Source: Lachnospiraceae bacterium
GTDB taxonomy: Bacteria; Bacillota; Clostridia; Lachnospirales; Lachnospiraceae
NCBI GenBank assembly: GCA_028693705.1
Contig: JAQUUX010000004.1
Coordinates: 779 to 64,778, forward strand
Reading direction: 5' to 3'
Length of the DNA stretch: 64,000 nucleotides
Shown: in pieces, positions 1-64,000 of the stretch
How the letters are laid out: each line of letters opens with the position of its first letter
Numbering within the stretch: position 1 is the stretch's first letter
Program-made: the position numbers and the translations under genes
The notes under the pieces: generated by a model
What the model saw: the letters and a program-made list of their open reading frames with translations, nothing else
What the model was told of the DNA's origin: nothing
The model's database searches: none

Positions 1-1817
1 CGAACATTCCGATTATTGCTAAACCAAATGCAGGTCTGCCGGAAGTGGATGCCGAAGGGAATACGGTATACGCTATGGCACCTGAAGAATTCGCGAAGAG
101 CATGATACCGATGCTGGAGGCCGGTATTACGATTGCGGGTGGCTGTTGTGGAACAACACCTGCACATATTGCTGCATTACATAAGGAAATGCAGGCATTT
201 CAGCAACCTGGTATAGAAGAAAAAGTACCAAGAAAGTCCAGTCAGAAGCGTTATCTGGCATCAGAACGCAGACCTCTTATATTCGGGTTGAATGATCCGT
301 TTATGGTAGTAGGGGAACGAATTAACCCAACGGGGAAGAAAAAGCTGCAGGCTGAGCTGTTAGAGGGTAAACTGGACATGGTAGCCAGATTTGCCGAGGA
401 GCAGGAAGCAAATGGAGCAGCTGTTCTGGATGTAAATGTGGGTATGAGCGGTGTTGACGAAAAGTCATTATTTTTATCCGTGATGGAAGAAGTTATGAAT
501 GTTACCAATCTGCCCCTTAGTATTGATTCGAGTCATGTGGAAGTATTGGAAGCAGCACTTAGAGTTTATCCCGGACGAGCTTTGATTAACTCCATTTCCA
601 TGGAAACGGAAAAGCTGGAAAAGATGCTTCCTATTGCAGCAAAATATGGAGCTATGTTTATTTTACTGCCCTTATCGGATGCAGGATTGCCGAAGGACCT
701 GGCTGAGAAAAAACAGATTATCAAAACCATTACCCAAAAAGCTATTGGTCTTGGAATGAGCAAACAGGATATTGTGGTGGATGGTCTGGTGGCAACTGTT
801 GCTGCCAATCCGGGTGCTGCAAGAGAGACACTGGAGACAATTAAATATTGTAAGGAAAACCAGTATCCGACTATTTGCGGTTTGTCAAACATATCATTTG
901 GTCTGCCAGAGAGAAGCTTTGTTAATACAGCCTTTTTGACCATGGCTATTCAGAATGGTTTAACCATGGCAATTGCAAACCCAAACCAGGAAATGCTTAT
1001 GTGTGCCGCTTTTGCTTCTGATCTGCTATGCCAAAAAGAGGAATCGGATACAAATTATATTACCTATATGAATGCTTATAAAGAGCGTCATGTTGATGAG
1101 GTTACCGTTTCAAAGACTAATATAAACACTGTAAAAACAGATGATGTTTCCAAGTCAGAGGCTGATTTGACCGCATCATTATCTGATGAAGAACGGAAGG
1201 TGTATCATGCTGTTCTAAAAGGAAATAAAAGAGAAGTTATTACTTTAACAGCAGAGGCTGTACAACAGAATATTCAACCTAAGGAGTTGTTGGATAATGT
1301 GTTGCTGCCTGCCATTAATCAGGTGGGAGATTTGTTTGATAAAGGAAAATATTTCCTTCCACAGCTGATTGCCAGTGCAGAAACCATGAAAAAGTCTATC
1401 GAATATCTGGAACCTTTTATGCAGGAATCAGGAGAGGCTACCAAGCTTCCTGTAATCGTTATTGCTACGGTAAAGGGAGATATCCATGATATTGGTAAGA
1501 ATTTGGTTGCCTTGATGCTGAAGAATTATGGTTTTCAGGTAATTGATCTTGGAAAAGATGTTTCCAGAGAGACTATTATCAATAAAGCAAAAGAGCATGG
1601 GGCAAGGATTATTGCTTTGTCAGCACTGATGACTACCACCATGCGGGAGATGAAAGAGGTCATTCAGTTAGGGAAAGAAAATGATCTGGATGTGAAGTTC
1701 ATGATCGGTGGTGCAGTTATTACCCAGGATTATGCGGATGAAATTGGTGCAGACGGATATTCACATGATGCAGCAGAGGCAGTTAAACTGGCACAGAGAC
1801 TGTTGCATATTTTATAG
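1..1817 (+). CDS. metH: Cobalamin-dependent methionine synthase MetH, 5'-truncated by the window edge. It ends right after the B12-binding domain, with no C-terminal AdoMet reactivation domain.
   Basis: The frame is open from nt 3 (NIPIIAKPNAGLPEVD precedes the ORF-track Met at 45). Domains in order: tail of the Hcy-methyltransferase domain (GGCCGTTP), pterin-binding domain (VVGERINPTGKK, LDVNVG), then B12 cap and Rossmann domain with the DIHDIGKN (DxHxxG) motif. Confidence 0.85.
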   Translation, partial: NIPIIAKPNAGLPEVDAEGNTVYAMAPEEFAKSMIPMLEAGITIAGGCCGTTPAHIAALHKEMQAFQQPGIEEKVPRKSSQKRYLASERRPLIFGLNDPFMVVGERINPTGKKKLQAELLEGKLDMVARFAEEQEANGAAVLDVNVGMSGVDEKSLFLSVMEEVMNVTNLPLSIDSSHVEVLEAALRVYPGRALINSISMETEKLEKMLPIAAKYGAMFILLPLSDAGLPKDLAEKKQIIKTITQKAIGLGMSKQDIVVDGLVATVAANPGAARETLETIKYCKENQYPTICGLSNISFGLPERSFVNTAFLTMAIQNGLTMAIANPNQEMLMCAAFASDLLCQKEESDTNYITYMNAYKERHVDEVTVSKTNINTVKTDDVSKSEADLTASLSDEERKVYHAVLKGNKREVITLTAEAVQQNIQPKELLDNVLLPAINQVGDLFDKGKYFLPQLIASAETMKKSIEYLEPFMQESGEATKLPVIVIATVKGDIHDIGKNLVALMLKNYGFQVIDLGKDVSRETIINKAKEHGARIIALSALMTTTMREMKEVIQLGKENDLDVKFMIGGAVITQDYADEIGADGYSHDAAEAVKLAQRLLHIL

Positions 1818-1835
1818 AATGAAGGAGGATTTCAA

Positions 1836-3461
1836 ATGATCGGATCTGATATTATGGTGAAATGTCTGGAAGAGGAAGGCGTTGAATTAGTCTTTGGCTA
1901 TCCTGGCGTTGCCATTTGTCCTTTTTATAACAGTATTTTAAATACGGATATTCGTACAGTATTGATTCGTACAGAACAAAATGCAGCACATGCTGCAAGC
2001 GGTTATGCCAGGAGTGCAGGCAAGGTTGGCGTATGCGCGGTTACCTCGGGACCGGGTGCAACCAACGTGATTACGGGTATTGCAACAGCTTTTGCCGACA
2101 GTATTCCGTTGGTAGTCATTACAGGTCAGGTAGAGTCAGAGCTGATCGGTTCTGATGTGTTTCAGGAAGCAGATATTACCGGAGCAGTAGAGTCCTTTGT
2201 AAAATACAGTTATCTGGTAAAAAATCCAAATGATATTGCGAGGGTTTTTAAAGAAGCGTTTTATATTGCCAATTCCGGCAGGAAAGGACCTGTCCTTATT
2301 GATATTCCAATTGATGTACAGAATGCAGCTGTTTCCAAATTTAAATATGACGGAGAAGTAAATCTTAGAACCTATAAGCCTACCGTAAATGGTAATATGG
2401 TACAGATCAAAAAGGTGCTGAAGGAACTTTCACGCAGTAAAAAGCCGATTATCTGTGTGGGCGGTGGTGTTCATCTGGGAGATGCCAGAAAAGAAGTTAT
2501 TGCTTTTGCTGAACAGTATCAGATTCCTGTTGTTTCCACAATGATGGGAATTGGCGTAATGCCAACGAACCATCCGTTATATTTTGGAATGGTTGGAAAT
2601 AATGGTAAGCCTTACGCCAACAAGGCAATGAACAAAGCAGATTTGATCATGATGGTAGGAGCAAGGCTTGCGGATCGTGCAATCAGTCAGCCTGACTTGA
2701 TTACAGAAAATAAAGTACTGATTCATATTGATGTAGACCCGGCAGAAATTGGCAAAAACGCAGGGCCTACTGTACCGCTCGTTGGTGAAGTGGGACATAT
2801 TTTCAAAGATTTACTGGATTTGGATGGCTCGGCAGTGGATACTGATCATACTGACTGGCTGGAAAATCTTTATGTTTACAAAAAGGGTATGAACGCGATC
2901 AGGGAATCCAATTCGGATTATATTGATCCTGCTTCATTCATTCATACACTTTCCGCTAAAGTAGAAGAAGATGCTATTTATGTTGCTGATGTGGGACAAA
3001 ATCAAATTTGGTCCTGTGATAATTATGTGGTACAGAAGGGAATATTTCTTACCTCGGGTGGTATGGGAACCATGGGATATTCCATCCCTGCCGCTATGGG
3101 AGCTAAGATGGCTGCACCGGGCGTTCAGGTCATTGCTGCCTGCGGTGATGGTGCTTTCCAGATGTCAATGATGGAGCTGGCAACCATTACACAGTATAAG
3201 GTACCGGTAAAAATTATTGTTTTCAGAAATAATTATCTGGGTATGGTACGTGAATATCAGCACAAAACTTATAAGGATCATTATTCTGTAGTAGATATTT
3301 CCGGGGCACCGGATCTGGGTAAAATTGCAGAAGCGTATGATATTCCTTATTTAAAATTGGAAAAGGAAGCAGATACAGACAGCATATTGAATCAGTTCTT
3401 AAAGAAGGATGATACTTTCATGTTGGAAGTTGTGATTGATCCGGAAGCTTGTGTGAAATAG
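1836..3461 (+). CDS. ilvB: Acetolactate synthase (AHAS) large catalytic subunit
   Basis: 541-aa ORF with an AAGGAGG RBS upstream. ThDP-enzyme motifs are present: GYPG, TSGPGATN, and GGMGTMGYSIPAAMGA...GDGAFQM. It is followed by AHAS small subunit genes and ilvC. Confidence 0.9.
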   Translation: MIGSDIMVKCLEEEGVELVFGYPGVAICPFYNSILNTDIRTVLIRTEQNAAHAASGYARSAGKVGVCAVTSGPGATNVITGIATAFADSIPLVVITGQVESELIGSDVFQEADITGAVESFVKYSYLVKNPNDIARVFKEAFYIANSGRKGPVLIDIPIDVQNAAVSKFKYDGEVNLRTYKPTVNGNMVQIKKVLKELSRSKKPIICVGGGVHLGDARKEVIAFAEQYQIPVVSTMMGIGVMPTNHPLYFGMVGNNGKPYANKAMNKADLIMMVGARLADRAISQPDLITENKVLIHIDVDPAEIGKNAGPTVPLVGEVGHIFKDLLDLDGSAVDTDHTDWLENLYVYKKGMNAIRESNSDYIDPASFIHTLSAKVEEDAIYVADVGQNQIWSCDNYVVQKGIFLTSGGMGTMGYSIPAAMGAKMAAPGVQVIAACGDGAFQMSMMELATITQYKVPVKIIVFRNNYLGMVREYQHKTYKDHYSVVDISGAPDLGKIAEAYDIPYLKLEKEADTDSILNQFLKKDDTFMLEVVIDPEACVK

Positions 3462-3526
3462 TATAAATAAGTTATACAATTCGAAGAATTAAAACAATAT
3501 ATGATCTGCTAATTGAAAGGAGAAAT

Positions 3527-4012
3527 ATGAAACGTATATATTCCGTTTTGGTAGAAAACAGATCCGGTGTTTTGTGCAAGGTAGCCGGTCTTTTCTCCAG
3601 AAGATGTTTTAATATCGACAGTCTGGCCGTTGGTGAAACAGACGATCATGCGGTATCGTGCATGACTATTGTCAGTTCTGGTGATGAGCGTACCATTGAA
3701 CAGATTGAAAAGCAGTTAAATAAAAAACTGGATGTTATTAAAGTAAAGACTTTTGATGAAAATTCCAGCGTCAGCAGGGAATTAATGCTGATAAAAGTAA
3801 AATATAATAAATCTACCAGAAAAGAGATCATGGAAATCTGTGACATTATGAAGGCACAGATAGTGGATATGTCTAAGCGTCAGATGATCATCCAGATCTG
3901 CGATACGCCGGAAAAAATCCAGTTGTTAATACATATGTTACAGTCTATCAGCATTGTGGAAGTAGCACGTACCGGTACCCTGGCATTACCTAAATGTGCC
4001 GATACAGATTGA
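3527..4012 (+). CDS. ilvN: Acetolactate synthase small (regulatory) subunit, copy 1
   Basis: 161 aa. N-terminal ACT domain (SVLVENRSGVLCKVAGLFSRRCFNIDSL) plus the C-terminal small-subunit domain. GGAG RBS upstream. Sits directly after ilvB. Confidence 0.85.
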   Translation: MKRIYSVLVENRSGVLCKVAGLFSRRCFNIDSLAVGETDDHAVSCMTIVSSGDERTIEQIEKQLNKKLDVIKVKTFDENSSVSRELMLIKVKYNKSTRKEIMEICDIMKAQIVDMSKRQMIIQICDTPEKIQLLIHMLQSISIVEVARTGTLALPKCADTD

Positions 4013-4085
4013 TTGCGGGAACTTTTCAGACCACGTGATTATATCAGCTATTACCATTTGGAATATGCTTTAACACGTCAAATCG

Positions 4086-4114
4086 TTGACTTTTCAGCAG
4101 GCGATTGATAGAAT
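4086..4114 (+). promoter_or_regulatory. Candidate sigma-A promoter inside the ilv cluster: TTGACT, 17-nt spacer, TAGAAT
   Basis: -35 TTGACT at 4086-4091, 17-nt spacer, -10 TAGAAT at 4109-4114. It lies in the 192-nt gap between the two small-subunit genes. Confidence 0.5.
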
Positions 4115-4204
4115 GTGAAATATGCCACATAAATCTTCTGGATATTTGAAATGTGCATATATGTGGTTTATGTATAATCTTCAATAGAAAGGTATGGTCC
4201 GACG

Positions 4205-4714
4205 ATGAGAAAAAAAGTATTTCAGCTTCTGGTTGATAATACTTCTGGTGTATTAAGCCGTATATCCGGTTTGTTTGCCAGACGTGGTTATAATATTGAG
4301 AGCATCACGGCAGGCCTTACATCAGATGAAAATGTTACCCGTATTACCATAGTTGCATCGGGTGACGATGAGATATTGGATCAGATTGAAAAGCAGGTTG
4401 CGAAGCTGGTGGATGTTCGTGAAATACAGGAACTAAAGCCGGATGACAGTGTATACAGAGAACTTTGTCTGATCAAAGTAAAAGCATCAGCAGAACAGAG
4501 ACAGGGTGTTATTTCCATAGCAGATATTTTCCGTGCGAAGATTATCGATGTATCGCCGGAAAGCCTGATTGTGGAACTGACTGGAAATCAGTCAAAAATA
4601 GACGCGTTTATCAGCCTGTTATCATCTTTTGAAATATTAGAACTGGCGAGAACAGGTATTGCAGGTTTATCAAGAGGCCTTGGATATGAATCGTTTATGG
4701 AAGGTAGACTTTAA
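4205..4714 (+). CDS. ilvN: Acetolactate synthase small (regulatory) subunit, copy 2 (paralog)
   Basis: 169 aa. ACT domain (QLLVDNTSGVLSRISGLFARRGYNIESI) plus the C-terminal domain. Clearly homologous to, but diverged from, the ORF at 3527-4012. Confidence 0.85.
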   Translation: MRKKVFQLLVDNTSGVLSRISGLFARRGYNIESITAGLTSDENVTRITIVASGDDEILDQIEKQVAKLVDVREIQELKPDDSVYRELCLIKVKASAEQRQGVISIADIFRAKIIDVSPESLIVELTGNQSKIDAFISLLSSFEILELARTGIAGLSRGLGYESFMEGRL

Positions 4715-4746
4715 GGGAGACCTTTTAGCATAAAATTATTAATTAA

Positions 4747-5794
<1,048 letters not shown>

Positions 5795-5796
<2 letters not shown>

Positions 5797-6424
5797 ACTG
5801 CAGTTTAGTAACTCAAAAAAATAATGTTTATAATGAGACGGCAATGGTGTGGGTGTGTATCCTTCCATTGCCGTTTACACGTATAAGAGCCGCTACATCA
5901 TTCCACGAAGATACTTGCCCTTTAACGCTAACGGCCCCAATCGCCATCCTGGCTCTAAGGGGCCTTTCAAGCCATTTATGGCTTTGGCATCCATGCCCGG
6001 AATAGCTGGGTTACGACTGGAATGATTAGCGGCTCTAATACGTGCGCTCAGGCAATAGAAGAATACACACCCGCACCACTGCCTGTTCATTACATTCGCT
6101 ATTCTTTTCAAGTTGCCAATCTACAGTTAGTCCAGTCTGTAGCTGAGGCCAGGCTATTGCAAATTTTCAGTTGCCGTAACTGGGGTCTTTGCGCCCCAGG
6201 GCACCGCAAACGGTAGCTTGAAGGAAATAAACATTGCCGTAAAACGAGGTTCAGCCGTGTATCGTATGCGAACAAGCACTGTAAACACGTCTGTACTTAG
6301 TTCGCGTCTTGTGCGAACTTATGTACAGCTACGTGTTTACCGTAGTGAGAACGGGCTTGTGAGCATATGATACACGGCTGAACCGTCACTTTACATCAAT
6401 CTTTATTCCTTTAAACTGCAGTTT
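5795..6424 (+). repeat. Copy A of a non-coding, palindrome-rich repeat element of about 630 bp, unclassified. It could be a structured RNA gene or a non-autonomous mobile element.
   Basis: Bounded by the perfect palindrome AAACTGCAGTTT at 5795-5806 and 6413-6424. Full-length homolog at 51177-51787 and a partial inverted homolog at 9302-9570. Giant imperfect hairpins at 5846-6077 and about 6209-6424. No credible ORF. Confidence 0.9.
6248..6384 (+). repeat. 137-nt imperfect hairpin, the near-invariant core of the repeat element (copy A)
   Basis: GGTTCAGCCGTGTATCGTATGC (6248-6269) pairs with GCATATGATACACGGCTGAACC (6363-6384). Inner stem GTAAACACGT / ACGTGTTTAC, with the apex around TCTTG near 6308. 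The same asymmetric bulges occur in all three copies. Confidence 0.85.
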
Positions 6425-7341
6425 TATTGCTGATATTGATTCATAAAGGTAAGAAATTCTTCCACAGCAGGATTCTGGCTGATCTTGGATAAGGCAGCAA
6501 ATCCGATCTTACGGGAAGGAATGGCTTCATCCAGGTTATATTCCAGAAGTTCACCGGAGGCCAGTTCTTTTTCTACAAATTCTCTGATGACACAGGCAAT
6601 TCCCAGATCTGTTTTAGCAAAATCAATCAAAAGATCCATGGTGGAAAGTTCAATGATATTTTCGGGGTGGAGAAGCGGTAGCCTTAAATGCTGCTGAACG
6701 AACTGACGGGACATATTTTGCTCATCCAATAACAAAAAGGTTGCATTTTCTTCAATACTGCCGGCAGTGGAGCCCATTCGTTCCATCAGATTATGATAGT
6801 ATGCAGGAGAAGTTACAAACATATCATGAATTTCCCGAAGAGGTGTAAATGCGATGCCGGCTGCATTTCCGGCAGCTTCTTCCGGTTCACCGATTAAACC
6901 AATGTCGGCTTTTCCATTTTTCAGTTTTTCAATTGTACCATAGCTGTTTTGACAGGAAATTGTGATTTTAATGTGAGGATGATTTTTGATAAATTCTTTT
7001 AACATGGGAAGTAATACAAATTTGCAAAGTGTAGAACTGACGCCAATGGTGATTTCGCCCATTCCAAGCTCATTCCTGCGATTTAAAAGATCCTCGCCAT
7101 ATTGCAGGGATCTTAGCGCTTCGTTTACCTGCTGAAATAGTATTTCACCTTCGGCAGTCAGCTTCACGCCTCTGGAATTGCGGTAAAATAGTTTTGTATC
7201 CAGTGCACTTTCCAATTTGCTGATAGATTTTGAAACTGCCGGCTGGCTGATGAAAAGTTCCTTTGCTGCTGCAGATATATTTTTTGTAGCGGCAACTTTA
7301 TAAAACACTTGATATAAGTTCAGGTTATCAAAAGCTTTCAT
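6424..7341 (-). CDS. LysR-family transcriptional regulator
   Basis: 305 aa. N-terminal wHTH (ISAAAKELFISQPAVSKSISKLE) plus a LysR substrate-binding domain. Divergent from leuCD and convergent with ilvC. Confidence 0.85.
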   Translation of the reverse strand: MKAFDNLNLYQVFYKVAATKNISAAAKELFISQPAVSKSISKLESALDTKLFYRNSRGVKLTAEGEILFQQVNEALRSLQYGEDLLNRRNELGMGEITIGVSSTLCKFVLLPMLKEFIKNHPHIKITISCQNSYGTIEKLKNGKADIGLIGEPEEAAGNAAGIAFTPLREIHDMFVTSPAYYHNLMERMGSTAGSIEENATFLLLDEQNMSRQFVQQHLRLPLLHPENIIELSTMDLLIDFAKTDLGIACVIREFVEKELASGELLEYNLDEAIPSRKIGFAALSKISQNPAVEEFLTFMNQYQQ

Positions 7342-7447
7342 AAAAACTCCTTTTTCGTCAATAATTTGTAAATTGAGCTATATGTTATTGAAAATAGCAG
7401 ATTGTGACATTAAAAACTTTTTTCAAGCAGATTATACCATAAATGAA

Positions 7448-7466
7448 ATTCATAGCAAACATGAAT
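7448..7466. promoter_or_regulatory. Candidate operator palindrome ATTCAT-N7-ATGAAT in the LysR/leuC divergent intergenic region
   Basis: Perfect 6-bp inverted arms, ATTCATAGCAAACATGAAT. It sits between the LysR start (7341) and the leuC start (7532). Confidence 0.3.
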
Positions 7467-7531
7467 AATATGTATTTGAGTAATAAATGCACCGATGGTA
7501 AGATAGAAGAATCGTAAGGAGGATTTTAACT

Positions 7532-8794
7532 ATGGGTATGACAATGACACAAAAAATTCTGGCTGCACATGCCGGACTTGATAGAGTGGAAGCAGGTCAG
7601 CTGATCGAAGCAGACCTGGACCTGGTACTGGGAAATGATATTACCAGTCCGGTTGCTATCAAGGAAATGGAAAAAATGAATGTTCAGACAGTGTTTGATA
7701 AGGATAAAATCGCACTGGTTCCTGATCACTTTGTTCCCAACAAGGATATTAAATCTGCAGAACATTGCAAATGCGTTCGAGAATTTGCTTATCGGAATCA
7801 GATCACCAATTATTTTGAAGTGGGACAGATGGGCATAGAACATGCTTTACTGCCTGAAAAAGGTCTGACTGTTGCAGGTGACGTTATTATTGGTGCAGAC
7901 TCACATACATGTACTTATGGAGCACTGGGAGCCTTCTCTACAGGAGTTGGTTCTACTGATATGGCTGCCGGTATGGTAACTGGAAAAGCATGGTTTAAAG
8001 TACCAAGTGCTATTCGTTTTGTATTAACCGGAAAACCTGCAAAATGGATTAGCGGAAAAGATATTATTTTACATATCATAGGCATGATCGGTGTGGATGG
8101 AGCGCTTTATAAATCCATGGAGTTTACCGGAGACGGTATCCAGTATTTGACTATGGATGATCGCTTTACAATTTCCAATATGGCCATTGAAGCAGGTGGA
8201 AAAAATGGTATTTTCCCTGTAGATGATGCGGCTGTTGCCTATATGAAGGAGCATTCCAAGAAGACCTACACCGTTTATGAAGCAGATGAAGATGCGATAT
8301 ATGATGAGACATATATAATTGATCTATCCAAACTGGAGCCAACAGTTTCTTTTCCTCATTTACCGGAAAACACTCATACAGTTCCTTCTATTACTGAGCC
8401 AATTAAGATTGATCAGGTAGTAATCGGATCCTGTACCAACGGACGTTTGAATGATATGAGAATTGCTGCCGGTATTTTAAAGGACAGACATGTAGCTGAA
8501 GGTATGCGCTGCATCATTCTTCCCGCTACTCAGGCCATTTATCTTCAGGCAATGGAAGAAGGTCTGCTTAAGATTTTTATTGAAGCAGGTGCTGTAGTAA
8601 GTACGCCTACTTGCGGACCATGTCTTGGCGGTTATATGGGTATTCTGGCTGAAGGTGAACGTTGTGTATCAACCACCAACAGAAATTTTGTAGGCAGAAT
8701 GGGACATGTAAAATCTGAAGTTTATCTTGCAAGTCCGGCTGTTGCCGCTGCAAGTGCGATTACCGGAAAGATTTCAAGTCCGGAGGAATTATAG
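7532..8794 (+). CDS. leuC: 3-isopropylmalate dehydratase large subunit
   Basis: 420 aa, aconitase-family. Contains GADSHT, and the Fe-S ligand cysteines in IGSCTNGR and [14 protein letters not shown] is 9 nt upstream. Confidence 0.9.
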
Positions 8795-8814
8795 TAAACA
8801 GAAAGGGATTAAAC

Positions 8815-9303
8815 ATGAAAGCAGCAAAAGGTAGTGTTTTTAAATATGGAGATAATGTGGATACAGATGTTATTATTCCTGCGAGATATCTGAACTCTTC
8901 AGATCCTGCAGAATTAGCAGAGCACTGTATGGAAGATATTGATAAAGATTTTATTCATTCAGTAAAAAAAGGAGACTTAATCGTAGCAGAGAAAAACTTC
9001 GGCTGCGGTTCCTCTAGAGAGCATGCGCCGATTGCTATTAAAGCAGCCGGTGTGAGCTGTGTTATTGCAGAAACTTTTGCCAGAATTTTTTATCGTAACT
9101 CTATTAATATAGGTCTTCCGATCATTGAATGTCCGGAAGCTGCAAAAGCAATTCAGAACGGTGATGAAGTAGAAGTGGATTTTGATTCCGGAATGATCAC
9201 TGATGTAACAACCGGTAAACAGTTTAAAGGACAGGCATTTCCGCCTTTTATGCAGAAAATTATTGATGCAGAGGGATTGATTAACTACATTAATATGAAA
9301 TAA
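8815..9303 (+). CDS. leuD: 3-isopropylmalate dehydratase small subunit
   Basis: 162 aa. Aconitase swivel domain ([27 protein letters not shown]). Directly follows leuC. Confidence 0.9.
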
Positions 9304-9570
9304 ACTGCAGGTTAAAGAAATAAGGATTGACGTAAAGTGACGGTTCAGCCGTGTATCATATGCTCACAAGCCCGTTTTCACTACGGTAAACACGTAGCTG
9401 TACATAAGTTCGCACAAGACGCGAACTAAGTACAGACGTGTTTACAGTGCTTGTTCGCATACGATACACGGCTGAACCTCGTTTTACGGCAATATTTATT
9501 TTCTTTAAGCTACAGTTTGTGGTGCCCTGGGGCGCAAAGACCTCAATTACGGCAGGTGAAAAATTGCAAC
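9302..9570 (-). repeat. Copy C of the repeat element: the 3' palindromic module plus about 70 nt, inverted relative to copies A and B
   Basis: This is the reverse complement of about 6150-6424. The core (9343-9479) differs from copy A at 1 position. It starts as AAACTGCAGGTT, overlapping the leuD TAA (9301-9303). Homology ends near 9569. Confidence 0.9.
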
Positions 9571-9654
9571 AGTTTGCAGAACTTGAAAATACTTTCCCAA
9601 ATATGTTACCATACCTTTATTGTTCAGAAAGTGGAGAAAAAACAATTGAAACAT

Positions 9655-10038
9655 ATGTTCGATCGTGCTAAAATTAAAAAAACAGATATCATTCTCATAA
9701 TTTTAATTCTCATCATAGCTGCCTGTTCCTTTTTATGGTACAGATATCAAGGAACACCAGGTGCTGCAGTAGAGGTTTATTTGGATGGTGCTTTAACTGC
9801 CACATATCCTTTGGAACAAAGTGCAGAGTATGAATTGACGGGCGCACATGATGGACATAATCATCTGGTCATTGCAGATGGTAAAGCGTCCATTACAGAT
9901 GCAGATTGTCCGGATAAGCTATGTGTAAAACAAAGGGCTATTTCAAAAAACGGAGAAACTATATGTTGCCTGCCGCATAAGCTGGTGATAAAAATTTCCG
10001 GTGGTATGGAAAATGAATTAGATGCTGTAACCAATTAA
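9655..10038 (+). CDS. NusG domain II-containing protein (DUF1312 family)
   Basis: N-terminal TM segment (IILIILILIIAACSF), then the pattern VYLDG...ITDADCPDKLCVKQRAISKNGETICCLPHKLVIKI. The ORF-track start at 9451 lies inside repeat copy C, so I prefer the ATG at 9655. The TTG at 9646 is also possible. Confidence 0.7.
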   Translation: MFDRAKIKKTDIILIILILIIAACSFLWYRYQGTPGAAVEVYLDGALTATYPLEQSAEYELTGAHDGHNHLVIADGKASITDADCPDKLCVKQRAISKNGETICCLPHKLVIKISGGMENELDAVTN

Positions 10039-10111
10039 GTCGGTTCAGTATTGTTTTAGAATTCGGAGTCGGAAAATCAACCGGAAAACAGATGGAGAGG
10101 AATCAGGAAAC

Positions 10112-10660
10112 ATGTCTGATAATGACAATATAATAAATGATCATTCCATAGAGAAAAGTACATCGGGAAAAGTGGCATTTAAGGGACTTTTACTTGCATT
10201 TGCATTGATTTTGTCCTATGTGGAGTCGCTGATTCCATTTTATTTTGGAATTCCCGGAGCAAAACTTGGCCTGGCAAATCTGGCTGTTGTTTTATGTCTG
10301 TATTTATTTTCAGCAGGGACTGCAATTACAGTAAATATTCTTCGTATTATCCTTAGTGGTTTTTTATTTGGTAATATGTTTTCTATTTTATATAGTTTAG
10401 CGGGAGCATTGTTTAGTTTTGTGATTATGCTTGGGTTAAAGAAAAGTGGTAAATTCAGTATATATGGTGTTAGTGTGGCAGGCGGTGTATTTCATAATGT
10501 CGGGCAGATCATGATTGCCGCCTGGGTTGTGCAGACCGTAAGTATAGTTTTTTATCTTCCGGTTTTATTAATGGCAGGATTATTAACCGGTCTGCTGATT
10601 GGCATTATTGCATCCAGGATTATGCCATATGTTTCACAATTTAAGGAGAGAATCAAATGA
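10112..10660 (+). CDS. Gx transporter family membrane protein (heptaprenyl diphosphate synthase component I-like)
   Basis: 182 aa, polytopic. Its usual genomic partner is the preceding NusG_II gene. Confidence 0.65.
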   Translation: MSDNDNIINDHSIEKSTSGKVAFKGLLLAFALILSYVESLIPFYFGIPGAKLGLANLAVVLCLYLFSAGTAITVNILRIILSGFLFGNMFSILYSLAGALFSFVIMLGLKKSGKFSIYGVSVAGGVFHNVGQIMIAAWVVQTVSIVFYLPVLLMAGLLTGLLIGIIASRIMPYVSQFKERIK

Positions 10661-11262
10661 TTGCTTATTTAGTAGGAACTGTTGCTGATGTTGGGGCAGA
10701 ATCCATGGTTTTGGATGTAAATCATGTAGGATATCAGATTCGTATTTCAGCAGAGACGGCATCAAGATTATCACAGGGCGATGAAGCGGTTAAAATATAT
10801 ACCTATATGTGTGTCAGAGAAGACGATGTGAGCTTATTTGGTTTTCTCTCGGAAGATGAGCTACAGCTTTTTAAAAAACTGATTACAGTCAGCGGTATTG
10901 GTCCGAAAGGTGGTTTGTCCCTTTTATCTTGTATTTCACCGGACAGTTTGCGGTTTGCCATTATGGCCGGCGACGTGAAAACAATTTCCTCGGCTCCTGG
11001 AATCGGTAAACGTACTGCTGAAAGGATGATCCTGGAATTAAGGGATAAGATTAAACCGGAAGATACGGTTGTTGTTCGCAGTATGAATGAGGAACACAGA
11101 TTCGGTACAGGAAAGAGCCCTGTAGCACAGGATGCCATTGCTGCATTAACAGCGTTGGGTTATTCCGGTGCTGAGGCTATGAAGGCTGTAAACAGTGTTG
11201 CTATTACAGAGGAAATGGAAGTTCAGGATGTATTGGATCTTGCATTTAAAGCTCTGATATAA
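10657..11262 (+). CDS. ruvA: Holliday junction branch migration complex subunit RuvA
   Basis: 201 aa. MIAYLVGTV..., HhH motifs (LITVSGIGPKGG, APGIGKRTAERMILEL). Followed by ruvB. Confidence 0.9.
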   Translation: MIAYLVGTVADVGAESMVLDVNHVGYQIRISAETASRLSQGDEAVKIYTYMCVREDDVSLFGFLSEDELQLFKKLITVSGIGPKGGLSLLSCISPDSLRFAIMAGDVKTISSAPGIGKRTAERMILELRDKIKPEDTVVVRSMNEEHRFGTGKSPVAQDAIAALTALGYSGAEAMKAVNSVAITEEMEVQDVLDLAFKALI

Positions 11263-12276
11263 TTGGTAAAGGTGAAAAACTTGAAACGATCAATTGAAAC
11301 GAACATTCAGGAAGAAGATAAAAAACTGGAAGGATCTTTACGTCCTCAGACATTAACTGATTACATTGGTCAGAATAAGGTCAAAGAGAATTTGAAGGTT
11401 TATATTGAAGCGGCAAGACTAAGAAATGATTCCCTTGATCATGTGTTATTTTATGGACCTCCGGGACTTGGAAAGACTACACTTGCTAATATTATTGCCA
11501 ATGAAATGCAGGTTCATTTGAAGATTACCAGCGGACCGGCGATTGAACGTCCCGGGGATATAGCAGCGGTATTAAGCGGGTTAAGTAATGGAGATCTGCT
11601 CTTTATTGATGAAATACATCGTCTGAATAAACAGGTTGAGGAAGTGCTGTATTCGGCCATGGAAGATTATGCCATTGATATTATGGTCGGCAAAGGTGAA
11701 GGTTCTCGCTCTATCAGGTATAAACTACCAAAATTCACTTTAGTAGGTGCTACTACAAGGGCAGGTTTATTATCGGCACCGTTAAGAGATCGTTTTGGGG
11801 TTATTCAGCGACTGGAATTCTATTCTGTTGAGGAGTTGCAAATCATTATTATGCATTCTGCCAGATTGTTGCAGGTGGAAATTGAACCGGCAGGCGCAAT
11901 TGAACTTGCGAAGAGAAGCAGAGGAACGCCAAGACTTGCTAATCGTTTTTTAAAACGTGTGAGGGATTTTGCCCAGGTAAAATATGACGGTGTTATTACA
12001 GAAGAAGTGGCAAGGGTTGCTCTTGATCTAATGGATGTAGACCGTATGGGATTAGACCACTTAGACAGGAACATTTTGGAAACTATGATTTACAAATTCC
12101 AGGGAGGACCTGTTGGTTTGGATACTTTAGCGGCTGCAATAGGCGAAGATGCCGGAACCATCGAGGATGTGTATGAACCTTACCTGATTAAAAATGGTTT
12201 TTTGAATCGTACACCCAGAGGCAGAATGGTCACAGAACTGACCTATACCCATTTAGGTCTTGAAATTCCCTCCTAA
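11263..12276 (+). CDS. ruvB: Holliday junction branch migration DNA helicase RuvB
   Basis: [13 protein letters not shown], Walker [10 protein letters not shown], and DEIHRL. The exact start is uncertain: the TTG at 11263 abuts the ruvA stop. Confidence 0.9.
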
Positions 12277-12333
12277 GCTGATATATAATAAACAAAATAA
12301 GGAAATGTGTCAGCACATAGAAGGGATATACTT

Positions 12334-12744
12334 ATGTCCGATAAAACTGATACCGAGGTAATCATTGGCGGAAAGGTATTTACACTGAGTGGTTATGAAA
12401 GTGAAGAATATCTCCAAAAGGTTGCTTCTTATATCAATAACAAGATAAATGAATATAATAAAGTTGACAGTTTCAAGCGTCTTCCGCTTGATATGCAAAA
12501 TGTACTTTTGCAGTTGAATATTGCAGATGATTATTTTAAGGCTAAAAAGCAGATCAGTATTCTGGAGGACGAGCTGCAAGCGAAAGAGAAAGAACTGTAT
12601 GATCTGAAGCATGAGCTGATTGCTGCTCAGATTAAGATGGAGAATACTGAGAAGAACTCCAAAAATCTGCAAAAGAAGCTGGATGATAATGCCAAAACAA
12701 TTATCAAACTGGAAACGGAATTATCAAGTACAAAGGAATCTTAA
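12334..12744 (+). CDS. zapA: Cell division protein ZapA with a C-terminal coiled coil
   Basis: VIIGGKVFTLSGYESEEYLQKVASYINNKI matches the ZapA fold signature. I prefer the ATG at 12334, with a purine-rich RBS upstream, over the GTG at 12307. Confidence 0.75.
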   Translation: MSDKTDTEVIIGGKVFTLSGYESEEYLQKVASYINNKINEYNKVDSFKRLPLDMQNVLLQLNIADDYFKAKKQISILEDELQAKEKELYDLKHELIAAQIKMENTEKNSKNLQKKLDDNAKTIIKLETELSSTKES

Positions 12745-12755
12745 TGTTGTTTTTT

Positions 12756-12782
12756 AAAGCTGTCTTTTAGGCAGCTTTTTTT
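12756..12782 (+). terminator. Rho-independent terminator after zapA
   Basis: AAAGCTG / CAGCTTT stem followed by a T-run. Confidence 0.55.
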
Positions 12783-12811
12783 ACTGTTGTCAAAAGAAGG
12801 GTAAGCAGATT

Positions 12812-15034
12812 ATGAAAAAAGTTGAATTGTTAGCACCGGCCGGAAATTATGAAAGTTTTCTGGGTGCAATATGTGCCGGAGCGGATGCGGTTTATCTGGC
12901 AGGCAGAAAATTTGGTGCAAGAGCCTATGCTGATAATTTTTCTGATGAAGAGATATTACAGGCAATTCGTATAGCACATTTAATGAATAAAAAAATATAT
13001 CTGACCATCAATACGCTGGTAAAGGAATTTGAACTTTCAGATTTGCTCCCTTTTGTAACACCTTTTGCCGAAGCTGGTTTGGATGGGGTGATTATCCAGG
13101 ATTTTGGGGTGTTTCAGGTACTTCGTGAGAATTTTCCGAAACTGGAACTTCATGCCAGTACCCAGATGACTATTACCGGTTCACTTGGTGCTGCCTTTAT
13201 GAAAGAACAGGGAGCCTGTCGTATAGTACCGGCAAGGGAACTCTCTTTGGCAGAGATCAAACAGATCAAGACTGAGGTTCCAATTGAAATAGAGGCATTT
13301 ATCCATGGAGCTATGTGTTATGCTTATTCAGGACAATGTCTGTTTAGCAGTATTTTGGGAGGCAGAAGCGGAAATCGTGGCAGATGTGCCCAGCCTTGTC
13401 GTCTGCCTTATAAAGTGGATGGAAAAAAAGAACAATATCCTCTTAGCCTGAAGGATATGTGTACTGTACAGGCAATTCCAGAACTGATCCGCGCTGGAAT
13501 TGATTCCTTTAAAATCGAAGGCCGTATGAAAAAACCGGAATATGCTGCCGGTATAACAGCAATTTACCGGAAATATATTGATGCTTACTATGCTGCACCG
13601 GATAAGCCTTTGCAGATTAGTAGGGAAGATTTAGACATATTACAGCAGTTATATATTCGAACTGAATTGCAGGATGGTTATTATTTCAGACACAATGGCA
13701 GGGAGATGGTAACGATTGGAAAGCCGAGCTATTCCGGTTGTGAGGACGGACTTCTTGAGAGGATTAGAAAAGAGTACCTGAACAGACTTCCTAAACGAGA
13801 TGTTTATATCGAAGTGTCTGCTTTTACGGGATGCGAAATAACCTGTACCATGACTCTTTGTGATGAGCCTGAGAAAACAGTCACAGTTATGGGTACAGTG
13901 GTTGATGCTGCCCAGAAAACTCCTTTATCAGAATCGAAAATCAAAGAACAAATTGGACGACTGGGAGATTCTGTTTTTCAGGCAGGTGAGATAACGGTAT
14001 ATACTGATGAACATTCTTTTTTACCGGTAAGCGCATTGAATAATTTACGAAGAGAAGCCGTTGGTGAACTAGAAAAATTGATTTTACAGAAAGAAAATGT
14101 AAAAACCGAAATTTTTAAAACACATGATTTAATGCAAAACAGTAATAACGAAGTAATGCAATCTGTGCAGCTGACTTTAAAAACGACCGATCAATTAAAA
14201 GCATTCATGACTTTTACAGCCGATTCCCAACAAAGTTATGAAGACAAAATATTTCCTTTCATTGCAGCAGAAATTTTGACAGATAAAGCATCTGCTAAAA
14301 TTGATCTTCCGAAATCTTTTGGTATTTGTCTGCCTGAAATTATCAGAATGAAGGATGATGCATTTCTTGAACAATTGAAGAAATTTTGTATACAGACAAA
14401 GAATTGCAAAGCTGTACTGGTACGTAGTCTTGAAGGAATGCAATGGTTGAAAAAACTGCAAATGGAATTAACTGAGGAAAACAGAGCTATTATTGCAGTG
14501 TTAGACAGCAGCGTTTATGTATGGAACCATAAGGCATGGATATTCTTAAAACAGTGTGGTCTGGGAAACAGCAGATTCACGATTCCTTATGAGTTGAATA
14601 AAAAAGAAACACTACAGTTAATGGCTGCAGTAAAACAGTATGACAATAAAATATTTTTTTCACAATCAGTATACGGACGTATCCCACTGATGTATACTGC
14701 AAATTGTTTGAAGAAAACATCCATGCAGTGTGATCATCAGCAATCTGTTGTTACAATGGAGGACAGATACCATGTTTCTTTTCCTGTGGTTACGGAATGC
14801 AGTCATTGTTATAATATTGTATATAATTCGGTACCGTTAGCGTTACATGGTGTGCTATCAGAAATAGAAAACAGAGTATCAGCTATTCGTCTGGATTTTA
14901 CAATTGAAGGGGAATATGAAACTAATCAGATATTATCCTATTTTCTTGGATTATGGATTGGAAAACAAAAAACAGATGTAAAACCTCCATTGGGAGATTA
15001 TACAACAGGCCATTATAAAAGGGGCGTGGAATAA
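12812..15034 (+). CDS. U32-family peptidase-like protein, long 740-aa form
   Basis: N-terminus VELLAPAGNYESFLGAICAGADAVYLAG. Cys-rich segment GAMCYAYSGQCLFSS...RGRCAQPCR typical of the U32 family. Large C-terminal extension. Confidence 0.8.
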   Translation: MKKVELLAPAGNYESFLGAICAGADAVYLAGRKFGARAYADNFSDEEILQAIRIAHLMNKKIYLTINTLVKEFELSDLLPFVTPFAEAGLDGVIIQDFGVFQVLRENFPKLELHASTQMTITGSLGAAFMKEQGACRIVPARELSLAEIKQIKTEVPIEIEAFIHGAMCYAYSGQCLFSSILGGRSGNRGRCAQPCRLPYKVDGKKEQYPLSLKDMCTVQAIPELIRAGIDSFKIEGRMKKPEYAAGITAIYRKYIDAYYAAPDKPLQISREDLDILQQLYIRTELQDGYYFRHNGREMVTIGKPSYSGCEDGLLERIRKEYLNRLPKRDVYIEVSAFTGCEITCTMTLCDEPEKTVTVMGTVVDAAQKTPLSESKIKEQIGRLGDSVFQAGEITVYTDEHSFLPVSALNNLRREAVGELEKLILQKENVKTEIFKTHDLMQNSNNEVMQSVQLTLKTTDQLKAFMTFTADSQQSYEDKIFPFIAAEILTDKASAKIDLPKSFGICLPEIIRMKDDAFLEQLKKFCIQTKNCKAVLVRSLEGMQWLKKLQMELTEENRAIIAVLDSSVYVWNHKAWIFLKQCGLGNSRFTIPYELNKKETLQLMAAVKQYDNKIFFSQSVYGRIPLMYTANCLKKTSMQCDHQQSVVTMEDRYHVSFPVVTECSHCYNIVYNSVPLALHGVLSEIENRVSAIRLDFTIEGEYETNQILSYFLGLWIGKQKTDVKPPLGDYTTGHYKRGVE

Positions 15035-15042
15035 AACATTTT

Positions 15043-16443
15043 ATGATTGCATATATAAGAGAATTTTCCAAATATTTTATAACAATTTTTATGGCAATTT
15101 ATACCTTGGAATGTTTCATGGTATTTCGTTATTCAACAGAAGAGAAGCGAAATGGTATTTATACCAGACAGTGCGTTTTTATGTTTCTGACACACGGTGC
15201 AGCTTTTCTTTCTTTGTGTGTTCAGACCGGTGATATGGAATACCTTTTTTTCTATGGTTTTGAACAGATTATTCTGTTTGCATCCATTTGCATGTTCCAG
15301 ATGCTGTATCCGAACGGTAATCGTCTGATTATAAATAACATGTGTATGTTACTGGGGATTGGGTTTATTATGCTCGCCCGTTTATCCATGACAAAAGCGA
15401 TTAAACAGTTTCTGATAGTAGTTGTTTCCATGGTATTTGTATTATTGATTCCTTACATTATGCGAAAATACAAATCTTTAAGAGATTTGACATGGCTTTA
15501 TGCATTGGCAGGTGTTGTTTCTCTTGGCGGAGTTCTGTTTCTGGGAAGTCTGACAAATGGTTCGAAGCTTTCATTTTCTATTGGTGGAGTGACTTTTCAG
15601 CCATCAGAAATGGTAAAAATTGTTTTTGTTTTTTTGATTGCAGGAATTCTTTCTAAAAGTCATAATTTATTACAGATTGTAAAAGCAGGTTCTCTGGCGG
15701 CAGTGCATGTTTTAATACTGGTATTGTCCAGAGATCTGGGAAGTGCATTGATTTTCTTTGTCGTATATTTTGCTATGGTTTTTTTTGCAACAGGAAAAAT
15801 ACGTTATCTGGCACTGGGAGCCGGTTCAGGCGCGGCGGCTTCCGTTTTGGCCTATCGTATATTTACCCATGTTCAGGTAAGAGTGCAGGCCTGGAGAGAT
15901 CCCTGGAGTGTAATTGATTCAGAGGGATTTCAGATTACCCAGTCATTATTTGCCATTTGTTCGGGAGGACTTTTCGGTCTGGGTCTTTTACAGGGAACAC
16001 CGAAATCTATACCATACGTGGAAACGGATTTTATTTTTGCCGCGATTACAGAGGAACTGGGAATTATATTTTCACTATGTCTGATATTAATATGCTTGAG
16101 CTGTTTTATTATGTTTGTGAATATTTCATTGCATTTGCGAGATGAGTTTTACCAGCTTACGGCTTTTGGTCTGGGTATCTGCTATATTTTTCAGGTATTT
16201 CTAACGATTGGCGGTGGCGTCAAATTCATACCCTTAACCGGTGTAACACTTCCGCTTGTAAGTTACGGCGGGAGTTCTGTATTGGCAACTTTAGTAATGT
16301 TTGCTGTAATTGAGGGCTTGTATATTATCAGACAGGAAGAGGAGATCAGACTTGCCAGGGAGAAAAGTATCAGAGAACGGAAACGTATCCGTTCCAGTCA
16401 AACAGAGAAAAATGCACAAATTAGAGACAGAGAAGAATTTTAG
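15043..16443 (+). CDS. FtsW/RodA/SpoVE (SEDS) family peptidoglycan glycosyltransferase
   Basis: 466 aa, polytopic. Conserved tail motifs PYVETDFIFAAI and GVTLPLVSYGGSS. Charged C-terminal tail. Confidence 0.85.
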   Translation: MIAYIREFSKYFITIFMAIYTLECFMVFRYSTEEKRNGIYTRQCVFMFLTHGAAFLSLCVQTGDMEYLFFYGFEQIILFASICMFQMLYPNGNRLIINNMCMLLGIGFIMLARLSMTKAIKQFLIVVVSMVFVLLIPYIMRKYKSLRDLTWLYALAGVVSLGGVLFLGSLTNGSKLSFSIGGVTFQPSEMVKIVFVFLIAGILSKSHNLLQIVKAGSLAAVHVLILVLSRDLGSALIFFVVYFAMVFFATGKIRYLALGAGSGAAASVLAYRIFTHVQVRVQAWRDPWSVIDSEGFQITQSLFAICSGGLFGLGLLQGTPKSIPYVETDFIFAAITEELGIIFSLCLILICLSCFIMFVNISLHLRDEFYQLTAFGLGICYIFQVFLTIGGGVKFIPLTGVTLPLVSYGGSSVLATLVMFAVIEGLYIIRQEEEIRLAREKSIRERKRIRSSQTEKNAQIRDREEF

Positions 16444-17845
16444 GCAAAAGAAATTTGCGATTATGTTTTCATGTTATATCTTTGTCTTTTTATTTCTGAG
16501 TCTGATGGGATATATAGGTTATTATTCCGCGACACATTATCAGGAGCTTTTAAATAATAATTATAATGGCAGACAAAAGGTTTTACAGAGTAAGAATACC
16601 AGAGGAACTATTTTTGCAGATAATTATGATGTTCTTGCCCAGACTGTATTAGATGATGCAGGAGATGAGGTGCGGGAATATCCATTTGAAAATATTTTTT
16701 CTCATGTAGTTGGATATACGGCTAAGGGAAAAACCGGGATTGAGGCGGATTATAATTATTATCTTATCAATTCTAGTCTGCCTATTACAGAAAAACTGGA
16801 TGCTGAAAACAAAGAGGAAAAAGTTCCTGCAGATAATGTGGTAACTACCCTTAATGTAAACTTGCAGGAAACAGTAGAAAAGGCACTTGGTGTTTATCGA
16901 GGTGCTGTTATTGTGACAGAGCCGTCTACAGGAAAGATACTTGCGATGGTATCAAAGCCGGATTTTGATCCTAATAGAATCGCTTCCATATGGGAGGACG
17001 TTGTGGCTGATACTGATAGTTCAAGTTTATTAAATCGCTCAACACAGGGATTGTATCCACCGGGATCTACCTTCAAGATATTCTCTGCACTGGAATACAT
17101 TCGTGAAAACCCGGCAACTTATGAAAATTACAGCTATCAATGTAACGGAAGCTTTACCTGCAATGGAGATAAAATAAGCTGTTATCATGGAACAAAACAT
17201 GGTTTGGTTTCTTTTCGGAAATCTTTTGCAAAATCATGCAATTCTTCTTTTGCAAATATTGGTGTCCAGCTTAATAAAACTTCTTTCGCGAAAACACTGG
17301 ATGAAATGCTGTTTAATCAGCCTCTTTCGGTAAAATTCAATTATAAGGAGAGCAGTATACAGGTTAGTGAAGATACCAGTTCCTATGATATGATGCAGAC
17401 GGCCATTGGTCAGGGAAAAACACAGATTACACCGCTACAGTTGAATATGGTTACCGGTGCAATTGCTAATGGTGGTAAAGCAATGATTCCTTATGTGGTG
17501 GATCGGATAGAAACGGCAGAAAAGCAGGTGGTGAAAAGTTATGCTCCTAAAATGGAAAAGCAGATAATGACTGAAGAGGAAGCAGCAATTTTAACAGACC
17601 TGATGGAAGATGTGGTGGAAGAAGGCACCGGATCCAAATTGTCCGGATTGTCATATACAGCAGCGGGTAAGACTGGATCAGCTGAATATAATGCAACAAA
17701 AGGGGACTCACACGCCTGGTTTACTGGTTTTGCACCGGTGGAGAATCCCAAAATATGTGTAACTGTTATTATAGAAGGCGCTGGAAGTGGCGGTGATTAT
17801 GCAGTTCCCATTGCCAAAAGAGTATTTGATGCTTATCTGGACTAG
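16412..17845 (+). CDS. Class B penicillin-binding protein (D,D-transpeptidase)
   Basis: Motifs STFK (GSTFKIF), SCN and KTGS. TM anchor FAIMFSCYIFVFLFLSL. I chose the start at ATG 16412. The ORF-track 16310 would overlap the SEDS gene by 134 nt. Confidence 0.85.
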   Translation: MHKLETEKNFRQKKFAIMFSCYIFVFLFLSLMGYIGYYSATHYQELLNNNYNGRQKVLQSKNTRGTIFADNYDVLAQTVLDDAGDEVREYPFENIFSHVVGYTAKGKTGIEADYNYYLINSSLPITEKLDAENKEEKVPADNVVTTLNVNLQETVEKALGVYRGAVIVTEPSTGKILAMVSKPDFDPNRIASIWEDVVADTDSSSLLNRSTQGLYPPGSTFKIFSALEYIRENPATYENYSYQCNGSFTCNGDKISCYHGTKHGLVSFRKSFAKSCNSSFANIGVQLNKTSFAKTLDEMLFNQPLSVKFNYKESSIQVSEDTSSYDMMQTAIGQGKTQITPLQLNMVTGAIANGGKAMIPYVVDRIETAEKQVVKSYAPKMEKQIMTEEEAAILTDLMEDVVEEGTGSKLSGLSYTAAGKTGSAEYNATKGDSHAWFTGFAPVENPKICVTVIIEGAGSGGDYAVPIAKRVFDAYLD

Positions 17846-17882
17846 ATAAAATACGATTGCTATAAACGGGTAATGCAACGGA

Positions 17883-18941
17883 TTATAGAATAGCGTCTAT
17901 TTCCAACTCAGGAAAAGCGCGTAAATCCAACAGATTTCCATCCTCCTCCCGAATGACCGGTTTGGATAGCCGGGAATTGTTGATATGTTCCACAGTACCG
18001 ATGGTACCGTTACTAAGCCGTACCTTTTGGCCCACATAATTATTCGCTACATGGGATAGTATAACTCGTAGGGCATTGGAGTCAAACTTTTGCATTCCGA
18101 TTTTTTCAAATGTTTCGATTGTTTGAAAAGTATTCATCATGGAGCGATAGGTGCGTGGAGAAATCAATGCTTCATAAACATCTATGATAGCAATATATCT
18201 GGAATACAGATCAATTTTATCGGTTCTTAAATGAAGAGGATAGCCGGTACCGTCGCAACGTTCTTGATGAGTTACTGTTGTGATAAGAACTTCCTGGGGC
18301 ATATGGACGGATTTGAGCAGATGAAAACCTCTTACTGTATGAGTTTTTATTTGCTCATATTCTTCATCAGTAAGTTTGTCCGGTTTCCAGATCAAATCAT
18401 GCGGAAGAAGCAATTTCCCAATATCATAGAAAAAAGCACATCCGATCAAAATATGTGTCTGTTCGTCGGATAAACCAAGCCAATCAGCAAAGATGCTGGC
18501 AAGTAAAGCAGAATTCAGACAGTGTGCATAGGTTAAATCATCTTCACCAGCCATTCTGTTATATAAATAATCATGTAGCATATCTTTGTTTGGCGCGGCC
18601 TTACAGATGTTTTGGTGTAAACTAAAGAGTGTTTCTTCACCAGGTTCGATTCCTTCATTTACCAGTTTATCCATAAGTTTCTTATATTGCTGAAGGTTTT
18701 CGGTGTAGATGGCACTGAATTTCTTGAATGCATCACTTAAAACTATGCTTTCATAGTGCGTATCTGCATAATCAACGGGTTCGTGGATATTGACGCAGAC
18801 AATATTGTGGCGCTTAAGTTTCTGCATAATCACATCATTGACCTGCTGTTCTTTTTTTACGATTATTTCCTGATTTTTACCTAATACATCCTCAGCCAAA
18901 ATCATATCCGGCTGTAAACTTAATACTGCTACAGTTTTCAT
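17883..18941 (-). CDS. HD-GYP domain protein (putative c-di-GMP phosphodiesterase)
   Basis: 352 aa. Contains YDIGK, HQERCDGTGYP (HHExxDGxGYP-like) and an HD motif. Confidence 0.8.
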   Translation of the reverse strand: MKTVAVLSLQPDMILAEDVLGKNQEIIVKKEQQVNDVIMQKLKRHNIVCVNIHEPVDYADTHYESIVLSDAFKKFSAIYTENLQQYKKLMDKLVNEGIEPGEETLFSLHQNICKAAPNKDMLHDYLYNRMAGEDDLTYAHCLNSALLASIFADWLGLSDEQTHILIGCAFFYDIGKLLLPHDLIWKPDKLTDEEYEQIKTHTVRGFHLLKSVHMPQEVLITTVTHQERCDGTGYPLHLRTDKIDLYSRYIAIIDVYEALISPRTYRSMMNTFQTIETFEKIGMQKFDSNALRVILSHVANNYVGQKVRLSNGTIGTVEHINNSRLSKPVIREEDGNLLDLRAFPELEIDAIL

Positions 18942-19052
18942 ATGTCATCACCACCCCGATTATTTAAACCCTCATATATTTAGTATAGAAAAATATTTGA
19001 TAAAGTCAATAATTCTATTTTTGAAACAGGGAATTCGTGCTAAAATAAATCC

Positions 19053-19367
19053 ATGATGAAATTTAGAAAAGAATTATATTGCAGTGAAACAATTAAAAAT
19101 CCGAAACTGATTAAATGGCGGCTACAACATCATGTTGGACAGCCTTCTGTTTATGTACTTGTCATTTCGGATGGTCCTGATCAACTGGATATTTATCATT
19201 CCAATGTACTTTTACAGCCGGTGTTCAGGAATATCCCACTGCTGGTTGTTGGCATTGCTGATGGATACCAGGCAGCGCTTGAACTGGTACAGCAGATGAC
19301 CTGTGATGCCATGAAAGAAACAGGAACCTGTGATATCAAAAATTTTCTGATTTCAAAAAAACCATAA
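19053..19367 (+). CDS. Hypothetical protein
   Basis: 104-aa ORF filling an otherwise empty gap, 11 nt upstream of the next gene. No clear SD and no motif I recognise. Confidence 0.4.
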   Translation: MMKFRKELYCSETIKNPKLIKWRLQHHVGQPSVYVLVISDGPDQLDIYHSNVLLQPVFRNIPLLVVGIADGYQAALELVQQMTCDAMKETGTCDIKNFLISKKP

Positions 19368-19378
19368 TGAGGTAATAC

Positions 19379-20284
19379 ATGCTGACTTGGGTCTTATTCA
19401 TATTAAAAATAATAGGTATTATCTTACTGGCTGTTTTAGCCTTTGTCCTTATTTTGCTTGCACTTTTACTTTTTTGGCCATTTCATTACCGTTTACAGGT
19501 CAATTTTCTGAATGAAGTGTTAAAGGCAAGGGTCGAGATATTCTGGCTGCTTCATATTTTGTGGATTAAGTATGTATATCCGGATATGGACGATTTAAAT
19601 ATTCGTGTATTTGGATTTATGCTTGGAGCAAAAGAGAAAAAAGGAAAATCTCCCCAAAAAAAGCAAACAAAAGAAAAACAAATAATTGAAACACAAGAAA
19701 ATGAGAAGAATGCAAAGAGCGAAATAATTTTGAACAATGTAGAAACTGATCAAAGAAATGTAACACCTGCTGCTGAGACAACTCCGCAATTGGAAGCTTC
19801 AGAACCCCGAAAAGGAATTTGGAAAAGAGTCCATGATTTTATTATAAGGGTCATTACATTTTTCAAGAATATTTTACACACAATAAAAGGGTTATATGCT
19901 AAAATCAAATCAGGAGAGCAAACGGTACAGTATTATATAGACCTTTGGCATTCGCCGCTTATGCAGGATGAAATTATCTGCTTAAAAAAGTACTTGAAAA
20001 AGATTTATCGGAATATTCATCCACGTATTGTGAGGGGAAACTTACAGTTTGGATTTGAAGATCCATCTACAACAGGTTATATTCTGGCAGGATATTATGG
20101 TGCTTTATATCCATATATAGGCAAACATTTTACGCTGCAGCCCGAATTTGAAAAAGAAATTTTTACCGGAGATCTGGTGATAAAAGGACATGTAAATTTA
20201 TTTGTTCTGGTAGTAACAGGATTACGACTATATTTTGACAAACAATTACGACAGCTTTTAAAACAGTTGAAAAAGGAGAACTAG
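19379..20284 (+). CDS. DUF2953-family (YtfI-like) sporulation-associated membrane protein
   Basis: N-terminal TM segment, a Lys/Glu-rich linker, and a C-terminal LQFGFEDPSTTGYILAGYYGALYPYIG region. Immediately upstream of the gerW/ytfJ homolog, as in the B. subtilis ytfIJ operon. Confidence 0.6.
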   Translation: MLTWVLFILKIIGIILLAVLAFVLILLALLLFWPFHYRLQVNFLNEVLKARVEIFWLLHILWIKYVYPDMDDLNIRVFGFMLGAKEKKGKSPQKKQTKEKQIIETQENEKNAKSEIILNNVETDQRNVTPAAETTPQLEASEPRKGIWKRVHDFIIRVITFFKNILHTIKGLYAKIKSGEQTVQYYIDLWHSPLMQDEIICLKKYLKKIYRNIHPRIVRGNLQFGFEDPSTTGYILAGYYGALYPYIGKHFTLQPEFEKEIFTGDLVIKGHVNLFVLVVTGLRLYFDKQLRQLLKQLKKEN

Positions 20285-20286
20285 AC

Positions 20287-20688
20287 ATGGCAGAGAACAA
20301 TTTTGGTTCCGTTGTAGAATCACTTTTAAAAGGAATGAACAGTGTTTTATCTACTAAAACAGTTGTAGGAGAGCCGACTACCATTGGAGATACTATTATT
20401 TTACCGCTTGTAGATGTTTCTTTTGGAATCGGTGCAGGGGCAAAATCAGATGTTAATAAAAATAACGGTGGTGGCGGTATGGGAGGTAAAATGACTCCAA
20501 GCGCTGTACTTATTATCAAAAATGGCAGTTCAAAACTGGTTAATATCAAAAATCAGGATGCGGTTACCAAAATTTTGGATATGATCCCTGACGTGGTTGA
20601 TAAGTTTACTACGCCAAAGGAAAAAATGATGGAAGATGATAAGGCAGTGGATATTGCTTTTGGTGAACAGCAGACAGAAAAAGAATAA
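20287..20688 (+). CDS. GerW (YtfJ) family sporulation protein
   Basis: KTVVGEPTTIGDTIILPLVDVSFGIGAGA...GGGGMGGKMTPSAVLIIKNG is the family signature. Confidence 0.8.
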   Translation: MAENNFGSVVESLLKGMNSVLSTKTVVGEPTTIGDTIILPLVDVSFGIGAGAKSDVNKNNGGGGMGGKMTPSAVLIIKNGSSKLVNIKNQDAVTKILDMIPDVVDKFTTPKEKMMEDDKAVDIAFGEQQTEKE

Positions 20689-20750
20689 TAAACCGGTACG
20701 GAATGAATTATACTGCATAGGATAAACCAAAAGGCGAAAGCAGGTTTTTT

Positions 20751-20891
20751 ATGAAAAAATGTCTTGGCTTTGGGATTTTTTTCTGTGCGTTAGGTATGCT
20801 GATCATGTTATTGATCGGGAATAAGTTGATCGGATTATTAATCATATTCCTGCTTTTAATTGTCGGATATAATTTTTATCACTGTGAATAG
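20751..20891 (+). CDS. Possible 46-aa small hydrophobic protein, below the ORF-track length cutoff
   Basis: My manual translation is MKKCLGFGIFFCALGMLIMLLIGNKLIGLLIIFLLLIVGYNFYHCE, which looks like two TM-like segments. The RBS is weak. Confidence 0.3.
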   Translation: MKKCLGFGIFFCALGMLIMLLIGNKLIGLLIIFLLLIVGYNFYHCE

Positions 20892-20912
20892 CACATTTGG
20901 GGCTTGGGGATC

Positions 20913-21461
20913 ATGGCAGAAACGTTTGAAGATAAACTGAATAATAGTACAAGCTATGAAGAACTGATTGCTCTAAAAAAATGGCTGTTTGCAGAAAATA
21001 TAAGAGTTGCAGCCCAAAGGGCAGATCTTCTGGAATTAAATGAAAAACTGATTGCAGAACGTGTCAAACATCAACATGAGCTAGATGCTATGAACCAGAA
21101 GCTTACTGCTGAGAAACAACGACTAAAGCAGGATAGTTTGTTTTTTGATAAAAAGATGCAGATACTACAGGATGGTTTTCGGCAGCTTGATATGGACAGG
21201 CGCCGCTTTGAGAAAGAACGGAAAAAAGCAGAAGCAGATGAGCGGGAGCGATTTGAAAATTTTTCGTATCATGGAATGAATGCACAGGTGGAATTTTTAT
21301 TTTACGGGGTGCGATCTCCGTTGGCATTAAAGAAAAGATATAAGGATCTGATCAAGATATTTCATCCGGATAACATGGCCGGAGATACTGAATTGATCCA
21401 GATGATCAATGTGGAATATGAGAAGCTTTTAGATGCCTATGAGGCAGGCAGAAGAGCATAA
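20913..21461 (+). CDS. Coiled-coil protein with a C-terminal J domain
   Basis: KKRYKDLIKIFHPDN carries the HPD tripeptide. The N-terminal two thirds are heptad-rich and charged. The start could be ATG 20913 or TTG 20904. Confidence 0.6.
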   Translation: MAETFEDKLNNSTSYEELIALKKWLFAENIRVAAQRADLLELNEKLIAERVKHQHELDAMNQKLTAEKQRLKQDSLFFDKKMQILQDGFRQLDMDRRRFEKERKKAEADERERFENFSYHGMNAQVEFLFYGVRSPLALKKRYKDLIKIFHPDNMAGDTELIQMINVEYEKLLDAYEAGRRA

Positions 21462-21496
21462 AAAAAACACATCAAACGATGTGTTTTTATTTTTTG
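21461..21496. terminator. Bidirectional rho-independent terminator between the J-domain gene and rpmB
   Basis: A-run, then stem ACACATC / GATGTGT with a 4-nt AAAC loop, then a TTTTTATTTTTT tract. Confidence 0.7.
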
Positions 21497-21545
21497 GAAA
21501 TTGTATGCTGATAAATAACTGACATCATAAGATGCCGGATATTAC

Positions 21546-21731
21546 CTAAGCTCTCTCAACTTTGCCAGATTTCAAACAGTTAGTACAAACATGCATTCTC
21601 TTAGGAGTGCCATTGACCTTACACTTAACACTCTGAATATTTGAATTCCAAATTCTGTTTGATCTTCTATGAGAATGGCTGACATTATTACCAAAATGAA
21701 CGCCTTTTCCACAAATTTCACATTTAGCCAT
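21546..21731 (-). CDS. rpmB: 50S ribosomal protein L28
   Basis: MAKCEICGKGVHFGNNVSHSHRRSNRIWNSNIQ. GGAGG is 8 nt upstream of this ATG. The ORF-track start at 21740 adds 3 residues. Confidence 0.9.
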   Translation of the reverse strand: MAKCEICGKGVHFGNNVSHSHRRSNRIWNSNIQSVKCKVNGTPKRMHVCTNCLKSGKVERA

Positions 21732-21913
21732 CTTCCACACCTCCTAATTAACACAAGGGTTAGTTATTTAGATGTTACGAGTCACTCGCAACGTGAATAT
21801 AATATCAGATTAGTTTCCATAATGCAAGCAAAATTTAATATTTTAAAATAATATTCCATTTTTTCTAAACATTGGGTATAATACGAATATATATGTTTAA
21901 AAGGAGGTTCTAT

Positions 21914-22273
21914 ATGAAGGGTACTTCTATGAATACACATCTGGGAAATATTGTGATCGAGAATGAAGCAATCGCCCAGTATGCAGGTTCTGTTGCCATT
22001 GAATGCTTCGGTGTTGTGGGAATGGCAGGTGTGAATATGAAAGACGGCCTGGTAAAACTCTTGAAGATGGATAGCATTACAAGAGGAATCAGTGTCTATA
22101 ATAACAATAATCGTCTGACGATCGATTTTCATATTATTATCGCTTACGGGGCAAATATTCTGACTGTCTCAGATAATCTGATTGATAATGTAAAATATCG
22201 TGTAGAAGATTTTACAAGTATGAAAATCGACAAAATCAACATTTATGTTGAAGGTGTCAGAGTGATTGATTAA
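21914..22273 (+). CDS. Asp23/Gls24 family envelope stress protein (YloU-like)
   Basis: AAAGGAGG RBS before the ATG at 21914. LGNIVIENEAIAQYAGSVAIECFGVVGM matches the family. Conserved position rpmB / yloU-yloV-recG. Confidence 0.8.
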   Translation: MKGTSMNTHLGNIVIENEAIAQYAGSVAIECFGVVGMAGVNMKDGLVKLLKMDSITRGISVYNNNNRLTIDFHIIIAYGANILTVSDNLIDNVKYRVEDFTSMKIDKINIYVEGVRVID

Positions 22274-22286
22274 GGAGGATACACCC

Positions 22287-23969
22287 GTGGCAAGTACTAT
22301 AATAAATGCCGAAATGTTAGCCAAGATGTTTTTAGCTGCCGCTAAAAATCTTGAGAGCAAAAAAGAATGGATCAATGAGTTGAATGTTTTTCCGGTTCCT
22401 GATGGAGATACCGGTACAAATATGACAATGACCATTATGGCCGCTGCCAAAGAGGTTGCAGCATTGGAAGAACAGAATGTGAAAACAGTCTGCAAGGCAA
22501 TGTCTTCCGGATCTTTACGTGGAGCAAGAGGAAATTCTGGTGTTATTCTTTCTCAGCTGTTACGTGGTTTTACCAAAGTTGCCAGTGAACATGATGAAAT
22601 GGATGTAGCTGTACTGGCTGCTTCTTTTCAGAAGGCTGTAGAATCTGCATACAAGGCAGTTATGAAGCCGAAGGAAGGGACAATCCTTACTGTTGCCAAG
22701 GGAATGGCCGACAAGGCAAATGAACTGGCTGAAGAGGGCTGTGATGACCTTGGTACTTTTTTGGATGAAGTCATTAAACATGGTGATTATGTATTGGATC
22801 AGACACCGGAGATGTTACCTGTTTTAAAACAGGCAGGTGTTGTAGATTCCGGCGGACAGGGTCTGATGCAGGCTATGAAGGGCGCATTTGATGCTTATCT
22901 GGGAAAGGAAATTGACTATTCCATTTCAGAGGCTACCCCAACCGTGTCTGTAAAAGCAAGTTATGATGCACAGGCAAATCTGGATATTAAATTTGGATAT
23001 TGTACAGAATTTATTATTTTATTAAGCAAGTCATTTACCACCAAAATGGAAATGGATTTCAAGTCTTTCTTAGAATCCATTGGTGATTGTGTTGTTGTAG
23101 TTGCTGATGATGATGTGGTCAAGGTACATGTACATACCAATGATCCGGGTCTGGCAATTCAGAAGGCACTTACCTATGGTGCTCTTTCTAATATGAAGAT
23201 TGATAATATGCGCCTTGAACATGAGGAAAAACTGTTTAAAATGGCTGAAAATGGTATGACAGCATCAGAAGGTTCCACCGGATCTGACGTAGATACCACA
23301 GCTGAACGCAAGGAATATGGTTTCATCGCAGTTTCTGTTGGAGAAGGTATGAAACAGATCTTTACAGAACTTGGTGTGGATTATGTTATTGAAGGCGGTC
23401 AGACTATGAATCCAAGTACTGAAGACATGATGAACGCAATCAGTAAGGTCAATGCTGATACTGTATATATTCTTCCTAATAACAAGAATATCATTATGGC
23501 AGCAAATCAGGCTAAGATTTTGGAAGAAGAAAAAAATGTTTTTGTAATCCCTACTAAAACTGTTCCACAGGGTATTACTGCAGTCATTAATTATGTACCG
23601 GATCTTTCAGCTGAAGAAAACGCAGAAGCTATGACAGCTGAAATTGCCAATGTGAAAACCGGTCAGGTAACTTATGCAGTGAGAGATACCGTAATTGATG
23701 ATAAAACAATTCGTCAGGGTGATTACATGGGTATTGGCGATCACGGAATTTTATCCGTTGGAACTGATATTAATGCAGTGACACTGGAAATGTTGCAGAG
23801 CATGATGGATGAGGATAATGAACTGATCAGCATTTATTATGGCAGTGATGTGACTGACACCGATGCAGAGGAATTACAGAATGCTGTAGCTGACCTTTAC
23901 CCAGGATGTGATATTGAACTGCAAGCCGGTGGGCAGCCAATTTATTATTATATTATTTCTGCTGAATAA
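22287..23969 (+). CDS. DAK2 (DhaL-like) domain protein, YloV family
   Basis: Contains NVFPVPDGDTGTNM. AAGGAGG is 8 nt before the GTG at 22287. C-terminal DegV-like/uncharacterised domain. Confidence 0.85.
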   Translation: MASTIINAEMLAKMFLAAAKNLESKKEWINELNVFPVPDGDTGTNMTMTIMAAAKEVAALEEQNVKTVCKAMSSGSLRGARGNSGVILSQLLRGFTKVASEHDEMDVAVLAASFQKAVESAYKAVMKPKEGTILTVAKGMADKANELAEEGCDDLGTFLDEVIKHGDYVLDQTPEMLPVLKQAGVVDSGGQGLMQAMKGAFDAYLGKEIDYSISEATPTVSVKASYDAQANLDIKFGYCTEFIILLSKSFTTKMEMDFKSFLESIGDCVVVVADDDVVKVHVHTNDPGLAIQKALTYGALSNMKIDNMRLEHEEKLFKMAENGMTASEGSTGSDVDTTAERKEYGFIAVSVGEGMKQIFTELGVDYVIEGGQTMNPSTEDMMNAISKVNADTVYILPNNKNIIMAANQAKILEEEKNVFVIPTKTVPQGITAVINYVPDLSAEENAEAMTAEIANVKTGQVTYAVRDTVIDDKTIRQGDYMGIGDHGILSVGTDINAVTLEMLQSMMDEDNELISIYYGSDVTDTDAEELQNAVADLYPGCDIELQAGGQPIYYYIISAE

Positions 23970-23992
23970 TAGTGGAAGAGTCAGATGACGAT

Positions 23993-24036
23993 AAGAGCAT
24001 CCATTAGTCCAATTTACTAATGAATGCTCTTTTTTA
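23993..24036 (+). terminator. Rho-independent terminator after yloV
   Basis: 16-nt arms AAGAGCATCCATTAGT / ACTAATGAATGCTCTT with one mismatch, followed by TTTTT. Confidence 0.75.
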
Positions 24037-24102
24037 TCCAAGATTTTAAGGAGTGTAATCAGTCAATTTCATTAAAAATGACAAGAACGGACATTAAACG
24101 AC

Positions 24103-26151
24103 ATGAATGGACAGGATAAACTGCAGACTTTAAAAGGTGTGGGAGACAAAATAGCAGCCTTATTTCATAAATTAAATATTGATACACTGGATCAGCTGCT
24201 TCGTAATTATCCCAGAGATTATGAGCAGTTTCTACCGGTGCAGACAGTAGCTTCCTGCGTTCCCGGGACACTTTGCAGTATCCGTGCCATTCTCACCGGT
24301 AATCCAAGTGTGGCTCACGTGAGGAAACTTTCTATATTGAACTTTCAGGCACAGGATATTACCGGGAGTATTAAACTTACTTTTTTCAATATGCCGTATC
24401 TGAAATCTTCTTTAAAGAAAAATCAGTACTACATTTTCAGAGGAATAGTACAGTCAAAAGGAAAACAGCTTGTGATGGAACAGGCTAAGATATATAAACC
24501 GGAGGAATATGATAAGTTGGTGGGGAGCCTGCAACCCAAATATGCATTGACCAGTGGATTGACAAATCAAACCTTTACCAAAGCTGTAAAGCAGGTACTT
24601 ACAGCAATGGAGCCTGTGGATTTTCTACCCGAGGAGATGAGAGAACGTCTTTCTTTACCGGATTTAAAAGAATCAATTGCTGATGTACATTTTCCTAAGG
24701 ATCAGTATGTATTGTTTGCTTCCAGAAAAAGGCTGGTGTTTGATGAATTCTTCATATTCCTTTTGATGATCAGACAAGCCAGAAAATGGAATGAAGAAGA
24801 ACAAAATGAGAATGTTATGCTGCAGGTTGCAGAATGTGACCGTTTTTTAACATCATTGCCTTATCGTCTGACAGGTGCCCAGCAAAAGGTTTGGGAGGAA
24901 ATACAAGATGATTTGACCGGACCAAACACAATGAATCGCCTAATTCAGGGAGATGTGGGTTCCGGAAAAACGATTTTGGCGGTTCTTGCACTTCTCATGA
25001 CGGTGGCGAACGGATATCAGGGAGCATTTATGGCACCTACGGAAGTGTTGGCTACCCAACATTTTGAAACTATAACAGAGCTTACGAAGAAATATCATCT
25101 TCCATTTAAACCGGTTTTGCTAATTGGTTCATTGCCCATAAAGGCTAAACGTGAAATTTACGCTAAATTGGAGTCTGGAGAAGTAAACCTTGCTATTGGA
25201 ACTCATGCTATGATACAGGATGCTGTGAGTTTTCAATCTCTGGCACTGGTTATCACGGATGAACAACATAGATTTGGAGTAAAACAGAGGGAAAGATTAT
25301 CCCAAAAAGGTGATCATCCGCATATTATGGTAATGAGTGCAACGCCTATTCCTCGAACTTTGGCAATGATTATGTATGGCGATTTGCATATTTCTATTGT
25401 GGACGAGCTGCCGGTTGGCCGCCTGCCTATTAAGAATTGTGTTGTAAACAGGGACTACAGAGAAAAAGCATATCAGTTTATCTTAAAAGAAGTGCAGAAC
25501 GGTCATCAGGTTTACTGTATCTGTCCAATGGTTGAACCGGGAGAACAGGAGCAGCTGGAGAATGTTGAAGACTATACCGCTTCATTAAGGGAAATTATGC
25601 CGCCACAGATACAAATTGCGTCGTTGCATGGTAAAATGAAACCTGCTGAGAAAAACAGGATTATGACGGAATTTGGAAATCATAATATTGATATTCTGGT
25701 GTCAACCACTGTTATTGAGGTGGGTATCAATGTACCAAATGCAACGGTTATGCTGGTAGAAAATGCAGAACGTTTTGGTCTGGCACAGTTGCATCAGCTA
25801 AGAGGACGTGTAGGCAGAGGAAAGGATCAATCTTATTGTATCTTTATTAGTGGACTGACTGATCAGGACACTATGGATCGCTTAAATATACTGAATCATT
25901 CAAATGATGGATTTGAAATTGCAGAGAAGGATCTGGAATTACGCGGTCCCGGAGATTTGTTCGGTATCCGGCAAAGCGGTGACATCAGATTCCAGCTGGG
26001 TGATATATACAGGGATACCGATATTTTGAAACTGGCAAGTGATGAGGCGGATCATCTTATGATGGAAGATCCGGAGTTGTCTCTGAAACAGCATGTTTTG
26101 CTACGGGAAGAAATCACACGCAGAAACCTTGTTGACTTTAAAACTATCTGA
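24103..26151 (+). CDS. recG: ATP-dependent DNA helicase RecG
   Basis: 682 aa. Wedge/OB N-terminus, Walker A GDVGSGKT, DEQHRFG, and QLHQLRGRVGRG. Confidence 0.92.
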   Translation: MNGQDKLQTLKGVGDKIAALFHKLNIDTLDQLLRNYPRDYEQFLPVQTVASCVPGTLCSIRAILTGNPSVAHVRKLSILNFQAQDITGSIKLTFFNMPYLKSSLKKNQYYIFRGIVQSKGKQLVMEQAKIYKPEEYDKLVGSLQPKYALTSGLTNQTFTKAVKQVLTAMEPVDFLPEEMRERLSLPDLKESIADVHFPKDQYVLFASRKRLVFDEFFIFLLMIRQARKWNEEEQNENVMLQVAECDRFLTSLPYRLTGAQQKVWEEIQDDLTGPNTMNRLIQGDVGSGKTILAVLALLMTVANGYQGAFMAPTEVLATQHFETITELTKKYHLPFKPVLLIGSLPIKAKREIYAKLESGEVNLAIGTHAMIQDAVSFQSLALVITDEQHRFGVKQRERLSQKGDHPHIMVMSATPIPRTLAMIMYGDLHISIVDELPVGRLPIKNCVVNRDYREKAYQFILKEVQNGHQVYCICPMVEPGEQEQLENVEDYTASLREIMPPQIQIASLHGKMKPAEKNRIMTEFGNHNIDILVSTTVIEVGINVPNATVMLVENAERFGLAQLHQLRGRVGRGKDQSYCIFISGLTDQDTMDRLNILNHSNDGFEIAEKDLELRGPGDLFGIRQSGDIRFQLGDIYRDTDILKLASDEADHLMMEDPELSLKQHVLLREEITRRNLVDFKTI

Positions 26152-26188
26152 ACGTAAAATATAAGATATTTGTGAAGGGAGAGTTTTT

Positions 26189-27064
26189 ATGTCCAAAATT
26201 GCTATTGTTACAGACAGTAACAGCGGGATTAGCCAGGAAGAGGGGAAAGCGCTTGGTATTGCCATCGTTCCCATGCCTTTTTTTATAGACGATGAAACCT
26301 ATTATGAGGGAATCAATTTATCCCAGCCTGAGTTTTATGAGCATTTGAAATCAGGCGTAGATATTTCCACCAGCCAGCCGACGCCGGATTCCATTATGAA
26401 ATTATGGGACGAACTGTTACAGGATTATGACGAAATCGTGCATATTCCCATGAGCAGTGGATTAAGCGGCTCCTTTCAGACTGCCAATATGCTGTCATCG
26501 GAAGATGAATATGAAGGTAAAGTACAGGTCGTAAATAACCAGAGAGTTTCTGTTACCCAGAAACAATCTGCCTTAGATGCAAAAGAACTTGCAGAACATG
26601 GTAAATCTGCACTTGAGATTAAAGAAATACTGGAAAAAGAAAAGTTTAATTCCAGTATTTATATTATGTTAGATACCTTATATTATTTAAAAAAAGGTGG
26701 CCGCATCACACCAGCAGCAGCTACCCTGGGCACTATTCTGAGAATCAAACCGGTTTTACAGATCCAAGGTGAAAAACTGGATGCTTTTGCTAAGGCAAGA
26801 ACTGTAAATCAAGGTAAGAATATTATGGTAACAGCTCTTAAAAATGATGTTATAAATCGTATGCAGGGCTTAAAACAGACAGATGATGTATGGATTGAAA
26901 TCGCACATACCCAGAATGAGGAAGCAGCAAATCAGCTGCGAGATGAATTGCTGGAGATTTTCCCCGGTTATCATATTGTTGTAGATGCACTTTCATTGAG
27001 CATTGCATGTCATATCGGACCCGGTTCTCTTGCAGTCGCATGCAGTAAGCGGATCTCTTATTAG
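26189..27064 (+). CDS. DegV family fatty-acid-binding protein
   Basis: IAIVTDSNSGI... and LYYLKKGGRI are signature segments. Confidence 0.85.
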   Translation: MSKIAIVTDSNSGISQEEGKALGIAIVPMPFFIDDETYYEGINLSQPEFYEHLKSGVDISTSQPTPDSIMKLWDELLQDYDEIVHIPMSSGLSGSFQTANMLSSEDEYEGKVQVVNNQRVSVTQKQSALDAKELAEHGKSALEIKEILEKEKFNSSIYIMLDTLYYLKKGGRITPAAATLGTILRIKPVLQIQGEKLDAFAKARTVNQGKNIMVTALKNDVINRMQGLKQTDDVWIEIAHTQNEEAANQLRDELLEIFPGYHIVVDALSLSIACHIGPGSLAVACSKRISY

Positions 27065-27089
27065 AAATATAGAAGTGAGGTAAAGTTTT

Positions 27090-29012
27090 ATGGCGAAAGC
27101 AGCATCTTATGATGCAGCCAGTATCACGGTCTTAGAAGGACTGGAAGCTGTCCGGAAGAGACCGGGTATGTATATTGGCAGTGTATCCACCAAAGGATTG
27201 AATCATTTAATTTATGAAATAGTAGATAACTCTGTAGACGAACATCTGGCAGGTTTTTGTGACACAATTACAGTTGTTTTGGAGGCTGACGGATCAGCTA
27301 CAGTAGAGGATAACGGAAGAGGTATCCCGGTCGGGATGCACGCCAAGGGAGTCAGCGCAGAACGTGTTGTTTTTTCCACGCTTCATGCAGGCGGTAAGTT
27401 TGATAATGCAGCCTATAAAACAAGCGGTGGCCTTCATGGTGTAGGTTCTTCGGTTGTCAATGCTTTATCAGAATGGCTCAGAGTTCAGGTTAAGCGTGAC
27501 GGTAATATCTATGAAGATTATTATGAACGTGGAGTTCCTGCAAAGGAGCTTGTAAACGGACTTCTTCCAATTGTCGGAAAAAGTAAAACAACTGGTACAA
27601 TCATATCTTTTCTTCCGGATGATACAATCTTTGATAAAACCCGTTTTAAAGAAGAAGAGGTAAAGAGCAGATTACATGAGACAGCTTATTTAAACCCTAA
27701 TCTGACTATTATTTTTGAAGATCGAAGAGAGGCTGAGGTTTCTCATATTGAGTTTCATGAGCCTGAGGGTATTGTCGGTTTTATAAAGGATATGAATAAA
27801 TCCAAAGAAGCTGTAACAGAGGTGGTTTACTGTCAAGGTGAAGCAGAGGGCATCGCAGTGGAAGCTGCGTTCCAGTATGTAAATGAATTCCACGAAGAGG
27901 TACTGGGTTTTTGTAATAATATTTATAATGCAGAAGGCGGTACTCATCTGACCGGTTTTAAGACTGTATTTACGACAGTTATTAATAATTATGCCAGAGG
28001 GCTTGGTAATCTGAAGGATAAGGACATTAATTTTACCGGAGCTGATGTACGAAATGGTATGACTGCTGTTATTACCATCAAGCATCCGGATCCTCGTTTT
28101 GAAGGTCAGACAAAGACAAAACTGGATAACCAGGATGCAGCCAAGGCAGTTTCAAAAGTCATCGGAGATGAAATTGTGCGCTATTTCGACCGTAATTTAG
28201 AGACATTAAAGTCTGTTATTACCTGTGCCGAAAAAGCTGCAAAAATTCGTAAGTCAGAAGAAAAAGCAAAGACTAATCTGCTGACTAAGCAAAAATTTTC
28301 TTTCGATTCTAATGGAAAACTGGCTAACTGTGAGTCCAGAGATGCTTCCAAATGTGAAATTTTCATCGTAGAAGGTGATTCTGCCGGCGGTAGTGCCAAA
28401 ATGGCAAGAAACCGTATGTTCCAGGCGATTTTACCAATCAGAGGTAAAATATTAAATGTTGAAAAGGCCAGCATAGATAAAGTTTTGGCAAATGCAGAGA
28501 TCAAGACGATGATTAATGCTTTTGGCTGTGGATTTTCTGAAGGATACGGAAATGATTTTGATATTTCCAAGCTCCGCTATGACAAAATTATTATCATGGC
28601 CGATGCCGATGTAGATGGTGCTCATATTTCCACGTTGCTGCTTACTTTATTCTATCGATTTATGCCGGAACTTATTTATGAGGGACATGTTTATATCGCC
28701 ATGCCACCTTTATATAAAACCATGCCCTCCAGAGGACAGGAAGAATATTTGTATGATGATAAAGCACTCGAGCGTTATCGCAAGAGCCATAAAGGACCTT
28801 TTACTTTACAGCGTTACAAAGGTCTTGGTGAAATGGATGCGGCTCAGCTGTGGGAGACTACACTGGATCCGGCTACCAGACTTTTGAAATTAGTAGAGAT
28901 TGAAGATGCCAGAATGGCTTCTGAAGTGACCGAGATGTTAATGGGTACAGAAGTACCGCCAAGAAAAGAATTTATACATGCACATGCTAATGATGCTGAA
29001 TTGGATGTATAA
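27090..29012 (+). CDS. Type IIA DNA topoisomerase subunit B (ParE-like or second GyrB)
   Basis: GHKL ATPase motifs (YEIVDNSVDE, DNGRGIP, GGLHGVG), Toprim EGDSAGG, and PLRGKILNV-like IRGKILNV. Confidence 0.85.
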   Translation: MAKAASYDAASITVLEGLEAVRKRPGMYIGSVSTKGLNHLIYEIVDNSVDEHLAGFCDTITVVLEADGSATVEDNGRGIPVGMHAKGVSAERVVFSTLHAGGKFDNAAYKTSGGLHGVGSSVVNALSEWLRVQVKRDGNIYEDYYERGVPAKELVNGLLPIVGKSKTTGTIISFLPDDTIFDKTRFKEEEVKSRLHETAYLNPNLTIIFEDRREAEVSHIEFHEPEGIVGFIKDMNKSKEAVTEVVYCQGEAEGIAVEAAFQYVNEFHEEVLGFCNNIYNAEGGTHLTGFKTVFTTVINNYARGLGNLKDKDINFTGADVRNGMTAVITIKHPDPRFEGQTKTKLDNQDAAKAVSKVIGDEIVRYFDRNLETLKSVITCAEKAAKIRKSEEKAKTNLLTKQKFSFDSNGKLANCESRDASKCEIFIVEGDSAGGSAKMARNRMFQAILPIRGKILNVEKASIDKVLANAEIKTMINAFGCGFSEGYGNDFDISKLRYDKIIIMADADVDGAHISTLLLTLFYRFMPELIYEGHVYIAMPPLYKTMPSRGQEEYLYDDKALERYRKSHKGPFTLQRYKGLGEMDAAQLWETTLDPATRLLKLVEIEDARMASEVTEMLMGTEVPPRKEFIHAHANDAELDV

Positions 29013-29041
29013 GCTTATGATACGGAACGGAGTAATTTTAC

Positions 29042-31279
29042 ATGGATGATAGAATCTTAAAAACGGAATATTCCGAACTTATGCAGAAATCCTATATTGA
29101 TTATGCTATGAGTGTTATTGTTGCAAGAGCTTTGCCGGATGTCCGTGACGGTTTAAAACCGGTACAGAGAAGAACTCTGTATGATATGTATGAACTGGGT
29201 ATTCGCTATGACAGACCTTATAGAAAAAGTGCCAGAATCGTGGGCGATACCATGGGTAAATATCATCCCCATGGAGACAGTTCTATTTATGGAGCACTGG
29301 TTGTCCTGACCCAGGATTTTAAAATGGGTATTCCGTTGGTTGACGGTCATGGTAACTTCGGCAATATCGAGGGTGATGGCGCGGCTGCCATGCGTTATAC
29401 AGAGGCAAGACTGGCAAAACTGACTGAAAATTATTTTTTGGCGGATCTGGATAAGGATGTAGTTGATTTTGTTCCCAATTTTGATGAAAATGAAAAAGAG
29501 CCAACTATTTTACCGGTTAAAATTCCTAATCTGTTAATCAATGGTTCAGAAGGTATTGCCGTTGGTATGGCTACCAGTATTCCACCTCACAATCTTGCTG
29601 AGGTGATTGATGCAACCAAAGCATATATGAGTAATCCTGACATTACCACCAATGAATTGATGCGTTATGTACCGGGACCGGATTTCCCTACAGGCGGCAT
29701 TGTCATCAATAAAGACGAATTACTGGATATCTACGAGACTGGAAGCGGCAAGGTGAAGATTCGTGGCAAGGTAACTGTTGAAAAGGGGAAGGCCGGTAAG
29801 AATAATGTGGTAATTACCGAGATTCCCTATACTATGATCGGTGCAAACATTGGTAAATTTTTATCAGATGTAGCAGCACTGGCAGAGAATAAAGTAACTC
29901 AGGATATAGTTGATATTTCTAACCAGTCCTCTAAGGAAGGCATTCGTATTGTAATCGAATTACGTAAGGATGCTGATATTGAGAACTTTAAAAATATGCT
30001 TTATAAAAAAACCAGACTGGAAGACACTTTTGGTGTAAATATGCTGGCTATCTGTGACGGACGCCCGGAAACCATGGGAATTAAGCAGATTTTAAGAGAG
30101 CATGTGAAGTTCCAGTATGAGGTAACAACCAGAAAATATCAGAATTTGCTGGATCACGAGATGGAACGCAAGGAGATCCAGGAAGGTTTGATTAAAGCCT
30201 GCAATGTAATTGACCTCGTAATTGAGATTCTTCGTGGTTCCAAAGATCGAGCTATGGCAAAGGCCTGTCTGGTAGAAGGCAAAACGGATGGCATAAAATT
30301 CAAATCCAAAGAATCTAAGATTATGGCTGAACAGTTGATGTTTACAGATAAGCAGGCAAATGCTATTCTGGAAATGCGTTTATACAAGCTGATTGGTCTG
30401 GAGCTGGAAGCACTGATTAAAGAACATGACGATACTATGGCAAACATATATCGTTATGAGGATATCCTGGAGAGTAAAGATTCTATGACCCAGGTTATTG
30501 TGCAAAAACTGGACGCGATCAAGAAAGAATATAAAGCTGCAAGAAAAACTGAAATTGTTAATGCCGAGGAAGCTGTCTTCGAAGAAAAGAAGATGGAGGA
30601 AATGGATGTTGTATTCATGATGGATCGTTTTGGTTACTGTAAAACGGTTGATGATCCAACCTATCAGCGTAACAAAGAAGCAGCTGAAGCTGAATTCAAA
30701 TATATATTCTCCTGCAAAAATACCGGAAAGATATGTATTTTTACTGATGGAGGACAGATGCACAGCTTTAAAGTAAAGGATGTACCTTACGGAAAATTCC
30801 GTGATAAAGGCACACCAGTTGACAATATCAGTAACTATAATTCAACAAAAGAAAACATGGTATTCCTGGCAAGCCAGAGTGATTTGAATCTGTATCGCAT
30901 GGTTTTTGTAACAAAATCAGCCATGTTAAAAGTAGTGGATGGCGGAGAATTTGATGTCAATAAACGAACAGTTTCTGCAACAAAGTTAAATGATGGTGAC
31001 AGTGTTGTCAGTGTAATGACTCTTACTGACCAGCGCAATATTGTGTTACAGACAAAAGAAGGCTATTTCCTGAGATTTGCGCTGGAAGAGATTCCAATGA
31101 AAAAGAAAGCAGCTGTCGGTGTCCGTGGTATGAAGCTAGGAGCATCTGATTACATTGAAGAGGTATATTATACCAAGAATGCTGAAGAACAGACGATTGA
31201 ATATAAGGATAAACAGCTGGAATTAAATAAAATCAAATTAGGTACCAGAGACTCCAAGGGAGTAAAGGTGCGTGTGTAA
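29042..31279 (+). CDS. Type IIA DNA topoisomerase subunit A (ParC-like or second GyrA)
   Basis: [14 protein letters not shown], and the active-site region [10 protein letters not shown]. It is 745 aa with a short C-terminal domain in which I see no QRRGGKG-type GyrA box. Confidence 0.85.
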
Positions 31280-31314
31280 TAAAATGCCGTATATAGGCAG
31301 AACGGAGTGTTTTT

Positions 31315-31872
31315 ATGAGAGTAATAGCAGGTAAGGCAAGAAGTCTTCCTTTGAAAACTCCTGCAGGTGAAAATACAAGACCAACAACTGATCGTATTAA
31401 GGAAACTTTATTTAATATGATTCAGATGGAAGTTCCCGATTGTGTTTTTGCAGATTTTTTCAGTGGTAGTGGCGGAATCGGTATTGAAGCGCTGAGCAGA
31501 GGAGCCAGAAAAGCCTATTTTATTGATCAGGATAAGGAAGCAATTTCCTGCATTGAAAGTAATATTGCCTTTACGAAGTTCACGGAAGAGGCAGTGGTAA
31601 TCAAACAGGATGTATTTAGTGCCCTGAATAACATTTACGAGAAACACGTAGACATTATTTTCATGGATCCACCTTATAATATGGATTTGGAAAAAAAGCT
31701 TTTAGGCCTTTTAAAGCACATGAAATATGTGGACGAAGATACCATTATCATTATCGAAGCGTCCCTGGAAACATCTTTTGATGACCTGGATGAATTAGGT
31801 TATGAGGTAAGAAGAGAAAAAGAATATAAAACCAATAAGCACGTGTTTGTTCGTTTGAAAAAAGATCAATAG
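31315..31872 (+). CDS. rsmD: 16S rRNA (guanine966-N2)-methyltransferase RsmD
   Basis: [10 protein letters not shown]..., [22 protein letters not shown]. Adjacent to coaD, as in Bacillus ylbH-ylbI. Confidence 0.85.
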
Positions 31873-31892
31873 TGACTTGGATGGGAGAAAAT

Positions 31893-32411
31893 ATGAAAAA
31901 AGCAATATACCCGGGCAGCTTTGACCCGATCACTTATGGACACATTGATATTATCAATCGTGCAAGTCATTATTTTGACGAAGTAACGGTTATTGTGATG
32001 AACAATAAGGCAAAGAGTCCATTGTTTTCTGCGGAAGAACGTGTTAAGATATTACAAAATGTAACGAAGGATTTTCCCAATGTAAAAGTAGATTCTTTTG
32101 ACGGATTATTAATAAACTATGCCAAGGAAAAGGATATTCATATTTCCATTCGAGGACTTCGTGCAGTAACAGATTTTGAATATGAATTACAGATTGCACA
32201 GACAAATTATGAGCTTTCCAATGGTGAATTAGATACTATGTTTCTAACAACCAGTCTGGAATATGCGTATTTGAGTTCTTCCAGTGTAAAAGAAATTGCC
32301 AGCTTCCATGGCGATATTTCAAAATGTGTTCCACCTGAGGTGGAAAAACTGGTTTATGAAAAATTTGACAGACTGGATGCTTCCTTGTTACAGAATAGTC
32401 CAAATGCTTAG
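31893..32411 (+). CDS. coaD: Phosphopantetheine adenylyltransferase
   Basis: [19 protein letters not shown] (T/HxGH motif). I prefer the start at ATG 31893. Confidence 0.9.
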
Positions 32412-32436
32412 CCTGCATGTCTGATAGGAGAAAAAT

Positions 32437-33042
32437 ATGAGCAGTAGAATTGAACAGCTGATTGATGAGATTGAGGAATATATTGACGGGTGCAAATATT
32501 ATCCTTTATCGAATACCAAGATTGTTGTAAATAAAGATGAAATTGATGAACTTCTTCGTGAACTGAGAACCAAGACACCGGATGAAATCAAACGGTATCA
32601 GAAGATTATCAGTAATCGTGATGCTATCTTAAATGAGGCCAGAACCAAAGCAGAGGCTTTGATCAACGAGGCTACAGTACATACCAATGAGCTGATAAAT
32701 GAGCATGAGATTATGCAGCAGGCTTATGCCCAGGCAAATGAAATTGTTCGTCTGGCAACCTCACAGGCACAGGAGATTTTAGACAATGCAACTGTAGAAG
32801 CTAATAACGTAAAATCTGCAGCTGTTCAGTATACAGATGAATCACTTGCAACCATGGAAAATATCATAGCTCATGCAATTGATTCCACACAGAGTAATTA
32901 TGCAAATATGATCAATGACCTGAACCAGTATTATGAAGTGATAAAAAATAATCGTAATGAACTTCATCCTGTGGAAGAAGATCTGACGGAGATCGATACG
33001 GCAGCTGGTGCTTCAGCAGGCAGTGATTTAAACGTATTATAG
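32437..33042 (+). CDS. Helical coiled-coil protein of unknown function
   Basis: 201 aa. Long Ala/Glu/Asn-rich helical repeats. Good RBS (AGGAGA). I recognise no catalytic motif. Confidence 0.55.
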   Translation: MSSRIEQLIDEIEEYIDGCKYYPLSNTKIVVNKDEIDELLRELRTKTPDEIKRYQKIISNRDAILNEARTKAEALINEATVHTNELINEHEIMQQAYAQANEIVRLATSQAQEILDNATVEANNVKSAAVQYTDESLATMENIIAHAIDSTQSNYANMINDLNQYYEVIKNNRNELHPVEEDLTEIDTAAGASAGSDLNVL

Positions 33043-33054
33043 TGACCAGAAATA

Positions 33055-33090
33055 AAAAGCCGGTTTCGGAAATCGAAGCTGGCTTTTTCT
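33055..33090 (+). terminator. Rho-independent terminator
   Basis: AAAAGCCGGTTTCG / CGAAGCTGGCTTTT. Both imperfections are G-U compatible on the + strand. Followed by a T-run. Confidence 0.7.
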
Positions 33091-33133
33091 ACATTAATGA
33101 TACCGGAATTGTGGTTTATGACGGAGCGGGTTT

Positions 33134-34399
33134 ATGAAGAAATGGAAATATATAGTAGCAGGCATTTGTCTGTCATGTATGCCACTTGCGTTGTCTTTTC
33201 CAAGTCATGCTGAAGAAGGTGTGGTCGTCTGCATCGATCCCGGACATGGTGGAGACAATCTCGGTGCACAGTGGAATGATTATACAGAAAAAGAGATGAC
33301 GCTGATTGTCGCAAAAGCAATGAAAGAACAGCTGGAAAAATATGAGGATGTAACAGTTTATCTGACAAGGGAAGATGATAAGTCTCTGTCACTGGAAGAG
33401 AGAGCAGAATATGCAGCTTCTGTTCAGGCAGATTTTCTCTTTTGCCTGCATTTTAATATGTCAGAAGCACATACATTATTTGGTTCAGAGGTATGGATTT
33501 CATCCGTTGGAGAACTCTATTCCAAAGGGCATGCTTTTGGTGATATTGAATTGGATGCCTTAGAAGAAAAAGGGTTATTGAATCGTGGAGTAAAAACAAA
33601 ATTAAACGAAGCCGGTGAAGAGTACTATGGAATCCTGCGTCACAGTGTAGAAAGAAACCTGCCGGTTGCTTTGATTGAACATTGTCATCTCGACCGTGAA
33701 GAAGATGTTTCAGTCTATGATGCAAATGAAAAATTAAAGGCTCTTGGAGAATTGGATGGGGAAAGTGCAGCAAAGTATTTCAGATTACGTTCCGATGTAT
33801 TAGGAACAGATTATAGTTCTTATGAGGTTCCTAAAACAGCTGTCCCGCAATCTGCGATAGGACAGGATACGACACCGCCAGATATCTGTTCCCTTTCACT
33901 GATGGATCAGGATAAAACAAACGGGGAAACTACTTTTGAAGTATCTGCTGCAGATTATGACAGTAAAATAATATATTATAGCTATAGCTATGACGGAGGA
34001 GCTACTTTTTCAGAGTTGAAACCGTGGCCGGAAGGTGATACCTTTCGATTTACCATAACCATACCATCCGGAATACTGCCACAGGTGGTCGTAGCTGCTT
34101 ATAATAATTATGATCTGTTTACCAATAGCAATATGGTTTCTACACCTTCATTATCTTATGCTGAAGACACAGGGATGACAGAACACGAAACCATCCAGGA
34201 GACAGCTGAAACACAAGATGTGCTTGTCATCAGCACAGTCCCGGATAAATCAAAAAATAATAATGATAATGTGAAACAGAGTACTTTTCTATATTTCTTA
34301 GAAGTATGTCTGGTTGCAGTTTTAATTTTATTTGTGCTATTTTTGTTAACATTATTAATTTTAACGGAGCAAAAAAGGAAACATCGCAGAAAGCGTTAA
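33134..34399 (+). CDS. N-acetylmuramoyl-L-alanine amidase (Amidase_3) with a signal peptide and a C-terminal TM anchor
   Basis: Contains VCIDPGHGGDNLGA. Signal-like N-terminus. C-terminal hydrophobic helix followed by KRKHRRKR. Confidence 0.8.
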   Translation: MKKWKYIVAGICLSCMPLALSFPSHAEEGVVVCIDPGHGGDNLGAQWNDYTEKEMTLIVAKAMKEQLEKYEDVTVYLTREDDKSLSLEERAEYAASVQADFLFCLHFNMSEAHTLFGSEVWISSVGELYSKGHAFGDIELDALEEKGLLNRGVKTKLNEAGEEYYGILRHSVERNLPVALIEHCHLDREEDVSVYDANEKLKALGELDGESAAKYFRLRSDVLGTDYSSYEVPKTAVPQSAIGQDTTPPDICSLSLMDQDKTNGETTFEVSAADYDSKIIYYSYSYDGGATFSELKPWPEGDTFRFTITIPSGILPQVVVAAYNNYDLFTNSNMVSTPSLSYAEDTGMTEHETIQETAETQDVLVISTVPDKSKNNNDNVKQSTFLYFLEVCLVAVLILFVLFLLTLLILTEQKRKHRRKR

Positions 34400-35344
34400 A
34401 AAATATGTAAGTGTAAGCAGTGCCAGAATACATTTATGAAACAAGTATTTAGCCGGAGAAATTCCTACGATCTGCAGAGATTCAAGACTTTGAGCCAGAC
34501 AGGAAAGGCCGCCGAATTGCACAAAGGATATACAAAGATGCGGGGACAACGCTTGACATGTAGCCAATCCGCTGCTGATCTCTAAGAACATGGCAATCAT
34601 TTCACGATTTTGAAATGATATTGCAGGTGGCAATAACATTTGTGGAAATATGTTAAAGAGGCTAAACAGGATCATGTAACCGCCTATTTTTGTGATTTGT
34701 GTCATGCTGACAGTAACGCTATGATCTAATGCCAGTAGAAAATGCATATGTACACCGTTTCTTGAAATCGATACAGGAGGATTTTCTGCATGATTATTTG
34801 TTTTAATCAGGAAAATTCCGTATAGAAACGGAATAGCATACATTTCGATGACATATATAAGTACATGCGTTATTCGAAACAAAGGCATCACATATCTTAG
34901 AAAATAAACGGGACCAATGATATTGCAAAAGCATAATAAGGAAACAGCTTCTGCTTTGGAAATATTTCCTTTTTGATACTGGTCGGCCGTTGCTTTTGCT
35001 CCCATAGGGAAGCCACAGAAAAATCCCATGATAATGCAATAACAGAATTCATCATTTTTATGAAACATTTTTCTAAGTGGCCCGGCAACACAGTGTACAA
35101 AGGAACCTGCCATTTGGCTTTCTGTGAGAAAACCGCTCAGAATCATAAAGGGCAAAAGCGTTGGAATCATCTGCTCAAACCATACCAGAAGCGCTCTGCT
35201 GGCATAGGTACGACAGAGAACGGGTTCGGTTAGCAGGAAGAATATAAGCAGTGTCAGAAAACCAACTAAGAAGCATTTTTTCGTAAAAAATGAACGCACA
35301 GAGTTACCTGCTTTTTTTAATATTATATGAGATAAGGAATTCAT
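34361..35344 (-). CDS. ylbJ: YlbJ-like sporulation integral membrane protein (nucleoside-recognition/Gate domain)
   Basis: Polytopic. Contains WFEQMIPTLLPFMILS. It lies near rsmD-coaD, as in the Bacillus ylbH-ylbI-ylbJ region. Confidence 0.65.
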   Translation of the reverse strand: MNSLSHIILKKAGNSVRSFFTKKCFLVGFLTLLIFFLLTEPVLCRTYASRALLVWFEQMIPTLLPFMILSGFLTESQMAGSFVHCVAGPLRKMFHKNDEFCYCIIMGFFCGFPMGAKATADQYQKGNISKAEAVSLLCFCNIIGPVYFLRYVMPLFRITHVLIYVIEMYAIPFLYGIFLIKTNNHAENPPVSISRNGVHMHFLLALDHSVTVSMTQITKIGGYMILFSLFNIFPQMLLPPAISFQNREMIAMFLEISSGLATCQALSPHLCISFVQFGGLSCLAQSLESLQIVGISPAKYLFHKCILALLTLTYFLTLSAMFPFLLR

Positions 35345-35347
35345 TCT

Positions 35348-36715
35348 ATGAATCAGGAACGATTAGATAAATTTTTAGCAAATAGAAATTGCGGTACAAG
35401 AACAGAAGTAAAAAAAATCATACAAAAAGGTCAGGTGACTGTTAATCAGGAGGTCATTCGGAAACCGGAATATAAGGTAAGTGAAACTGATGCAGTATGC
35501 TGTCAGGGACGAACGCTAACCGGAGAAAGCATGCGATATTTTCTGCTAAACAAACCGCAGGGAGTTATTACCGCAACTGAGGATAAGCGTACGCAAACAG
35601 TTCTGGATCTAATTCATGCAGAGGATCAAATCAAGAACCTGGCACCTGTCGGAAGACTGGATAAGGATACAGAAGGCCTTTTGCTTCTTACAAATGACGG
35701 AATTCTTGCACATAATCTGCTTTCACCGGTAAAACACGTAGCAAAGGTCTATGAAGTGACTTTAAAAGAGCCACTTTCCGATGAGGCAGCGAAACAATTG
35801 ACTGATGGAGTCAATATTGGCGACGATACAATAACCAAACCTGCCAAGGTGACAGTACTTCCGCAAACAGATTATACTGATGAGAAACCAAGGATTTTGC
35901 TGGAAATCACAGAAGGAAGATTTCATCAGGTAAAGCGAATGTTACAGGCAGTGGAAAATGAAGTATTATTTTTAAAGCGATTATCCATGGGAACGCTTTT
36001 GTTAGACCCTTCTTTACCCCCGGGAGAGTATCGTGAACTTACACCTTTAGAAAAGATACTGTTAAAAACGGAGGCTGTTATTTTTGATTTAGATGGTACT
36101 TTAGTTGATTCTATGTGGATGTGGCGTAAAATTGATGATGAATATCTGGGCAGGGTTCATCTGGAAGCTCCCCCTGATCTGCAAAAATGTGTAGAAGGTA
36201 TGAGTTTCCATGAAACCGCTGTATATTTTAAAGAAAGATTTTCATTAAAGGATTCCCTGGAACAGATAAAAGCTGATTGGAATCAGATGGCATTGGATAA
36301 ATATCTGCATGAGGTTCCAATAAAGGATGGTGTACTGAATTTTCTGAAGTTTTGCAAAAAATCCAATATTCCATTGGGAATTGCTACCAGTAATTCCAGA
36401 CCACTCTTAGAAGCAGCACTGACAGCACATGATATAGACAATTACTTTGCAATATGTCTGACCGGTGATGACAAACTTCCCGGCAAACCGGCTCCGGATA
36501 TTTATCTGAATGCTGCAAAACAGCTGGGAGTTCATCCGGAAAATTGTCTGGTGTTTGAGGATATTATTCCGGGAATACTGGCGGGAAAGCGTGCCGGCAT
36601 GACGGTTTGTGCTGTTGCCGATGACTATTCTGTCTGTCAGGAAGAGGAAAAAAGAAAAGAAGCAGACTGTTATATAGACAGTTTTAGTGTATTTACACAA
36701 GAAGGAGCAATATGA
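35348..36715 (+). CDS. Fusion protein: RsuA/RluB-family pseudouridine synthase (S4 plus catalytic domain) joined to a HAD-IA hydrolase domain
   Basis: N-terminal half: RLDKFL (S4) and [17 protein letters not shown] (catalytic Asp motif). C-terminal half: [12 protein letters not shown] (HAD motif I), IATSN, and [16 protein letters not shown]. One continuous 455-aa frame. Confidence 0.8.
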
Positions 36716-38697
36716 CAAAACAATTTTTACCCGTTTCCAGAGCTGATATGAAAGAGCGTGGAATAGAACAGCTTGATTTTATCTATGTATGTGGAGATGC
36801 ATATGTAGATCATCCGTCCTTTGGACAGGCTATTATTGGCAGAATACTGGAAGCTAACGGCTATAGCGTCGGTATGATCTCACAGCCGGATTGGAAACAG
36901 GATGATTCCATTGCTGTCCTTGGAAGACCAAGACTGGGATTTTTGGTATCAGCAGGCAATATGGATTCCATGGTAAATCATTACTATGTATCAAAAAAGC
37001 ATAGACCTACTGATGCTTACACACCGGGCGGAGAATCTTTTAAAAGACCTGATCATGCCAGTGTTGTTTATTCGAATCTGATTCGGAAGACCTTTAAGGA
37101 TGTTCCCATTATATTGGGCGGCATCGAAGCCAGCCTTCGAAGAATGGCACATTATGATTACTGGTCAGACAGCTTTAAGCGCTCTGTTTTACTGGATGCA
37201 CAGGCAGATCTGATTTCCTATGGTATGGGTGAAAAATCCATTATAGAAATTGCAGATGCCTTAAACAGCGGCATGGCAGTTCAGGACATTACTTATATTG
37301 CCGGAACGGTTTATAAGACAAAGGATTTGTCCATTCCTTATGAGCCAACCGTGCTGCCTTCTTATTCTGAAATGAAAGAAATGCCAAGGAAATATGCGGA
37401 AAGTTTTTTGAAACAATACCAGAATACGGATCCTATTACCGGTAAAACCCTGGTAGAACCTTATGAAAACGGTATCTATGTGGTACAGAATCCACCGCAA
37501 AAGCCATTGACTGTACAGGAAATGGATGATGTATACGCACTTCCTTATATGAGAACCTATCACCCTATGTATGAAGCTGCCGGCGGTATCCCGGCGATTC
37601 AGGAGATTAAATTCTCACTGACTTCTAACAGAGGATGTTTTGGCGGATGCAGCTTCTGTGCATTAACATTTCATCAGGGCAGGACAGTACAGGTACGAAG
37701 TCACGAGTCCATTATTTCGGAAGCGGAGGAAATGATACAGGATCCGGAATTCAAAGGCTATATCCATGATGTGGGAGGTCCGACAGCTAATTTCAGACAT
37801 CCTTCCTGCAATAAACAGCTGACAAAAGGTGTCTGCCCGAATAAGCAGTGTCTGTTCCCATCACCATGCAGAAATTTAAAGGTGGACCACAGGGATTATA
37901 TTTCTTTGTTAAGAAAACTCAGAAATCTTCCCAGTGTAAAAAAAGTATTTATTCGTTCCGGTATACGGTTCGACTATGTACTTGCTGACAAAGATGATTC
38001 TTTCTTAAGGGAATTAGTGCAATACCATATCAGCGGACAGTTAAAGGTAGCACCGGAACATATCTGTGATTCTGTATTGTCAAGACTTGGAAAACCTCCG
38101 AGACGGGTATATGATACTTTTGTAAGAAAATACACAGAAATGAATGAAGAACTTGGGCTAAAACAGTATCTGGTACCATATCTGATGTCATCCCATCCGG
38201 GTTCTACCATGAAAGAGGCGATACAGTTAGCAGAGTATTTGCGTGATCTGGGATATATGCCTGAACAAGTGCAGGATTTTTATCCAACACCTTCCACCAT
38301 ATCCACGGTTATGTATTACACCGGATTGGATCCACGAACCATGGAAAAGGTTTATGTGTGCAAAAATCCTCATGAAAAAGCAATGCAGCGAGCATTGATC
38401 CAATATCGTGATCCCAAGAATTACGATCTGGTAAGAGAAGCCTTATTAAATGAAGACAGACAGGATCTGATAGGTTTTACCGGAAAATGTCTGATCGCAC
38501 CAAGACAGTTTGGCCTTCATAAAAAAACAAAAGCAGGAGTACAACATAAATCCGGTGCGCAGCACAAAAATAATACGTCGAATAAAAAACACGAATCAGG
38601 ACAGGAATCAAAATATGGAAAAAAACAAACATCAAAGAATCATTCCGCAGGGAAGCTTCGGACATCTAAAACAACAGCGAAACATAGAAATCCTTAA
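36712..38697 (+). CDS. ygiQ: YgiQ-family (UPF0313) radical SAM protein
   Basis: [30 protein letters not shown], the Cys cluster [10 protein letters not shown], and a Lys/His-rich C-terminal tail. Confidence 0.85.
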
Positions 38698-39193
38698 AAT
38701 GTGTATTCTTTTTGCATTGTCAGCAACGATTTATATTTCAGGTATTCTATACAAGGGAACAAACAAAAATCTGCTTACCGTTGTTGCAGTACTGGGTTTA
38801 TTACCGGCCTGTAGATATGCAGTGAGTGTTATCCTGTATCTCAAGACGAAAGGCTGCAGTTTAGCTTTGCATGATTCACTTGAAAAAGTTGATAGTAAGC
38901 TACCAAAGTTATATGATATGTATTTTACTTCTTACCAGAAAAATTTTCAGGTTAGCCATATTGTATGCAAAAATAATTGTGTAATCGGGATAACTGAAGA
39001 TGAAAAAACAGATATTACAGCTTGCGAAAAGCATTTACAGACAATGATCAATCAAGAAGGGCATCATGTGACGGTGAAGATTTTCAAGGACAAGGAAAAA
39101 TACATGGAAAGACTTCATACATTGCAGGAGGCTGCTTTAACGACTGAAAACTCAGATCAGATACTTGATTTTTGTTGTCATATCTCTTTATAG
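38615..39193 (+). CDS. Hypothetical membrane protein
   Basis: Two predicted TM helices ([29 protein letters not shown]). The start is ambiguous: ATG 38615 overlaps the ygiQ tail in another frame, and ATG 38699 lies just after the ygiQ stop. Confidence 0.5.
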
Positions 39194-39205
39194 GATTGGG
39201 TACTT

Positions 39206-40228
39206 ATGCAAAAATATCAGATCAAGGAACAGGAAGCGGGACAGCGGCTTGACAAAATGCTTCATAAGCTTTTGCCGGAAGCCGGTTCCGGTTTTCTGTA
39301 TAAAATGCTTCGTAAAAAAAATATTACGCTGAACGGTAAAAAAGCTGAAGGAAAAGAAATGTTGTCTCTGGGTGATACAATTGAACTATTCTTTTCAGAA
39401 GAAACCTTTATGAAATTCAGTGGAAAAAGATTGGATCATAAAGGTGTATTGGAGACATACGAAAAAGCCTTTAAACGATATCCTTTGGCGTCTGTGAACA
39501 GTATCGGTACAAAAAATGCCATTCAAATCATCCATGAAGACGAAAATGTGCTGATTTGCAACAAACCAGCAGGGATTTTGAGTCAAAAAGCGGAAGAAAA
39601 CGATATTTCCATCAACGAGTGGATGATCGGTTATCTTGTTCATACGGGTAAAATATCAGAAGAGATATTACAGACTTTTAAACCTTCTGTTTGTAACCGA
39701 CTCGATAGAAACACCAGTGGTCTGGTGATATGTGGCATTTCTCTTACCGGGTCACAGGTGATGAGCAAATTAATCCATGACAGATCACTGCAAAAATTCT
39801 ATCACGCTGTTGTAAAAGGCCGGTTTGAACACTCTGTACATAGTAAGGGTTACCTGCTGAAGCATGAAGCTACCAATAAAGTTGAGATTTTACAAAACGA
39901 AAGGCCTGGCGCATCTCCTATTGAAACAGCCATGACCCCTGTTAAGATCACAAACGAGTATACGCTTTTGGAAGTGGAACTGATTACCGGTAAACCACAT
40001 CAGATTCGAGCACATTTACAGAGTATGGGACATCCTATTCTGGGTGATCCAAAATACGGAGATCCTGCCTGGAATCGAAAATGGCAGGAACGCGGGATCC
40101 ATAGACAACTGTTGCATGCATTTCGATTGAAGTTTCCAGAACTTGCCGAACCGGGATTTGAAGCACTTTCTGATACGACTATTCTGGCACAGGAACCGGA
40201 CGATTTTTCGATTATTTTCCATGAATAA
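39206..40228 (+). CDS. RluA/RluD-family pseudouridine synthase with an S4 domain
   Basis: Contains QRLDKML and CNRLDRNTSGLVI (HRLDxxTSG-like), plus GKPHQIRAH. Confidence 0.85.
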   Translation: MQKYQIKEQEAGQRLDKMLHKLLPEAGSGFLYKMLRKKNITLNGKKAEGKEMLSLGDTIELFFSEETFMKFSGKRLDHKGVLETYEKAFKRYPLASVNSIGTKNAIQIIHEDENVLICNKPAGILSQKAEENDISINEWMIGYLVHTGKISEEILQTFKPSVCNRLDRNTSGLVICGISLTGSQVMSKLIHDRSLQKFYHAVVKGRFEHSVHSKGYLLKHEATNKVEILQNERPGASPIETAMTPVKITNEYTLLEVELITGKPHQIRAHLQSMGHPILGDPKYGDPAWNRKWQERGIHRQLLHAFRLKFPELAEPGFEALSDTTILAQEPDDFSIIFHE

Positions 40229-40248
40229 AGAACGGAGATTTGTAGCAT

Positions 40249-40782
40249 ATGCCAACCTGGAAAAGCAGAGGACTTAGAGGCTCCCTGTTAGAAGACCTGA
40301 TTAACCGGACAAATGAAAAATATAAGGAAAACAATCTGGCTTTGATTCAGAAGATTCCAACGCCTATTACGCCTATTAATATTGACCAGAAATCCAGACA
40401 CATTACACTGGCATATTTTGATCAGAAGAGTACTGTGGATTATATCGGTGTGGTACAGGGCATTCCAGTCTGTTTTGATGCGAAGGAATGTGCTGTTGAT
40501 ACTTTTACACTTGCCAATATTCATCCCCATCAGGTAGCATTTATGGGAGATTTTGAAAAACAGGGCGGAATTGCCTTTTTCCTCATTTATTATTCTCATA
40601 AAGAACTGTTTTATTATTTGCCCTATGAAATGCTTCGATTCTTCTGGGACAGAGCATTAGAAGGAGGCAGGAAAAGCTTCCGTTTTGATGAACTAAATCC
40701 GGAATATCAGATTCCGCAAAAAGATGGCTTTCTGGTTCCTTATCTGGATATGCTGCAAAAAGATCTGGATGACAGGGGTTGA
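40249..40782 (+). CDS. recU: Holliday junction resolvase RecU
   Basis: Contains RGLRGSLLEDLIN, ALIQKIPTPI and VCFDAKEC, the RecU catalytic core pattern. Confidence 0.8.
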   Translation: MPTWKSRGLRGSLLEDLINRTNEKYKENNLALIQKIPTPITPINIDQKSRHITLAYFDQKSTVDYIGVVQGIPVCFDAKECAVDTFTLANIHPHQVAFMGDFEKQGGIAFFLIYYSHKELFYYLPYEMLRFFWDRALEGGRKSFRFDELNPEYQIPQKDGFLVPYLDMLQKDLDDRG

Positions 40783-40807
40783 CAGAAAAAGTGCAATCCT
40801 GTATACT
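40779..40807 (+). promoter_or_regulatory. Strong candidate sigma-A promoter for the his operon: TTGACA, 17-nt spacer, TATACT
   Basis: -35 TTGACA at 40779-40784 overlaps the recU stop codon. 17-nt spacer, then -10 TATACT at 40802-40807. This leaves a leader of about 140 nt before hisZ. Confidence 0.6.
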
Positions 40808-40950
40808 TCCATTAGTTTCATCTGCTACCACGTTACCTTGATAAAGTATTTTACCAATTGTATATATTAAATAATTAAAATATACAAAAACCATCAGATC
40901 GTGTAGAATAATGATGAAAGAATATTGCATGAAAGTTTGAGGTATTTACA

Positions 40951-42075
40951 TTGAACGCACGACTTTTACATACACCGGAAGGTGTAAGAGACATATATGG
41001 AGAAGAATTTGCCAGAAAAGAAGCTGTTGAAAATCTGTTACAGCAGAAGCTTCGTTCTTTTGGTTATCAGGATATTCAGACACCTACTTTTGAATATTTT
41101 GATGTATTCTCCAGCGAAATAGGAACTACACCGTCTAAGGAACTGTATAAATTCTTTGATAAAGAGGGTAATACACTGGTACTTCGACCGGATTTTACGC
41201 CTTCCATGGCAAGATGTACTGCTAAATATTTTGCAGAGATGAATGGACCACTTCGTTTTGGCTATGTTGGTAATACCTTTACTAATACCTCTAATTTACA
41301 GGGTAAATTAAAGGAAGTAACCCAGATCGGTGCAGAACTCATGGGAGATGGCAGTGCAGAGGCGGATGGAGAAGTCATTGCATTATTGATTTCCTGTTTG
41401 CTGTCTACCGGTTTAAAGGAATTCCAGGTAGCACTTGGTGATGTGGATTATTTTAAAGGTGTTTGCGAAGCTGCCGGAATAGATGAGGATACAGAAACAA
41501 CACTTCGGGATTATGTTTCCAGTAAAAACTACTTTGCGGCAGAAGAACTTCTGGCAGAGTGTGATGTGGCTGACCGTTATAAGGACGTTTTATTAAAATG
41601 TGCTGATATGCTTGGCAGTATGGATTCCCTAAAGGAAGCCAAGGCACTGGTAGATAACGAAAAATCCATTCAGGCAATTGCCAGACTGGAACAGGTATAT
41701 GAAGTGTTACGTCTTTATGGCGTTGAAAAATATGTAAGCTTTGATCTGGGGCTCTTAAGCAAATATAAATATTATACCGGTATTATTTTTAAAGCTTATA
41801 CCTATGGAATTGGCGACGCCGTAGTAACCGGTGGGCGTTACGATACACTTCTTGCCCGCTTTGGAAAGCCAATGTGTGCGATCGGTTTTATGATCGTGGT
41901 GGACGATCTGTTAAATGCTTTATCCAGACAGCAGATCAAGGTTTCCTATGACTATCAATTTTCCCGTTTGACCTACACTAAGGAAAACTTCCATGAAAAG
42001 TTGAAGGAAGCAACCGAAAGACGAGCAAAGGGCGAAAAAATCGAATTGATACCGGAGGAAACAACAAATGAGTGA
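40951..42075 (+). CDS. hisZ: ATP phosphoribosyltransferase regulatory subunit HisZ
   Basis: HisRS-like paralog (TPEGVRDIYGEE, LRPDFT). TTG start with a GAGG RBS. It overlaps the hisG start. Confidence 0.85.
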   Translation: MNARLLHTPEGVRDIYGEEFARKEAVENLLQQKLRSFGYQDIQTPTFEYFDVFSSEIGTTPSKELYKFFDKEGNTLVLRPDFTPSMARCTAKYFAEMNGPLRFGYVGNTFTNTSNLQGKLKEVTQIGAELMGDGSAEADGEVIALLISCLLSTGLKEFQVALGDVDYFKGVCEAAGIDEDTETTLRDYVSSKNYFAAEELLAECDVADRYKDVLLKCADMLGSMDSLKEAKALVDNEKSIQAIARLEQVYEVLRLYGVEKYVSFDLGLLSKYKYYTGIIFKAYTYGIGDAVVTGGRYDTLLARFGKPMCAIGFMIVVDDLLNALSRQQIKVSYDYQFSRLTYTKENFHEKLKEATERRAKGEKIELIPEETTNE

Positions 42076-42718
42076 AGACAGATACTTAACCTTTGCCCTG
42101 GGCAAAGGAAGACTAGCGAATAAAACATTGGAATTATTTGAAAAAATAGGTATTACCTGCGAAGAAATGAAAGATAAAAACACCCGTAAGCTGATCTTTG
42201 TAGATGAAAAGAACAAATTAAAGTTTTTCCTTTCAAAAGGACCTGATGTACCAACTTATGTGGAATATGGTGCTGCAGATATCGGTGTTGTGGGTAAGGA
42301 TACCTTATTAGAGGAGAACCGCAGGGTTTATGAAGTACTTGATCTGGGCTATGGTAAATGCAAGATGTGTGTCTGCGGACCAAAGGAAGCCAAAGAACTG
42401 TTACAGCATCACGAGATGATCCGTGTGGCCAGCAAATATCCTAATATTGCCAAGGATTATTTTTATAATAAAAAGCATCAGACTGTTGATATCATCAAAT
42501 TAAACGGCTCCGTGGAATTAGGACCAATTGTGAAATTGTCAGATGTCATCGTGGATATTGTGGAGACAGGTGGTACCTTAAAGGAAAACGGACTTGAAGT
42601 TTTAGAAGAAATCTGTCCTTTATCTGCCAGAATGATTGTGAATCAGGTTAGTATGCAGATGGAAGCAGACCGGATCAAGAAACTGATCCAGGATTTGAAA
42701 GGAGTACTTGCAGAATGA
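42068..42718 (+). CDS. hisG: ATP phosphoribosyltransferase, short form
   Basis: 216 aa. LTFALGKGRL and DIVETGGTLKENGL. Confidence 0.9.
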   Translation: MSEDRYLTFALGKGRLANKTLELFEKIGITCEEMKDKNTRKLIFVDEKNKLKFFLSKGPDVPTYVEYGAADIGVVGKDTLLEENRRVYEVLDLGYGKCKMCVCGPKEAKELLQHHEMIRVASKYPNIAKDYFYNKKHQTVDIIKLNGSVELGPIVKLSDVIVDIVETGGTLKENGLEVLEEICPLSARMIVNQVSMQMEADRIKKLIQDLKGVLAE

Positions 42719-44004
42719 AACGCTTACAGTTAACGGAAGAAAACAAACAGAACCTGTTACAGGATTTGTTAAAGAGAAGTCCTAATAATTATGGGGAATA
42801 TGAGACAGTTGTAGCAGATATTATTAGTAATGTAAGAGAAAAAAAGGACGAAGCAGTTTTTGAGTACACTTTAAAATTTGATCATTTCGCATTAAATGCT
42901 GAAAATATTCAGGTGACAGAGGACGAAATCATAGAAGCTTACGCTCAGATTGATGAAGATTTCGTTCGTATCATGAAAACCTCCAGGGATAATATCAGAG
43001 AATATCATGAGAAACAGGTTCGAAACAGCTGGTTTGATGCAAAACCGGATGGCACTATTTTAGGACAGAAGATTACTGCGCTTAACAAAGTCGGTGTTTA
43101 TGTACCGGGCGGTAAAGCTGCTTATCCTTCCAGTGTACTCATGAATGTGGTTCCTGCAAAGGTGGCAGGTGTTGGAGAGGTCTTAATGACTACTCCATGT
43201 AACAAAGAAGGTAAGGTAAATCCTGGTACTCTGGTAGCAGCAGATATAGCAGGAGTTGATCGTATTTTTAAAGTTGGCGGTGCACAGGCAATTGCAGCGC
43301 TTGCATTTGGGACGGAGAGTATTCCTAAGGTTGATAAGATTACCGGACCGGGTAATATTTTTGTAGCTCTTGCAAAAAAAGCAGTATACGGACATGTGAG
43401 CATCGATTCCATAGCAGGCCCGAGCGAAATTATGGTATTGGCTGATGAGTCTGCAAATTCTCGCTATGTAGCTGCTGATTTATTATCCCAGGCAGAGCAT
43501 GATGAGCTGGCAAGTGCGATTCTGGTAACCACCAGCAAAGAGCTTGCTGATAATGTAGAAAAAGAAGTTGAAGGCTTTGTAAAAAAACTTTCCAGAAAAG
43601 AGATCATTCAAAAATCTCTGGATCAGTACGGTTATATTTTAATGGCTGATAATATGGAAGATGCCATAGATACTGTTAATGAAATTGCGTCCGAGCATTT
43701 GGAAGTATTGACAAAAAATCCTTTTGAAACTATGACTAAGATCAAGAATGCAGGTGCTATTTTCCTTGGAGAGTATTCTTCTGAACCTCTTGGGGATTAT
43801 TATGCAGGACCAAACCATATTTTACCTACCAATGGAACAGCTAAATTTTTCTCTCCATTGTCTGTAGACGATTTTATCAAAAAATCCAGCATTATCTGCT
43901 ATTCAAAAGACGCCTTGCAGGCAGCACACAAGGATATTGAGACCTTTGCAGAAAAAGAAGGTTTGACTGCTCATGCAAATTCTATTAAGGTTAGATTTGA
44001 ATAG
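42715..44004 (+). CDS. hisD: Histidinol dehydrogenase
   Basis: 429 aa. IDSIAGPSE, QAEHD and SEHLE motifs. Confidence 0.9.
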   Translation: MKRLQLTEENKQNLLQDLLKRSPNNYGEYETVVADIISNVREKKDEAVFEYTLKFDHFALNAENIQVTEDEIIEAYAQIDEDFVRIMKTSRDNIREYHEKQVRNSWFDAKPDGTILGQKITALNKVGVYVPGGKAAYPSSVLMNVVPAKVAGVGEVLMTTPCNKEGKVNPGTLVAADIAGVDRIFKVGGAQAIAALAFGTESIPKVDKITGPGNIFVALAKKAVYGHVSIDSIAGPSEIMVLADESANSRYVAADLLSQAEHDELASAILVTTSKELADNVEKEVEGFVKKLSRKEIIQKSLDQYGYILMADNMEDAIDTVNEIASEHLEVLTKNPFETMTKIKNAGAIFLGEYSSEPLGDYYAGPNHILPTNGTAKFFSPLSVDDFIKKSSIICYSKDALQAAHKDIETFAEKEGLTAHANSIKVRFE

Positions 44005-44048
44005 AAAATGATAGCCGGAAAATGACTGACAGTACAGGAGGTAGCATA

Positions 44049-44636
44049 ATGGCTAGAAGTACCACCGTGGAACGTAACACCAAGGAAACTGAGATTTCCA
44101 TGATATTAAACATAGACGGAACCGGAAAGGGTGAAATTGACACCGGAATCGGTTTCTTTGATCATATGCTGGAAGGCTTTTCCAGACATGGCTTTTTTGA
44201 TCTGAAATGCAATGTGAAGGGTGATCTTCAAGTGGACTGTCATCATACCATTGAAGATACCGGCATTGTACTGGGAACAGCAATCAAACAGGCGTTGGGA
44301 GATAAGGCTGGAATCAAACGTTTTGGTTCTTTTATCTTACCTATGGATGAAACATTAGTATTATGTGCAGTAGACTTATCCGGCAGACCATATTTTGCAT
44401 TTGACTGTGAATTTACAGTAGACAAGGTTGGTTATTTTGATACGGAAATGGTAAAGGAATTTTTCTATGCGGTATCATATGCTGCCGGTATGAATCTTCA
44501 TATCAAAAAGCTTTCCGGTGAAAATAATCATCACATTATTGAAGCAATCTTTAAGGCTTTTGCCAAAGCACTGGATGAGGCAACCACCAAAGATCCCAGA
44601 ATCACAGATGTACTCAGTACGAAAGGAACGTTATGA
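44049..44636 (+). CDS. hisB: Imidazoleglycerol-phosphate dehydratase
   Basis: RNTKETEI, GIGFFDHML and HHIIEA. GGAGG RBS before the ATG at 44049. Confidence 0.9.
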   Translation: MARSTTVERNTKETEISMILNIDGTGKGEIDTGIGFFDHMLEGFSRHGFFDLKCNVKGDLQVDCHHTIEDTGIVLGTAIKQALGDKAGIKRFGSFILPMDETLVLCAVDLSGRPYFAFDCEFTVDKVGYFDTEMVKEFFYAVSYAAGMNLHIKKLSGENNHHIIEAIFKAFAKALDEATTKDPRITDVLSTKGTL

Positions 44637-45898
44637 AATTACTGATCCCAACCATATATTTAAAAAAAGGACAGGCAGTTACCTGTCTGCAAAAACAACA
44701 GGAAGTCCTTAGTACAGATCCTGTTTCTCTGGCAGCAAAATATCGTGATGAGGATGCAGATGCGTTAATGATTTTTGATCTGTCCTGTGGAGATGAAGAA
44801 CATGAGATTAATCTGGATGTGATGAAAGCCATCTGTGAGATTGCAGAAGTACCGGTATATGGTGCAGGCAATGTGAAACGAATGGAAGACATTAAGAAAA
44901 TCCTTTATACCGGCTGTAAAAAAGCCGTATTAAATTACAGCAAAGCAGAAGGTATTGCGATTACAGAAGAGGTTTCCAAGAAATTTGGTGCCGATAAACT
45001 GTTGGCATCTGTTTCTGAATTATCACAGTTACGGGATAATCGTGAGTTATTGGAGCAATATGTAAGTGGTGTGATCTGTATGAATGAAATTCAAACAAAA
45101 GAGATTAAGCTGCCACTTTATGCTCATGTAAGCAGTCAGCCGGAGAATAAAAGCTACGACATGATTTCCGGCGATGTAGTTGATGGATTAATGGGCAATG
45201 CCGTTCTTGACATAGAATCTCTTAGAACCTTTAAAGAAAAACTGGATCAGGCAGGGAAAGAGACTACTTTTGTAAAATCTGCATTTGCCTGGTCTGATTT
45301 TAAATTAAACAGTGACGGTATGGTACCGGTAGTAGTACAGGATTATAAAACCGACGCTGTTCTGATGGTGGCTTATATGAATGAGGAAGCTTACCAGAAG
45401 ACATTGCAGACCGGTAAAATGACCTATTACAGCCGTAGTCGTCAGGAACTTTGGCTGAAAGGCGATACCAGTGGTCATTTCCAGTATGTGAAATCATTAA
45501 CAGCAGATTGTGATATGGATACCATTCTTGCCAGAGTTTCACAGGTAGGAGCGGCCTGTCATACCGGCAGATATTCCTGCTTTTACCAGAATATTATGGA
45601 AAAGGAATATGAAGAGAAAAATCCTATGAAGATCCTGCAAAGCGTCTATGATGTGATCGAGGACAGGAAGCTTCATCCCAAGGAAGGCTCCTATACCAAC
45701 TATCTGTTTGATAAGGGCATTGATAAAATCCTGAAAAAAGTTGGAGAGGAAGCAACTGAAATTGTGATTGCTGCTAAAAATCCTAATAAGAATGAAGTAA
45801 AATACGAAATCTCTGATTTTCTGTATCATATGATGGTACTGATGGCAGAAAAAGGGGTCAGCTGGGAAGAAATCACAGATGATCTTGCCAAACGATAG
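44633..45898 (+). CDS. hisIE: Tri-domain protein: HisA/HisF-like barrel (apparently degenerate), then phosphoribosyl-AMP cyclohydrolase (HisI), then phosphoribosyl-ATP pyrophosphatase (HisE)
   Basis: Residues 1 to about 205 follow the HisA/F pattern (LIPTIYLKKGQAV, DPVSLAAKY, VPVYGAGNVKRMEDIKKIL). Next comes HisI (VVVQDYKTDAVLMVAYMNEEA...GDTSGH...CHTG). HisE follows (YTNYLFDKGIDKILKKVGEEATE). Confidence 0.8.
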   Translation: MKLLIPTIYLKKGQAVTCLQKQQEVLSTDPVSLAAKYRDEDADALMIFDLSCGDEEHEINLDVMKAICEIAEVPVYGAGNVKRMEDIKKILYTGCKKAVLNYSKAEGIAITEEVSKKFGADKLLASVSELSQLRDNRELLEQYVSGVICMNEIQTKEIKLPLYAHVSSQPENKSYDMISGDVVDGLMGNAVLDIESLRTFKEKLDQAGKETTFVKSAFAWSDFKLNSDGMVPVVVQDYKTDAVLMVAYMNEEAYQKTLQTGKMTYYSRSRQELWLKGDTSGHFQYVKSLTADCDMDTILARVSQVGAACHTGRYSCFYQNIMEKEYEEKNPMKILQSVYDVIEDRKLHPKEGSYTNYLFDKGIDKILKKVGEEATEIVIAAKNPNKNEVKYEISDFLYHMMVLMAEKGVSWEEITDDLAKR

Positions 45899-45949
45899 CA
45901 TAAATTGAATGTAATCAAATAATGATGAAATTCCGTATAAAAAATATGA

Positions 45950-45980
45950 AAAGCTTTTAGTTCGTCTAAAGGCTTTTTTT
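45950..45980 (+). terminator. Rho-independent terminator after the his operon
   Basis: AAGCTTTTAG / CTAAAGGCTT with one U-G pair, followed by TTTTTT. Confidence 0.65.
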
Positions 45981-46038
45981 ATTGCATAAAATGAACAGAT
46001 ATAACCTTTGTGATGCATTGAAGTAAAGGAGGTAGTAT

Positions 46039-46500
46039 ATGTCCAGACACTATTCTATGGAACAACGAATACAGGTTAGAAAAATGCTTCAAAATACCGA
46101 TTCGAAAAATAAGGAACAGCTTTCAAAAATACATCATTTTCTTACAGCACCTGAGGAAATCACAGCAGAAACAACAGAGCCAAAAGTCGAAATGTCATAT
46201 ATCGATCCCGGACTTCAGACGGGGAAATACTGGAAAAACTTTCAATGGCGGGTTGTGGCCTTCGTTTTTCTGTTTTCGGGATTAATTTTATTGCATTTAA
46301 AGGAATTACAAAATCCGGAATATGATTTTTTTGGAATCACATCCATGGAAGTACAAGCGGCGATTACAAAAGAATTTGATTTTAATGCACATATCCCGTA
46401 TACTTTTAGGGATGAATGGAAAAGTGTATTTTATCAACTAACGCAAAAGGAACTTAATTATGAATCAGAATACAACACAGAAGCTGGCACTGACGGATGA
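46039..46500 (+). CDS. Hypothetical single-pass membrane protein
   Basis: 153 aa. AGGAGG RBS. One TM segment (VVAFVFLFSGLILLHL). Confidence 0.55.
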   Translation: MSRHYSMEQRIQVRKMLQNTDSKNKEQLSKIHHFLTAPEEITAETTEPKVEMSYIDPGLQTGKYWKNFQWRVVAFVFLFSGLILLHLKELQNPEYDFFGITSMEVQAAITKEFDFNAHIPYTFRDEWKSVFYQLTQKELNYESEYNTEAGTDG

Positions 46501-48352
46501 TATCTTGCTGGCAATTGAAAAGCCTGCCCGTTACATCGGAAATGAAGTAAATGCGGTAATAAAAGACAAAGAAAAAATTGATATCCGAATGGCGATGTGC
46601 TTCCCGGATGTTTATGAAATCGGAATGTCTCATTTGGGAATTCAGATCCTTTATGATATGTTAAACCATTATGAAGATACCTGGTGCGAAAGAGTTTATT
46701 CTCCGTGGGTGGATTTAGATGCCATTATGAGAGAACGACATATTCCGCTATTTGCTCTGGAATCTCAGGATCCGATTAAAGATTTTGATTTTTTGGGTAT
46801 TACGATTCAGTATGAGCTGTGCTATACCAATATTTTACAGATTCTGGATCTGTCAGATATTCCATTGGAAGCAAAGGACAGAACCTGGGAACACCCCATT
46901 GTCATCGGTGGTGGTCCATGTACCTATAATCCGGAACCCATTGCACCATTTTTTGATCTGTTTTATATTGGCGAAGGAGAGACCAGATATCGCGATTTAC
47001 TGGATCTGTATAAGAAATGTAAAGCAGAACATAAGTCCAGGGAAGAGTTCTTATTGGAAACAGCCAGAACAATTCCCGGTATGTATGTGCCACAGTTCTA
47101 TGATGTGACCTATAAAGAAGACGGCACCATTGAAAGCTTTACTCCAAACAAAGAAGGGGTGCCTGCTACCATAACAAAAGAAATGGTAACGGACTTAACG
47201 CATACCACTTATCCGGAAAAGCCTGTAGTACCTTTTACCAAGATTACTCAGGACCGGGTTGTGTTGGAAATACAAAGAGGCTGTATCAGAGGCTGCCGTT
47301 TCTGTCAGGCAGGACAGCTTTATCGTCCGGTTCGTGAAAAGGATGTGGACACTTTAAAGCAGTATGCTGTTACGATGTTAAAGAATACCGGACATGAGGA
47401 AATTTCTCTTAGCTCCTTAAGTTCAAGTGATTATTCGGCATTAAATGAATTAATAGAATTTTTAATTGAAGATTGCGATAAGAGAAGAGTCAATATTTCA
47501 TTGCCTTCTCTTAGAATTGATGCATTCAGCCTGGATGTAATGAGTAAAGTGCAGGATGTAAAGAAGAGCAGTCTGACTTTTGCACCGGAAGCCGGCACAC
47601 AGAGACTTCGTGATGTAATTAACAAAGGACTTACCAGAGAAGATATTCTAAATGGATCCATTGAAGCCTTTAAGGGCGGCTGGTCCAGGGTTAAGCTTTA
47701 TTTTATGCTGGGACTTCCTACGGAAACAGAAGAAGATATTGCCGGTATCGCAGAGCTTAGCAATGAAATTGCAGCAGCTTATTTTGAAACAGTTCCGAAG
47801 GAGGAACGTTCCAACGGCAGTATCCAGATTGTAGCCAGTACCTCCTTTTTTATTCCAAAGCCATTTACACCATTTCAGTGGGCAAGAATGTGTACCAAGG
47901 AGGAATTTTTGGACAAGGCTTCTCTGACCAGGAAAGCCATCATGACCCAGTTGAACCAGAAGCGTATCAAATATAACTGGCATGAAGCTGATGCCAGTGT
48001 AATGGAAGGTATTCTTGCAAGGGGCGACCGAAAGATTGCATCGGTTATTTTAAGTGCTTATAAAAAAGGCTGCTTTTATGATGCCTGGGGTGAATATTTC
48101 AAGAACGATGTATGGATGGAAACATTTGCTGAGTGCAACGTTGATCCCGATTTTTATACGGTCAGAGAACGTTCTCTGGACGAGATTTTCCCATGGGATT
48201 TCTTAAGCTGTGGCGTTTCCAAGGATTTCCTGAAACGAGAGTGGCTTAGGGCAACTACCGAAGGTGTTACCACACCAAACTGCAGATTGCAGTGTCAGGG
48301 ATGTGGAGCCAATCAATATGGTGTGGGTGTCTGCACAGAAGGGAGATCGTAA
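46460..48352 (+). CDS. B12-binding-domain radical SAM protein (TIGR03960-like)
   Basis: 630 aa. Contains KPARYIGNEVN and the radical SAM cluster RGCIRGCRFCQAG. It has the conserved partner gene downstream. Confidence 0.8.
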   Translation: MNQNTTQKLALTDDILLAIEKPARYIGNEVNAVIKDKEKIDIRMAMCFPDVYEIGMSHLGIQILYDMLNHYEDTWCERVYSPWVDLDAIMRERHIPLFALESQDPIKDFDFLGITIQYELCYTNILQILDLSDIPLEAKDRTWEHPIVIGGGPCTYNPEPIAPFFDLFYIGEGETRYRDLLDLYKKCKAEHKSREEFLLETARTIPGMYVPQFYDVTYKEDGTIESFTPNKEGVPATITKEMVTDLTHTTYPEKPVVPFTKITQDRVVLEIQRGCIRGCRFCQAGQLYRPVREKDVDTLKQYAVTMLKNTGHEEISLSSLSSSDYSALNELIEFLIEDCDKRRVNISLPSLRIDAFSLDVMSKVQDVKKSSLTFAPEAGTQRLRDVINKGLTREDILNGSIEAFKGGWSRVKLYFMLGLPTETEEDIAGIAELSNEIAAAYFETVPKEERSNGSIQIVASTSFFIPKPFTPFQWARMCTKEEFLDKASLTRKAIMTQLNQKRIKYNWHEADASVMEGILARGDRKIASVILSAYKKGCFYDAWGEYFKNDVWMETFAECNVDPDFYTVRERSLDEIFPWDFLSCGVSKDFLKREWLRATTEGVTTPNCRLQCQGCGANQYGVGVCTEGRS

Positions 48353-48357
48353 TTGCT

Positions 48358-49068
48358 ATGAAGGTTAGAATTAAATTTTCAAAAACAGGACCTTTGAAAT
48401 TCATCGGTCACCTGGATATGATGCGCTTTTTCCAGAAGGCAATCCGCAGAGCAGATATTGATGTGACTTATACCACCGGATTTAGTCCTCACCAGGTTAT
48501 GGCATTTGCCAATCCGCTGGGTGTGGGACTGGAAAGCACCGGCGAGTATTTTGACATAGAAGTAAATTCTTATACCACCATGGCAGAAATGAAGGACAAG
48601 TTAAATCAGGTTGTGGTGCCGGGAGTAGAAATTCTGGATGTTTGTTTACTGCCAGATGATGCCGGAAATGCCATGGCAAGTGTAGCAGCTGCCAGATATC
48701 GGATATCCTTTCGCGAAGGAATGGAACCCTGTGCAGATTGGGAAAGCAGATTTGCTTCCTTTTGTGAACAGGAGACGATTCCCGCCACCAAAACCACTAA
48801 GAAATCCGTATTGGAAATTGATATCAAGCCTTCCTTATATGAATGGCAGATATTACCGGATCATTCCATTATGCTGTTCTTAAATGCCAGCAGCTCAGGG
48901 ACGGGTAATATCAAACCGGCTATGGTATTAGAGACATTTTTTAAGGCAGAGGGAATAGAATTTGATCCCTATTGCTTATGTATTACCAGAATAGACACCT
49001 ATACAGATTTGGGTACGGAAGATGCACACCGCTTTGTACCGATGAATGAGGTTGGAACATCATGTTGA
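48358..49068 (+). CDS. Radical SAM-associated protein (TIGR03936 / DUF2344-like)
   Basis: MKVRIKFSKTGPLKFIGHLDMMRFFQKAIRRA is the family's typical N-terminus. I prefer the ATG at 48358 over the overlapping start at 48292. Confidence 0.75.
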   Translation: MKVRIKFSKTGPLKFIGHLDMMRFFQKAIRRADIDVTYTTGFSPHQVMAFANPLGVGLESTGEYFDIEVNSYTTMAEMKDKLNQVVVPGVEILDVCLLPDDAGNAMASVAAARYRISFREGMEPCADWESRFASFCEQETIPATKTTKKSVLEIDIKPSLYEWQILPDHSIMLFLNASSSGTGNIKPAMVLETFFKAEGIEFDPYCLCITRIDTYTDLGTEDAHRFVPMNEVGTSC

Positions 49069-50345
49069 TCAAGGCTTATGCTGATCAGGAAAAAGAATCA
49101 TTACAGAAAAGCAGTTATAAAGAAAATCAGGTTTTGATTACAACTTATCAGGGAAAAAGACTAATTACCCGCCTGGTTGGAAATTCCATGGAGGATTTAA
49201 TGGTTTTTCCGACAAATGGCTCAATGCTTGGCACGATTCACATTGGAAGGATTCAAAAAGTTTCAAAAACCATAGATTCTTTCTTTGTTGAGATTGCTGA
49301 TAAAAGGGTGTGCTTTTTGCCCGGTAGAAATATTATTGCACCAGTGCTGTTAAATAGAGAATATGATGGTAGATTATTGGAGGGGGATATTATTCTCATC
49401 CAGATAGAGCGGGATGCGGTTAAAACCAAGGATGCCGTCTGCACTACCAAACTTACTTTTAACGGGAAATATGTGATTCTCACAACAGGTAGCAACAAGC
49501 CCGGATTTTCCAAGAAATACACAGCAGACCAGCGCGGTTATTTTGTTGCCTGGCACAAAGATATTGCGGATACTTTACCAACGCTTTGTGTCCCTTTTGC
49601 ACCGATTTACAGAACAGAGTGTGCTGAGCTTTTGACTGCAAAAAAATCTGAACCAGAGATAGATCCATTAGAACAGGAACTTACATTTTTTGTTAATACA
49701 CTACAGACTATTGTGACAAAAGAAATTCACAAAAGTTTATATAGCTGCATTTATGCACCCGATCCTGATTATTACTTGTTTTTACGGGAAAGTTTATCCG
49801 GCGGTTATGAAGAAATTGTAATTGATGATGAAAACGTTTATTCTTTTTTACATGAAAAAGCACAAACAGGTCTGCTTGCTGATGATAAAATTCGTTTTTA
49901 TCAGGATGAAAGAATCGGTATGTCAGCTTTGTATGGAATACAATCTAAGATGGATGAGGTATTAAGTAAATCTGTCTGGCTGAAATCCGGCGGAAATCTG
50001 GTCATTGAACCAACCGAGGCATTAACGGTTATTGATGTAAATACCGGACGCTTTAGTGCTAAGCATCTGGGTACGGATCAGACCTATTGGAAGATCAATT
50101 TAGAAGCTGCAAAAGAGGCTTTAAGACAGATCAGATTGCGGAATATTTCCGGCATGATTTTAATTGATTTTATTAACATGAAAAAAGCAGATGAGGGAAG
50201 ACTATTAAAGACAGTTCGCGAGTTGTGTGAGAAAGAAAAGGTTTCTACAGAGGTCTACGACATCACAAAACTTGGAATTATGGAGCTTACCCGTAAGAAA
50301 ATATACAAAACATTAAAGGAGAGTCTGACTGGTGAAACTAACTGA
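49062..50345 (+). CDS. rng: Rne/Rng (RNase E/G) family ribonuclease
   Basis: Contains LTVIDVNTGRF, the catalytic-core signature, and GMILIDFI. N-terminal S1-like region. Confidence 0.8.
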   Translation: MLIKAYADQEKESLQKSSYKENQVLITTYQGKRLITRLVGNSMEDLMVFPTNGSMLGTIHIGRIQKVSKTIDSFFVEIADKRVCFLPGRNIIAPVLLNREYDGRLLEGDIILIQIERDAVKTKDAVCTTKLTFNGKYVILTTGSNKPGFSKKYTADQRGYFVAWHKDIADTLPTLCVPFAPIYRTECAELLTAKKSEPEIDPLEQELTFFVNTLQTIVTKEIHKSLYSCIYAPDPDYYLFLRESLSGGYEEIVIDDENVYSFLHEKAQTGLLADDKIRFYQDERIGMSALYGIQSKMDEVLSKSVWLKSGGNLVIEPTEALTVIDVNTGRFSAKHLGTDQTYWKINLEAAKEALRQIRLRNISGMILIDFINMKKADEGRLLKTVRELCEKEKVSTEVYDITKLGIMELTRKKIYKTLKESLTGETN

Positions 50346-50889
50346 TATTTATAAAGTGCATGACGGTACCTATCTTCATGGATACGAACTTTCTTATCAG
50401 ATAGAACCGGATCGAATGAAAACCTATGAAATTGTAAGTCGAAACGCTTCTCTTCGAACACCGGAGGATTTGGGTAGCCAGGTGGCAGGCGTTTCCATGG
50501 TGGTATTCCAGAATGACAGGCTACTATTATTACAGGAATTTCGCATGGGCATTAACCGAACCATTTATAATCTATGCGCCGGTATGTGTGAACCTGGTGA
50601 AAGCATGGAAGATTGCATGAAACGGGAATTGAAGGAAGAAACAGGTCTTGACCTGACAGAGATAAAAGTGCTGTTACCGCCGTCTTATGCTGCAGTTGCC
50701 ATTTCTGATATGCAGACACAGATTGCAATTGTAGAAGCTGCCGGTACACCAACGAAGCAAAAACAGCTTCATGAAGACATCATTCCGAAATTTTATAATC
50801 GGGAAGAAGTGGCTGAACTGCTACGCACACAAAGCTTTAGTTCAAGGGCACAGATCATGGCGTATTTTTATGTACAGCATATGCTGTAA
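50332..50889 (+). CDS. NUDIX hydrolase
   Basis: Nudix box GMCEPGESMEDCMKRELKEETG. GTG start overlapping the rng end. Confidence 0.8.
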   Translation: MKLTDIYKVHDGTYLHGYELSYQIEPDRMKTYEIVSRNASLRTPEDLGSQVAGVSMVVFQNDRLLLLQEFRMGINRTIYNLCAGMCEPGESMEDCMKRELKEETGLDLTEIKVLLPPSYAAVAISDMQTQIAIVEAAGTPTKQKQLHEDIIPKFYNREEVAELLRTQSFSSRAQIMAYFYVQHML

Positions 50890-50902
50890 AAAGGAGCTGA
50901 AT

Positions 50903-51172
50903 ATGGAAAAAAACAAGGCTTATTATATATGTACAGTACTTGACTGGTGCCTCTGTCTTATGGACGTGTTCATACTAGGTGCATTGGTTTCTGTGATTCT
51001 GCCTTTTCTAAATCAGATTATGACACAGTGGATTGCACTTTCCATATTGCGGAATTTTCTAAACATGATTTGCGTTATTATCATAGCAGCAAGTCTGATT
51101 TTACTTTTTAATCAAATTTCTATTTTAATTTCAAAGAAGTATTGGACTGGTATCTATGGTGGGACTAAGTGA
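50903..51172 (+). CDS. Small hypothetical membrane protein (89 aa)
   Basis: AAGGAG RBS before the ATG at 50903. Two or three hydrophobic helices. The ORF-track start at 50771 overlaps the NUDIX gene and is unlikely. Confidence 0.55.
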   Translation: MEKNKAYYICTVLDWCLCLMDVFILGALVSVILPFLNQIMTQWIALSILRNFLNMICVIIIAASLILLFNQISILISKKYWTGIYGGTK

Positions 51173-51176
51173 ATTA

Positions 51177-51787
51177 AAACTGCAGTTTAGAAACTTGCAA
51201 ATAATAATTATAAAGAGACGGCAATGGTGCGGGTGTGTATCCTTCCATTGCCGTTTACACGTATAAGACCTTCTACATCATTCCATAAAGGTATTCGGTT
51301 GCTTCCGCTAACGGAATCCAATCGCCATCCTGGCTCGGGATTCCTTTCCGGGCATCCATGCCCGGAATAGCTGTTTTGCAGCTGTAATGATTAGAAGGTC
51401 TAATACGTGTGCTCAGGCGATGGAAGGATACACACCCGTACCACTGCCTGTTCGTTACATTTGTTATTCTTTTAAAGTTGCCAATCTGCAGTTGCCTCGG
51501 TCTGTAGCCAAGGCCAGACTATTGCAACTATTCATTTGCCGTAACTGGGGTCTATGCTTCATCGGCACCACAAACTGCAGCTTAAAGAAAATGAATATTG
51601 CGTAAAACGAGGTTCAGCCGTGTATCGTATGCGAACAAGCACTGTAAACACGTCTGTACTTAGTTCGCGTCTTGTGCGAACTTATGTACAGCTACGTGTT
51701 TACCGTAGTGAGAACGGGCTTGAGAGCATATGATACACGGCTGAACCGTCACTTTACATCAATCTTTATTTCTTTAAACTGCTGAAC
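51177..51787 (+). repeat. Copy B of the palindrome-rich repeat element (full length)
   Basis: Starts with AAACTGCAGTTT (51177-51188) and ends with a degenerate AAACTGCTGAAC (51776-51787). Collinear with copy A. The 3' 177 nt differ from A at 2 positions. The 5' part is much more diverged, with indels. Confidence 0.9.
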
Positions 51788-51794
51788 AAAAAGC

Positions 51795-51823
51795 TTGACA
51801 CCCCGATAAGTGGATGATATTAT
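51795..51823 (+). promoter_or_regulatory. Candidate sigma-A promoter of the rplU-prp-rpmA operon: TTGACA, 17-nt spacer, TATTAT
   Basis: -35 TTGACA at 51795-51800 and -10 TATTAT at 51818-51823. It begins 8 nt after the end of repeat copy B. Confidence 0.6.
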
Positions 51824-51907
51824 GTATGAGTATGCCGCATAACGAGGTATAAGTTTGCCCATTGGACAACACCAAAGTTAGCGAGTAAATATAATAGGAG
51901 GTGCCAT
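51824..51907 (+). promoter_or_regulatory. Possible L21 ribosomal-protein leader (autoregulatory 5' UTR)
   Basis: An untranslated leader of about 84 nt lies between the promoter and rplU. An L21 leader RNA is known upstream of rplU in low-GC Gram-positives. I could not verify its fold by eye. Confidence 0.3.
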
Positions 51908-52213
51908 ATGTACGCAATTATTGCAACAGGTGGAAAACAGTACAAAGTATCTGAAGGCGACGAAATCCGTGTTGAGAAACTGGATGCAGAAGCTGGTAGT
52001 ACTGTAACATTTGACCAGGTTATCGCTGTTAGCGATGCTGAATTAAAGGTAGCTGATGCTGTAGCTAAAGCTTCTGTAACTGGAACAGTTGTTAAACAGG
52101 ACAGAGCAAGAAAAGTTATTGTCTATAAGTATAAGAGAAAAACCGGCTATCATAAGAAAAATGGTCATAGACAAGCATACACTTTAGTAAAAATCGACAA
52201 GATTAACGCTTAA
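51908..52213 (+). CDS. rplU: 50S ribosomal protein L21
   Basis: MYAIIATGGKQYKVSEGD... AGGAGG RBS. Confidence 0.95.
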   Translation: MYAIIATGGKQYKVSEGDEIRVEKLDAEAGSTVTFDQVIAVSDAELKVADAVAKASVTGTVVKQDRARKVIVYKYKRKTGYHKKNGHRQAYTLVKIDKINA

Positions 52214-52221
52214 TTGGAATT

Positions 52222-52545
52222 ATGACTAGAGTGACAATTTATCGTTCCAAAAAAGGTGACTATAAAAGACTTGTCTGTTCCGGGCATGCAGATTTTGCAG
52301 AGTATGGTTCAGATATTGTCTGTGCATCCATTTCCGTTTTGGTAATTAATACGCTTAATGCCATGGAGAAGTTTGCCGCAGTACAAATGAAACAGGAAGA
52401 GAAAGATGGTTTTCTGGACATTTCGTTTCTTAGTCCCTTCAATGAGAAAGCGGAAGTGTTAATGGATGCTTTGTTATTGGGTTTGGATGATGTGAAACGC
52501 CAATATGGCAAAAAGTTTTTAGACTTAAAAATCAAGGAGGTGTAA
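52222..52545 (+). CDS. prp: Ribosomal-processing cysteine protease Prp
   Basis: 107 aa between rplU and rpmA. Contains [19 protein letters not shown], the His/Cys dyad region. Confidence 0.85.
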
Positions 52546-52550
52546 AACCT

Positions 52551-52835
52551 ATGTTAAAATTAAACCTTCAATTTTTCGCTCATAAAAAGGGTGTTGGTTC
52601 TACCAAGAACGGTAGAGATTCCGAATCCAAGAGATTAGGTGCGAAAAGAGCTGATGGACAGTTCGTTAAAGCAGGTAATATTCTTTACAGACAGCGTGGT
52701 ACTAAGATTCATCCTGGTACAAACGTTGGTATCGGTGGAGATGATACTTTATTTGCTCTGGTTGACGGTACTCTTAGATTCGAAAGAAAAGGAAGAGATA
52801 AGAAACAGGCTTCCGTATATCCGGTAGAGAAATAA
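52551..52835 (+). CDS. rpmA: 50S ribosomal protein L27 with an N-terminal propeptide
   Basis: [24 protein letters not shown]. The propeptide ends in FF before AHKKG, which is the Prp cleavage context. Confidence 0.95.
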
Positions 52836-52860
52836 GATTCCTGAAACGAAAGATGATGCG

Positions 52861-52897
52861 GGCTTCAAACAGCTATTGTTTGAAGCCTTTTTTTCAC
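52861..52897 (+). terminator. Rho-independent terminator after rpmA
   Basis: GGCTTCAAACA / TGTTTGAAGCC followed by TTTTTTT. Confidence 0.8.
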
Positions 52898-53007
52898 TTG
52901 TAATAAAGCTAACAATACCGAAGCATGTATTGCTTAAACCGGCATGGTTATAATAAAAATGCCTGTTTCGTTATTGTTAGCTTGCAACATTCAGAATGGA
53001 GAATCAT

Positions 53008-54297
53008 ATGTTTGCAGATCGTGCAAAAATTTTTATAAAAAGTGGTAAGGGCGGGGATGGACATGTTTCCTTTAGAAGAGAGAAATTTGTACCTGACGGA
53101 GGCCCGGATGGCGGAGATGGTGGAAATGGCGGAAGCGTTATTTTCGAAGTGGATGAAGGCTTAAATACCCTTACGGACTATCGTCATGTCCGTAAATACG
53201 CTGCCCAGAATGGCGAGGACGGCGGAAAGAAGAACTGTAAAGGAAAAAGCGGCAACGATATTATATTGAAGGTTCCTGAAGGAACTGTTATAAAAGAGGC
53301 AGCTTCCGGTAAAGTCATAGCAGATATGTCCGGAGAAAACAGACGTTATACCATACTTCGAGGCGGACGTGGCGGCAGTGGTAACCAGCATTATGCTACC
53401 AGTACCATGCAGGCACCAAAATATGCCCAGCCCGGTCAACCGGCTAAGGAACTGGAATTATTTTTGGAATTAAAAGTCATTGCGGATGTAGGTTTAGTAG
53501 GATTTCCCAATGTTGGTAAATCAACATTTTTATCCAGAGTTACCAATGCACGTCCAAAGATCGCGAACTACCATTTTACAACCTTAAATCCTAACCTTGG
53601 TGTTGTAGATCTGGATGGGGATCAGGGCTTTGTCATTGCAGATATTCCAGGTCTCATCGAAGGCGCTTCGACCGGTATAGGCCTTGGATTTGAATTCTTA
53701 CGTCATATTGAACGTACCAGAGTTATGATTCATATTGTTGATGCAGCTTCTACAGAGGGAAGAGATCCTATTGAGGATATATACGCCATTAATAAGGAAC
53801 TGGAAACATACAATGCTGATATAGCGGCCAGACCACAGGTTATTGCTGCTAATAAGATTGATGCCATTTTTGACCCGGAATCTGATGCAATTGAGAAGAT
53901 AAAACAGGAATTTGAACCAAAAGGAATCAAAGTATTCCCGATTTCTGCGGTTACCGGTTCAGGTGTAAAAGAACTTCTGTATTATGTGAATGATTTATTG
54001 AAAACAGTGGAAGATAAGAAAATTGTATTTGAACAGGAATTTGATCCTGCTGTGGATATTCCGGTTGTGGATGGTGCTTATACCGTTGTTTACGATGAGG
54101 ATGCACAGGAATACGTCATTGAAGGTCCGAGAATCGAAAAAATGTTAGGTTACACTAACTTGGATTCAGAAAAAGGTTTTGAATTCTTCCAGAAGTTCTT
54201 GAAATTAAATGGCATTTTAGATGAGCTGGAAGCATTGGGCATTAAAGATGGCGATACCGTAAGAATGTATGGATTATCCTTTGATTACTATAAGTAA
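53008..54297 (+). CDS. obg: GTPase Obg
   Basis: MFADRAKIFIKSGKGGDGHVSFRREKF, Gly-rich Obg fold, G1 GFPNVGKST, and a C-terminal OCT domain. I prefer the ATG at 53008, which follows a GGAGA RBS. Confidence 0.92.
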   Translation: MFADRAKIFIKSGKGGDGHVSFRREKFVPDGGPDGGDGGNGGSVIFEVDEGLNTLTDYRHVRKYAAQNGEDGGKKNCKGKSGNDIILKVPEGTVIKEAASGKVIADMSGENRRYTILRGGRGGSGNQHYATSTMQAPKYAQPGQPAKELELFLELKVIADVGLVGFPNVGKSTFLSRVTNARPKIANYHFTTLNPNLGVVDLDGDQGFVIADIPGLIEGASTGIGLGFEFLRHIERTRVMIHIVDAASTEGRDPIEDIYAINKELETYNADIAARPQVIAANKIDAIFDPESDAIEKIKQEFEPKGIKVFPISAVTGSGVKELLYYVNDLLKTVEDKKIVFEQEFDPAVDIPVVDGAYTVVYDEDAQEYVIEGPRIEKMLGYTNLDSEKGFEFFQKFLKLNGILDELEALGIKDGDTVRMYGLSFDYYK

Positions 54298-54335
54298 TAA
54301 AGATATATAAATGGTCTAACAAGAGAGGAATTAAC

Positions 54336-54626
54336 ATGACAAGCAAGCAAAGAGCATATTTAAAGAGTCTGGCAAGTGTACTGAATCCTATTTTTCAAGT
54401 AGGAAAATCCAGTATTACACCGGAAGTTACAGAGGCGATCGGCGAAGCTTTTAATACAAAAGAGCTGATAAAAGTCGCTGTTTTAAAGAACTGTGCAGAC
54501 GATCCGAGAGAAATTGCAGAAATGATTGCGGAAAGAACCCACTCTGAGGTTGTACAGGTTATCGGTAAGAAAATTGTATTGTACAAACCGGATAAGGATG
54601 ATCCTAAAATTGTTCTGCCAAAATAA
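54336..54626 (+). CDS. yhbY: YhbY-family (CRM domain) RNA-binding protein
   Basis: 96 aa. LTSKQRAYLKSLA...FQVGKSSIT. Confidence 0.85.
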   Translation: MTSKQRAYLKSLASVLNPIFQVGKSSITPEVTEAIGEAFNTKELIKVAVLKNCADDPREIAEMIAERTHSEVVQVIGKKIVLYKPDKDDPKIVLPK

Positions 54627-54659
54627 TTTTCACACCTGAATAAGAGGACGTGTAGTCTT

Positions 54660-55250
54660 ATGAAAATTGGAATCATTGGGGGTACTTTTGACCCTATTCA
54701 CAATGGGCATCTGCAGATTGCTGAAAATGCATACAGAAGTTTTGCATTGGATAAAGTGATTTTTATTCCCAGCGGATGTTCTTATATGAAGGAACATGTT
54801 TCGGAAGCTGAATGCAGACTGGCCATGGCCAAACTGGCTTTGCAGAAATACAACTATTTTGCTGTATCGGATATTGAAACCAAACGTCCCGGAAATTCTT
54901 ATACCTTTGAAACTTTGTCAGAACTTTCAGCCCAATGTCCTGCGGAGTACTACTACATTATAGGAGCAGATACTCTTTTTATGATGGAAAAGTGGAAAAG
55001 TCCTGAGATTATCTTTGAGCTGAGTACTATACTGGTTTCCGTTAGAGAGGGCTTCCCTATGGATGAACTCCGGGCAAAGAAAGACGAACTTGAAAAGAGA
55101 TATCAAGCCAGAATTCATTTTCTGCCCACACGATATTTCCCATATTCTTCCACAGAAATCCGTGCCAGAGTACAAAGAGGGGCAGATGTATCTGATATGC
55201 TGGCAGATGAGGTGTATTCTTTTATTCAGTCTCATAAATTATACGTATGA
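54660..55250 (+). CDS. nadD: Nicotinate-nucleotide adenylyltransferase
   Basis: IGIIGGTFDPIHNGH (HxGH motif). Confidence 0.9.
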   Translation: MKIGIIGGTFDPIHNGHLQIAENAYRSFALDKVIFIPSGCSYMKEHVSEAECRLAMAKLALQKYNYFAVSDIETKRPGNSYTFETLSELSAQCPAEYYYIIGADTLFMMEKWKSPEIIFELSTILVSVREGFPMDELRAKKDELEKRYQARIHFLPTRYFPYSSTEIRARVQRGADVSDMLADEVYSFIQSHKLYV

Positions 55251-55867
55251 AGGTGAAATGCAGAATGGATACAGTAAAAGAACTACCGAAACTGAAAAAA
55301 TTACGACATGAAATGAAAAAGGTTTTGAAAGAAAGCAGATATGAGCATACACTTTCGGTTGCTTATACTGCCGCCAATCTTGCATCAATATACAAGGTTG
55401 ACGTGCCAAAAGCATTGGTGGCAGGTATGCTTCACGACTGTGCCAAGTGTTTGACAGATGAGGAAAGACTTCATATTTGTTATGAAGCTGATATTCCTGT
55501 TACTCCACTGGAGAAAAAACAGCCTTTTTTGTTACATGCAAAAGTAGGAGCTTATTTGGCTAAAACAAAATATGATATAGAAGACCGGGATATTTTACAA
55601 TCAATTGCTTCTCATACAACAGGTCGTCCGGAAATGAGCAATCTGGAAAAGATTATTTTCATAGCAGATTATATGGAACCCGGGCGGGATCATGCTCCGA
55701 ATCTGGACACAATCCGAAAGGAAGCTTTTACGAATCTAGATCAGGCATTGCTTCATATATTGACTGATACACTGGCATATTTGAATTCGACAGACGGAGA
55801 AATCGATCCACAAACAGAACTTACCTGGAAATACTACGATAAACTGGCAATCAAACAACAGTTTTAA
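55247..55867 (+). CDS. yqeK: HD-domain protein YqeK (Ap4A hydrolase family)
   Basis: RYEHTLSV and LHDCAK motifs. Conserved nadD-yqeK-rsfS order. The start could be 55247 or ATG 55265. Confidence 0.85.
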   Translation: MKVKCRMDTVKELPKLKKLRHEMKKVLKESRYEHTLSVAYTAANLASIYKVDVPKALVAGMLHDCAKCLTDEERLHICYEADIPVTPLEKKQPFLLHAKVGAYLAKTKYDIEDRDILQSIASHTTGRPEMSNLEKIIFIADYMEPGRDHAPNLDTIRKEAFTNLDQALLHILTDTLAYLNSTDGEIDPQTELTWKYYDKLAIKQQF

Positions 55868-55900
55868 TTCTAATACTATTCAAGAAAGGATATAGATAAC

Positions 55901-56254
55901 ATGGAAGATAAGAATCGTTCAAAAGAAATGGCAACACTTGCTATCGAAGCAATGGAAGACAAAAAAGCAGAGGATATTAAAATAATTGATATCAGTGAGG
56001 TTTCTGTGATTGCAGATTATTTTCTCATTGCAAATGGAACCAACCGCAGCCAGATACAGGCATTATCAGATGCAGTAGAAGAGAAACTTGGCCGTGCAGG
56101 GTATCATTTAAAACAAAAAGAAGGATATGATACAGCAAATTGGGTGCTCATGGATTTTGGTGATGTGATTGTTCACATATTTGACCAGGAAAACCGTTTG
56201 TTTTATGATCTGGAACGAATCTGGAGAGACGGCAAAAAAATTGAAAAACTGTAA
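55901..56254 (+). CDS. rsfS: Ribosome silencing factor RsfS
   Basis: 117 aa. Contains DYFLIANGTNRSQIQAL and WVLMDFGDVIVHIF. Confidence 0.9.
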   Translation: MEDKNRSKEMATLAIEAMEDKKAEDIKIIDISEVSVIADYFLIANGTNRSQIQALSDAVEEKLGRAGYHLKQKEGYDTANWVLMDFGDVIVHIFDQENRLFYDLERIWRDGKKIEKL

Positions 56255-56264
56255 TTGATTATTA

Positions 56265-56318
56265 AGTACTATGGTGGTTCTCTGATTAATGGCATAAGAG
56301 ACTGTCATGGTACTTTTT
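56265..56318 (+). terminator. Rho-independent terminator after rsfS
   Basis: 19-bp stem AGTACTATGGTGGTTCTCT / AGAGACTGTCATGGTACT. All its imperfections are G-U pairs on the + strand only. Followed by TTTTT. Confidence 0.7.
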
Positions 56319-56372
56319 AAGTATATAGTTTGTAGTTATATCTAATATGACAAAATATTATATTTTTGATTC

Positions 56373-56401
56373 TTGACTAAAAAAAGACATCAGCGTATGA
56401 T
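56373..56401 (+). promoter_or_regulatory. Candidate sigma-A promoter of the liv operon: TTGACT, 17-nt spacer, TATGAT
   Basis: -35 at 56373-56378 and -10 at 56396-56401. Confidence 0.5.
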
Positions 56402-56453
56402 ATGCAAAATAAGGCAATTTATTTTGTACTTTATGAAATGGGAGGAAAAAGTT

Positions 56454-57680
56454 ATGAAGAAATTTAACAAAATCATGAGTGCAGCATTAGTTGCATCTAT
56501 GGTAATGGTTTCCATGGCAGGTTGCGGAAGCAGTGCAGAAACAGCTACTGAAGCACCGGCAGCCGGAACAACAGCAGCTACAGAGGCAGCAGCTGAAACT
56601 ACTGCAGCAGATGGTGCTACCATTAAAATTGGTGGTATTGGACCTATCACAGGACCTGCAGCAGATTATGGTATTGCAGTACAGAACGGTTCCCAGTTAG
56701 CAGTTGACGAGATCAATGCTAATGGCGGTATCAATGGTGTTCAGATCGAATACAATTTCCAGGATGATGTACATGATGCTACAACATCAGTAAACGCTTA
56801 CAATTCATTAAAGGATTGGGGTATGCAGATGTTAATGGGTACCGTTACTTCCGGTCCTTGTCAGGCAGTTGTAGAGAAAACCCAGGAAGACAATATGTTC
56901 CAGTTGACTCCTTCAGGATCTTCTGTAGAATGTATCAAATATGACAATGCATTCCGTGTATGCTTCTCTGATCCTAACCAGGGTATTGCATCCGCAGATT
57001 ACATTGCAGATAACAAGCTTGCGGAAAAAGTTGCTATCATTTATAACAGTTCTGATGTTTATTCTTCAGGTATTACAGAGAAATTTACTGCTGAAGCAGG
57101 AGTTAAGGGTCTGGAAATCGTTTCCAGCGAAGCTTTCACAGCTGATTCTGCTACAGACTTCTCCGTACAGTTACAGAAAGCACAGGCTGCCGGAGCAGAT
57201 CTGGTATTCTTACCAATCTACTATACAGAGGCTTCTATCATCTTAACACAGGCTAACACAATGGGATATGCACCTGCATTCTTTGGTTGTGACGGCTTAG
57301 ACGGTATCTTAGGCGTTGAAAACTTTGATACAGCTCTTGCAGAGGGCGTTATGTTATTAACTCCTTTCGCAGCTGATGCAAAAGATGATGCTACTGTAGC
57401 ATTTGTAACTGCTTATGAAGAAGCTTACGGAAAAACACCTAGCCAGTTCGCAGCTGATGCTTATGATGCAATCTACATCATCAAAGCTGCTGCTGAAAAA
57501 GCAGGCGTTACAGCTGATATGAGTGTTTCTGACATTTGTGAAGCTATGAAGCCAGCTATGTTGGAAGTTTCTGTTGATGGTTTAACAGGCGCAGGTATGA
57601 CCTGGTCAGCTGATGGTGAGCCTTCCAAAGCTCCTAAGGCAGTTAAGATTACCGATGGTGCTTACGCAGCAATGGAATAA
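56454..57680 (+). CDS. Branched-chain amino acid ABC transporter substrate-binding lipoprotein
   Basis: GGGAGG RBS. Lipobox MVSMAGCGSS. LivJ-type periplasmic binding fold. An Ala/Thr/Glu-rich linker follows the Cys. Confidence 0.88.
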   Translation: MKKFNKIMSAALVASMVMVSMAGCGSSAETATEAPAAGTTAATEAAAETTAADGATIKIGGIGPITGPAADYGIAVQNGSQLAVDEINANGGINGVQIEYNFQDDVHDATTSVNAYNSLKDWGMQMLMGTVTSGPCQAVVEKTQEDNMFQLTPSGSSVECIKYDNAFRVCFSDPNQGIASADYIADNKLAEKVAIIYNSSDVYSSGITEKFTAEAGVKGLEIVSSEAFTADSATDFSVQLQKAQAAGADLVFLPIYYTEASIILTQANTMGYAPAFFGCDGLDGILGVENFDTALAEGVMLLTPFAADAKDDATVAFVTAYEEAYGKTPSQFAADAYDAIYIIKAAAEKAGVTADMSVSDICEAMKPAMLEVSVDGLTGAGMTWSADGEPSKAPKAVKITDGAYAAME

Positions 57681-57697
57681 ATCTTAAAGCAATCAAG

Positions 57698-57743
57698 GAG
57701 GGTTGTGAGGATGGATAATTCTGTCCTTACAGCTCTCTTTTTA
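57698..57743 (+). terminator. Intra-operon hairpin plus T-run after the binding-protein gene (partial terminator or stabiliser)
   Basis: GAGGGTTGTGAGGA / TCCTTACAGCTCTC. All three imperfections are G-U on the + strand. Followed by TTTTT. Confidence 0.6.
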
Positions 57744-57887
57744 TGTGAAAGCAGGTAACTGTTACACTTGTTCTTAGTGTGTATACATGCATTTGAAAGT
57801 ACATGGTATTGCTTGCTTAACATAACTAACAATGCTATAATATACTGTATTGTTTTTTGAAACGAAAATAGATAAAGAGGTGTTCTT

Positions 57888-58772
57888 ATGAGTTTTATAA
57901 CCTATTTAGTACAAGGTGTCAGCCTTGGTAGTGTATATGCAATCATTGCTCTTGGATACACTATGGTATACGGTATTGCAAAGATGTTAAACTTTGCCCA
58001 TGGTGACGTTATCATGGTTGGTGGTTTCACCTGTTTTACATTATCCAGTTCAATGGGATTGCCACCAATTGTAGGTGTGCTGGTTTCCATTGTTTTTTGT
58101 ACCATTTTGGGAGTAGTCATCGAGCGAGTTGCATACAGACCTTTACGTGAGGCGGCATCACCGCTTGCTGTTTTGATTACTGCCATTGGTGTGAGCTACT
58201 TATTACAGAATGTCGCTCTTTTGATTTTCGGTTCTAATCCGAAGTCCTTTACCTCAGTTGTTACAATTCCGGCAATTAAGCTGTTTGAAGGACAGGTTAC
58301 CATTTCCGGTGAAGCAATTGTGACCTTAATTTGCTGTGTCGTTATTATGATTGGACTTACCTTATTTATTAATAAAACCAAGGGTGGTCAGGCAATGTTA
58401 GCAGTTTCCGAAGACAAAGGGGCAGCACAGTTAATGGGTATCAATGTAAATGGTACCATAGCATTAACCTTTGCTATCGGTTCCGGTCTGGCTGCTATTG
58501 CAGGTGTGTTACTTTGCTCCACATATCCTTCATTAACTCCATATACAGGTTCCATGCCCGGTATCAAGGCTTTCGTCGCTGCTGTATTTGGCGGTATCGG
58601 ATCTATTCCGGGAGCAATGATTGGTGGTATCCTTTTGGGCGTTATTGAGATCTTTGGAAAAGCTTACATATCTTCACAGATGGCCGATGCCATTGTTTTC
58701 TCAGTTCTGATTATCGTGCTGTTGGTAAAACCTACCGGTATTTTCGGTAAAAAGATTCAGGAAAAGGTATAA
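57888..58772 (+). CDS. livH: Branched-chain amino acid ABC transporter permease (LivH type)
   Basis: 294 aa, polytopic. Contains GYTMVYGIAKMLNFAHGD. Confidence 0.88.
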   Translation: MSFITYLVQGVSLGSVYAIIALGYTMVYGIAKMLNFAHGDVIMVGGFTCFTLSSSMGLPPIVGVLVSIVFCTILGVVIERVAYRPLREAASPLAVLITAIGVSYLLQNVALLIFGSNPKSFTSVVTIPAIKLFEGQVTISGEAIVTLICCVVIMIGLTLFINKTKGGQAMLAVSEDKGAAQLMGINVNGTIALTFAIGSGLAAIAGVLLCSTYPSLTPYTGSMPGIKAFVAAVFGGIGSIPGAMIGGILLGVIEIFGKAYISSQMADAIVFSVLIIVLLVKPTGIFGKKIQEKV

Positions 58773-58784
58773 GGCGGTGTATCT

Positions 58785-59858
58785 ATGAAAGCAAAAATGA
58801 AATGTAATAAATCAACTTTGAGTAGTATGATCACAATTGGCATGGTAGTAGCAGCCTATGTGATCATTGAAATATTAATGAAAGCCGGTCTGGTTTCCAG
58901 TATGTTAAAGGGACTTCTGGTTCCGGTATGTGTTTATGTACTGTTGGCAGTTTCCTTAAATCTTACTGTAGGTATCCTGGGTGAGCTTAGTCTGGGACAT
59001 GCAGGATTTATGTGTGTCGGTGCATTTACCAGTGCATTTGCTACAAAATGTCTGGCAGAGGTAATTCCTTCCAAGGGACTTTGTTTCTTTATCGCAATTG
59101 TCATTGGTGCTGCATTTGCTGCATTATTTGGCTTTTTGATCGGTATTCCTGTTTTACGTTTAAATGGTGATTACCTGGCAATTGTAACTTTGGCATTTGG
59201 CGAGATCATTAAGAACTTAATGAATGTTATCTACCTTGGAAAAGATTCCACAGGGTTTCATTTATCCTTCAAAGATTCCATGTCCTTAGGCATGGGCGTG
59301 GATGGTGTGATGCTCATTAATGGTCCGCAGGGTATCAGCGGAACACCTAATGTATCTAATTTTACCATTGCATTTATTTTGATTGTGTTATCTCTGCTAA
59401 TCATTCTGAACTTGATTCATTCCAGAGATGGCCGTGCTATTATGGCAATCAGGGATAATCGAATTGCAGCAGAAAGCGTTGGTATCAATATAACAAAATA
59501 TAAATTGATGGCATTTACCATTTCAGCTGCCATTGCCGGTGTAGCCGGAGTGTTATATTCCCATAATCTGGCAATTTTACAGGCAAAGGATTTCAACTAT
59601 AACATGTCTATTCTGGTTTTGGTATTTGTTGTATTAGGTGGCATTGGAAATATGCGTGGTTCCATTGTAGCAGCAGTGATTTTAACTTTGTTACCTGAAT
59701 TGTTACGAGGTCTGAGCAGTTATCGTATGTTAATCTATGCAATTGTATTAATCGTTATTATGTTATTTAACTGGGCTCCTAAAGCGATAGAATTCAGAAA
59801 GAAGCATTCCTTGAAAAACATGCTTCCAAAAAAAGCATCAGTAAAGGAGGAACAGTAA
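58785..59858 (+). CDS. livM: Branched-chain amino acid ABC transporter permease (LivM type)
   Basis: 357 aa, polytopic. Contains NLTVGILGELSLGHAGFM. Confidence 0.88.
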   Translation: MKAKMKCNKSTLSSMITIGMVVAAYVIIEILMKAGLVSSMLKGLLVPVCVYVLLAVSLNLTVGILGELSLGHAGFMCVGAFTSAFATKCLAEVIPSKGLCFFIAIVIGAAFAALFGFLIGIPVLRLNGDYLAIVTLAFGEIIKNLMNVIYLGKDSTGFHLSFKDSMSLGMGVDGVMLINGPQGISGTPNVSNFTIAFILIVLSLLIILNLIHSRDGRAIMAIRDNRIAAESVGINITKYKLMAFTISAAIAGVAGVLYSHNLAILQAKDFNYNMSILVLVFVVLGGIGNMRGSIVAAVILTLLPELLRGLSSYRMLIYAIVLIVIMLFNWAPKAIEFRKKHSLKNMLPKKASVKEEQ

Positions 59859-59859
59859 C

Positions 59860-60618
59860 ATGGCATTATTAGATGTACAGAATTTGGGTATTTCCTTTGG
59901 CGGTCTGAGAGCTGTTGACGGTTTTAACCTTTCTATAGAAAAAGGTCAGTTATATGGTCTGATCGGTCCTAATGGTGCCGGTAAAACCACTATTTTCAAC
60001 TTGCTGACAGGTGTTTATAAACCTAATGAAGGTATTATTAAATTAGACGGGACCGATATTACTGGTCAGAGAACCATTGATATCAATAAATCCGGTGTTG
60101 CCAGAACCTTCCAGAATATTCGGTTGTTTAAAGACTTATCCGTACTGGATAATGTTAAAGTGGGACTTCATAACAATCATCATTACAATACATTTGAAGG
60201 ACTTTTCAGACTTCCTAAATATTTCAAGATAGAAAAGGAAATGAATGAAAAGGCAATGGAACTGTTAAAGGTGTTTGATCTTGATAAAGAAGCTGATTAT
60301 CTGGCTTCCAATCTGCCTTATGGTAAACAGCGTAAACTGGAAATCGCCAGAGCCTTGGCCACTGATCCTAAGCTTTTGCTGTTGGATGAGCCAGCTGCAG
60401 GTATGAATCCTAATGAGACGAAGGAACTGATGGATACCATTCGTTTCGTTAGAGATAATTTTGAAATGACTATACTTTTGATAGAACATGATATGAAATT
60501 AGTATCCGGTATCTGTGAAAAGCTGACAGTATTAAACTTTGGTAAAGTTCTTTGCCAGGGTGATACCACCACAGTTTTGAATGACCCGGAAGTAATCAAG
60601 GCATATCTTGGAGAGTAG
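59860..60618 (+). CDS. livG: Branched-chain amino acid ABC transporter ATP-binding protein (LivG type)
   Basis: Walker A GPNGAGKTT, LPYGKQRKLEIARAL, LLLDEPAAG. Confidence 0.9.
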   Translation: MALLDVQNLGISFGGLRAVDGFNLSIEKGQLYGLIGPNGAGKTTIFNLLTGVYKPNEGIIKLDGTDITGQRTIDINKSGVARTFQNIRLFKDLSVLDNVKVGLHNNHHYNTFEGLFRLPKYFKIEKEMNEKAMELLKVFDLDKEADYLASNLPYGKQRKLEIARALATDPKLLLLDEPAAGMNPNETKELMDTIRFVRDNFEMTILLIEHDMKLVSGICEKLTVLNFGKVLCQGDTTTVLNDPEVIKAYLGE

Positions 60619-60630
60619 GAGGAAATAGAA

Positions 60631-61341
60631 ATGGCAATGCTTGAAGTAAAAGATCTCCAGGTATATTACGGTATGATCCAGGCAATTAAAGGGATTTCTT
60701 TTCATGTAAACGAAGGAGAGGTAATCGCTTTAATCGGTGCAAATGGTGCCGGTAAAACAACTACCTTACATACAATTACAGGACTTATTCCACCTGCTGA
60801 AGGAACAATCACATTTGAAGGCAAGGATATTACCAAAACACCTGCCTACAAAATCGTTTCCTTAGGTATGGCACATGTACCGGAAGGTAGACGTGTATTT
60901 TCTCAGTTATCCGTTTTACAGAACCTGAAAATGGGTGCTTATACCAGAAAAGATAAAGATGAATACGAAGACACCTTAAACATGGTATATGAACGTTTTC
61001 CGAGATTAAAGGAAAGACAAAATCAGATTGCCGGTACTTTATCCGGTGGCGAACAACAGATGTTGGCTATGGGACGTGCACTTATGTCACATCCTAAGAT
61101 CATCGTAATGGATGAGCCGTCTATGGGACTTTCACCGATTCTTGTTAATGAGATTTTTGATATTATTAAAGTGGTAAGTGAAGGCGGAACCACAGTTCTT
61201 CTTGTAGAACAGAATGCTAAAAAAGCGCTTTCCATTGCTGATAGAGGCTATGTTCTGGAAACCGGAAAAATCGTTCTGGAAGGAAAAGCAAGTGACTTGT
61301 TAAATAATGATTCCATTAAAAAAGCATATCTTGGTGAATAG
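60631..61341 (+). CDS. livF: Branched-chain amino acid ABC transporter ATP-binding protein (LivF type)
   Basis: Walker A GANGAGKTT, LSGGEQQMLAMGRAL, IVMDEPSMGL. Confidence 0.9.
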   Translation: MAMLEVKDLQVYYGMIQAIKGISFHVNEGEVIALIGANGAGKTTTLHTITGLIPPAEGTITFEGKDITKTPAYKIVSLGMAHVPEGRRVFSQLSVLQNLKMGAYTRKDKDEYEDTLNMVYERFPRLKERQNQIAGTLSGGEQQMLAMGRALMSHPKIIVMDEPSMGLSPILVNEIFDIIKVVSEGGTTVLLVEQNAKKALSIADRGYVLETGKIVLEGKASDLLNNDSIKKAYLGE

Positions 61342-61353
61342 GAGCGTGTAAAA

Positions 61354-61983
61354 ATGGACAGTAATAAGAAATATGTTATTACAATTGCGAGACAGTATGG
61401 AAGCGGTGGTAAAACTATTGGAGAAATGCTGGCAAAAGATTTAGGAATCCATGTTTATGGCAGAGAACTGCTGAAACTTGCTTCTGATGAGAGCGGCATT
61501 AACGAGGCTTTGTTTGCAAAAGCAGATGAAAAGGTAAAAGATTCCAGATTGTTTCGTATCGCGCAGAATGTGTACAGTGGGGAACTGATTCCACCGGAAA
61601 ATGATGATTTTACCTCAAACGATAATTTATTTAATTACCAGGCAAAAATTATTAAACAGCTGGCAGAAGAAGAATCATGTGTGATTGTTGGTCGTTGTGC
61701 TGATTATATTTTGAAGGATTATGATCATGTTTTAAGCGTATTTATCCATGCACCTAAGGATTTCTGTATGGAACAGTCCTCTAGAAAGCTTAGCATGCCT
61801 TCAAAGGAACTGGAAAAGTTCATTGCAAAGACAGATAAGTATCGTGCTGATTACTACAAATATCATACGGGAAGAGATTGGACAGATGCCAGAAACTATG
61901 ATTTGTGTCTTGATTCTTCAAAACTTGGTTTTGAGAGATGTGTGGCAGAGATTAAAGCTTATATGAATGTTCGCTTTCAATAA
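61354..61983 (+). CDS. Cytidylate kinase-like family P-loop protein
   Basis: 209 aa. Contains ITIARQYGSGGKTIGEMLAKDLG. Confidence 0.7.
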   Translation: MDSNKKYVITIARQYGSGGKTIGEMLAKDLGIHVYGRELLKLASDESGINEALFAKADEKVKDSRLFRIAQNVYSGELIPPENDDFTSNDNLFNYQAKIIKQLAEEESCVIVGRCADYILKDYDHVLSVFIHAPKDFCMEQSSRKLSMPSKELEKFIAKTDKYRADYYKYHTGRDWTDARNYDLCLDSSKLGFERCVAEIKAYMNVRFQ

Positions 61984-62018
61984 AAAATATAATTAAAAAA
62001 TCATTTAATAAAAAAAGT

Positions 62019-62050
62019 AAGAGCAGCTGAAAAACAGCTGCTCTTTTTCT
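62019..62050. terminator. Bidirectional terminator between convergent genes
   Basis: AAGAGCAGCTG / CAGCTGCTCTT perfect 11-bp stem, flanked by an A-run upstream and a T-run downstream. Confidence 0.8.
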
Positions 62051-62058
62051 GAAAAATT

Positions 62059-62676
62059 TTAATGATATAAACGAAATACACCAAATACTTTTCCAAGAAT
62101 CTTACAATCATTTACAATGATTGGATCCATAGTGTCGTTTTCCGGCTGTAAACGAATGTGACCGTCTTCTTTATAAAAAGTCTTAACAGTAGCAGAATCA
62201 TCAATTAAAGCAACAACTGTATCACCGTTTCTGGCTGTATCACACACCTGCACAAAAATTTGATCTCCACTGTAGATACCGGCATTAATCATGGATTCAC
62301 CTTTGACCTTTAAAATAAAAGATTCACCATGGGGTACCATTTCAGCAGGAATAGGAAAATAGCTTTCAATATTTGCTTCAGCAAGAATAGGCTGACCGGC
62401 AGCAACAGTTCCTATAACCGGAAGATTAACCATTTCTGTCCGAACCATTTGAAAGCTGTCATCACAGATCTCAATTGCACGAGGCTTCGTAGGATCTCTT
62501 CTAATATAACCATTTTTCTCTAAGGTCTCTAAATGGGCATGAACGGAAGAAGTTGATTTTAAATTTACAGCATCACAGATTTCTCTTACAGCCGGCGGAT
62601 AACCCCGTTTTAATATTTCATCTTTAATATATTCCAATATCTGTTCCTGCTTCGCAGTAATCTTACCATATCCCAT
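62059..62676 (-). CDS. lexA: LexA repressor
   Basis: 205 aa. N-terminal wHTH ([25 protein letters not shown]), AAG cleavage-site region (VAAGQP), and S24 peptidase motifs GESM and NGD. Confidence 0.92.
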
Positions 62677-62740
62677 ATAGCTACCTCCTTAATTTATAAC
62701 TATTTTATCATAGCAAATAGTAAAAAGCAAACATATATTC

Positions 62741-62754
62741 CGAAAATCTGTTCG
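62741..62754. promoter_or_regulatory. LexA (Cheo-type) box 1: CGAAAATCTGTTCG
   Basis: Matches the Firmicute SOS box CGAAC-N4-GTTCG at 9 of 10 half-site positions. It lies in the lexA upstream region. Confidence 0.65.
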
Positions 62755-62773
62755 ACTTTTTGCGCAAAAAGTA

Positions 62774-62802
62774 TTGACATTCGAAACTTTGTTCGATAAA
62801 AT
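62774..62802 (+). promoter_or_regulatory. Candidate sigma-A promoter of the yneA-like gene: TTGACA, 17-nt spacer, TAAAAT
   Basis: -35 at 62774-62779 and -10 at 62797-62802. LexA box 2 fills the spacer. Confidence 0.6.
62782..62795. promoter_or_regulatory. LexA box 2: CGAAACTTTGTTCG
   Basis: Matches the SOS box at 9 of 10 half-site positions. It sits inside the promoter spacer. Confidence 0.65.
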
Positions 62803-62808
62803 GAATTC

Positions 62809-62822
62809 AGAACAGATGTTCG
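62809..62822. promoter_or_regulatory. LexA box 3: AGAACAGATGTTCG
   Basis: GAAC-N4-GTTC core intact. It lies just downstream of the -10. Confidence 0.65.
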
Positions 62823-62835
62823 CAACACCTGTTCG
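62822..62835. promoter_or_regulatory. LexA box 4 (weaker): GCAACACCTGTTCG
   Basis: Right half-site GTTCG intact, left half degenerate. It abuts box 3 and shares one G with it. Confidence 0.45.
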
Positions 62836-62872
62836 ATAAAAATAATTATTCAATAGAGTGGAGCGTGATAGT

Positions 62873-63241
62873 ATGAGCAGAAGAGAAAGAGAACGTCAGA
62901 TTAGAAATAAACGTATCAAAAGAGCCAGAACATTAAAGAGAAATATGATACTGACTTTTATGACGATTTGTTTTGTCTTTATTATTGGCTTTACAATTGA
63001 TGGTTTCAGATCTAATGCAAAGGACAATCAGGCTGTTTCATACAAGTACTATACGACGATTACTGTGGAAAACGGAGATAATCTATGGGCCATTGCAAAT
63101 ACCTATGCTGATCAGGAACACTATGAATCTACAGAACAGTATATTAATGAAGTTGTAAAAATGAATCATTTACAGGATGAACAGATATATAGCGGAGACA
63201 CATTATGTATCCCGTATTATTCAAATGAATTTAAACAATAA
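62873..63241 (+). CDS. yneA: YneA-like SOS-inducible LysM-domain membrane protein (putative cell division inhibitor)
   Basis: Basic N-terminus, one TM segment (MILTFMTICFVFIIGFTI), and a C-terminal LysM domain (ITVENGDNLWAIANTY...YSGDTLCIPY). Divergent from lexA and preceded by LexA boxes, as in B. subtilis. Confidence 0.7.
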   Translation: MSRRERERQIRNKRIKRARTLKRNMILTFMTICFVFIIGFTIDGFRSNAKDNQAVSYKYYTTITVENGDNLWAIANTYADQEHYESTEQYINEVVKMNHLQDEQIYSGDTLCIPYYSNEFKQ

Positions 63242-63382
63242 AATGAGATGAAATGCCCCAAACTCAATATGTTTTTGTGATAGATGATGGAATTCTTTTA
63301 CAAGAAATTTAGATGAATATTACAGAATACTGATAGATAGACATAGCCTTCCATACATATAATACTTTTAGGAAGGTGAATC

Positions 63383-63829
63383 ATGACAAATTCGGAAGTT
63401 ATGTTAAAACATATACATGATACAGGTGTTTTGTATCATTATACGAAAAGCAACGGGATCAATGGAATTATTCATTCCAACTGCTTTTGGGCAACCAAAA
63501 GTGATTTTTTTAATGATCCTAAGGAGTTTTCCTATATAGAAAATATTATTACCTCAATTTGTGAAGAATGTATTCCAAATGTAACATGGCGTAAGATGTT
63601 TTTAAAGGATGTATTAGAGGAGCGAATATTACTTAGAGGTGGTAAGAATAGAGATTATTTTGTTCTTTCATATTCCAATTCCAGAGACAGTATTACTATG
63701 TGGTCAGAATTTGGCAGTAAAACCGGTTATAATATCGGTCTTTATAGTAAAGAGATTATTCGCCGAATAGAAGAACAGAATAAGATAGACTATCATGGAT
63801 TTGTAATCTATGATCCTGATGTTGTATAA
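63383..63829 (+). CDS. DUF2971-family protein, possibly C-terminally truncated
   Basis: The LYHYTKSNGINGIIHSNCFWATKSDFFNDPKEF signature is typical of DUF2971. At 148 aa it looks short for the family. Confidence 0.55.
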   Translation: MTNSEVMLKHIHDTGVLYHYTKSNGINGIIHSNCFWATKSDFFNDPKEFSYIENIITSICEECIPNVTWRKMFLKDVLEERILLRGGKNRDYFVLSYSNSRDSITMWSEFGSKTGYNIGLYSKEIIRRIEEQNKIDYHGFVIYDPDVV

Positions 63830-63937
63830 ATAAAGTTGGCACCCTTAATTCAAAGATTATGTATATAATAAAGAGAATAAGGAGGTGCTGACAAATGGCA
63901 CGTAATCAACGTCACTACTGTTTTTTGCAAGTACTTT

Positions 63938-64000
63938 TTGGACAAAGTTGCAAAACATTTTTGGACATTGTTGCATGTCCAAATTGGACAAAGTTGCAAA
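63938..64000 (+). repeat. Three direct repeats at 23-nt spacing, cut by the window edge
   Basis: TTGGACAAAGTTGCAAA at 63938-63954 and again at 63984-64000. Variant TTGGACATTGTTGCA at 63961-63975. Confidence 0.7.

Follow-up and report, generated by a model that had tools for sequence, protein, structure and literature searches.

A composite palindromic repeat with a TwoAYGGAY core in the ilvC/LysR spacer of a Lachnospiraceae bacterium, a candidate non-autonomous mobile element

TwoAYGGAY (RF01731) has been an orphan motif since 2010, when it was described from the human gut, Clostridiales and gamma-proteobacteria with a closing stem, P1, that is 'often very large' (Weinberg et al. 2010, PMC2864571). 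Its loops strongly match the CsrA-binding motif, and it has been named as a possible CsrA sponge in Clostridia (PMC4333381). No other functional proposal was found in the literature, the content of one 2026 preprint aside. By word count, 'AYGGAY' occurs 56 times in this preprint (bioRxiv 10.64898/2026.09.22.753630, September 2026), including in 'AYGGAY element' and 'AYGGAY loci', and transposase, recombinase, nuclease and CsrA are scarcely mentioned there; the preprint may overlap with the present findings on AYGGAY elements. In the original alignments the human-gut copies lie within palindromic repeats that exceed 400 nt and end differently (CAGACA...TGTCGTC), one copy has a nested hairpin insertion, one contig carries two inverted copies, and recurring REP-like hairpins follow the Psychromonas copies (Weinberg 2010 supplementary alignment). 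Because of these contexts, a repeat-element setting seems general for the family; a statement to this effect was not found in the literature, again with the content of the same preprint aside.

The locus described here agrees with the TwoAYGGAY family in several respects: the core of its left module, A, scores above threshold in both full copies, a P1 of great length encloses two adjacent hairpins with AYGGAY-type loops, the host belongs to a gut-type lineage of the Clostridia, and the motif is present in more than one copy, as the family is multi-copy in the genomes bearing it. It differs from the family in a second loop that is one base short, in an extra 17-nt hairpin in copy 1, in the position of the motif at the centre of a 334-bp fold-back with AACTGYAGNTT ends, and in the linker and the further long hairpin that accompany the motif.

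Hairpin MITEs (Correia elements, RUP, ERIC/IRU, Nezha) resemble the element in being non-coding, multi-copy and intergenic with terminal inverted repeats, in a flanking TA that is compatible with an IS630-type TA duplication, in their location at gene ends where co-transcription is possible, and in the occurrence of truncated copies. In contrast to these, the present element reaches the upper size limit (610-630 bp), is a composite of separately recurring modules and owes the conservation of pairing over its full length to compensatory changes; neither a parent IS nor a transposase was found here, and the TA duplication is putative. Like a MITE, the element is short and non-coding, with three copies in 64 kb and pieces in a second MAG, all at unrelated loci. 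BIMEs (REP mosaics, RAYT Y1 transposases) and the dRS3-bounded NIMEs of Neisseria are likewise mosaics of palindromic units in either orientation with short recurring motifs between them, sited after stop codons and between convergent genes and with plausible roles in the stability of mRNA 3' ends. The element is not assigned to REP/BIME: the mosaic is present, but its units measure 80-330 bp against about 35 bp for REP, its boundary motif (CTGCAG/CTACAG/CTGTAG, aligned as AACTGYAGNTT) is neither REP with 5' GTAG nor dRS3, and no RAYT-like gene was seen. The CsrA-sequestering sRNAs (CsrB, CsrC, RsmX/Y/Z) share the presentation of GGA motifs in hairpin loops and differ in that the present element has just two candidate GGA sites per copy, no promoter or terminator of its own is predicted, and the motif lies inside a long duplex and a repeat element. 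The first TwoAYGGAY loop, ACAUGGAUGU-like, is presumably close to the selected high-affinity CsrA site.

The ilvC/LysR spacer is probably, if by no means certainly, a copy of a composite, palindromic, non-coding mobile repeat of the non-autonomous MITE/BIME-like kind. The bounded composite, the shared end motif, the hairpin family formed by modules D and X and the case for mobility are new and are based on five loci in two MAGs; the TwoAYGGAY core was known.

Boundaries, copies and modules of the element

The window is the whole 64,000-nt stretch of DNA that was analyzed, with a GC content of 39%, and its host is a poorly sampled Lachnospiraceae lineage. The element occupies the entire space between ilvC (4762-5796) and LysR (6424-7341, minus strand). 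The first-pass annotation had recorded the palindrome AAACTGCAGTTT at both ends of this space, overlapping the ilvC TAA on the left and the LysR stop codon on the right; both occurrences are exact, and the overlaps agree with the ORF coordinates. The TA of the ilvC TAA stands immediately before AACTGCAG at the left terminus, and AAACTGCAGTTTA constitutes the terminal inverted repeats at either end of the composite. With one mismatch or less, the 12-mer AAACTGCAGTTT has six matches in the window, compared with 0.33 expected, and none of 100 shuffles reached this number. Avoidance of PstI sites was considered and rejected, CTGCAG being not under-represented (30 observed, 11.7 expected). At 48277-48288, within the 3' part of ORF 46460-48352, AAACTGCAGATT stands alone; it differs from the end motif by one mismatch and may be there by chance or as a target-like site without an element.

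BLASTN of the region against the window gave 84.7% identity between copies 1 and 2 over 626 nt and an inverted match of 6154-6424 at 9302-9572 (94% over 271 nt), which belongs to copy 3. Copy 2 is flanked by a 133-aa ORF and by the rplU promoter, and its right terminus is shortened to AAACTGC. Copy 3 begins at the TAA of a leuD-like gene and, from its make-up, looks like a deletion derivative of the composite. Two further copies had been announced and both exist, but only 51177-51782 is full length, 9302-~9592 being the right module with part of the linker in inverted orientation. The description of the interior as free of a credible ORF holds: the sole ORF common to copies 1 and 2 (64/72 aa) is frameshifted in copy 2 and interrupted by a stop codon in the composite on contig L003 of a second genome (see below), for which reasons a coding reading was rejected, and no ORF is conserved across the copies.

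Table 1. Location of the copies, modules and motifs in the window
Feature	Position	Strand	Remarks
Copy 1 of composite element (A-L-D)	5795-6424		630 bp, fills the whole ilvC/LysR spacer
Left terminal motif AAACTGCAGTTT	5795-5806		exact match
Right terminal motif AAACTGCAGTTT	6413-6424		overlaps LysR stop codon
Module A	5795-6128	-	334-bp fold-back around TwoAYGGAY, ~120 pairs, right end AATCTACAGTT
TwoAYGGAY (RF01731) in copy 1	5872-6050	-	70.4 bits
Extra small hairpin AAGCCATTTATGGCTT	5969-5984		in copy 1 and L003, missing from copy 2
Linker L	6129-6207		~80 bp, small hairpins
Module D	6208-6424	+	217-bp fold-back, three-way junction, conserved side hairpin with GNRA-type loop GTGAGAAC
Copy 3, inverted and truncated	9302-~9592		D 9302-9520, partial L 9521-9572, ~12-nt A-end remnant AACTTGAAAA
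Copy 2, full composite	51177-51782		A 51177-51497, L 51498-51570, D 51571-51782
TwoAYGGAY (RF01731) in copy 2	51252-51415	-	98.6 bits, antisense to both flanking genes

The element consists of three units, A, L and D (Table 1). The arms of module A (5815-5872 and 6051-6108), together with the outer pairing, make the whole of 5796-6128 one fold-back. A left hairpin of about 232 nt had been placed at 5846-6077; a fold-back does lie there, but it is larger and has the wider limits just given. In the region of the linker the short hairpins CTACAG..CTGTAG and CTGGGG..CCCCAG, also noted earlier, were located at 6121-6142 and 6180-6199, and the terminal hairpin at the right end was recovered at 6205-6424 with a folding energy of -106.4 kcal/mol (z = -12.6 versus shuffles). 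All 15 module ends examined align on AACTGYAGNTT, a motif of about 11 nt. Ends of the integron attC type (RYYYAAC / GTTRRRY) were also considered, and GTTTAGT and GTTTAAA do not fit them.

Rfam 15 models were searched with cmscan. Only two matches in the whole window reached the gathering threshold, both to TwoAYGGAY (threshold 43 bits) and both covering the full length of the model (1-168); relative to the model, copy 1 has a 17-nt insertion in the first hairpin region. Two adjacent hairpins with AYGGAY-type loops are present, of which loop 1 is CAUGGAUG and loop 2 is CCAGGAUGG, that is A-GGAU, one base shorter than the consensus, and the closing P1 is extended to about 120 pairs over 5796-6128. 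Since the core of the left half belongs to an already described Rfam family, part of the novelty is removed, and the earlier term 'unclassified' is wrong for this half; module D has no Rfam match. ROOL, GOLLD, OLE, raiA, HEARO, IS605-orfB and Clostridiales-1, the families named at first as the ones to look for, had no match in the window at threshold or in 5700-6500 at E <= 10, and the permissive search of 5700-6500 (E <= 10) gave nothing besides TwoAYGGAY above noise.

The first-pass annotation had offered two interpretations, a large structured RNA and a new non-autonomous mobile element. A single structured RNA of about 600 nt in the class of ROOL, GOLLD and OLE would be in keeping with the A-L-D arrangement that is kept in three copies and with the very low folding energy of the whole element (about -290 kcal/mol). 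It is nevertheless very unlikely: no Rfam large-RNA family matches, D occurs without A (copy 3) and with another partner (contig L002, below), the modules fold separately and do not pair with one another over long range, the two strands hardly differ in how well they fold, and no promoter or terminator is predicted.

Genomic sites and evidence for mobility

A scan of 185,579 species genomes with a 19-mer of module D identified one other MAG, Lachnospiraceae bacterium STD2_226 (JAQUYA01), in which at least four pieces of the element are distributed over two contigs, L002 and L003, with different flanks. On L003 the A-L-D composite recurs beside unrelated genes, with 94.7% identity to copy 1 over 563 nt, and a 69-nt remnant of the A end (5848-5916) follows immediately after another stop codon. 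On L002 the order is inverted L, a fold-back termed X (965-1200), L and D, and an L-only fragment is found at 40-100. The composite is thus present with identical architecture at three unrelated loci in two genomes, and truncated and rearranged derivatives exist (copy 3, L003 5848-5916, L002 40-100 and the X mosaic of L002). The Logan contig L001 ends 27 nt into the element and contig L003 begins inside D, from which it follows that assemblies break at the repeat. The mosaic element on L002 begins about 25 nt past the stop codon of a two-gene cassette (174-901); from translations read by eye, this cassette encodes a putative Phd/YefM-type antitoxin and a putative RelE/ParE-type toxin.

The element is extremely rare in public data. 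The D-module 19-mer had no occurrence in viral contigs or in JGI metagenomes, and a 21-mer of the A arm had none in viral contigs. Plasmids and phages gave no BLASTN match to the whole element, and a spurious D-module ORF, used as a protein query against other assemblies, retrieved nothing. This rarity, and nothing else, speaks for a local duplication or assembly artefact confined to the contig, a concern raised in the first-pass annotation for the case that relatives lack the copies. The artefact reading is refuted because independent assemblies carry the modules, namely the two contigs of STD2_226 and the Logan assembly SRR22315505; the copies moreover differ by 6-15%, including compensatory changes, and the probability left to it is negligible.

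The genes around the copies are housekeeping genes (two ilvH-like genes, ilvC, LysR, leuCD, and genes for a NusG-II protein, NUDIX and rplU-prp). The tandem acetolactate synthase small-subunit genes (ALS_ss_C + ACT) upstream of ilvC are located at 3527-4012 and 4205-4714. As in the first-pass annotation, no transposase was seen: Pfam detected neither transposase nor recombinase in 10 of the ~60 window ORFs (three opposite-strand ORFs plus the genes beside the copies), none was noticed in the ORF translations of L002 and L003 read by eye, and an autonomous element bounded by such ends did not turn up.

Each of the six outer junctions has the sequence TA + A(2-3)CTGCAG or its mirror image, and in the ilvC, LysR and leuD-like genes the TA and the first A of the element form the TAA stop codon. 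Internal module junctions are without TA. Judged by these junctions, the flanking TA would fit a target duplication like that of IS630/mariner elements; just as well, it may belong to an inverted repeat of 14 nt. In exact-protein look-ups for empty sites, IlvC (with two start codons), the leuD-like product and L21 were not on record, and LysR was found only on a 1.2-kb Logan contig. Because no empty site was obtained and the nearest LysR homologue is just 57% identical, we infer the insertion boundaries.

Predictions placed neither a sigma-70-like promoter above background nor an intrinsic terminator inside any of the copies; good canonical terminators are predicted elsewhere in the window. 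The relative L124 has kept the LysR/leuCD block (LysR 56% identical), with plain intrinsic terminators after LysR and leuD and no element. These data bear on the possibility that the element is a domesticated structural repeat of the REP/BIME or ERIC type that no longer moves, terminates or insulates transcription between closely packed or convergent genes, protects mRNA 3' ends and spreads rarely, by recombination. The window copies do lie directly after operon-end stop codons (ilvC, LysR, leuD-like) or just upstream of the rplU promoter with no other terminator there, L124 has its intrinsic terminators at the corresponding places, and the hairpins are very stable. However, they are not followed by a U-tract, a 600-bp structure far exceeds what a terminator needs, and the shared termini of the modules, together with their reshuffled order, speak rather for an enzyme that acts on the ends. 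Domestication also overlaps with the mobile-repeat reading, as it describes a present role and not an origin, and as an account of its own it is considered doubtful. Also in the window, a 26-nt inverted repeat (52906-52983, 85% complementary, 26-nt loop), which has no Rfam match at gathering threshold, lies between a predicted terminator (52860-52888) and an ORF starting at 52996, which we take to be a putative obg.

According to the favored interpretation as a mobile repeat, the composite A-L-D would move as a unit, mobilized in trans by an enzyme encoded elsewhere in the genome, which would recognize the shared terminal motif and/or the hairpins. The element would land on TA at gene ends, and would now occupy positions where the relative has intrinsic terminators. 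Given such positions and the very stable hairpins, the latter probably serve as the 3'-end structure of the flanking transcripts and as a barrier to read-through and exonucleases; this role may be a by-product or domesticated. The mobile element proposed in the first-pass annotation thus gains from the composite at three loci in two genomes, the truncated derivatives, the single end motif and the contig breaks, whereas an empty site, a clear duplication and an enzyme were not found in the searches described above. In practical terms, the element replaces operon-end terminators and breaks short-read assemblies in this Lachnospiraceae lineage.

Conservation of base pairing and strand

The base pairing of the hairpins is maintained by compensatory substitutions. 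Module A has seven compensatory pairs among three copies. Module X of L002 is a diverged relative of D; an assignment of A-type termini to X was dropped on end alignment. In the core alignment of D and X, 18 of 63 pairs are changed on both sides (4.0 +/- 1.6 in shuffles) and 98.7% of the cells pair, while sliding the 3' partners by 1-3 columns as a control left two double-changed pairs at most. The side hairpin occurs in the variants GTGAGAAC, GTGAAAAC and GCGAAAGC, with a GNRA-type loop (GAGA, GAAA and GAAA) and a compensatory change in the stem. The D/X hairpin is a candidate for a new structured family; the compensatory evidence, from just two lineages, is unusually clean. A covariance model of the D core (R1) was searched on the metagenomic loci L004-L100 plus the window, L002 and L003; it detected no D-type hairpin in these first 97 of the 120 metagenomic loci treated below and no further member in the window.

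Mismatches in the arms show no strand bias (G:T versus A:C = 6/12, 5/3 and 12/10 in A, ~4/4 in D). Lacking a strand signal, the long stems resemble DNA palindromes, or hairpins that can be used on both strands. The TwoAYGGAY loops and the side hairpin of D are strand-specific and lie on opposite strands of the composite. The TwoAYGGAY strand of copy 1 can be transcribed only via read-through from LysR; TwoAYGGAY is antisense to both neighbors in copy 2 and co-directional with the downstream gene in L003, and its orientation is thus not fixed. The side hairpin of module X (L002 1084-1091, minus strand) is exactly GCGAAAGC, which we take to be one of the extraordinarily stable DNA mini-hairpins of Hirao and colleagues; this makes single-stranded DNA as plausible as RNA for the form that the modules take.

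The copies might alternatively be genes or 3'-UTR modules for trans-acting regulatory RNAs, in which the GGA loops of TwoAYGGAY would sequester CsrA (Gardner & Eldai 2015), D would act as another structured RNA in its own right, and the multiple copies would raise the dose, by analogy with CsrB, RsmY and RsmZ. The loops GCAUGGAUGC and GCCAGGAUGGC are kept in all copies and recur in many unrelated metagenomic contigs, TwoAYGGAY is a strong match to the CsrA-binding motif (PMC4333381), the structure is preserved by compensatory changes, and the D side hairpin keeps its GNRA-type loop across variants, with a compensatory change in the stem. The absence of predicted promoters and terminators from every copy, the antisense position of copy 2, which is the best-scoring one, and the different orientation to the neighbors at different loci point the other way, as do the long arms without G-U strand bias, the truncated remnants, which represent decaying copies, and the opposite strands of the TwoAYGGAY sense and the D GNRA-type loop; nor is a csrA gene present within the 64-kb window. 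A regulatory RNA is on balance unlikely, although it is an alternative of some weight.

Pairing of the full stems over ~85-120 bp and the conservation of the TwoAYGGAY loops across phyla exceed the needs of a transposase site; this counts against the mobile-repeat reading and suggests that the folded nucleic acid has a function of its own. We attach little confidence to a rather speculative variant of the mobile-repeat reading: TwoAYGGAY and D would be the functional cores of a hitherto unrecognized, structure-dependent class of mobile elements, the folded strand (DNA or RNA) with its invariant AYGGAY loops and GNRA-type hairpin would be the substrate or cofactor of the trans-acting enzyme, and the AACTGYAGNTT palindrome would be the cleavage or target site, leading to adjacent insertion and mosaics. 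If true, it would give a 16-year-old orphan, TwoAYGGAY, a function. The position of TwoAYGGAY at the centre of a bounded, reshuffled and decaying unit beside a second structured hairpin, taken with the repeat contexts in the original alignments, hints at mobile-element biology for the motif.

Occurrence of the two-hairpin core in metagenomes

A metagenome scan for both AYGGAY loops yielded 120 loci, none of them related to the present element; four of the 120 reach the TwoAYGGAY threshold, with the core alone. The loop pair GCAUGGAUGC/GCCAGGAUGGC with good stems, below the TwoAYGGAY threshold, was seen in many high-GC environmental contigs (L004, L019, L024, L082, L016, L065, L095, L103, L106 and others). 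Going by these contigs, the distribution of the two-hairpin core may be much wider than that of the Rfam family. One gamma-proteobacterium-like contig of 1.8 Mb (L081) contains two threshold-passing TwoAYGGAY cores, at 4441-4517 (minus strand) and 4682-4753 (plus strand), inverted in one spacer between genes that, from translations read by eye, are putatively L-serine dehydratase-like and NUDIX-like.

Unrelated to the element, contig L003 carries a 54-bp direct repeat (4842-4895 and 4942-4995, 98% identical, 100 bp from start to start with a 46-bp gap) in the spacer between ORFs 4354-4839 and 5004-5330.

Follow-up and report, generated by a model that had tools for sequence, protein, structure and literature searches.

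TwoAYGGAY RNA (Rfam RF01731) is an orphan family, frequently encountered in Pseudomonas and among the Clostridia of the gut. The motif was catalogued in 2010 with no function assigned; covariation was described, the closing stem, designated P1, was often very long, and the published range comprised Clostridia, the human gut and gamma-proteobacteria (Weinberg et al. 2010, PMC2864571). A tandem G·A beside a stem of the motif and a match to the CsrA-binding motif have also been published (PMC4333381). The CsrA-binding hypothesis has been in print since 2014-15, and no validation of it was found in the literature. A 2026 preprint ('Minerva', bioRxiv 10.64898/2026.09.22.753630) deals with TwoAYGGAY at length and, by its term counts, does not mention CsrA. 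The extended hairpin, the cassette and the partner hairpin described below were absent from the TwoAYGGAY descriptions examined, among which the 2026 preprint was represented by its term counts.

The window analyzed here, a single stretch of DNA 64 kb in length, contained two copies, A and B, of a non-coding cassette, 45 kb apart (Table 1). The best named relatives of the IlvC encoded in the window came from Lachnospiraceae, Kineothrix and Eubacterium metagenome-assembled genomes, and the base composition (39% G+C) and the Firmicute-type rplU-prp-rpmA-obg operon fit the taxonomic range of the family. Matches to the family were found in Pseudomonas, where it is present in high copy number, in Xanthomonadales, Lachnospiraceae and Planctomycetes, and in one spirochaete. 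Both copies in the window matched RF01731 over the full length of the model, positions 1-168, on the minus strand, the gathering score being 43 bits. Our own covariance model, R1, gave copy A a score of 109.8 bits on the minus strand versus 17 bits on the plus strand, and the RF01731 model matched every long-arm homologue used. It is practically certain that both elements are members of TwoAYGGAY. A compensated helix in the 5' module had been pointed out by a sequence-only reading of the window; it is P1, the closing stem of the motif, and the helix itself is a rediscovery of a structure known, with its covariation, since 2010.

The two copies share with the rest of the family the two GGA-loop hairpins, the GA/GA flanks, the inner stem and the covarying long P1, as well as a gut Clostridia-type host and the multi-copy habit. 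They differ from the type in several respects, 1) the second loop is AGGAU rather than AYGGAU, the Y being absent, as in about one third of the collected homologues (for example L131, L201 and L142), 2) copy A has an extra hairpin, a 17-nt insertion relative to the Rfam model, 3) P1 runs far outward past the Rfam model to give a hairpin of about 250 nt and 4) the whole is set in a repeated cassette of about 625 bp with a tip-less partner hairpin. What is new is the context. The motif is no more than the tip of a hairpin whose arms comprise 50-100 paired positions, and it is carried inside larger repeated non-coding cassettes. Divergent pairs of it are frequent, related genomes lack the insertion and its helices show no preference for wobble pairs.

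Table 1. Positions in the window of the features of cassette copies A and B (strand entered where one was assigned)
Feature	Position	Strand	Remarks
Cassette, copy A	5795..6420		non-coding repeat of ~625 bp, between ilvC (+) and a lysR-type gene (-)
Cassette, copy B	51177..51783		upstream of the rplU-prp-rpmA-obg operon; copy alignment, direct repeats
Left terminus, copy A	5795..5807		AAACTGCAGTTTA; perfect 13-nt inverted repeat with 6412-6424 (I4)
Right terminus, copy A	6412..6424		TAAACTGCAGTTT
Full extended hairpin, copy A	5837..6090		MFE folds of both strands, inverted repeats I1/I3/I7
TwoAYGGAY motif, copy A	5872..6050	-	Rfam RF01731, 70.4 bits, all 168 positions
TwoAYGGAY motif, copy B	51252..51415	-	Rfam RF01731, 98.6 bits
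Helix left strand, copy A	5886..5895		part of P1; variable box GCCG 5889-5892
Helix right strand, copy A	6027..6036		inverted-repeat analysis
Helix left strand, copy B	51266..51275		box CCTT
Helix right strand, copy B	51392..51401		box AAGG
Hairpin 1, copy A	5986..5997	-	GGCAUGGAUGCC, loop UGGA; invariant across the family
Hairpin 2, copy A	5943..5953	-	GCCAGGAUGGC, GA/GA flanks (candidate tandem G·A); invariant across the family
Extra hairpin AAGCCATTTATGGCTT	5969..5984		copy A only, adjoins hairpin 1
Hairpin 1, copy B	51346..51367	-	full 9-bp stem TTCCGGGCATCCATGCCCGGAA; inverted repeat I15
Hairpin 2, copy B	51324..51334	-	GCCAGGAUGGC
Middle module, copy A	6091..6237		small hairpins; 80% identity between A and B
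3' module, copy A	6238..6411		hairpin of ~175 nt without GGA loops; 99% identity between A and B
3' module, copy B	51601..51774		direct and inverted repeats

Direct reading of the letters showed that AGAGCCGCTA pairs with TAGCGGCTCT in copy A and AGACCTTCTA with TAGAAGGTCT in copy B. The three substitutions on each strand were confined to a 4-nt box, GCCG being replaced by CCTT and CGGC by AAGG, and all three base pair changes were compensated, so that both the coordinates and the compensation given by the sequence-only reading were correct. By a rough estimate that assumes a divergence of about 15% and odds of one in three for the complementary base, compensation at all three positions would arise by chance with a probability of about 1e-4. 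The helix was said to continue on both sides, and it does, as inner arms of 18-19 nt (5878-5895/6027-6044; 94% complementarity) and outer arms (5815-5872/6051-6108; 78% complementarity) that have their counterparts in copy B. The arms of P1 comprise 88-89 matched positions. The 5' module as a whole, the left half of the cassette, is an imperfect hairpin (51217-51455 in copy B) with fixed irregularities, an internal loop (5873-5877/6045-6050), a U·U mismatch and a bulged G.

The compensated changes had also been read as double changes. They are not a series of events that arose independently in situ; they are clustered in one block, located at the most variable columns of the family, that adjoins uncompensated single transitions. 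In the outer arms the two copies differ by six single changes, none of them compensated, compensation being limited to block changes, and the identity of the two copies was 98% in the left outer arm and 87% in the right. A single recombination tract that would have covered the box on both strands was considered as the source of the compensation and was rejected because the inner stem, which lies between box and tip, is the same in the two copies although box and tip are not, a mosaic instead of one tract.

Covariation among homologues, one of the checks named in the sequence-only reading, was analyzed in a covariance-model alignment of 38 distinct sequences from genomes and metagenomes. Paired cells made up 91.7% of the total versus 67.6% in shuffled alignments, and the covariation score was 0.539 versus 0.145 +/- 0.011, a value reached in none of 500 shuffles; when the partners were slid by 1-3 columns the score fell to 0.07-0.12. 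Both sides had changed in 25 of the 30 modelled pairs and in all 11 pairs of helix 1, that is P1 including the 10-bp helix. The left strand of the helix in copy A corresponds to columns 12-20 of alignment A4, with partners at 166-175, and the positions at which A and B differ, columns 15, 17 and 18, belong to the most variable ones of the family, with UA, GC, AU and CG all represented. Between the conserved UUAGA/UCUUA flanks, any Watson-Crick sequence may occupy the box of 3-4 bp, which accounts for the compensated difference between the copies. These results bear out the view that pairing rather than sequence is kept, and, judged from the alignment, the pairing in P1 is very probably under selection. 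The non-Watson-Crick features that are fixed throughout the family, GA/GA at hairpin 2, U·U and A·A mismatches and one bulge, may be read as signs of a designed fold and not of a plain palindrome.

Imperfect positions had been proposed as a guide to the strand, through G-U rather than C-A; such cells do occur, but G·U, which accounted for only 2% of the helix cells, was no more common than A·C (22 vs 19 cells). Mismatches in the arms leaned toward G·U (57 vs 42), the unpaired columns were slightly purine-rich on the minus strand, and one-sided changes were nearly absent from the family alignment.

The 100-114 nt enclosed by the helix are not free-drifting, as had been supposed, for they hold two hairpins that are conserved more strongly than any others in the family, GGCATCCATGCC (hairpin 1; 51351-51362 in copy B) and GCCATCCTGGC (hairpin 2). 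Of two palindromes thought to distinguish the copies, AAGCCATTTATGGCTT is indeed peculiar to copy A, but TTCCGGGCATCCATGCCCGGAA is not peculiar to copy B, a shortened form being present in copy A. The variable stem around hairpin 2 is also compensated, GGCCCC/GGGGCC in copy A and GGAATCC/GGATTCC in copy B. The loop of hairpin 1 is CAUGGAUG in both copies and that of hairpin 2, which lacks the Y, is CCAGGAUGG. The element GA-GCCA...UGGC-GA was invariant in both copies and in the family alignment, and its GA/GA flanks are predicted to form sheared pairs. Across the family the hairpins have the consensus G[G/A]CA-UGGA-UG[C/U]C and GCCA-(N)GGA-UGGC and lie about 30 nt apart. The base before GGA may be U, C or G or may be absent, a latitude to be expected at an A(N)GGA site, and the loops are otherwise invariant.

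An A(N)GGA sequence in a hairpin loop is the site recognized by CsrA/Rsm dimers; SELEX with CsrA gave the consensus RUACARGGAUGU, and RsmE binds CACGGAUG in hcnA. Each element has two invariant A(N)GGA motifs in hairpin loops and, since these fit the CsrA/Rsm site, a protein-binding role for the RNA is predicted. The taxa listed above in which the family was found belong to groups in which csrA is known to occur. Our best guess, a tentative one, is that the element serves as a scaffold of RNA on which two binding loops of the CsrA type are presented. P1 would be a rigid, irregular helix that holds the two invariant tetraloop hairpins at its end, and the minus-strand RNA would bind protein, either titrating or recruiting CsrA. 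The minus-strand score of model R1 was counted in favor of that strand, as were the slight purine excess of the unpaired columns and the lean of the arm mismatches toward G·U. The parts of the proposal differ in strength: from the sequence evidence we infer, by a narrow preference, that the element acts as RNA at all, while CsrA is a possible partner about which we are doubtful. To our knowledge, no RNA antagonist of CsrA is known in Firmicutes, and if the loops do bind CsrA the element would be the first. With CsrB, CsrC and RsmX/Y/Z the element shares GGA in short hairpin loops, a sequence near the high-affinity consensus and two sites predicted to be spaced for bridging by one dimer, a link already proposed (PMC4333381). 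It differs from them in having only two sites, carried on a very long helix, in its dispersed, multi-copy distribution, in the lack of a detected promoter or terminator and in the lack of sequence homology.

A consensus scan of the minus strand of both cassettes revealed neither a sigma-70-like promoter nor an intrinsic terminator, and upstream of copy B on that strand there was nothing to supply read-through. By eye, -10-like boxes could be seen upstream of some homologues, but these regions are AT-rich. No csrA gene was present in the 64-kb window or in any of the loci fetched. Helices with arms of 60-100 bp would be substrates for RNase III. Moreover, the parity of G·U and A·C and the rarity of one-sided changes are unusual for an RNA that acts from one strand only, and the long arms, the multiple copies, the larger repeat units and the 13-nt terminal inverted repeat are more in keeping with a DNA repeat dispersed in the genome than with a gene for a small RNA.

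The leading alternative, which we consider rather unlikely, is that we are dealing with a mobile repeat of the non-autonomous kind, similar to a MITE or REPIN, whose hairpins must form in DNA, either in a single strand during replication or transfer or as a cruciform. The hairpins would be recognized by a transposase or recombinase whose gene lies elsewhere, the conserved loops would be its recognition sites and the covariation would reflect a requirement at the level of DNA. The nearly equal numbers of G·U and A·C cells and the rarity of one-sided changes are what is expected if both strands, or DNA, have to pair. The distribution of the element also favors this interpretation. Besides the two copies in 64 kb and the high copy number in Pseudomonas, another metagenomic genome contained at least 15 copies of a non-coding unit of about 1.3 kb with the motif, and copies of the family formed oppositely oriented, divergent pairs in at least seven loci. 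In the syntenic relatives (L241, L242 and L243-L248) the spacer between ilvC and lysR has no cassette; it is 72-107 nt long and contains an ordinary bidirectional intrinsic terminator between the convergent genes. The cassette is an insertion relative to these genomes, which have only about 90% IlvC identity, so that the junctions could not be aligned base by base.

The borders of the cassette are a further point in favor. In addition to the perfect 13-nt terminal inverted repeat, the palindrome AACTGCAGTT occurred eight times versus 2.4 expected, five of the matches being at cassette or module borders, and the cassette in L197 has related termini, CTGTTTAG/CTAAACAG. The sequence AAACTGCAG was present at both ends of the cassette, either as a duplication or as part of the inverted repeat, and AAACTGCAGTTT could not be separated from a 9-bp direct duplication since it is itself palindromic. 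The 3' module occupies the position where other members have a second, oppositely oriented TwoAYGGAY copy. When the module was searched with the covariance model for a degenerate TwoAYGGAY copy, the score was about 6 bits on both strands, which is not significant, and the resemblance seen by eye (GUAYUUAG-box...box'-CUUAURUAC) is for that reason only a lead.

Against mobility, neither a precise empty site nor an unambiguous target-site duplication was recovered, and no mobilizing enzyme came to light. Annotation of the open reading frames flanking and inside the cassettes disclosed no evident transposase in the window, the six reading frames in the cassettes had no Pfam match, and clustering of the open reading frames within 2.5 kb of about 260 copies yielded no recurrent transposase, recombinase or other partner protein; the clusters that formed were spurious frames derived from the repeat or protein families that occur everywhere, ABC transporters and GGDEF/EAL proteins among them. 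In BLAST searches the whole cassette had no match in plasmid or phage collections and, compared with 239 loci, only the core of the motif was similar, with no relatives of the middle or 3' modules. Pattern scans of IMG/VR returned nothing, or a chance match in high-GC coding DNA (L001). Single-strand transposases of the HUH type (IS200/IS605) need both end hairpins on one strand, a requirement that does not fit the oppositely oriented pairs.

The cassette resembles REPIN/REP elements and hairpin-forming MITEs (Correia, ERIC, BOX and RUP) in being a short, non-coding, intergenic, multi-copy repeat with long hairpins, in its terminal inverted repeats and in the location at terminator positions that is frequent among them. 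Unlike these, it is conserved in more than its terminal repeats, namely in a tip of several stems whose loops are invariant and which has evolved by compensatory change, and no RAYT or transposase partner and no clear target-site duplication were found. As in integron attC sites and other hairpins of single-stranded DNA recombination or replication origins, structure is kept while sequence varies, wobble is scarce and irregularities are fixed; in contrast to these, the hairpin is far longer, no integrase or relaxase is nearby and there are no arrays. Should the structure have its role in DNA, the element would represent a hairpin-based repeat of a new kind.

A combination of the two interpretations is, in our estimate, somewhat less probable than plain mobility. 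The TwoAYGGAY hairpins may be working modules of non-autonomous mobile cassettes, bounded by AAACTGCAGTTT or a relative of it and usually present as an oppositely oriented pair, whose movement would require folding of both strands, be it in single-stranded DNA or in a cruciform. The predicted high-affinity CsrA-type loops would then be a by-product, scattered through the intergenic regions of Clostridia and gamma-proteobacteria. Such a life cycle at the level of DNA would account for the rare wobble, for the parity of G·U and A·C and for the divergence of the copies module by module (99% vs about 85%).

Less probable again is a role in cis, in which the co-transcribed cassette would serve as a terminator, an insulator or a hairpin for mRNA stabilization or RNase III processing (cf. 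Correia, ERIC, BOX and RUP), the GGA loops being incidental or modulatory. The locations are suggestive, in that copy A takes the place of the bidirectional terminator of the relatives between convergent ilvC and lysR and copy B lies between the upstream gene and the rplU promoter (TTGACA-17-TATTAT, 51795-51823), and a terminator scan found no other terminator at either site. Read-through from lysR would give the Rfam-strand RNA of copy A, and the predicted folds of both strands are extremely stable (z of the cassette fold about -17 on each). However, a terminator requires no more than a short GC hairpin with a U tract behind it, and none was scored in copy A; the orientation relative to the neighboring genes differs between the copies; and the invariant loops, the conserved non-canonical pairs and the covariation of the multi-stem junction would be left unexplained. 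A reading frame of 64/72 codons common to A and B had about 7 synonymous and 15 non-synonymous differences by hand count, a roughly neutral proportion.

Homogenization of the palindrome, in which template switching, an intra-palindrome gene conversion, would keep the arms complementary with no selection for the fold, would suit the clustered three-of-four-nt block, the rare wobble, the almost always two-sided changes and the outer arms that pair over 50-100 positions though the members share no sequence there, but it is very improbable, since it would erase the mismatches, bulges and asymmetric internal loop that are fixed in both copies and in the family, and the unequal identity of the left and right arms, the six uncompensated single changes and the occurrence of G·U and A·C cells also argue against it. 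Instead of the always identical, never wobble-paired arms that the sequence-only reading had associated with gene conversion, the arms were found to contain mismatches, bulges and wobble pairs.

An Rfam scan of the window returned only two matches, both to the TwoAYGGAY RNA (RF01731) on the minus strand, and the Rfam alignments of the two copies placed the 10-bp helix noticed in the sequence-only reading within the outermost stem of the model, P1. The element is a member of an already known orphan family. The published description of TwoAYGGAY (PMC2864571) noted that P1 is often very long and gave covariation as evidence, and two further covarying pairs were added to RF01731 by R-scape in Rfam 15; the structure and its compensatory evolution were therefore already recorded. 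The structure is not new: the helix belongs to P1 and both copies match the whole model.

The helix itself was confirmed, and the bases in both copies are as originally read. Copies A and B differ at three positions on each strand, all inside a box of four neighbouring positions (GCCG to CCTT and CGGC to AAGG), and all three changes are compensated. The proposed continuation on both sides was recovered in each copy by an inverted-repeat search, which gave 18-19-nt arms that are 94-95% complementary and outer arms of 53-58 nt that are 78-81% complementary. The 631-nt unit folded far better than shuffled sequence (z = -17.9 and -16.8 on the two strands). The outer arms of A and B are distinguished by six single differences, all uncompensated; five of them are transitions. 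Three produce a wobble on the plus strand and two on the minus strand.

Homologues were retrieved by loop-anchored patterns from at least 118 genome stretches and at least 120 metagenome stretches. Two classes were apparent among the matches listed, a short-stem class of high copy number in Pseudomonas, Xanthomonadales and others, and a long-arm class with 50-100 matched arm positions and outer sequences unrelated from member to member, which came from Lachnospiraceae, Clostridiales and gut samples. Rfam's own RF01731 model confirmed the long-arm loci. A covariance model built on 15 long-arm members was used to align 39 full-length matches, 38 of them distinct. In the 38 sequences, paired cells amounted to 91.7%, compared with 67.6% after shuffling, two-sided changes were seen at 25 of 30 pairs, and the covariation score, from an alignment fitted to the model's own structure in which several rows are closely related, was 0.539 versus 0.145 ± 0.011 for shuffled sequences (0 of 500 reached 0.539) and 0.07-0.12 when the partners were slid by 1-3 columns. 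All 11 pairs of the helix containing the 10 bp changed on both sides, and the A/B differences map to columns 15, 17 and 18, among the most variable pairs of the family. The result was matched by an independent MAFFT/RNAalifold analysis of 16 sequences. The P1 pairing is under constraint and the box is free to take any paired sequence.

The enclosed loop had been described as free-drifting, which was wrong. The tip holds two family-invariant hairpins, and the stem surrounding the second is compensated between A and B (GGCCCC/GGGGCC versus GGAATCC/GGATTCC). The earlier interpretation was partly right. Selection on base pairing is borne out by covariation; a novel structure and a drifting loop are not.

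Identity between the copies is strongly uneven along the cassette. The 5' and middle modules are mostly just 60-87% identical, unlike the 3' module at 99%; the modules therefore differ in history, which may reflect a recent conversion, separate insertions or assembly as a mosaic. The cassette termini form a perfect 13-nt inverted repeat, AAACTGCAGTTTA/TAAACTGCAGTTT. Allowing one mismatch, the window contains eight occurrences of the palindrome AACTGCAGTT where 2.4 would be expected, five of the eight at cassette or module borders, and this site may delimit every hairpin module as a unit of its own. The 3'-module tip, GUACUUAG-UUCGCG-ucuugu-GCGAA-CUUAUGUAC, was likened to P1 of the 5' module (GUAUUAG-AGCCGC...GCGGC-UCUUAUAC) minus the two-hairpin tip; the resemblance is a lead only, because the covariance model gave ~6 bits on the 3' module and no confirmation of it. 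An ATG-started frame, open in both copies, runs through the right arm and middle module with no proper ribosome-binding site. It is probably not a gene, because A and B differ by ~7 synonymous and ~15 non-synonymous changes, counted by hand. A Pfam search of the cassette ORFs, this frame included, gave no match.

Positions of the cassettes, their parts, neighbouring features and related repeat units
Feature	Copy A, window or locus	Copy B	A-B identity	Remarks
Cassette	5795-6420	51177-51783		repeated non-coding unit
TwoAYGGAY match	5872-6050 (-)	51252-51415 (-)		70.4 (A) and 98.6 bits (B), gathering score 43; whole model spanned
Leader			79%	
5' module	5837-6090	51217-51455		
Left outer arm			98%	
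10-bp helix, left strand	5886-5895	51266-51275	70%	AGAGCCGCTA (A), AGACCTTCTA (B)
10-bp helix, right strand	6027-6036	51392-51401	70%	TAGCGGCTCT (A), TAGAAGGTCT (B)
Inner stem			100% and 88%	
Tip			60%	with indels
Tip hairpin 1	5986-5997	51351-51362		GGCAUGGAUGCC; family-invariant
Tip hairpin 2	5943-5953	51324-51334		GCCAGGAUGGC; family-invariant, GA/GA flanks
Extra 17-nt hairpin	5969-5984			copy A
Right outer arm			87%	
Middle module			80%	
3' module	6238-6411	51601-51774	99%	~175-nt hairpin; 2 differences in 174 nt
3'-module tip	6285-6330			
Palindrome AACTGCAGTT	5796, 6414 (both ends)	51178 (left end); 51484, 51573 (borders of 5'-3' module linker)		includes PstI site
Shared ATG frame	6022-6216 (+)	51387-51605 (+)		64 codons (A), 72 codons (B)
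NUDIX gene	50332-50889			
133-codon ORF	50771-51172 (+)			
rplU promoter	51795-51823			TTGACA, 17 nt, TATTAT; TG before -10 box
Facing pair, L007	5244-5714			
Facing pair, L197	683-1190			
Facing pair, L192	732-1186			
Facing pair, L233	645-1118			
Facing pair, L232	4011-4454			
Facing pair, L181	11117-11682			
Facing pair, L011	1492-2000			Pseudomonas
~645-bp unit, L197	619-1263			gut metagenome
~1.3-kb repeat	L130, L146, L157, L159, L162, L164, L166, L170, L183, L186, L193, L195, L205, L229, L235, L239			

The comparison of G-U with C-A pairs proposed for identifying the acting strand was carried out on the alignment and gave no clear answer. The modelled helix cells of the 38 sequences comprised 977 Watson-Crick, 22 G.U, 19 A.C and 71 other combinations, and one-sided changes were nearly absent. 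In the longer arms of 16 distinct members, the listed counts summed to 57 G.U versus 42 A.C on the Rfam strand, a weak lean toward that strand. The covariance model scored 109.8 bits on the minus strand and 17 bits on the plus strand, a gap attributable to loops and linkers. Unpaired columns on the Rfam strand were 55% purine. A specific fold is favored by the conserved G.A, U.U and A.A positions and by a bulge that is likewise fixed. A scan of the minus strand of both cassettes detected no promoter or terminator.

The element is TwoAYGGAY, its loops are invariant and the cassette is dispersed. We tentatively favor a protein-binding RNA, in which the long irregular helix would be a scaffold presenting two A(N)GGA tetraloop hairpins ~30 nt apart. 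Both the sequence of these loops and the freedom at N agree with the CsrA/Rsm site, as in the SELEX consensus RUACARGGAUGU and RsmE-hcnA CACGGAUG. CsrA specifically is a possible, rather doubtful partner; the match to its binding motif is a published hypothesis (PMC4333381).

A structure that acts at the DNA level or belongs to a mobile element is unlikely, and a cis-acting terminator or stabilizer is less probable again; some of the probability is given to none of the explanations considered. Homogenization of the palindrome is very improbable, as the conserved mismatched positions, the fixed bulge and the asymmetry of the outer arms (98% A-B identity on the left, 87% on the right) speak against it.

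A bioRxiv preprint dated 2026-09-24 (10.64898/2026.09.22.753630) has TwoAYGGAY in its abstract. The preprint mentions the name 52 times. Term counts gave "TwoAYGGAY RNA" 8 times and "TwoAYGGAY element" 4 times, along with hairpin (33), repeat (39), ssDNA (5), cryo-EM (4), insertion (1) and "transpos" within a word (2); the count was zero for CsrA, recombinase, "mobile genetic", "inverted repeat" and RNA-seq. To judge by these counts, which are no more than hints, the extended hairpin or the larger element may already be described there, and TwoAYGGAY is apparently treated neither as a CsrA partner nor as a transposon. What remains of interest is the setting of the motif: the cassette, divergent pairing, insertion polymorphism and absence of a wobble preference, which together make an orphan motif approachable by experiment.

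Copy A lies between convergent ilvC and lysR-type genes. Relatives with the same ilvN-ilvC/lysR/leuC-leuD order have 72-107 nt and an ordinary intrinsic terminator in place of the 627 nt in the window, so this lineage has acquired the cassette as an insertion or as a replacement. No recurrent protein family was found near the ~260 copies examined. Copy B is located between the NUDIX-gene region and the rplU-prp-rpmA-obg operon. A near-consensus promoter upstream of rplU starts 12 nt past the cassette end, the insertion being just outside the control region of the ribosomal-protein operon. Directly upstream of the cassette, a 133-codon ORF with no Pfam match overlaps the NUDIX gene at its end. 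This ORF is possibly no real gene, and a ~290-nt non-coding stretch would then precede cassette B.

Copies are often paired on opposite strands, 5' end to 5' end. At least seven retrieved loci (L007, L197, L192, L213, L233, L232 and L181) have two full-length copies so oriented and 120-290 nt apart, and two TwoAYGGAY copies in Pseudomonas L011 are arranged likewise. Over all such pairs, the spacers between facing copies are 120-440 nt; they are AT-rich and contain -10-like boxes that would suit divergent transcription. Among the matches listed, no close pair of full-length copies was convergent, and one core-only pair (L169) was. In the window cassette, the tip-less 3' module stands where facing pairs have the second copy. 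The ~645-bp unit of L197 shares its layout with the window cassette, has related termini (CTGTTTAG/CTAAACAG) and is possibly flanked by AATT at either end; each half of the unit is a complete TwoAYGGAY copy.

In Pseudomonas genomes the short-stem form of the motif is repeated at high copy number (stretches L002-L119 include many from Pseudomonas and Xanthomonadales), being present on at least eight contigs of Pseudomonas sp. NCHU5216 and as four tandem copies in L075; in these high-GC genomes it yields spurious long ORFs on translation. A ~1.3-kb non-coding repeat carrying the motif occurs in at least 15 copies in one metagenomic organism (contigs Ga0268257, Ga0268256 and Ga0209371). Its copies are 80-90% identical; besides the motif, the repeat includes a TwoAYGGAY-like segment in inverted orientation and, internally, ~50-nt and ~150-nt tandem repeats.

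Follow-up and report, generated by a model that had tools for sequence, protein, structure and literature searches.

We analyzed a stretch of 64,000 nucleotides from the genome of a gut Lachnospiraceae bacterium (GenBank assembly GCA_028693705.1, contig JAQUUX010000004.1, positions 779 to 64,778), referred to here as the window. It is ordinary core chromosome, with genes for amino-acid biosynthesis, ruvAB, gyrase or topoisomerase, ribosomal proteins, and lexA, and it contains three copies (A, B, and C) of a repeat that, although of interest, is of a rather common bacterial type. Copy A fills the gap between two converging genes, and its right-hand part, in a composite of about 630 nt, is a long imperfect hairpin module. 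Together with the relatives in a second genome, the metagenome-assembled genome (MAG) JAQUYA01, our copy set comprises at least six hairpin modules in two genomes, three in the 64 kb of the window and three in two contigs (L009 and L078) of JAQUYA01:

5794-6426, plus strand: copy A, full composite, filling the whole interval from the ilvC stop codon (5794-5796) to that of a LysR-type gene (6424-6426, minus strand)
51176-51784, plus strand: copy B, full composite, starting 3-4 nt past the TGA of ORF 50771-51172, with a degenerate right terminus (CTGCTG)
9301-9576, minus strand: copy C, 5'-truncated, consisting of a partial linker and the hairpin module, with a right end that supplies, or overlaps with, the stop codon of leuD (9301-9303)
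L078:1-563, minus strand: S78 (JAQUYA01), truncated by the contig end
L009:1222-1527: S09 (JAQUYA01)
L009:970-1196, minus strand: S09x, a diverged module found with an nhmmer profile of the hairpin module (E = 8e-22), inverted and about 115 nt upstream of S09

The scan of genome contigs with a 16-mer gave mostly chance matches; L009 and L078 were the real relatives among the matches listed. No further copies appeared in metagenomes scanned with a stem-gap-stem pattern and with a 21-mer, in viral scans, or in blastn searches of plasmids and phages. When the core was translated in both frames, the products had no homologues in protein databases, and exact look-ups of the ilvC, L21, leuD, L27, and P0001 proteins returned no conspecific contigs. 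On L009, the repeat forms an array (929-1532) that consists, in order, of an inverted linker piece, S09x, a 25-nt spacer, a linker, and the canonical hairpin module S09. The array, which has two hairpin modules and lacks the TwoAYGGAY module described below, lies directly downstream of a gene pair coding for a Phd/YefM-type antitoxin and a toxin-like protein. A solo fragment of 71 nt follows the TGA of a Cupin_2 gene on L078 (stop codon L078:5846-5848). Besides, the flank of S78 (L078:590-650) and the interior of S09x (L009:1040-1075) have in common the motif CTCGCTTTCG[C/T]TAC[A/G]GGAA, which was not found in the window with up to 3 mismatches and may be another repeat module of the JAQUYA01 genome.

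The full copies are made up of three parts, namely, a module matching the TwoAYGGAY RNA motif, a 79-nt linker, and the hairpin module:

5796-6128, minus strand: TwoAYGGAY module of copy A, a giant hairpin closing on AAACTGCAG / CTACAGTT, with P1 arms at 5815-5872 and 6051-6108
5872-6050, minus strand: Rfam TwoAYGGAY (RF01731) in copy A, 70.4 bits (gathering score, 43), match to the full-length model
51252-51415, minus strand: Rfam TwoAYGGAY in copy B, 98.6 bits (gathering score, 43)
6129-6207, plus strand: linker ("seg2") of copy A, with the small hairpins CTACAG..CTGTAG and CTGGGG..CCCCAG
6208-6424, plus strand: hairpin module of copy A, an imperfect stem of about 87 bp with a side hairpin on the 3' arm and the termini AAACGGTAG...CTGCAGTTT
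51572-51784, plus strand: hairpin module of copy B (core 51611-51747)
9302-9518, minus strand: hairpin module of copy C (core 9342-9478)

The left module of copies A and B, which the initial annotation had left as an anonymous 5' module, is thus TwoAYGGAY on the opposite strand. In copy A, the whole of 5796-6128 folds as a single giant hairpin (-170 kcal/mol; z = -13.4) with P1 arms of 58 nt that are 78% complementary, and the covariance model alignment gives the loops CAUG...UG and GCCA-GGAUGG, the second being one base short, so that both terminal AYGGAY loops and the long closing P1 are present. The left module of S78 matches as well (68 bits, L078:307-485). The resemblance of the left modules of A, B, and S78 to the motif thus extends over the full model, with 68 to 99 bits and a very long P1. 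The loop context ACAUGGAUGU (e.g., 51352-51361, minus strand) resembles RUACARGGAUGU, which we take to be the CsrA SELEX consensus, with two sites per RNA. Loop contexts of the ACAUGGAUGU type also occur in the Psychromonas ingrahamii rows of the supplement to Weinberg et al. (2010), and in that species TwoAYGGAY is likewise multi-copy and found among other repeated modules. The original description of TwoAYGGAY already noted a very large closing P1 (Weinberg et al. 2010, PMC2864571), and in 2025 the motif was still termed "relatively unexplored." The hairpin core, in contrast, lies outside the motif: a permissive cmscan of 5700-6500 (E up to 10) gave no TwoAYGGAY match to the module at 6208-6424. 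The hairpin belongs to no Rfam family (cmscan gave chance-level miRNA or sucA matches below threshold), and the short motifs of the element did not occur in those supplementary alignments of Weinberg 2010 that we searched. The linker is weakly conserved, with 12 to 24% differences distributed as a mosaic between copies.

The hairpin first delimited at 6248-6384 proved to be real, although this is not its full extent, since the stem reaches 6208-6424 (about 215 nt). The core folds with -87 kcal/mol (z of about -9.9) and the full module with about -105 kcal/mol, on either strand in both cases. Neither fold energy nor the counts of G.U versus A.C pairs discriminated between the strands of the hairpin, which has no G.U strand bias, and no promoter-like or terminator-like sites belonging to the element were found on either strand. 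Two stretches of the module are distinguished in copy A:

6238-6397, plus strand: near-invariant block of the five close copies (A, B, C, S78, and S09), symmetric in helix depth, as delimited in the segment tests
6248-6384, plus strand: hairpin core of the initial annotation, with a basal stem of 22 bp, a tandem GA/GA loop, a junction, a side hairpin (6340-6354), and apical stems

In order to verify the contrast between core and flanks, the differences were counted again. Between A (6241-6417) and B (51604-51780), only 2 of 177 nt differ (6360 T/A and 6408 C/T), in exact agreement with the earlier count. Identity does collapse right outside this block, with ungapped mismatches at 103 of 141 positions to the left and 18 of 23 to the right, the high value on the left being due to indels. 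The core of copy C has a single difference from A in 137 nt, as had been stated, although its coordinates are 9342-9478 and not 9343-9479. This difference (6349 G/A) falls in the loop of the side hairpin, i.e., the "CCGTTCTCACTACG" bulge, and therefore the claim that the bulges are preserved in every copy is almost, but not strictly, true.

For the segment tests, we used a gapped alignment of the five close copies, i.e., the three in the window plus S78 and S09. The mosaic pattern proposed from three copies was reproduced: divergence was 0.6 to 3.4% in the block (6238-6397) versus 8 to 20% in the flanks (6134-6237 and 6398-6424); for A versus B and A versus C, flank divergence came to 14 to 20%. 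Within genomes, the core diverged by 0.6 to 1.9%, versus 2.5 to 3.4% between genomes. The contrast between block and flank was significant in 9 of the 10 pairs (one-sided Fisher test, p of ca. 6.9e-8 to 6.4e-3), and therefore it is not sampling noise, the explanation that uniform divergence over more copies would have favored. The only nonsignificant pair was C versus S78, which is also the closest pair across genomes; here the core (4/119) was not better kept than the adjacent arm (0/29), and the flank as a whole had 7/88 differences.

The block corresponds to the inner 72 bp or so of the stem of about 87 bp, in a module of about 215 nt, and it ends at equal helical depth on both arms, position 6238 pairing with approximately 6394. 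The first variable sites outside it are 6237/6232 and 6398. On both sides, identity thus stops some 30 nt inside the termini of the module, whose own outer arms are 7 to 21% diverged among the close copies. These edges bear on one of the explanations offered at first, namely, that a younger hairpin unit of about 160 to 215 nt, recently active, entered older and more diverged repeats or took over their centre. The hairpin module does have AAACTGYAG termini of its own, like the TwoAYGGAY module, and module combinations vary (the L009 array has two hairpins and no TwoAYGGAY, and copy C lacks TwoAYGGAY too). However, the block has no ends of its own: it stops inside the module termini, within diverged outer arms, at depth-symmetric edges that carry no repeats or duplications, and the five close copies share both the orientation relative to the linker and the left context. 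Solo cores without flanks were absent among the matches listed, a small sample, as well as from the viral and metagenome scans. We consider nesting very improbable.

The diverged paralogue S09x provided a deeper comparison. Its fold (-105.5 kcal/mol; z = -10.2) has the same asymmetries, keeping the termini, the stem of about 87 bp, the side hairpin on the same arm, the tandem GA loop, and the apical hairpin. Identity to the close copies varies along the module, with 81% at the termini, about 50% in the outer arms, 55% in the basal stem, 85% at the junction, 73 to 85% at the apex, and 66 to 69% over the whole core. With S09x included, double-sided changes affect 21 of the 87 pairs, while 96.3% of the cells remain paired; slid controls gave 1 or 2 such pairs, and none of 500 shuffles reached the observed value. 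RNAalifold independently gave 23 compensatory pairs. These 21 to 23 compensatory pairs relative to S09x show that the predicted hairpin fold, asymmetries included, is maintained by selection, acting on it as RNA or as single-stranded DNA. Its biochemical role could be that of an RNA 3'-end or processing structure or of a single-stranded DNA recognition element.

Constraint on the fold and constraint on the sequence have to be told apart here. Judged by this alignment, the core sequence is not intrinsically invariant, being 66 to 69% identical in S09x, a value that comes from one paralogue whose core divergence may be inflated by a change of function or partner. The ratio of outer-arm to core substitution rates (Jukes-Cantor) was about 14 among the close copies and about 1.8 between subfamilies, a change of ca. 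8-fold. The diverged S09x core and this shift in the ratio together indicate that constraint alone does not explain the identity. Thus, only with respect to the fold is the strong functional constraint proposed at the outset supported.

The strongest form of that proposal deserves to be set out in full. A trans-acting protein might recognize the central 160 nt in a sequence-specific manner, in the form of RNA or single-stranded DNA, so that purifying selection alone would keep the sequence, bulges included, from changing, in which case the differences between genomes and the divergent S09x would reflect coevolution with different partner proteins. Several results fit: the fold and its asymmetries are kept across subfamilies, junction (85%) and termini (81%) are well preserved between them, the core diverges less than the flanks also when copies from different genomes are paired, and unpaired core positions are better conserved between subfamilies than paired ones (25/30 versus 76/117), with p = 0.076. 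Yet selection alone leaves the rate ratio, ca. 8-fold different in shallow and deep comparisons, and the C-S78 pair, whose core is no better kept than its flank, to be accounted for, and it would require the same changes at three apical sites to have arisen in parallel in copies whose flanks had split before the two genomes did. On balance, we regard this explanation as unlikely.

These three apical sites (6299, 6319, and 6322) separate the copies by genome, A, B, and C on one side and S78 and S09 on the other, and 6299/6319 form a compensatory pair (A-T to G-C). S09x shows the apical state of its own genome, JAQUYA01, and therefore the state found in the window is derived, although all three window copies have it. 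The outer arm tells another story, since position 6220 and the compensatory pair 6224/6408 group A with S09 versus B, C, and S78. Site 6349, in turn, groups C with S09. Altogether, 13 informative sites give 8 splits, while a tree of five taxa allows 2, and S78 is pieced together from tracts resembling A, B, or C. Ongoing gene conversion, which was among the first suggestions, is the best fit to these per-genome apical states, cross-genome flank haplotypes, and incompatible splits. The genome-specific signal consists of three sites within 24 nt and, since two of these sites form a compensatory pair, it may represent a single event.

Our preferred reading is therefore a composite one, with gene conversion driving the concerted evolution of a modular, MITE-like repeat family whose structure is also under selection, and we would give it an even chance. 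Short-tract gene conversion between dispersed copies would repeatedly overwrite the palindrome's middle part, and variants that disrupt the fold would be removed by selection. Uniform conversion alone would not lower diversity only at the centre; either a higher central rate or additional selection is needed. We infer that breaks or nicks at the hairpin tip, repaired from another copy, would generate an identical block that grows from the centre outward and is symmetric on the two arms, and SbcCD-type processing of extruded palindromes would be one possible route to such breaks. A fold that is kept by compensatory changes and a sequence that is homogenized make it feasible to separate structural selection from concerted evolution in the same repeat.

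All 18 module-arm ends, from both module types, read (A)AA-CTGYAG-nTT inward, the arms starting with AAACTGYAG. In addition, a terminal palindrome recurs in the window:

5794-5807, also 6412-6425, 9301-9314, 51176-51189, and 51571-51584: terminal palindrome TAAACTGCAGTTTA (14 nt)

With up to 2 mismatches, TAAACTGCAGTTTA was found in the window only at element ends (5 matches versus 0.48 expected). Allowing AAA or AAAA before CTGCAG, TA precedes 6 of the 7 outer ends, and the ends lie on or next to stop codons; TT at the right end of A and AA at the left end of B are the exceptions to TA. In ilvC, leuD, and the LysR-type gene, the stop codon overlaps the terminal TAA, and that of the Cupin_2 gene on L078 coincides with a terminal TGA. 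Compared with orthologues, neither ilvC nor leuD is shortened or extended (...INN-stop in ilvC and ...INxK-stop in leuD), which places the start of the element precisely on the native stop codon. Such ends could mislead gene callers. In this regard, the ORF at 9451-10038, a gene with a NusG_II domain, runs about 65 codons into copy C, with its Pfam match beginning at residue 82, and its start might be misannotated.

The copies are found at different, nonorthologous intergenic loci in the two genomes and carry no genes, and their orientation relative to the neighboring genes differs. Related genomes, found through LeuC homologues and about 75% identical in DNA, have the same gene order without the element at the syntenic loci (L088-L090). 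No transposase, integrase, or reverse transcriptase was found among the approximately 55 ORFs of the window or the 10 ORFs of L009 and L078. Terminal inverted repeats in small, noncoding units dispersed at nonorthologous sites are the hallmarks of MITEs, and the element fits, by these features, a MITE-like, nonautonomous, modular intergenic repeat of Lachnospiraceae. A TA-targeting transposase acting in trans would mobilize it, as IS630 does with RUP or Correia elements, TA being the putative target duplication, and an element that begins with A and enters a stop codon at its TA would regenerate the stop as TAA.

An alternative without mobility would be that the copies are paralogous genes for a structured noncoding RNA of about 600 nt, transcribed from the minus strand, with a cellular function and with the hairpin as the most constrained domain. 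TwoAYGGAY is indeed an Rfam family with covariation support, the hairpin is located about 200 nt 5' of TwoAYGGAY on the minus strand in A, B, and S78, and the fold z-scores are extreme. Genes of this kind, however, are difficult to reconcile with the lack of promoter-like or terminator-like sites of the element's own on either strand, with a hairpin free of G.U strand bias, or with orientations that vary relative to the neighbors. Truncated and solo fragments, module arrays of other composition, and ends placed on stop codons with a common terminal palindrome speak against it as well, and we find it quite improbable.

The preferred MITE-like reading can be put into perspective by comparison with known repeats. 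RUP of Streptococcus pneumoniae, Correia (CREE) of Neisseria, and ERIC are also small, noncoding, intergenic, and dispersed (PMC3184786), and they share terminal inverted repeats, TA at most outer ends, a long hairpin if transcribed, and the lack of a transposase of their own. The likeness is one of features, and the element described here is larger (215 to 630 nt) and modular, and its conservation peaks at the palindrome centre and not at the termini. Another Firmicutes repeat, bcr1 (group A repeats of the Bacillus cereus group), is mobile-like, transcribed, and intergenic, as far as the account in PMC3184786 goes (after Okstad 2004 and Kristoffersen 2011); it has a closing stem and two stem-loops kept by compensatory changes but is described there as ca. 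155 bp long, flanked by 5-bp direct repeats, and restricted to the B. cereus group, and thus differs in termini and size. Mosaic palindromic modules that are intergenic and located at the 3' ends of genes are also typical of BIME/REP, REPIN-RAYT, and pneumococcal BOX. Concerted evolution is well known in these families, and mobilization in trans has its precedent in RUP, which is mobilized by IS630-Spn1.

Some better-defined classes were considered and set aside. REPs are 20 to 40 nt long, while the modules here are 5 to 10 times longer (215 to 335 nt) and have complex junctions; some element termini read CTGTAG and hence contain GTAG, inconsistently, and no RAYT or Y1/HUH transposase was present among the scanned ORFs, so that the element is not a REP, BIME, or REPIN-RAYT. 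Integron attC sites and the attP(+) of CTX phage are imperfect hairpins of about 60 to 150 nt in which the stem sequence varies but bulges and extrahelical bases are kept for their function. Here, the stem base (GTTCAGC / GCTGAAC) is one base off the GTTRRRY of attC (RYYYAAC...GTTRRRY), the window has no integrase and no cassette array, and the copies are single and dispersed at gene ends. A retron msr-msd was discarded, with no reverse transcriptase in the window or next to any copy, as were a single-strand origin, a single-stranded DNA promoter, and an omega or bridge RNA, for which there was neither a partner gene in the 64 kb nor an Rfam match.

To our knowledge, and leaving aside a 2026 preprint on the motif, neither termini shared by TwoAYGGAY with a second module type nor stop-codon ends have been described before. 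A bolder version of the interpretation would make TwoAYGGAY and the hairpin alternative "cargo" domains of one nonautonomous family with AAACTGYAG termini, which would insert at the TA of stop codons with regeneration of the stop and whose centres would be kept identical by hairpin-triggered break repair. We think this full combination decidedly unlikely. If true, TwoAYGGAY RNA would be a mobile-element module, and the family would provide a natural system for palindrome-centred gene conversion. TwoAYGGAY has been without an assigned function since 2010, and finding it as a module of a transposon-like repeat, beside an unannotated hairpin, offers a testable idea. For annotation purposes, blocks of 215 to 630 nt like these should be masked as repeats and not taken as conserved regulatory sites.

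Three other features of the window were recorded. The rplU operon has a strong sigma-70-like promoter at 51795-51823 (TTGACA, a 17-nt spacer, TATTAT, and TG), 13 nt past the right end of copy B. An unrelated hairpin is found between rpmA and obg (52906-52983), with 26-nt arms that are 85% complementary and a 26-nt loop. Finally, at the edge of the window, downstream of the lexA region, there is a 33-nt direct repeat, TTTTTGCAAGTAC...GGACAAAGTTGCAAA (63922-64000), with 82% identity and a spacing of 46.

Follow-up and report, generated by a model that had tools for sequence, protein, structure and literature searches.

The repeat that stands directly downstream of leuD in the stretch analysed here (64,000 nucleotides of a Lachnospiraceae bacterium, hereafter the window) is probably a truncated copy, in inverted orientation, of a composite intergenic repeat that does not code for protein and measures about 610-630 bp, a reading to which we would attribute a probability of roughly 55%. 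Two longer copies, A (5795-6424) and B (51177-51782), represent the full repeat (about 620 bp), which is organised as M1-linker-H1 (Table 1); the copy that follows leuD is called C (9302 to about 9590). Both M1 (305-322 nt, with its own inverted ends, AACTGCAGTTTAGAAACTTG... and ...AAAGTTGCCAATCTGCAGTT) and H1 (214 nt, bounded by AAACTGYAGCTTAAAG and CTTTAAACTGCAGTTT) are hairpins, very long in the case of M1, which are mutually inverted within the full repeat and separated by a linker of about 90 nt. The element as a whole is closed by terminal inverted repeats (AAACTGCAGTTTAG ... TTTAAACTGCAGTTT in copy A), in addition to the inverted ends that each hairpin unit has for itself.

CTGCAG-like sites are present at all four module boundaries (i.e. 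the two ends of the element and the two internal junctions), with a fifth one within the linker, and the perfect 12-bp palindrome AAACTGCAGTTT is seen in its exact form at the element ends only. The hexamer (a PstI site) occurs 30 times in the whole window, against 12.3 +/- 3.5 in shuffled sequences, and seven of these 30 sites are in the repeats. A motif, CASTGCYTGTTCG, is common to M1, H1 and a hairpin from another contig (H2, see below); it occurs once per long hairpin and essentially nowhere else, with six matches in the window for 0.22 expected. Because this motif is oppositely oriented in M1 (plus strand) and H1 (minus strand), we regard the element as a doublet in which two hairpin units in inverted orientation surround a linker. 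In H1, a mini stem-loop bulges from the arm opposite the motif (the internal-loop region being formed by CGAACAAGCACUG opposite the mini-hairpin CCGUAGUGAGAACGG).

Table 1. Positions in the window of the three repeat copies and of their parts.
Feature	Positions	Strand	Remarks
Copy A, M1	5795..6116	+	long hairpin; motif CACTGCCTGTTCA at 6077-6089
Copy A, TwoAYGGAY RNA (RF01731), tip of M1	5872..6050	-	70.4 bits, gathering score 43
Copy A, linker (mod2)	6117..6207	+	
Copy A, H1	6208..6424	+	terminus overlaps stop codon of LysR-type gene (6424-6426, minus strand)
Copy C, H1	9302..9518	-	opposite orientation to A and B; identity of 95.8% with H1 of A and 96.2% with H1 of B
Motif CAGTGCTTGTTCG, internal loop and stem of H1 in copy C	9445..9457	+	six matches in the window, 0.22 expected
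Copy C, linker (mod2), 3' two-thirds (about 55 nt)	9519..9572	-	homology to A, B and L078 stops at 9572
Copy C, possible remnant of near edge of M1 (TwoAYGGAY hairpin unit)	9573..9592	-	AACTTGAAAA at 9579-9588
Copy B, M1	51177..51481	+	motif at 51442-51454
Copy B, TwoAYGGAY RNA, tip of M1	51252..51415	-	98.6 bits, gathering score 43
Copy B, linker (mod2)	51482..51571	+	
Copy B, H1	51572..51782	+	right terminus cut inside CTGCAG (AAACTGC/TGAAC)

The element occurs in several copies, neither codes for protein nor is autonomous, and is composed of structured hairpin units; it has the size, the absence of coding capacity and the terminal inverted repeats (at the ends of copy A as at the ends of each unit) by which MITEs are described, with 610-630 bp for a usual limit of about 800 bp and three copies in 64 kb. 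A coding reading of the hairpin was considered and rejected: the ORFs that can be drawn over the repeat differ from copy to copy and have no protein homologues, since a six-frame concatenate of copy A, together with the 93-aa ORF of the contig L009 (see below), gave no match among 5.8 billion proteins.

All three copies are located beside core genes. Copy A occupies the whole spacer between ilvC and a LysR-type gene, two convergent genes whose stop codons both overlap its termini, and copy B lies between the end of an operon and the promoter of rplU, its right end being 13 nt before a promoter-like TTGACA-17-TATTAT. More generally, all ORFs of at least 120 aa in the window correspond to core genes according to their domains (ilv/leu, ruvAB, subunits of a gyrase-type topoisomerase, the his operon, rplU-rpmA-obg, a branched-chain amino-acid ABC transporter and lexA), with no reverse transcriptase, transposase or integrase among them, and the 64-kb window contains no gene for a RAYT (Y1 HUH) protein.

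As for copy C itself, leuD (8815-9303, Aconitase_C domain) ends with a TAA (9301-9303) that overlaps the first bases of the repeat, i.e. the terminus AAACTGCAGG. A preliminary description of this DNA, made from the letters alone, had already delimited the hairpin by two edge sequences, which we locate at 9302-9320 (AAACTGCAGGTTAAAGAAA) and 9500-9518 (TTTCTTTAAGCTACAGTTT), and had placed the end of the homology near 9569; we find that it stops at 9572-9575, within CAGTTTGCAG (9570-9579). The same description was right about the opposite orientation of copy C relative to A and B, the repeat finder giving an inverted match of 271 nt (94% identity) between 9302-9572 and 6154-6424 of copy A, in addition to a match of 182 nt (97%) between 9307-9488 and 51601-51782 of copy B, and also about the internal junction of copy B, announced at about 51572 and reading AAACTGCAGCTT at 51572. 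The next real gene after copy C codes for a NusG_II-domain protein (the domain starts at residue 14) and begins with the ATG at 9655, so the ORF 9438-9671 and the 5' part of the ORF 9451-10038 are read-through of the repeat, as had been proposed, and should be treated as artefacts in annotation. No tRNA is present as an integration target.

The region of copy C folds into a stem of about 100 bp, either as DNA (-77.2 kcal/mol, z = -11.4) or as RNA (-123.3 kcal/mol, z = -11.3), and in both cases none of 200 shuffled sequences folded as well. Compared with Rfam, the copy C hairpin (9250-9650) yielded no family with an E-value below 1, and a permissive threshold brought only chance matches of the microRNA type. 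H1 is outside all Rfam families, and M1 falls within one of them, TwoAYGGAY.

The preliminary description left the choice between a MITE-like unit of about 215 bp that moves independently and a deletion derivative. We think that the second hypothesis is the better fit, since copy C ends inside the linker or at the edge of M1 and not at the boundary of H1. Indeed, copy C runs about 55 nt past this boundary (9518) into the linker, so that the hairpin and the short adjacent piece (estimated previously at about 50 nt) are there, but the statement that copy C contains nothing except these has to be amended: the decamer AACTTGAAAA, 7 bases beyond 9572, matches the first conserved block of M1 after the linker in copy A and in the copy of the contig L078 (see below). 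An exact match of 10 nt at this collinear place also arises in 21 of 3000 shuffled sequences and in 27 of 3000 random 40-mers of the window (p about 0.008), and a gapped local alignment beyond 9572 is not significant, its score being within the range of shuffles. A remnant of the M1 edge in copy C is therefore a possibility, suggested by this single 10-mer. In comparison with L078, one deletion of 34 nt between the similar stretches TAGTTTAG and TAGATTGG would suffice to join both blocks (as read by eye). Beyond 9592, copy C shows no further similarity and no second CTGCAG terminus, and no target duplication is detectable at its edges.

Other partial copies also break away from the junctions: a remnant on L078 is cut in the M1 arm, a linker fragment breaks at position 925 of L009, and the right end of copy B lies inside CTGCAG. 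These scattered break points argue for decay, as a self-moving unit would have precise ends. The alternative, i.e. that H1 (or the linker with H1) is a MITE-like unit mobile on its own which was inserted alone after leuD, seems to us unlikely. It has in its favour the inverted ends of H1, which do resemble those of the full element, as the preliminary description had noticed, and the fact that H1 is the best conserved module across two genomes (93-97%, against 78-89% for the linker). However, H1 is joined to the linker in all five copies seen (A, B, C, L009 and L078), none of which ends at the inner boundary of H1, and copy C breaks off midway through the linker, with neither a terminus nor a detectable duplication. 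The occurrence on L009 of linker and H1 with no adjoining M1 could also be invoked, but this H1 belongs to a complete three-part arrangement in which H2 is the partner unit. Finally, a TA dinucleotide is found directly outside AACTGCAG at four of the seven termini and one base away at two others, as would suit an element inserting at TA; a longer terminal palindrome, TAAACTGCAGTTTA, explains this equally well, and next to the inner junctions there is CA/TG or some other sequence instead of TA.

The three modules do not have the same degree of conservation. H1 is 93-97% identical in all pairs, the linker 78-89%, and M1 of A is 89% identical to M1 of B (80% if gaps are counted) and closer to M1 of L078 (96.6%), a grouping that is not recovered with H1. 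These unequal histories imply exchange between copies, gene conversion, or a much stronger constraint on H1; the high conservation of H1, above that of the linker and M1, would also fit a recent independent spread, or gene conversion, of this module. One can imagine in this respect that the modules are cassettes swapped by site-specific or homologous recombination at the palindromic CTGCAG junctions, copy C and the replacement of M1 by H2 on L009 being products of such events. This is improbable in our opinion, and we give it little weight. In its favour are the CTGCAG-like sites at all five positions, with the perfect 12-bp palindrome AAACTGCAGTTT exact only at the ends of the element, the location of H2 on the M1 side of the linker, with a left bound of the terminus type (AACTGCAGTTTAG), and the discordance between M1 and H1 in the comparison of A, B and L078; a putative toxin-antitoxin pair of L009, bracketed by inverted linker pieces with CTGCAG sites, points in the same direction. 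On the other hand, the outer break of copy C is not a clean CTGCAG (TTGCAG at 9574-9579, with one mismatch), no recombinase gene was found near any copy examined, and H1 has a constant orientation with respect to the linker in all copies, with no sign of inversion.

The copies outside the window were obtained by scanning genome contigs with the 16-mer GGTTCAGCCGTGTATC. Nearly all the matches listed were due to chance, and the true ones among those listed are on L009 and L078, both of which come from the Lachnospiraceae MAG STD2_226. L078 has a full copy, cut by the end of the contig, with a TwoAYGGAY score of 68 bits (gathering score 43). The same contig carries at 5848-5916 a 70-nt remnant of the left end, located directly after the TGA of a cupin-domain gene. 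L009 has a composite in the order inverted linker fragment, H2, 35 nt, linker, H1, in which H2 takes the orientation of M1 and has M1-type ends. Two inverted linker-like fragments, each starting from a CTGCAG site (L009 46-85 and 925-985), bracket a pair of genes (ORFs 174-542 and 542-901) whose translations look by eye like a putative antitoxin and a RelE/ParE-like toxin; this pair might be a cassette captured between pieces of the element, or the arrangement might be due to chance decay. No mobility gene was detected near the L009 and L078 copies among the ten ORFs scanned with Pfam (three ORFs of 100-121 aa being outside this set) and the translations of L009 1-3500 read by eye.

The element is rare: beyond the window, true matches are known in MAG STD2_226 alone, among the matches listed and in the collections searched. 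JGI metagenomes gave 0 matches both with a 22-mer of H1 and with a generic motif pair for hairpins of the H1/H2 type, IMG/VR scans gave 0 true matches, and blastn retrieved nothing for copy A among phages and plasmids or for M1 among E. coli genomes. An empty site was sought through exact matches to leuD, L21 and L27, with a negative result, and the closest leuD homologues (88-91% identity) are followed by other genes and by ordinary terminators, with no element. In a related metagenome contig (L090, around 980-1190), the last 100 nt or so of leuD are duplicated in tandem, and this duplication of the leuD end accounts for the length of two of the homologues (P0002 and P0006, 209 aa).

H1 and H2 are 66% identical, in an alignment that is almost gap-free, and of 82 comparable base pairs 49 are unchanged, 21 have changed on both sides and remain paired, five have changed on one side and seven are broken; the motif and the bulged mini stem-loop are both retained in H2. 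In the whole alignment there are 23 covarying pairs, compared with 5.9 +/- 2.0 in shuffles (none of 500 reaching this number) and 2-3 in slid controls, it being understood that 21 of the 23 come from the single comparison of H1 with H2. The pairing of the hairpin has been preserved through divergence, together with a conserved asymmetric loop. The arm complementarity of a DNA palindrome can, of course, persist for reasons that have nothing to do with selection for RNA folding. The energies of the two strands, calculated as RNA, differ by at most 9 kcal/mol, and G-U pairs number seven against four A-C pairs, so that neither strand stands out as the functional one. The modularity suggested in the preliminary description is supported by the CTGCAG-like junctions, the inverted ends proper to the hairpin and the unequal conservation of the modules, and it is real over evolutionary time, as H2 takes the place of M1 in L009.

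If copy C is indeed a truncated copy, as we favour, it would have kept, besides H1, one proper terminus (next to the stop codon of leuD) and two-thirds of the linker, and would have lost M1 and the far terminus through deletion or rearrangement. The copies may have spread in trans by means of an enzyme encoded elsewhere, which would recognise the shared motif and the loop, and possibly insert the element into TA. If the TA of a TAA stop codon were the target, the stop would be regenerated upon insertion, and this would fit three gene ends. Located right after stop codons, the hairpin would be transcribed as a 3'-end RNA hairpin of the upstream transcript and could act as a bidirectional terminator or as a stabiliser. 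The stem of H1 measures about 100 bp and has an AU-rich base; an A-rich tract borders the stem on one flank and a U-rich tract on the opposite flank. A scan for the terminator consensus did not call the H1 hairpin, and downstream of ilvC, the LysR-type gene and leuD it detected no other site resembling a terminator. Standard terminators follow leuD in related species; here a giant hairpin takes that place. Judging from its position alone, the hairpin is probably a bidirectional 3'-end structure for the neighbouring transcripts.

Among known repeat families, the closest in their way of working seem to be the mosaics of the BIME/REPIN type and the fold-back MITEs (Correia, ERIC, RUP and BOX). 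BIMEs and REP/REPIN sequences consist of palindromic units in alternating orientation with linker motifs between them, and the singlets are regarded as remnants of mobile doublets. As in the present case, they are intergenic, non-coding, multi-copy sequences found at the 3' ends of genes, the imperfection of their palindromes creates an asymmetry and hence an orientation, two inverted units flank a linker, variant types of unit can occupy equivalent slots, and solo as well as ragged partial copies exist. The inverted doublet is seen here as M1-linker-H1 in A, B and L078 and as H2-linker-H1 in L009. However, our units have 214-322 nt, compared with 20-40 nt for REP sequences, no REP head of the GTAG type is apparent by eye in those unit sequences that we read, the host belongs to the Lachnospiraceae, and one of the units is tipped by a recognised RNA motif.

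Bacterial fold-back MITEs include Correia/NEMIS in Neisseria, ERIC/IRU in enterobacteria, and RUP and BOX in Streptococcus pneumoniae. Like the element described here, they are devoid of ORFs and carry terminal inverted repeats, and their size ranges from 100 to a few hundred bp; they are located next to genes, in either orientation, and when transcribed their hairpins can terminate mRNAs or alter their stability. BOX is modular (boxA, boxB and boxC), and Correia and ERIC duplicate a TA upon insertion. The resemblance is one of description, and the stem of about 100 bp with its conserved, bulged mini-hairpin is longer and more elaborate in our case. One may also think of the attC sites of integrons and other folded single-strand sites, in which the fold and the extra-helical bases are kept while the sequence varies and the asymmetry fixes the orientation; the likeness would concern this working principle only, since there is here no R/L box consensus, no integrase and no cassette array, and our units are much longer.

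The TwoAYGGAY RNA motif (RF01731) was described in 2010 with a mention of its very large closing stems, and in the alignment published at that time it is present in many copies per genome, accompanied by other repeated flanking pieces (Weinberg et al. 2010, PMC2864571). The M1 units of A and B match the model over its full length, whereas H1, which does not have the two AYGGAY loops, gives no match and shares with this RNA only the basal motif and the general build of the hairpin. The TwoAYGGAY matches of A and B are enclosed by a further closing stem of 53-58 nt, which makes them the tip of a hairpin of about 320 nt. Human-gut copies of the alignment in PMC2864571 have, by eye, a similar basal motif (GUAAC.ACAGACA), with no H1-like hairpin in about 200 nt of flank on each side. 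In Psychromonas ingrahamii (NC_008709, supplement of PMC2864571), many TwoAYGGAY copies are flanked by short repeated modules such as GUAACACGCCGUCAGGGCGGAAGACCAACAA, and it seems that in this gamma-proteobacterium too TwoAYGGAY is part of mosaic repeats. The orphan TwoAYGGAY motif is, in the window, the tip of one unit in a mosaic repeat.

Two ideas from the literature on TwoAYGGAY lead to other readings of the element, and nothing in the window supports either of them. According to the first, M1 would be a small RNA that sequesters CsrA, H1 would simply be its terminator or stabiliser and copy C a leftover terminator. Both AYGGAY loops strongly match the CsrA-binding motif (PMC4333381), and there are U-rich tracts after the H1 stem on either strand, but H1 is located in A and B upstream, and not downstream, of TwoAYGGAY on the TwoAYGGAY strand, a scan of copy B found no promoter-like site on that (minus) strand, and the shared motif and the mosaic structure would be left unexplained; we consider this reading extremely doubtful. 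According to the second, which we find very improbable, the whole element would be a gene for a non-coding RNA associated with a reverse transcriptase, or a non-autonomous retroelement, in which TwoAYGGAY recruits the enzyme, H1 is templated or structural, and copy C is dead. The idea comes from a preprint of September 2026 (10.64898/2026.09.22.753630) through its word counts only, which give 52 occurrences for "TwoAYGGAY", 14 for "reverse transcriptase" and 24 for "cDNA", but 0 for "retrotranspos" and "mobile genetic element"; the abstract, by the same kind of count, combines TwoAYGGAY with one enzyme term, probably "reverse transcriptase". The terminal 12-nt palindromes could pair like the repeats that flank retron RNAs. 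However, there is no reverse transcriptase gene among the ORFs of at least 120 aa in the 64-kb window or among those examined beside the L009 and L078 copies, the three copies of the window lie in spacers of core genes in both orientations, and poly-A tails or other marks of retroposition are absent.

A more general proposal, which we mention as a speculation and consider quite unlikely, would make H1, H2 and the TwoAYGGAY-tipped hairpin one class of units of 200-330 nt, recognised by a single trans-acting enzyme, possibly the reverse transcriptase with which the preprint of 2026 seems to associate TwoAYGGAY. The composites would then form, in gut Clostridia, a non-autonomous mobile system comparable to REPINs or to retroelements, with TwoAYGGAY as a mobility module rather than a regulatory RNA. 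Each unit would, in such a class, display CGAACARGCASUG in the 5' arm of its more stable strand. If H1 is only a decayed repeat, which seems most likely for copy C, the matter is an ordinary one, and its significance would increase only with evidence that a specific enzyme linked to TwoAYGGAY acts on the hairpin units as its substrates. In any case, 21 compensatory changes have preserved the stem of about 100 bp in H1 and H2. These two hairpins have a 13-nt motif in common with the TwoAYGGAY-tipped unit, and this motif, together with the bulged mini-hairpin, provides a handle for finding the protein that binds or moves such elements.

Two further observations concern the rest of the window. 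Two adjacent genes (3527-4012 and 4205-4714) both code for acetolactate synthase small subunits (ALS_ss_C and ACT domains). The rpmA-obg spacer contains at 52906-52983 an inverted repeat with arms of 26 nt (85% complementary) separated by a gap of 26 nt, which is probably a terminator or an attenuator unrelated to the element.
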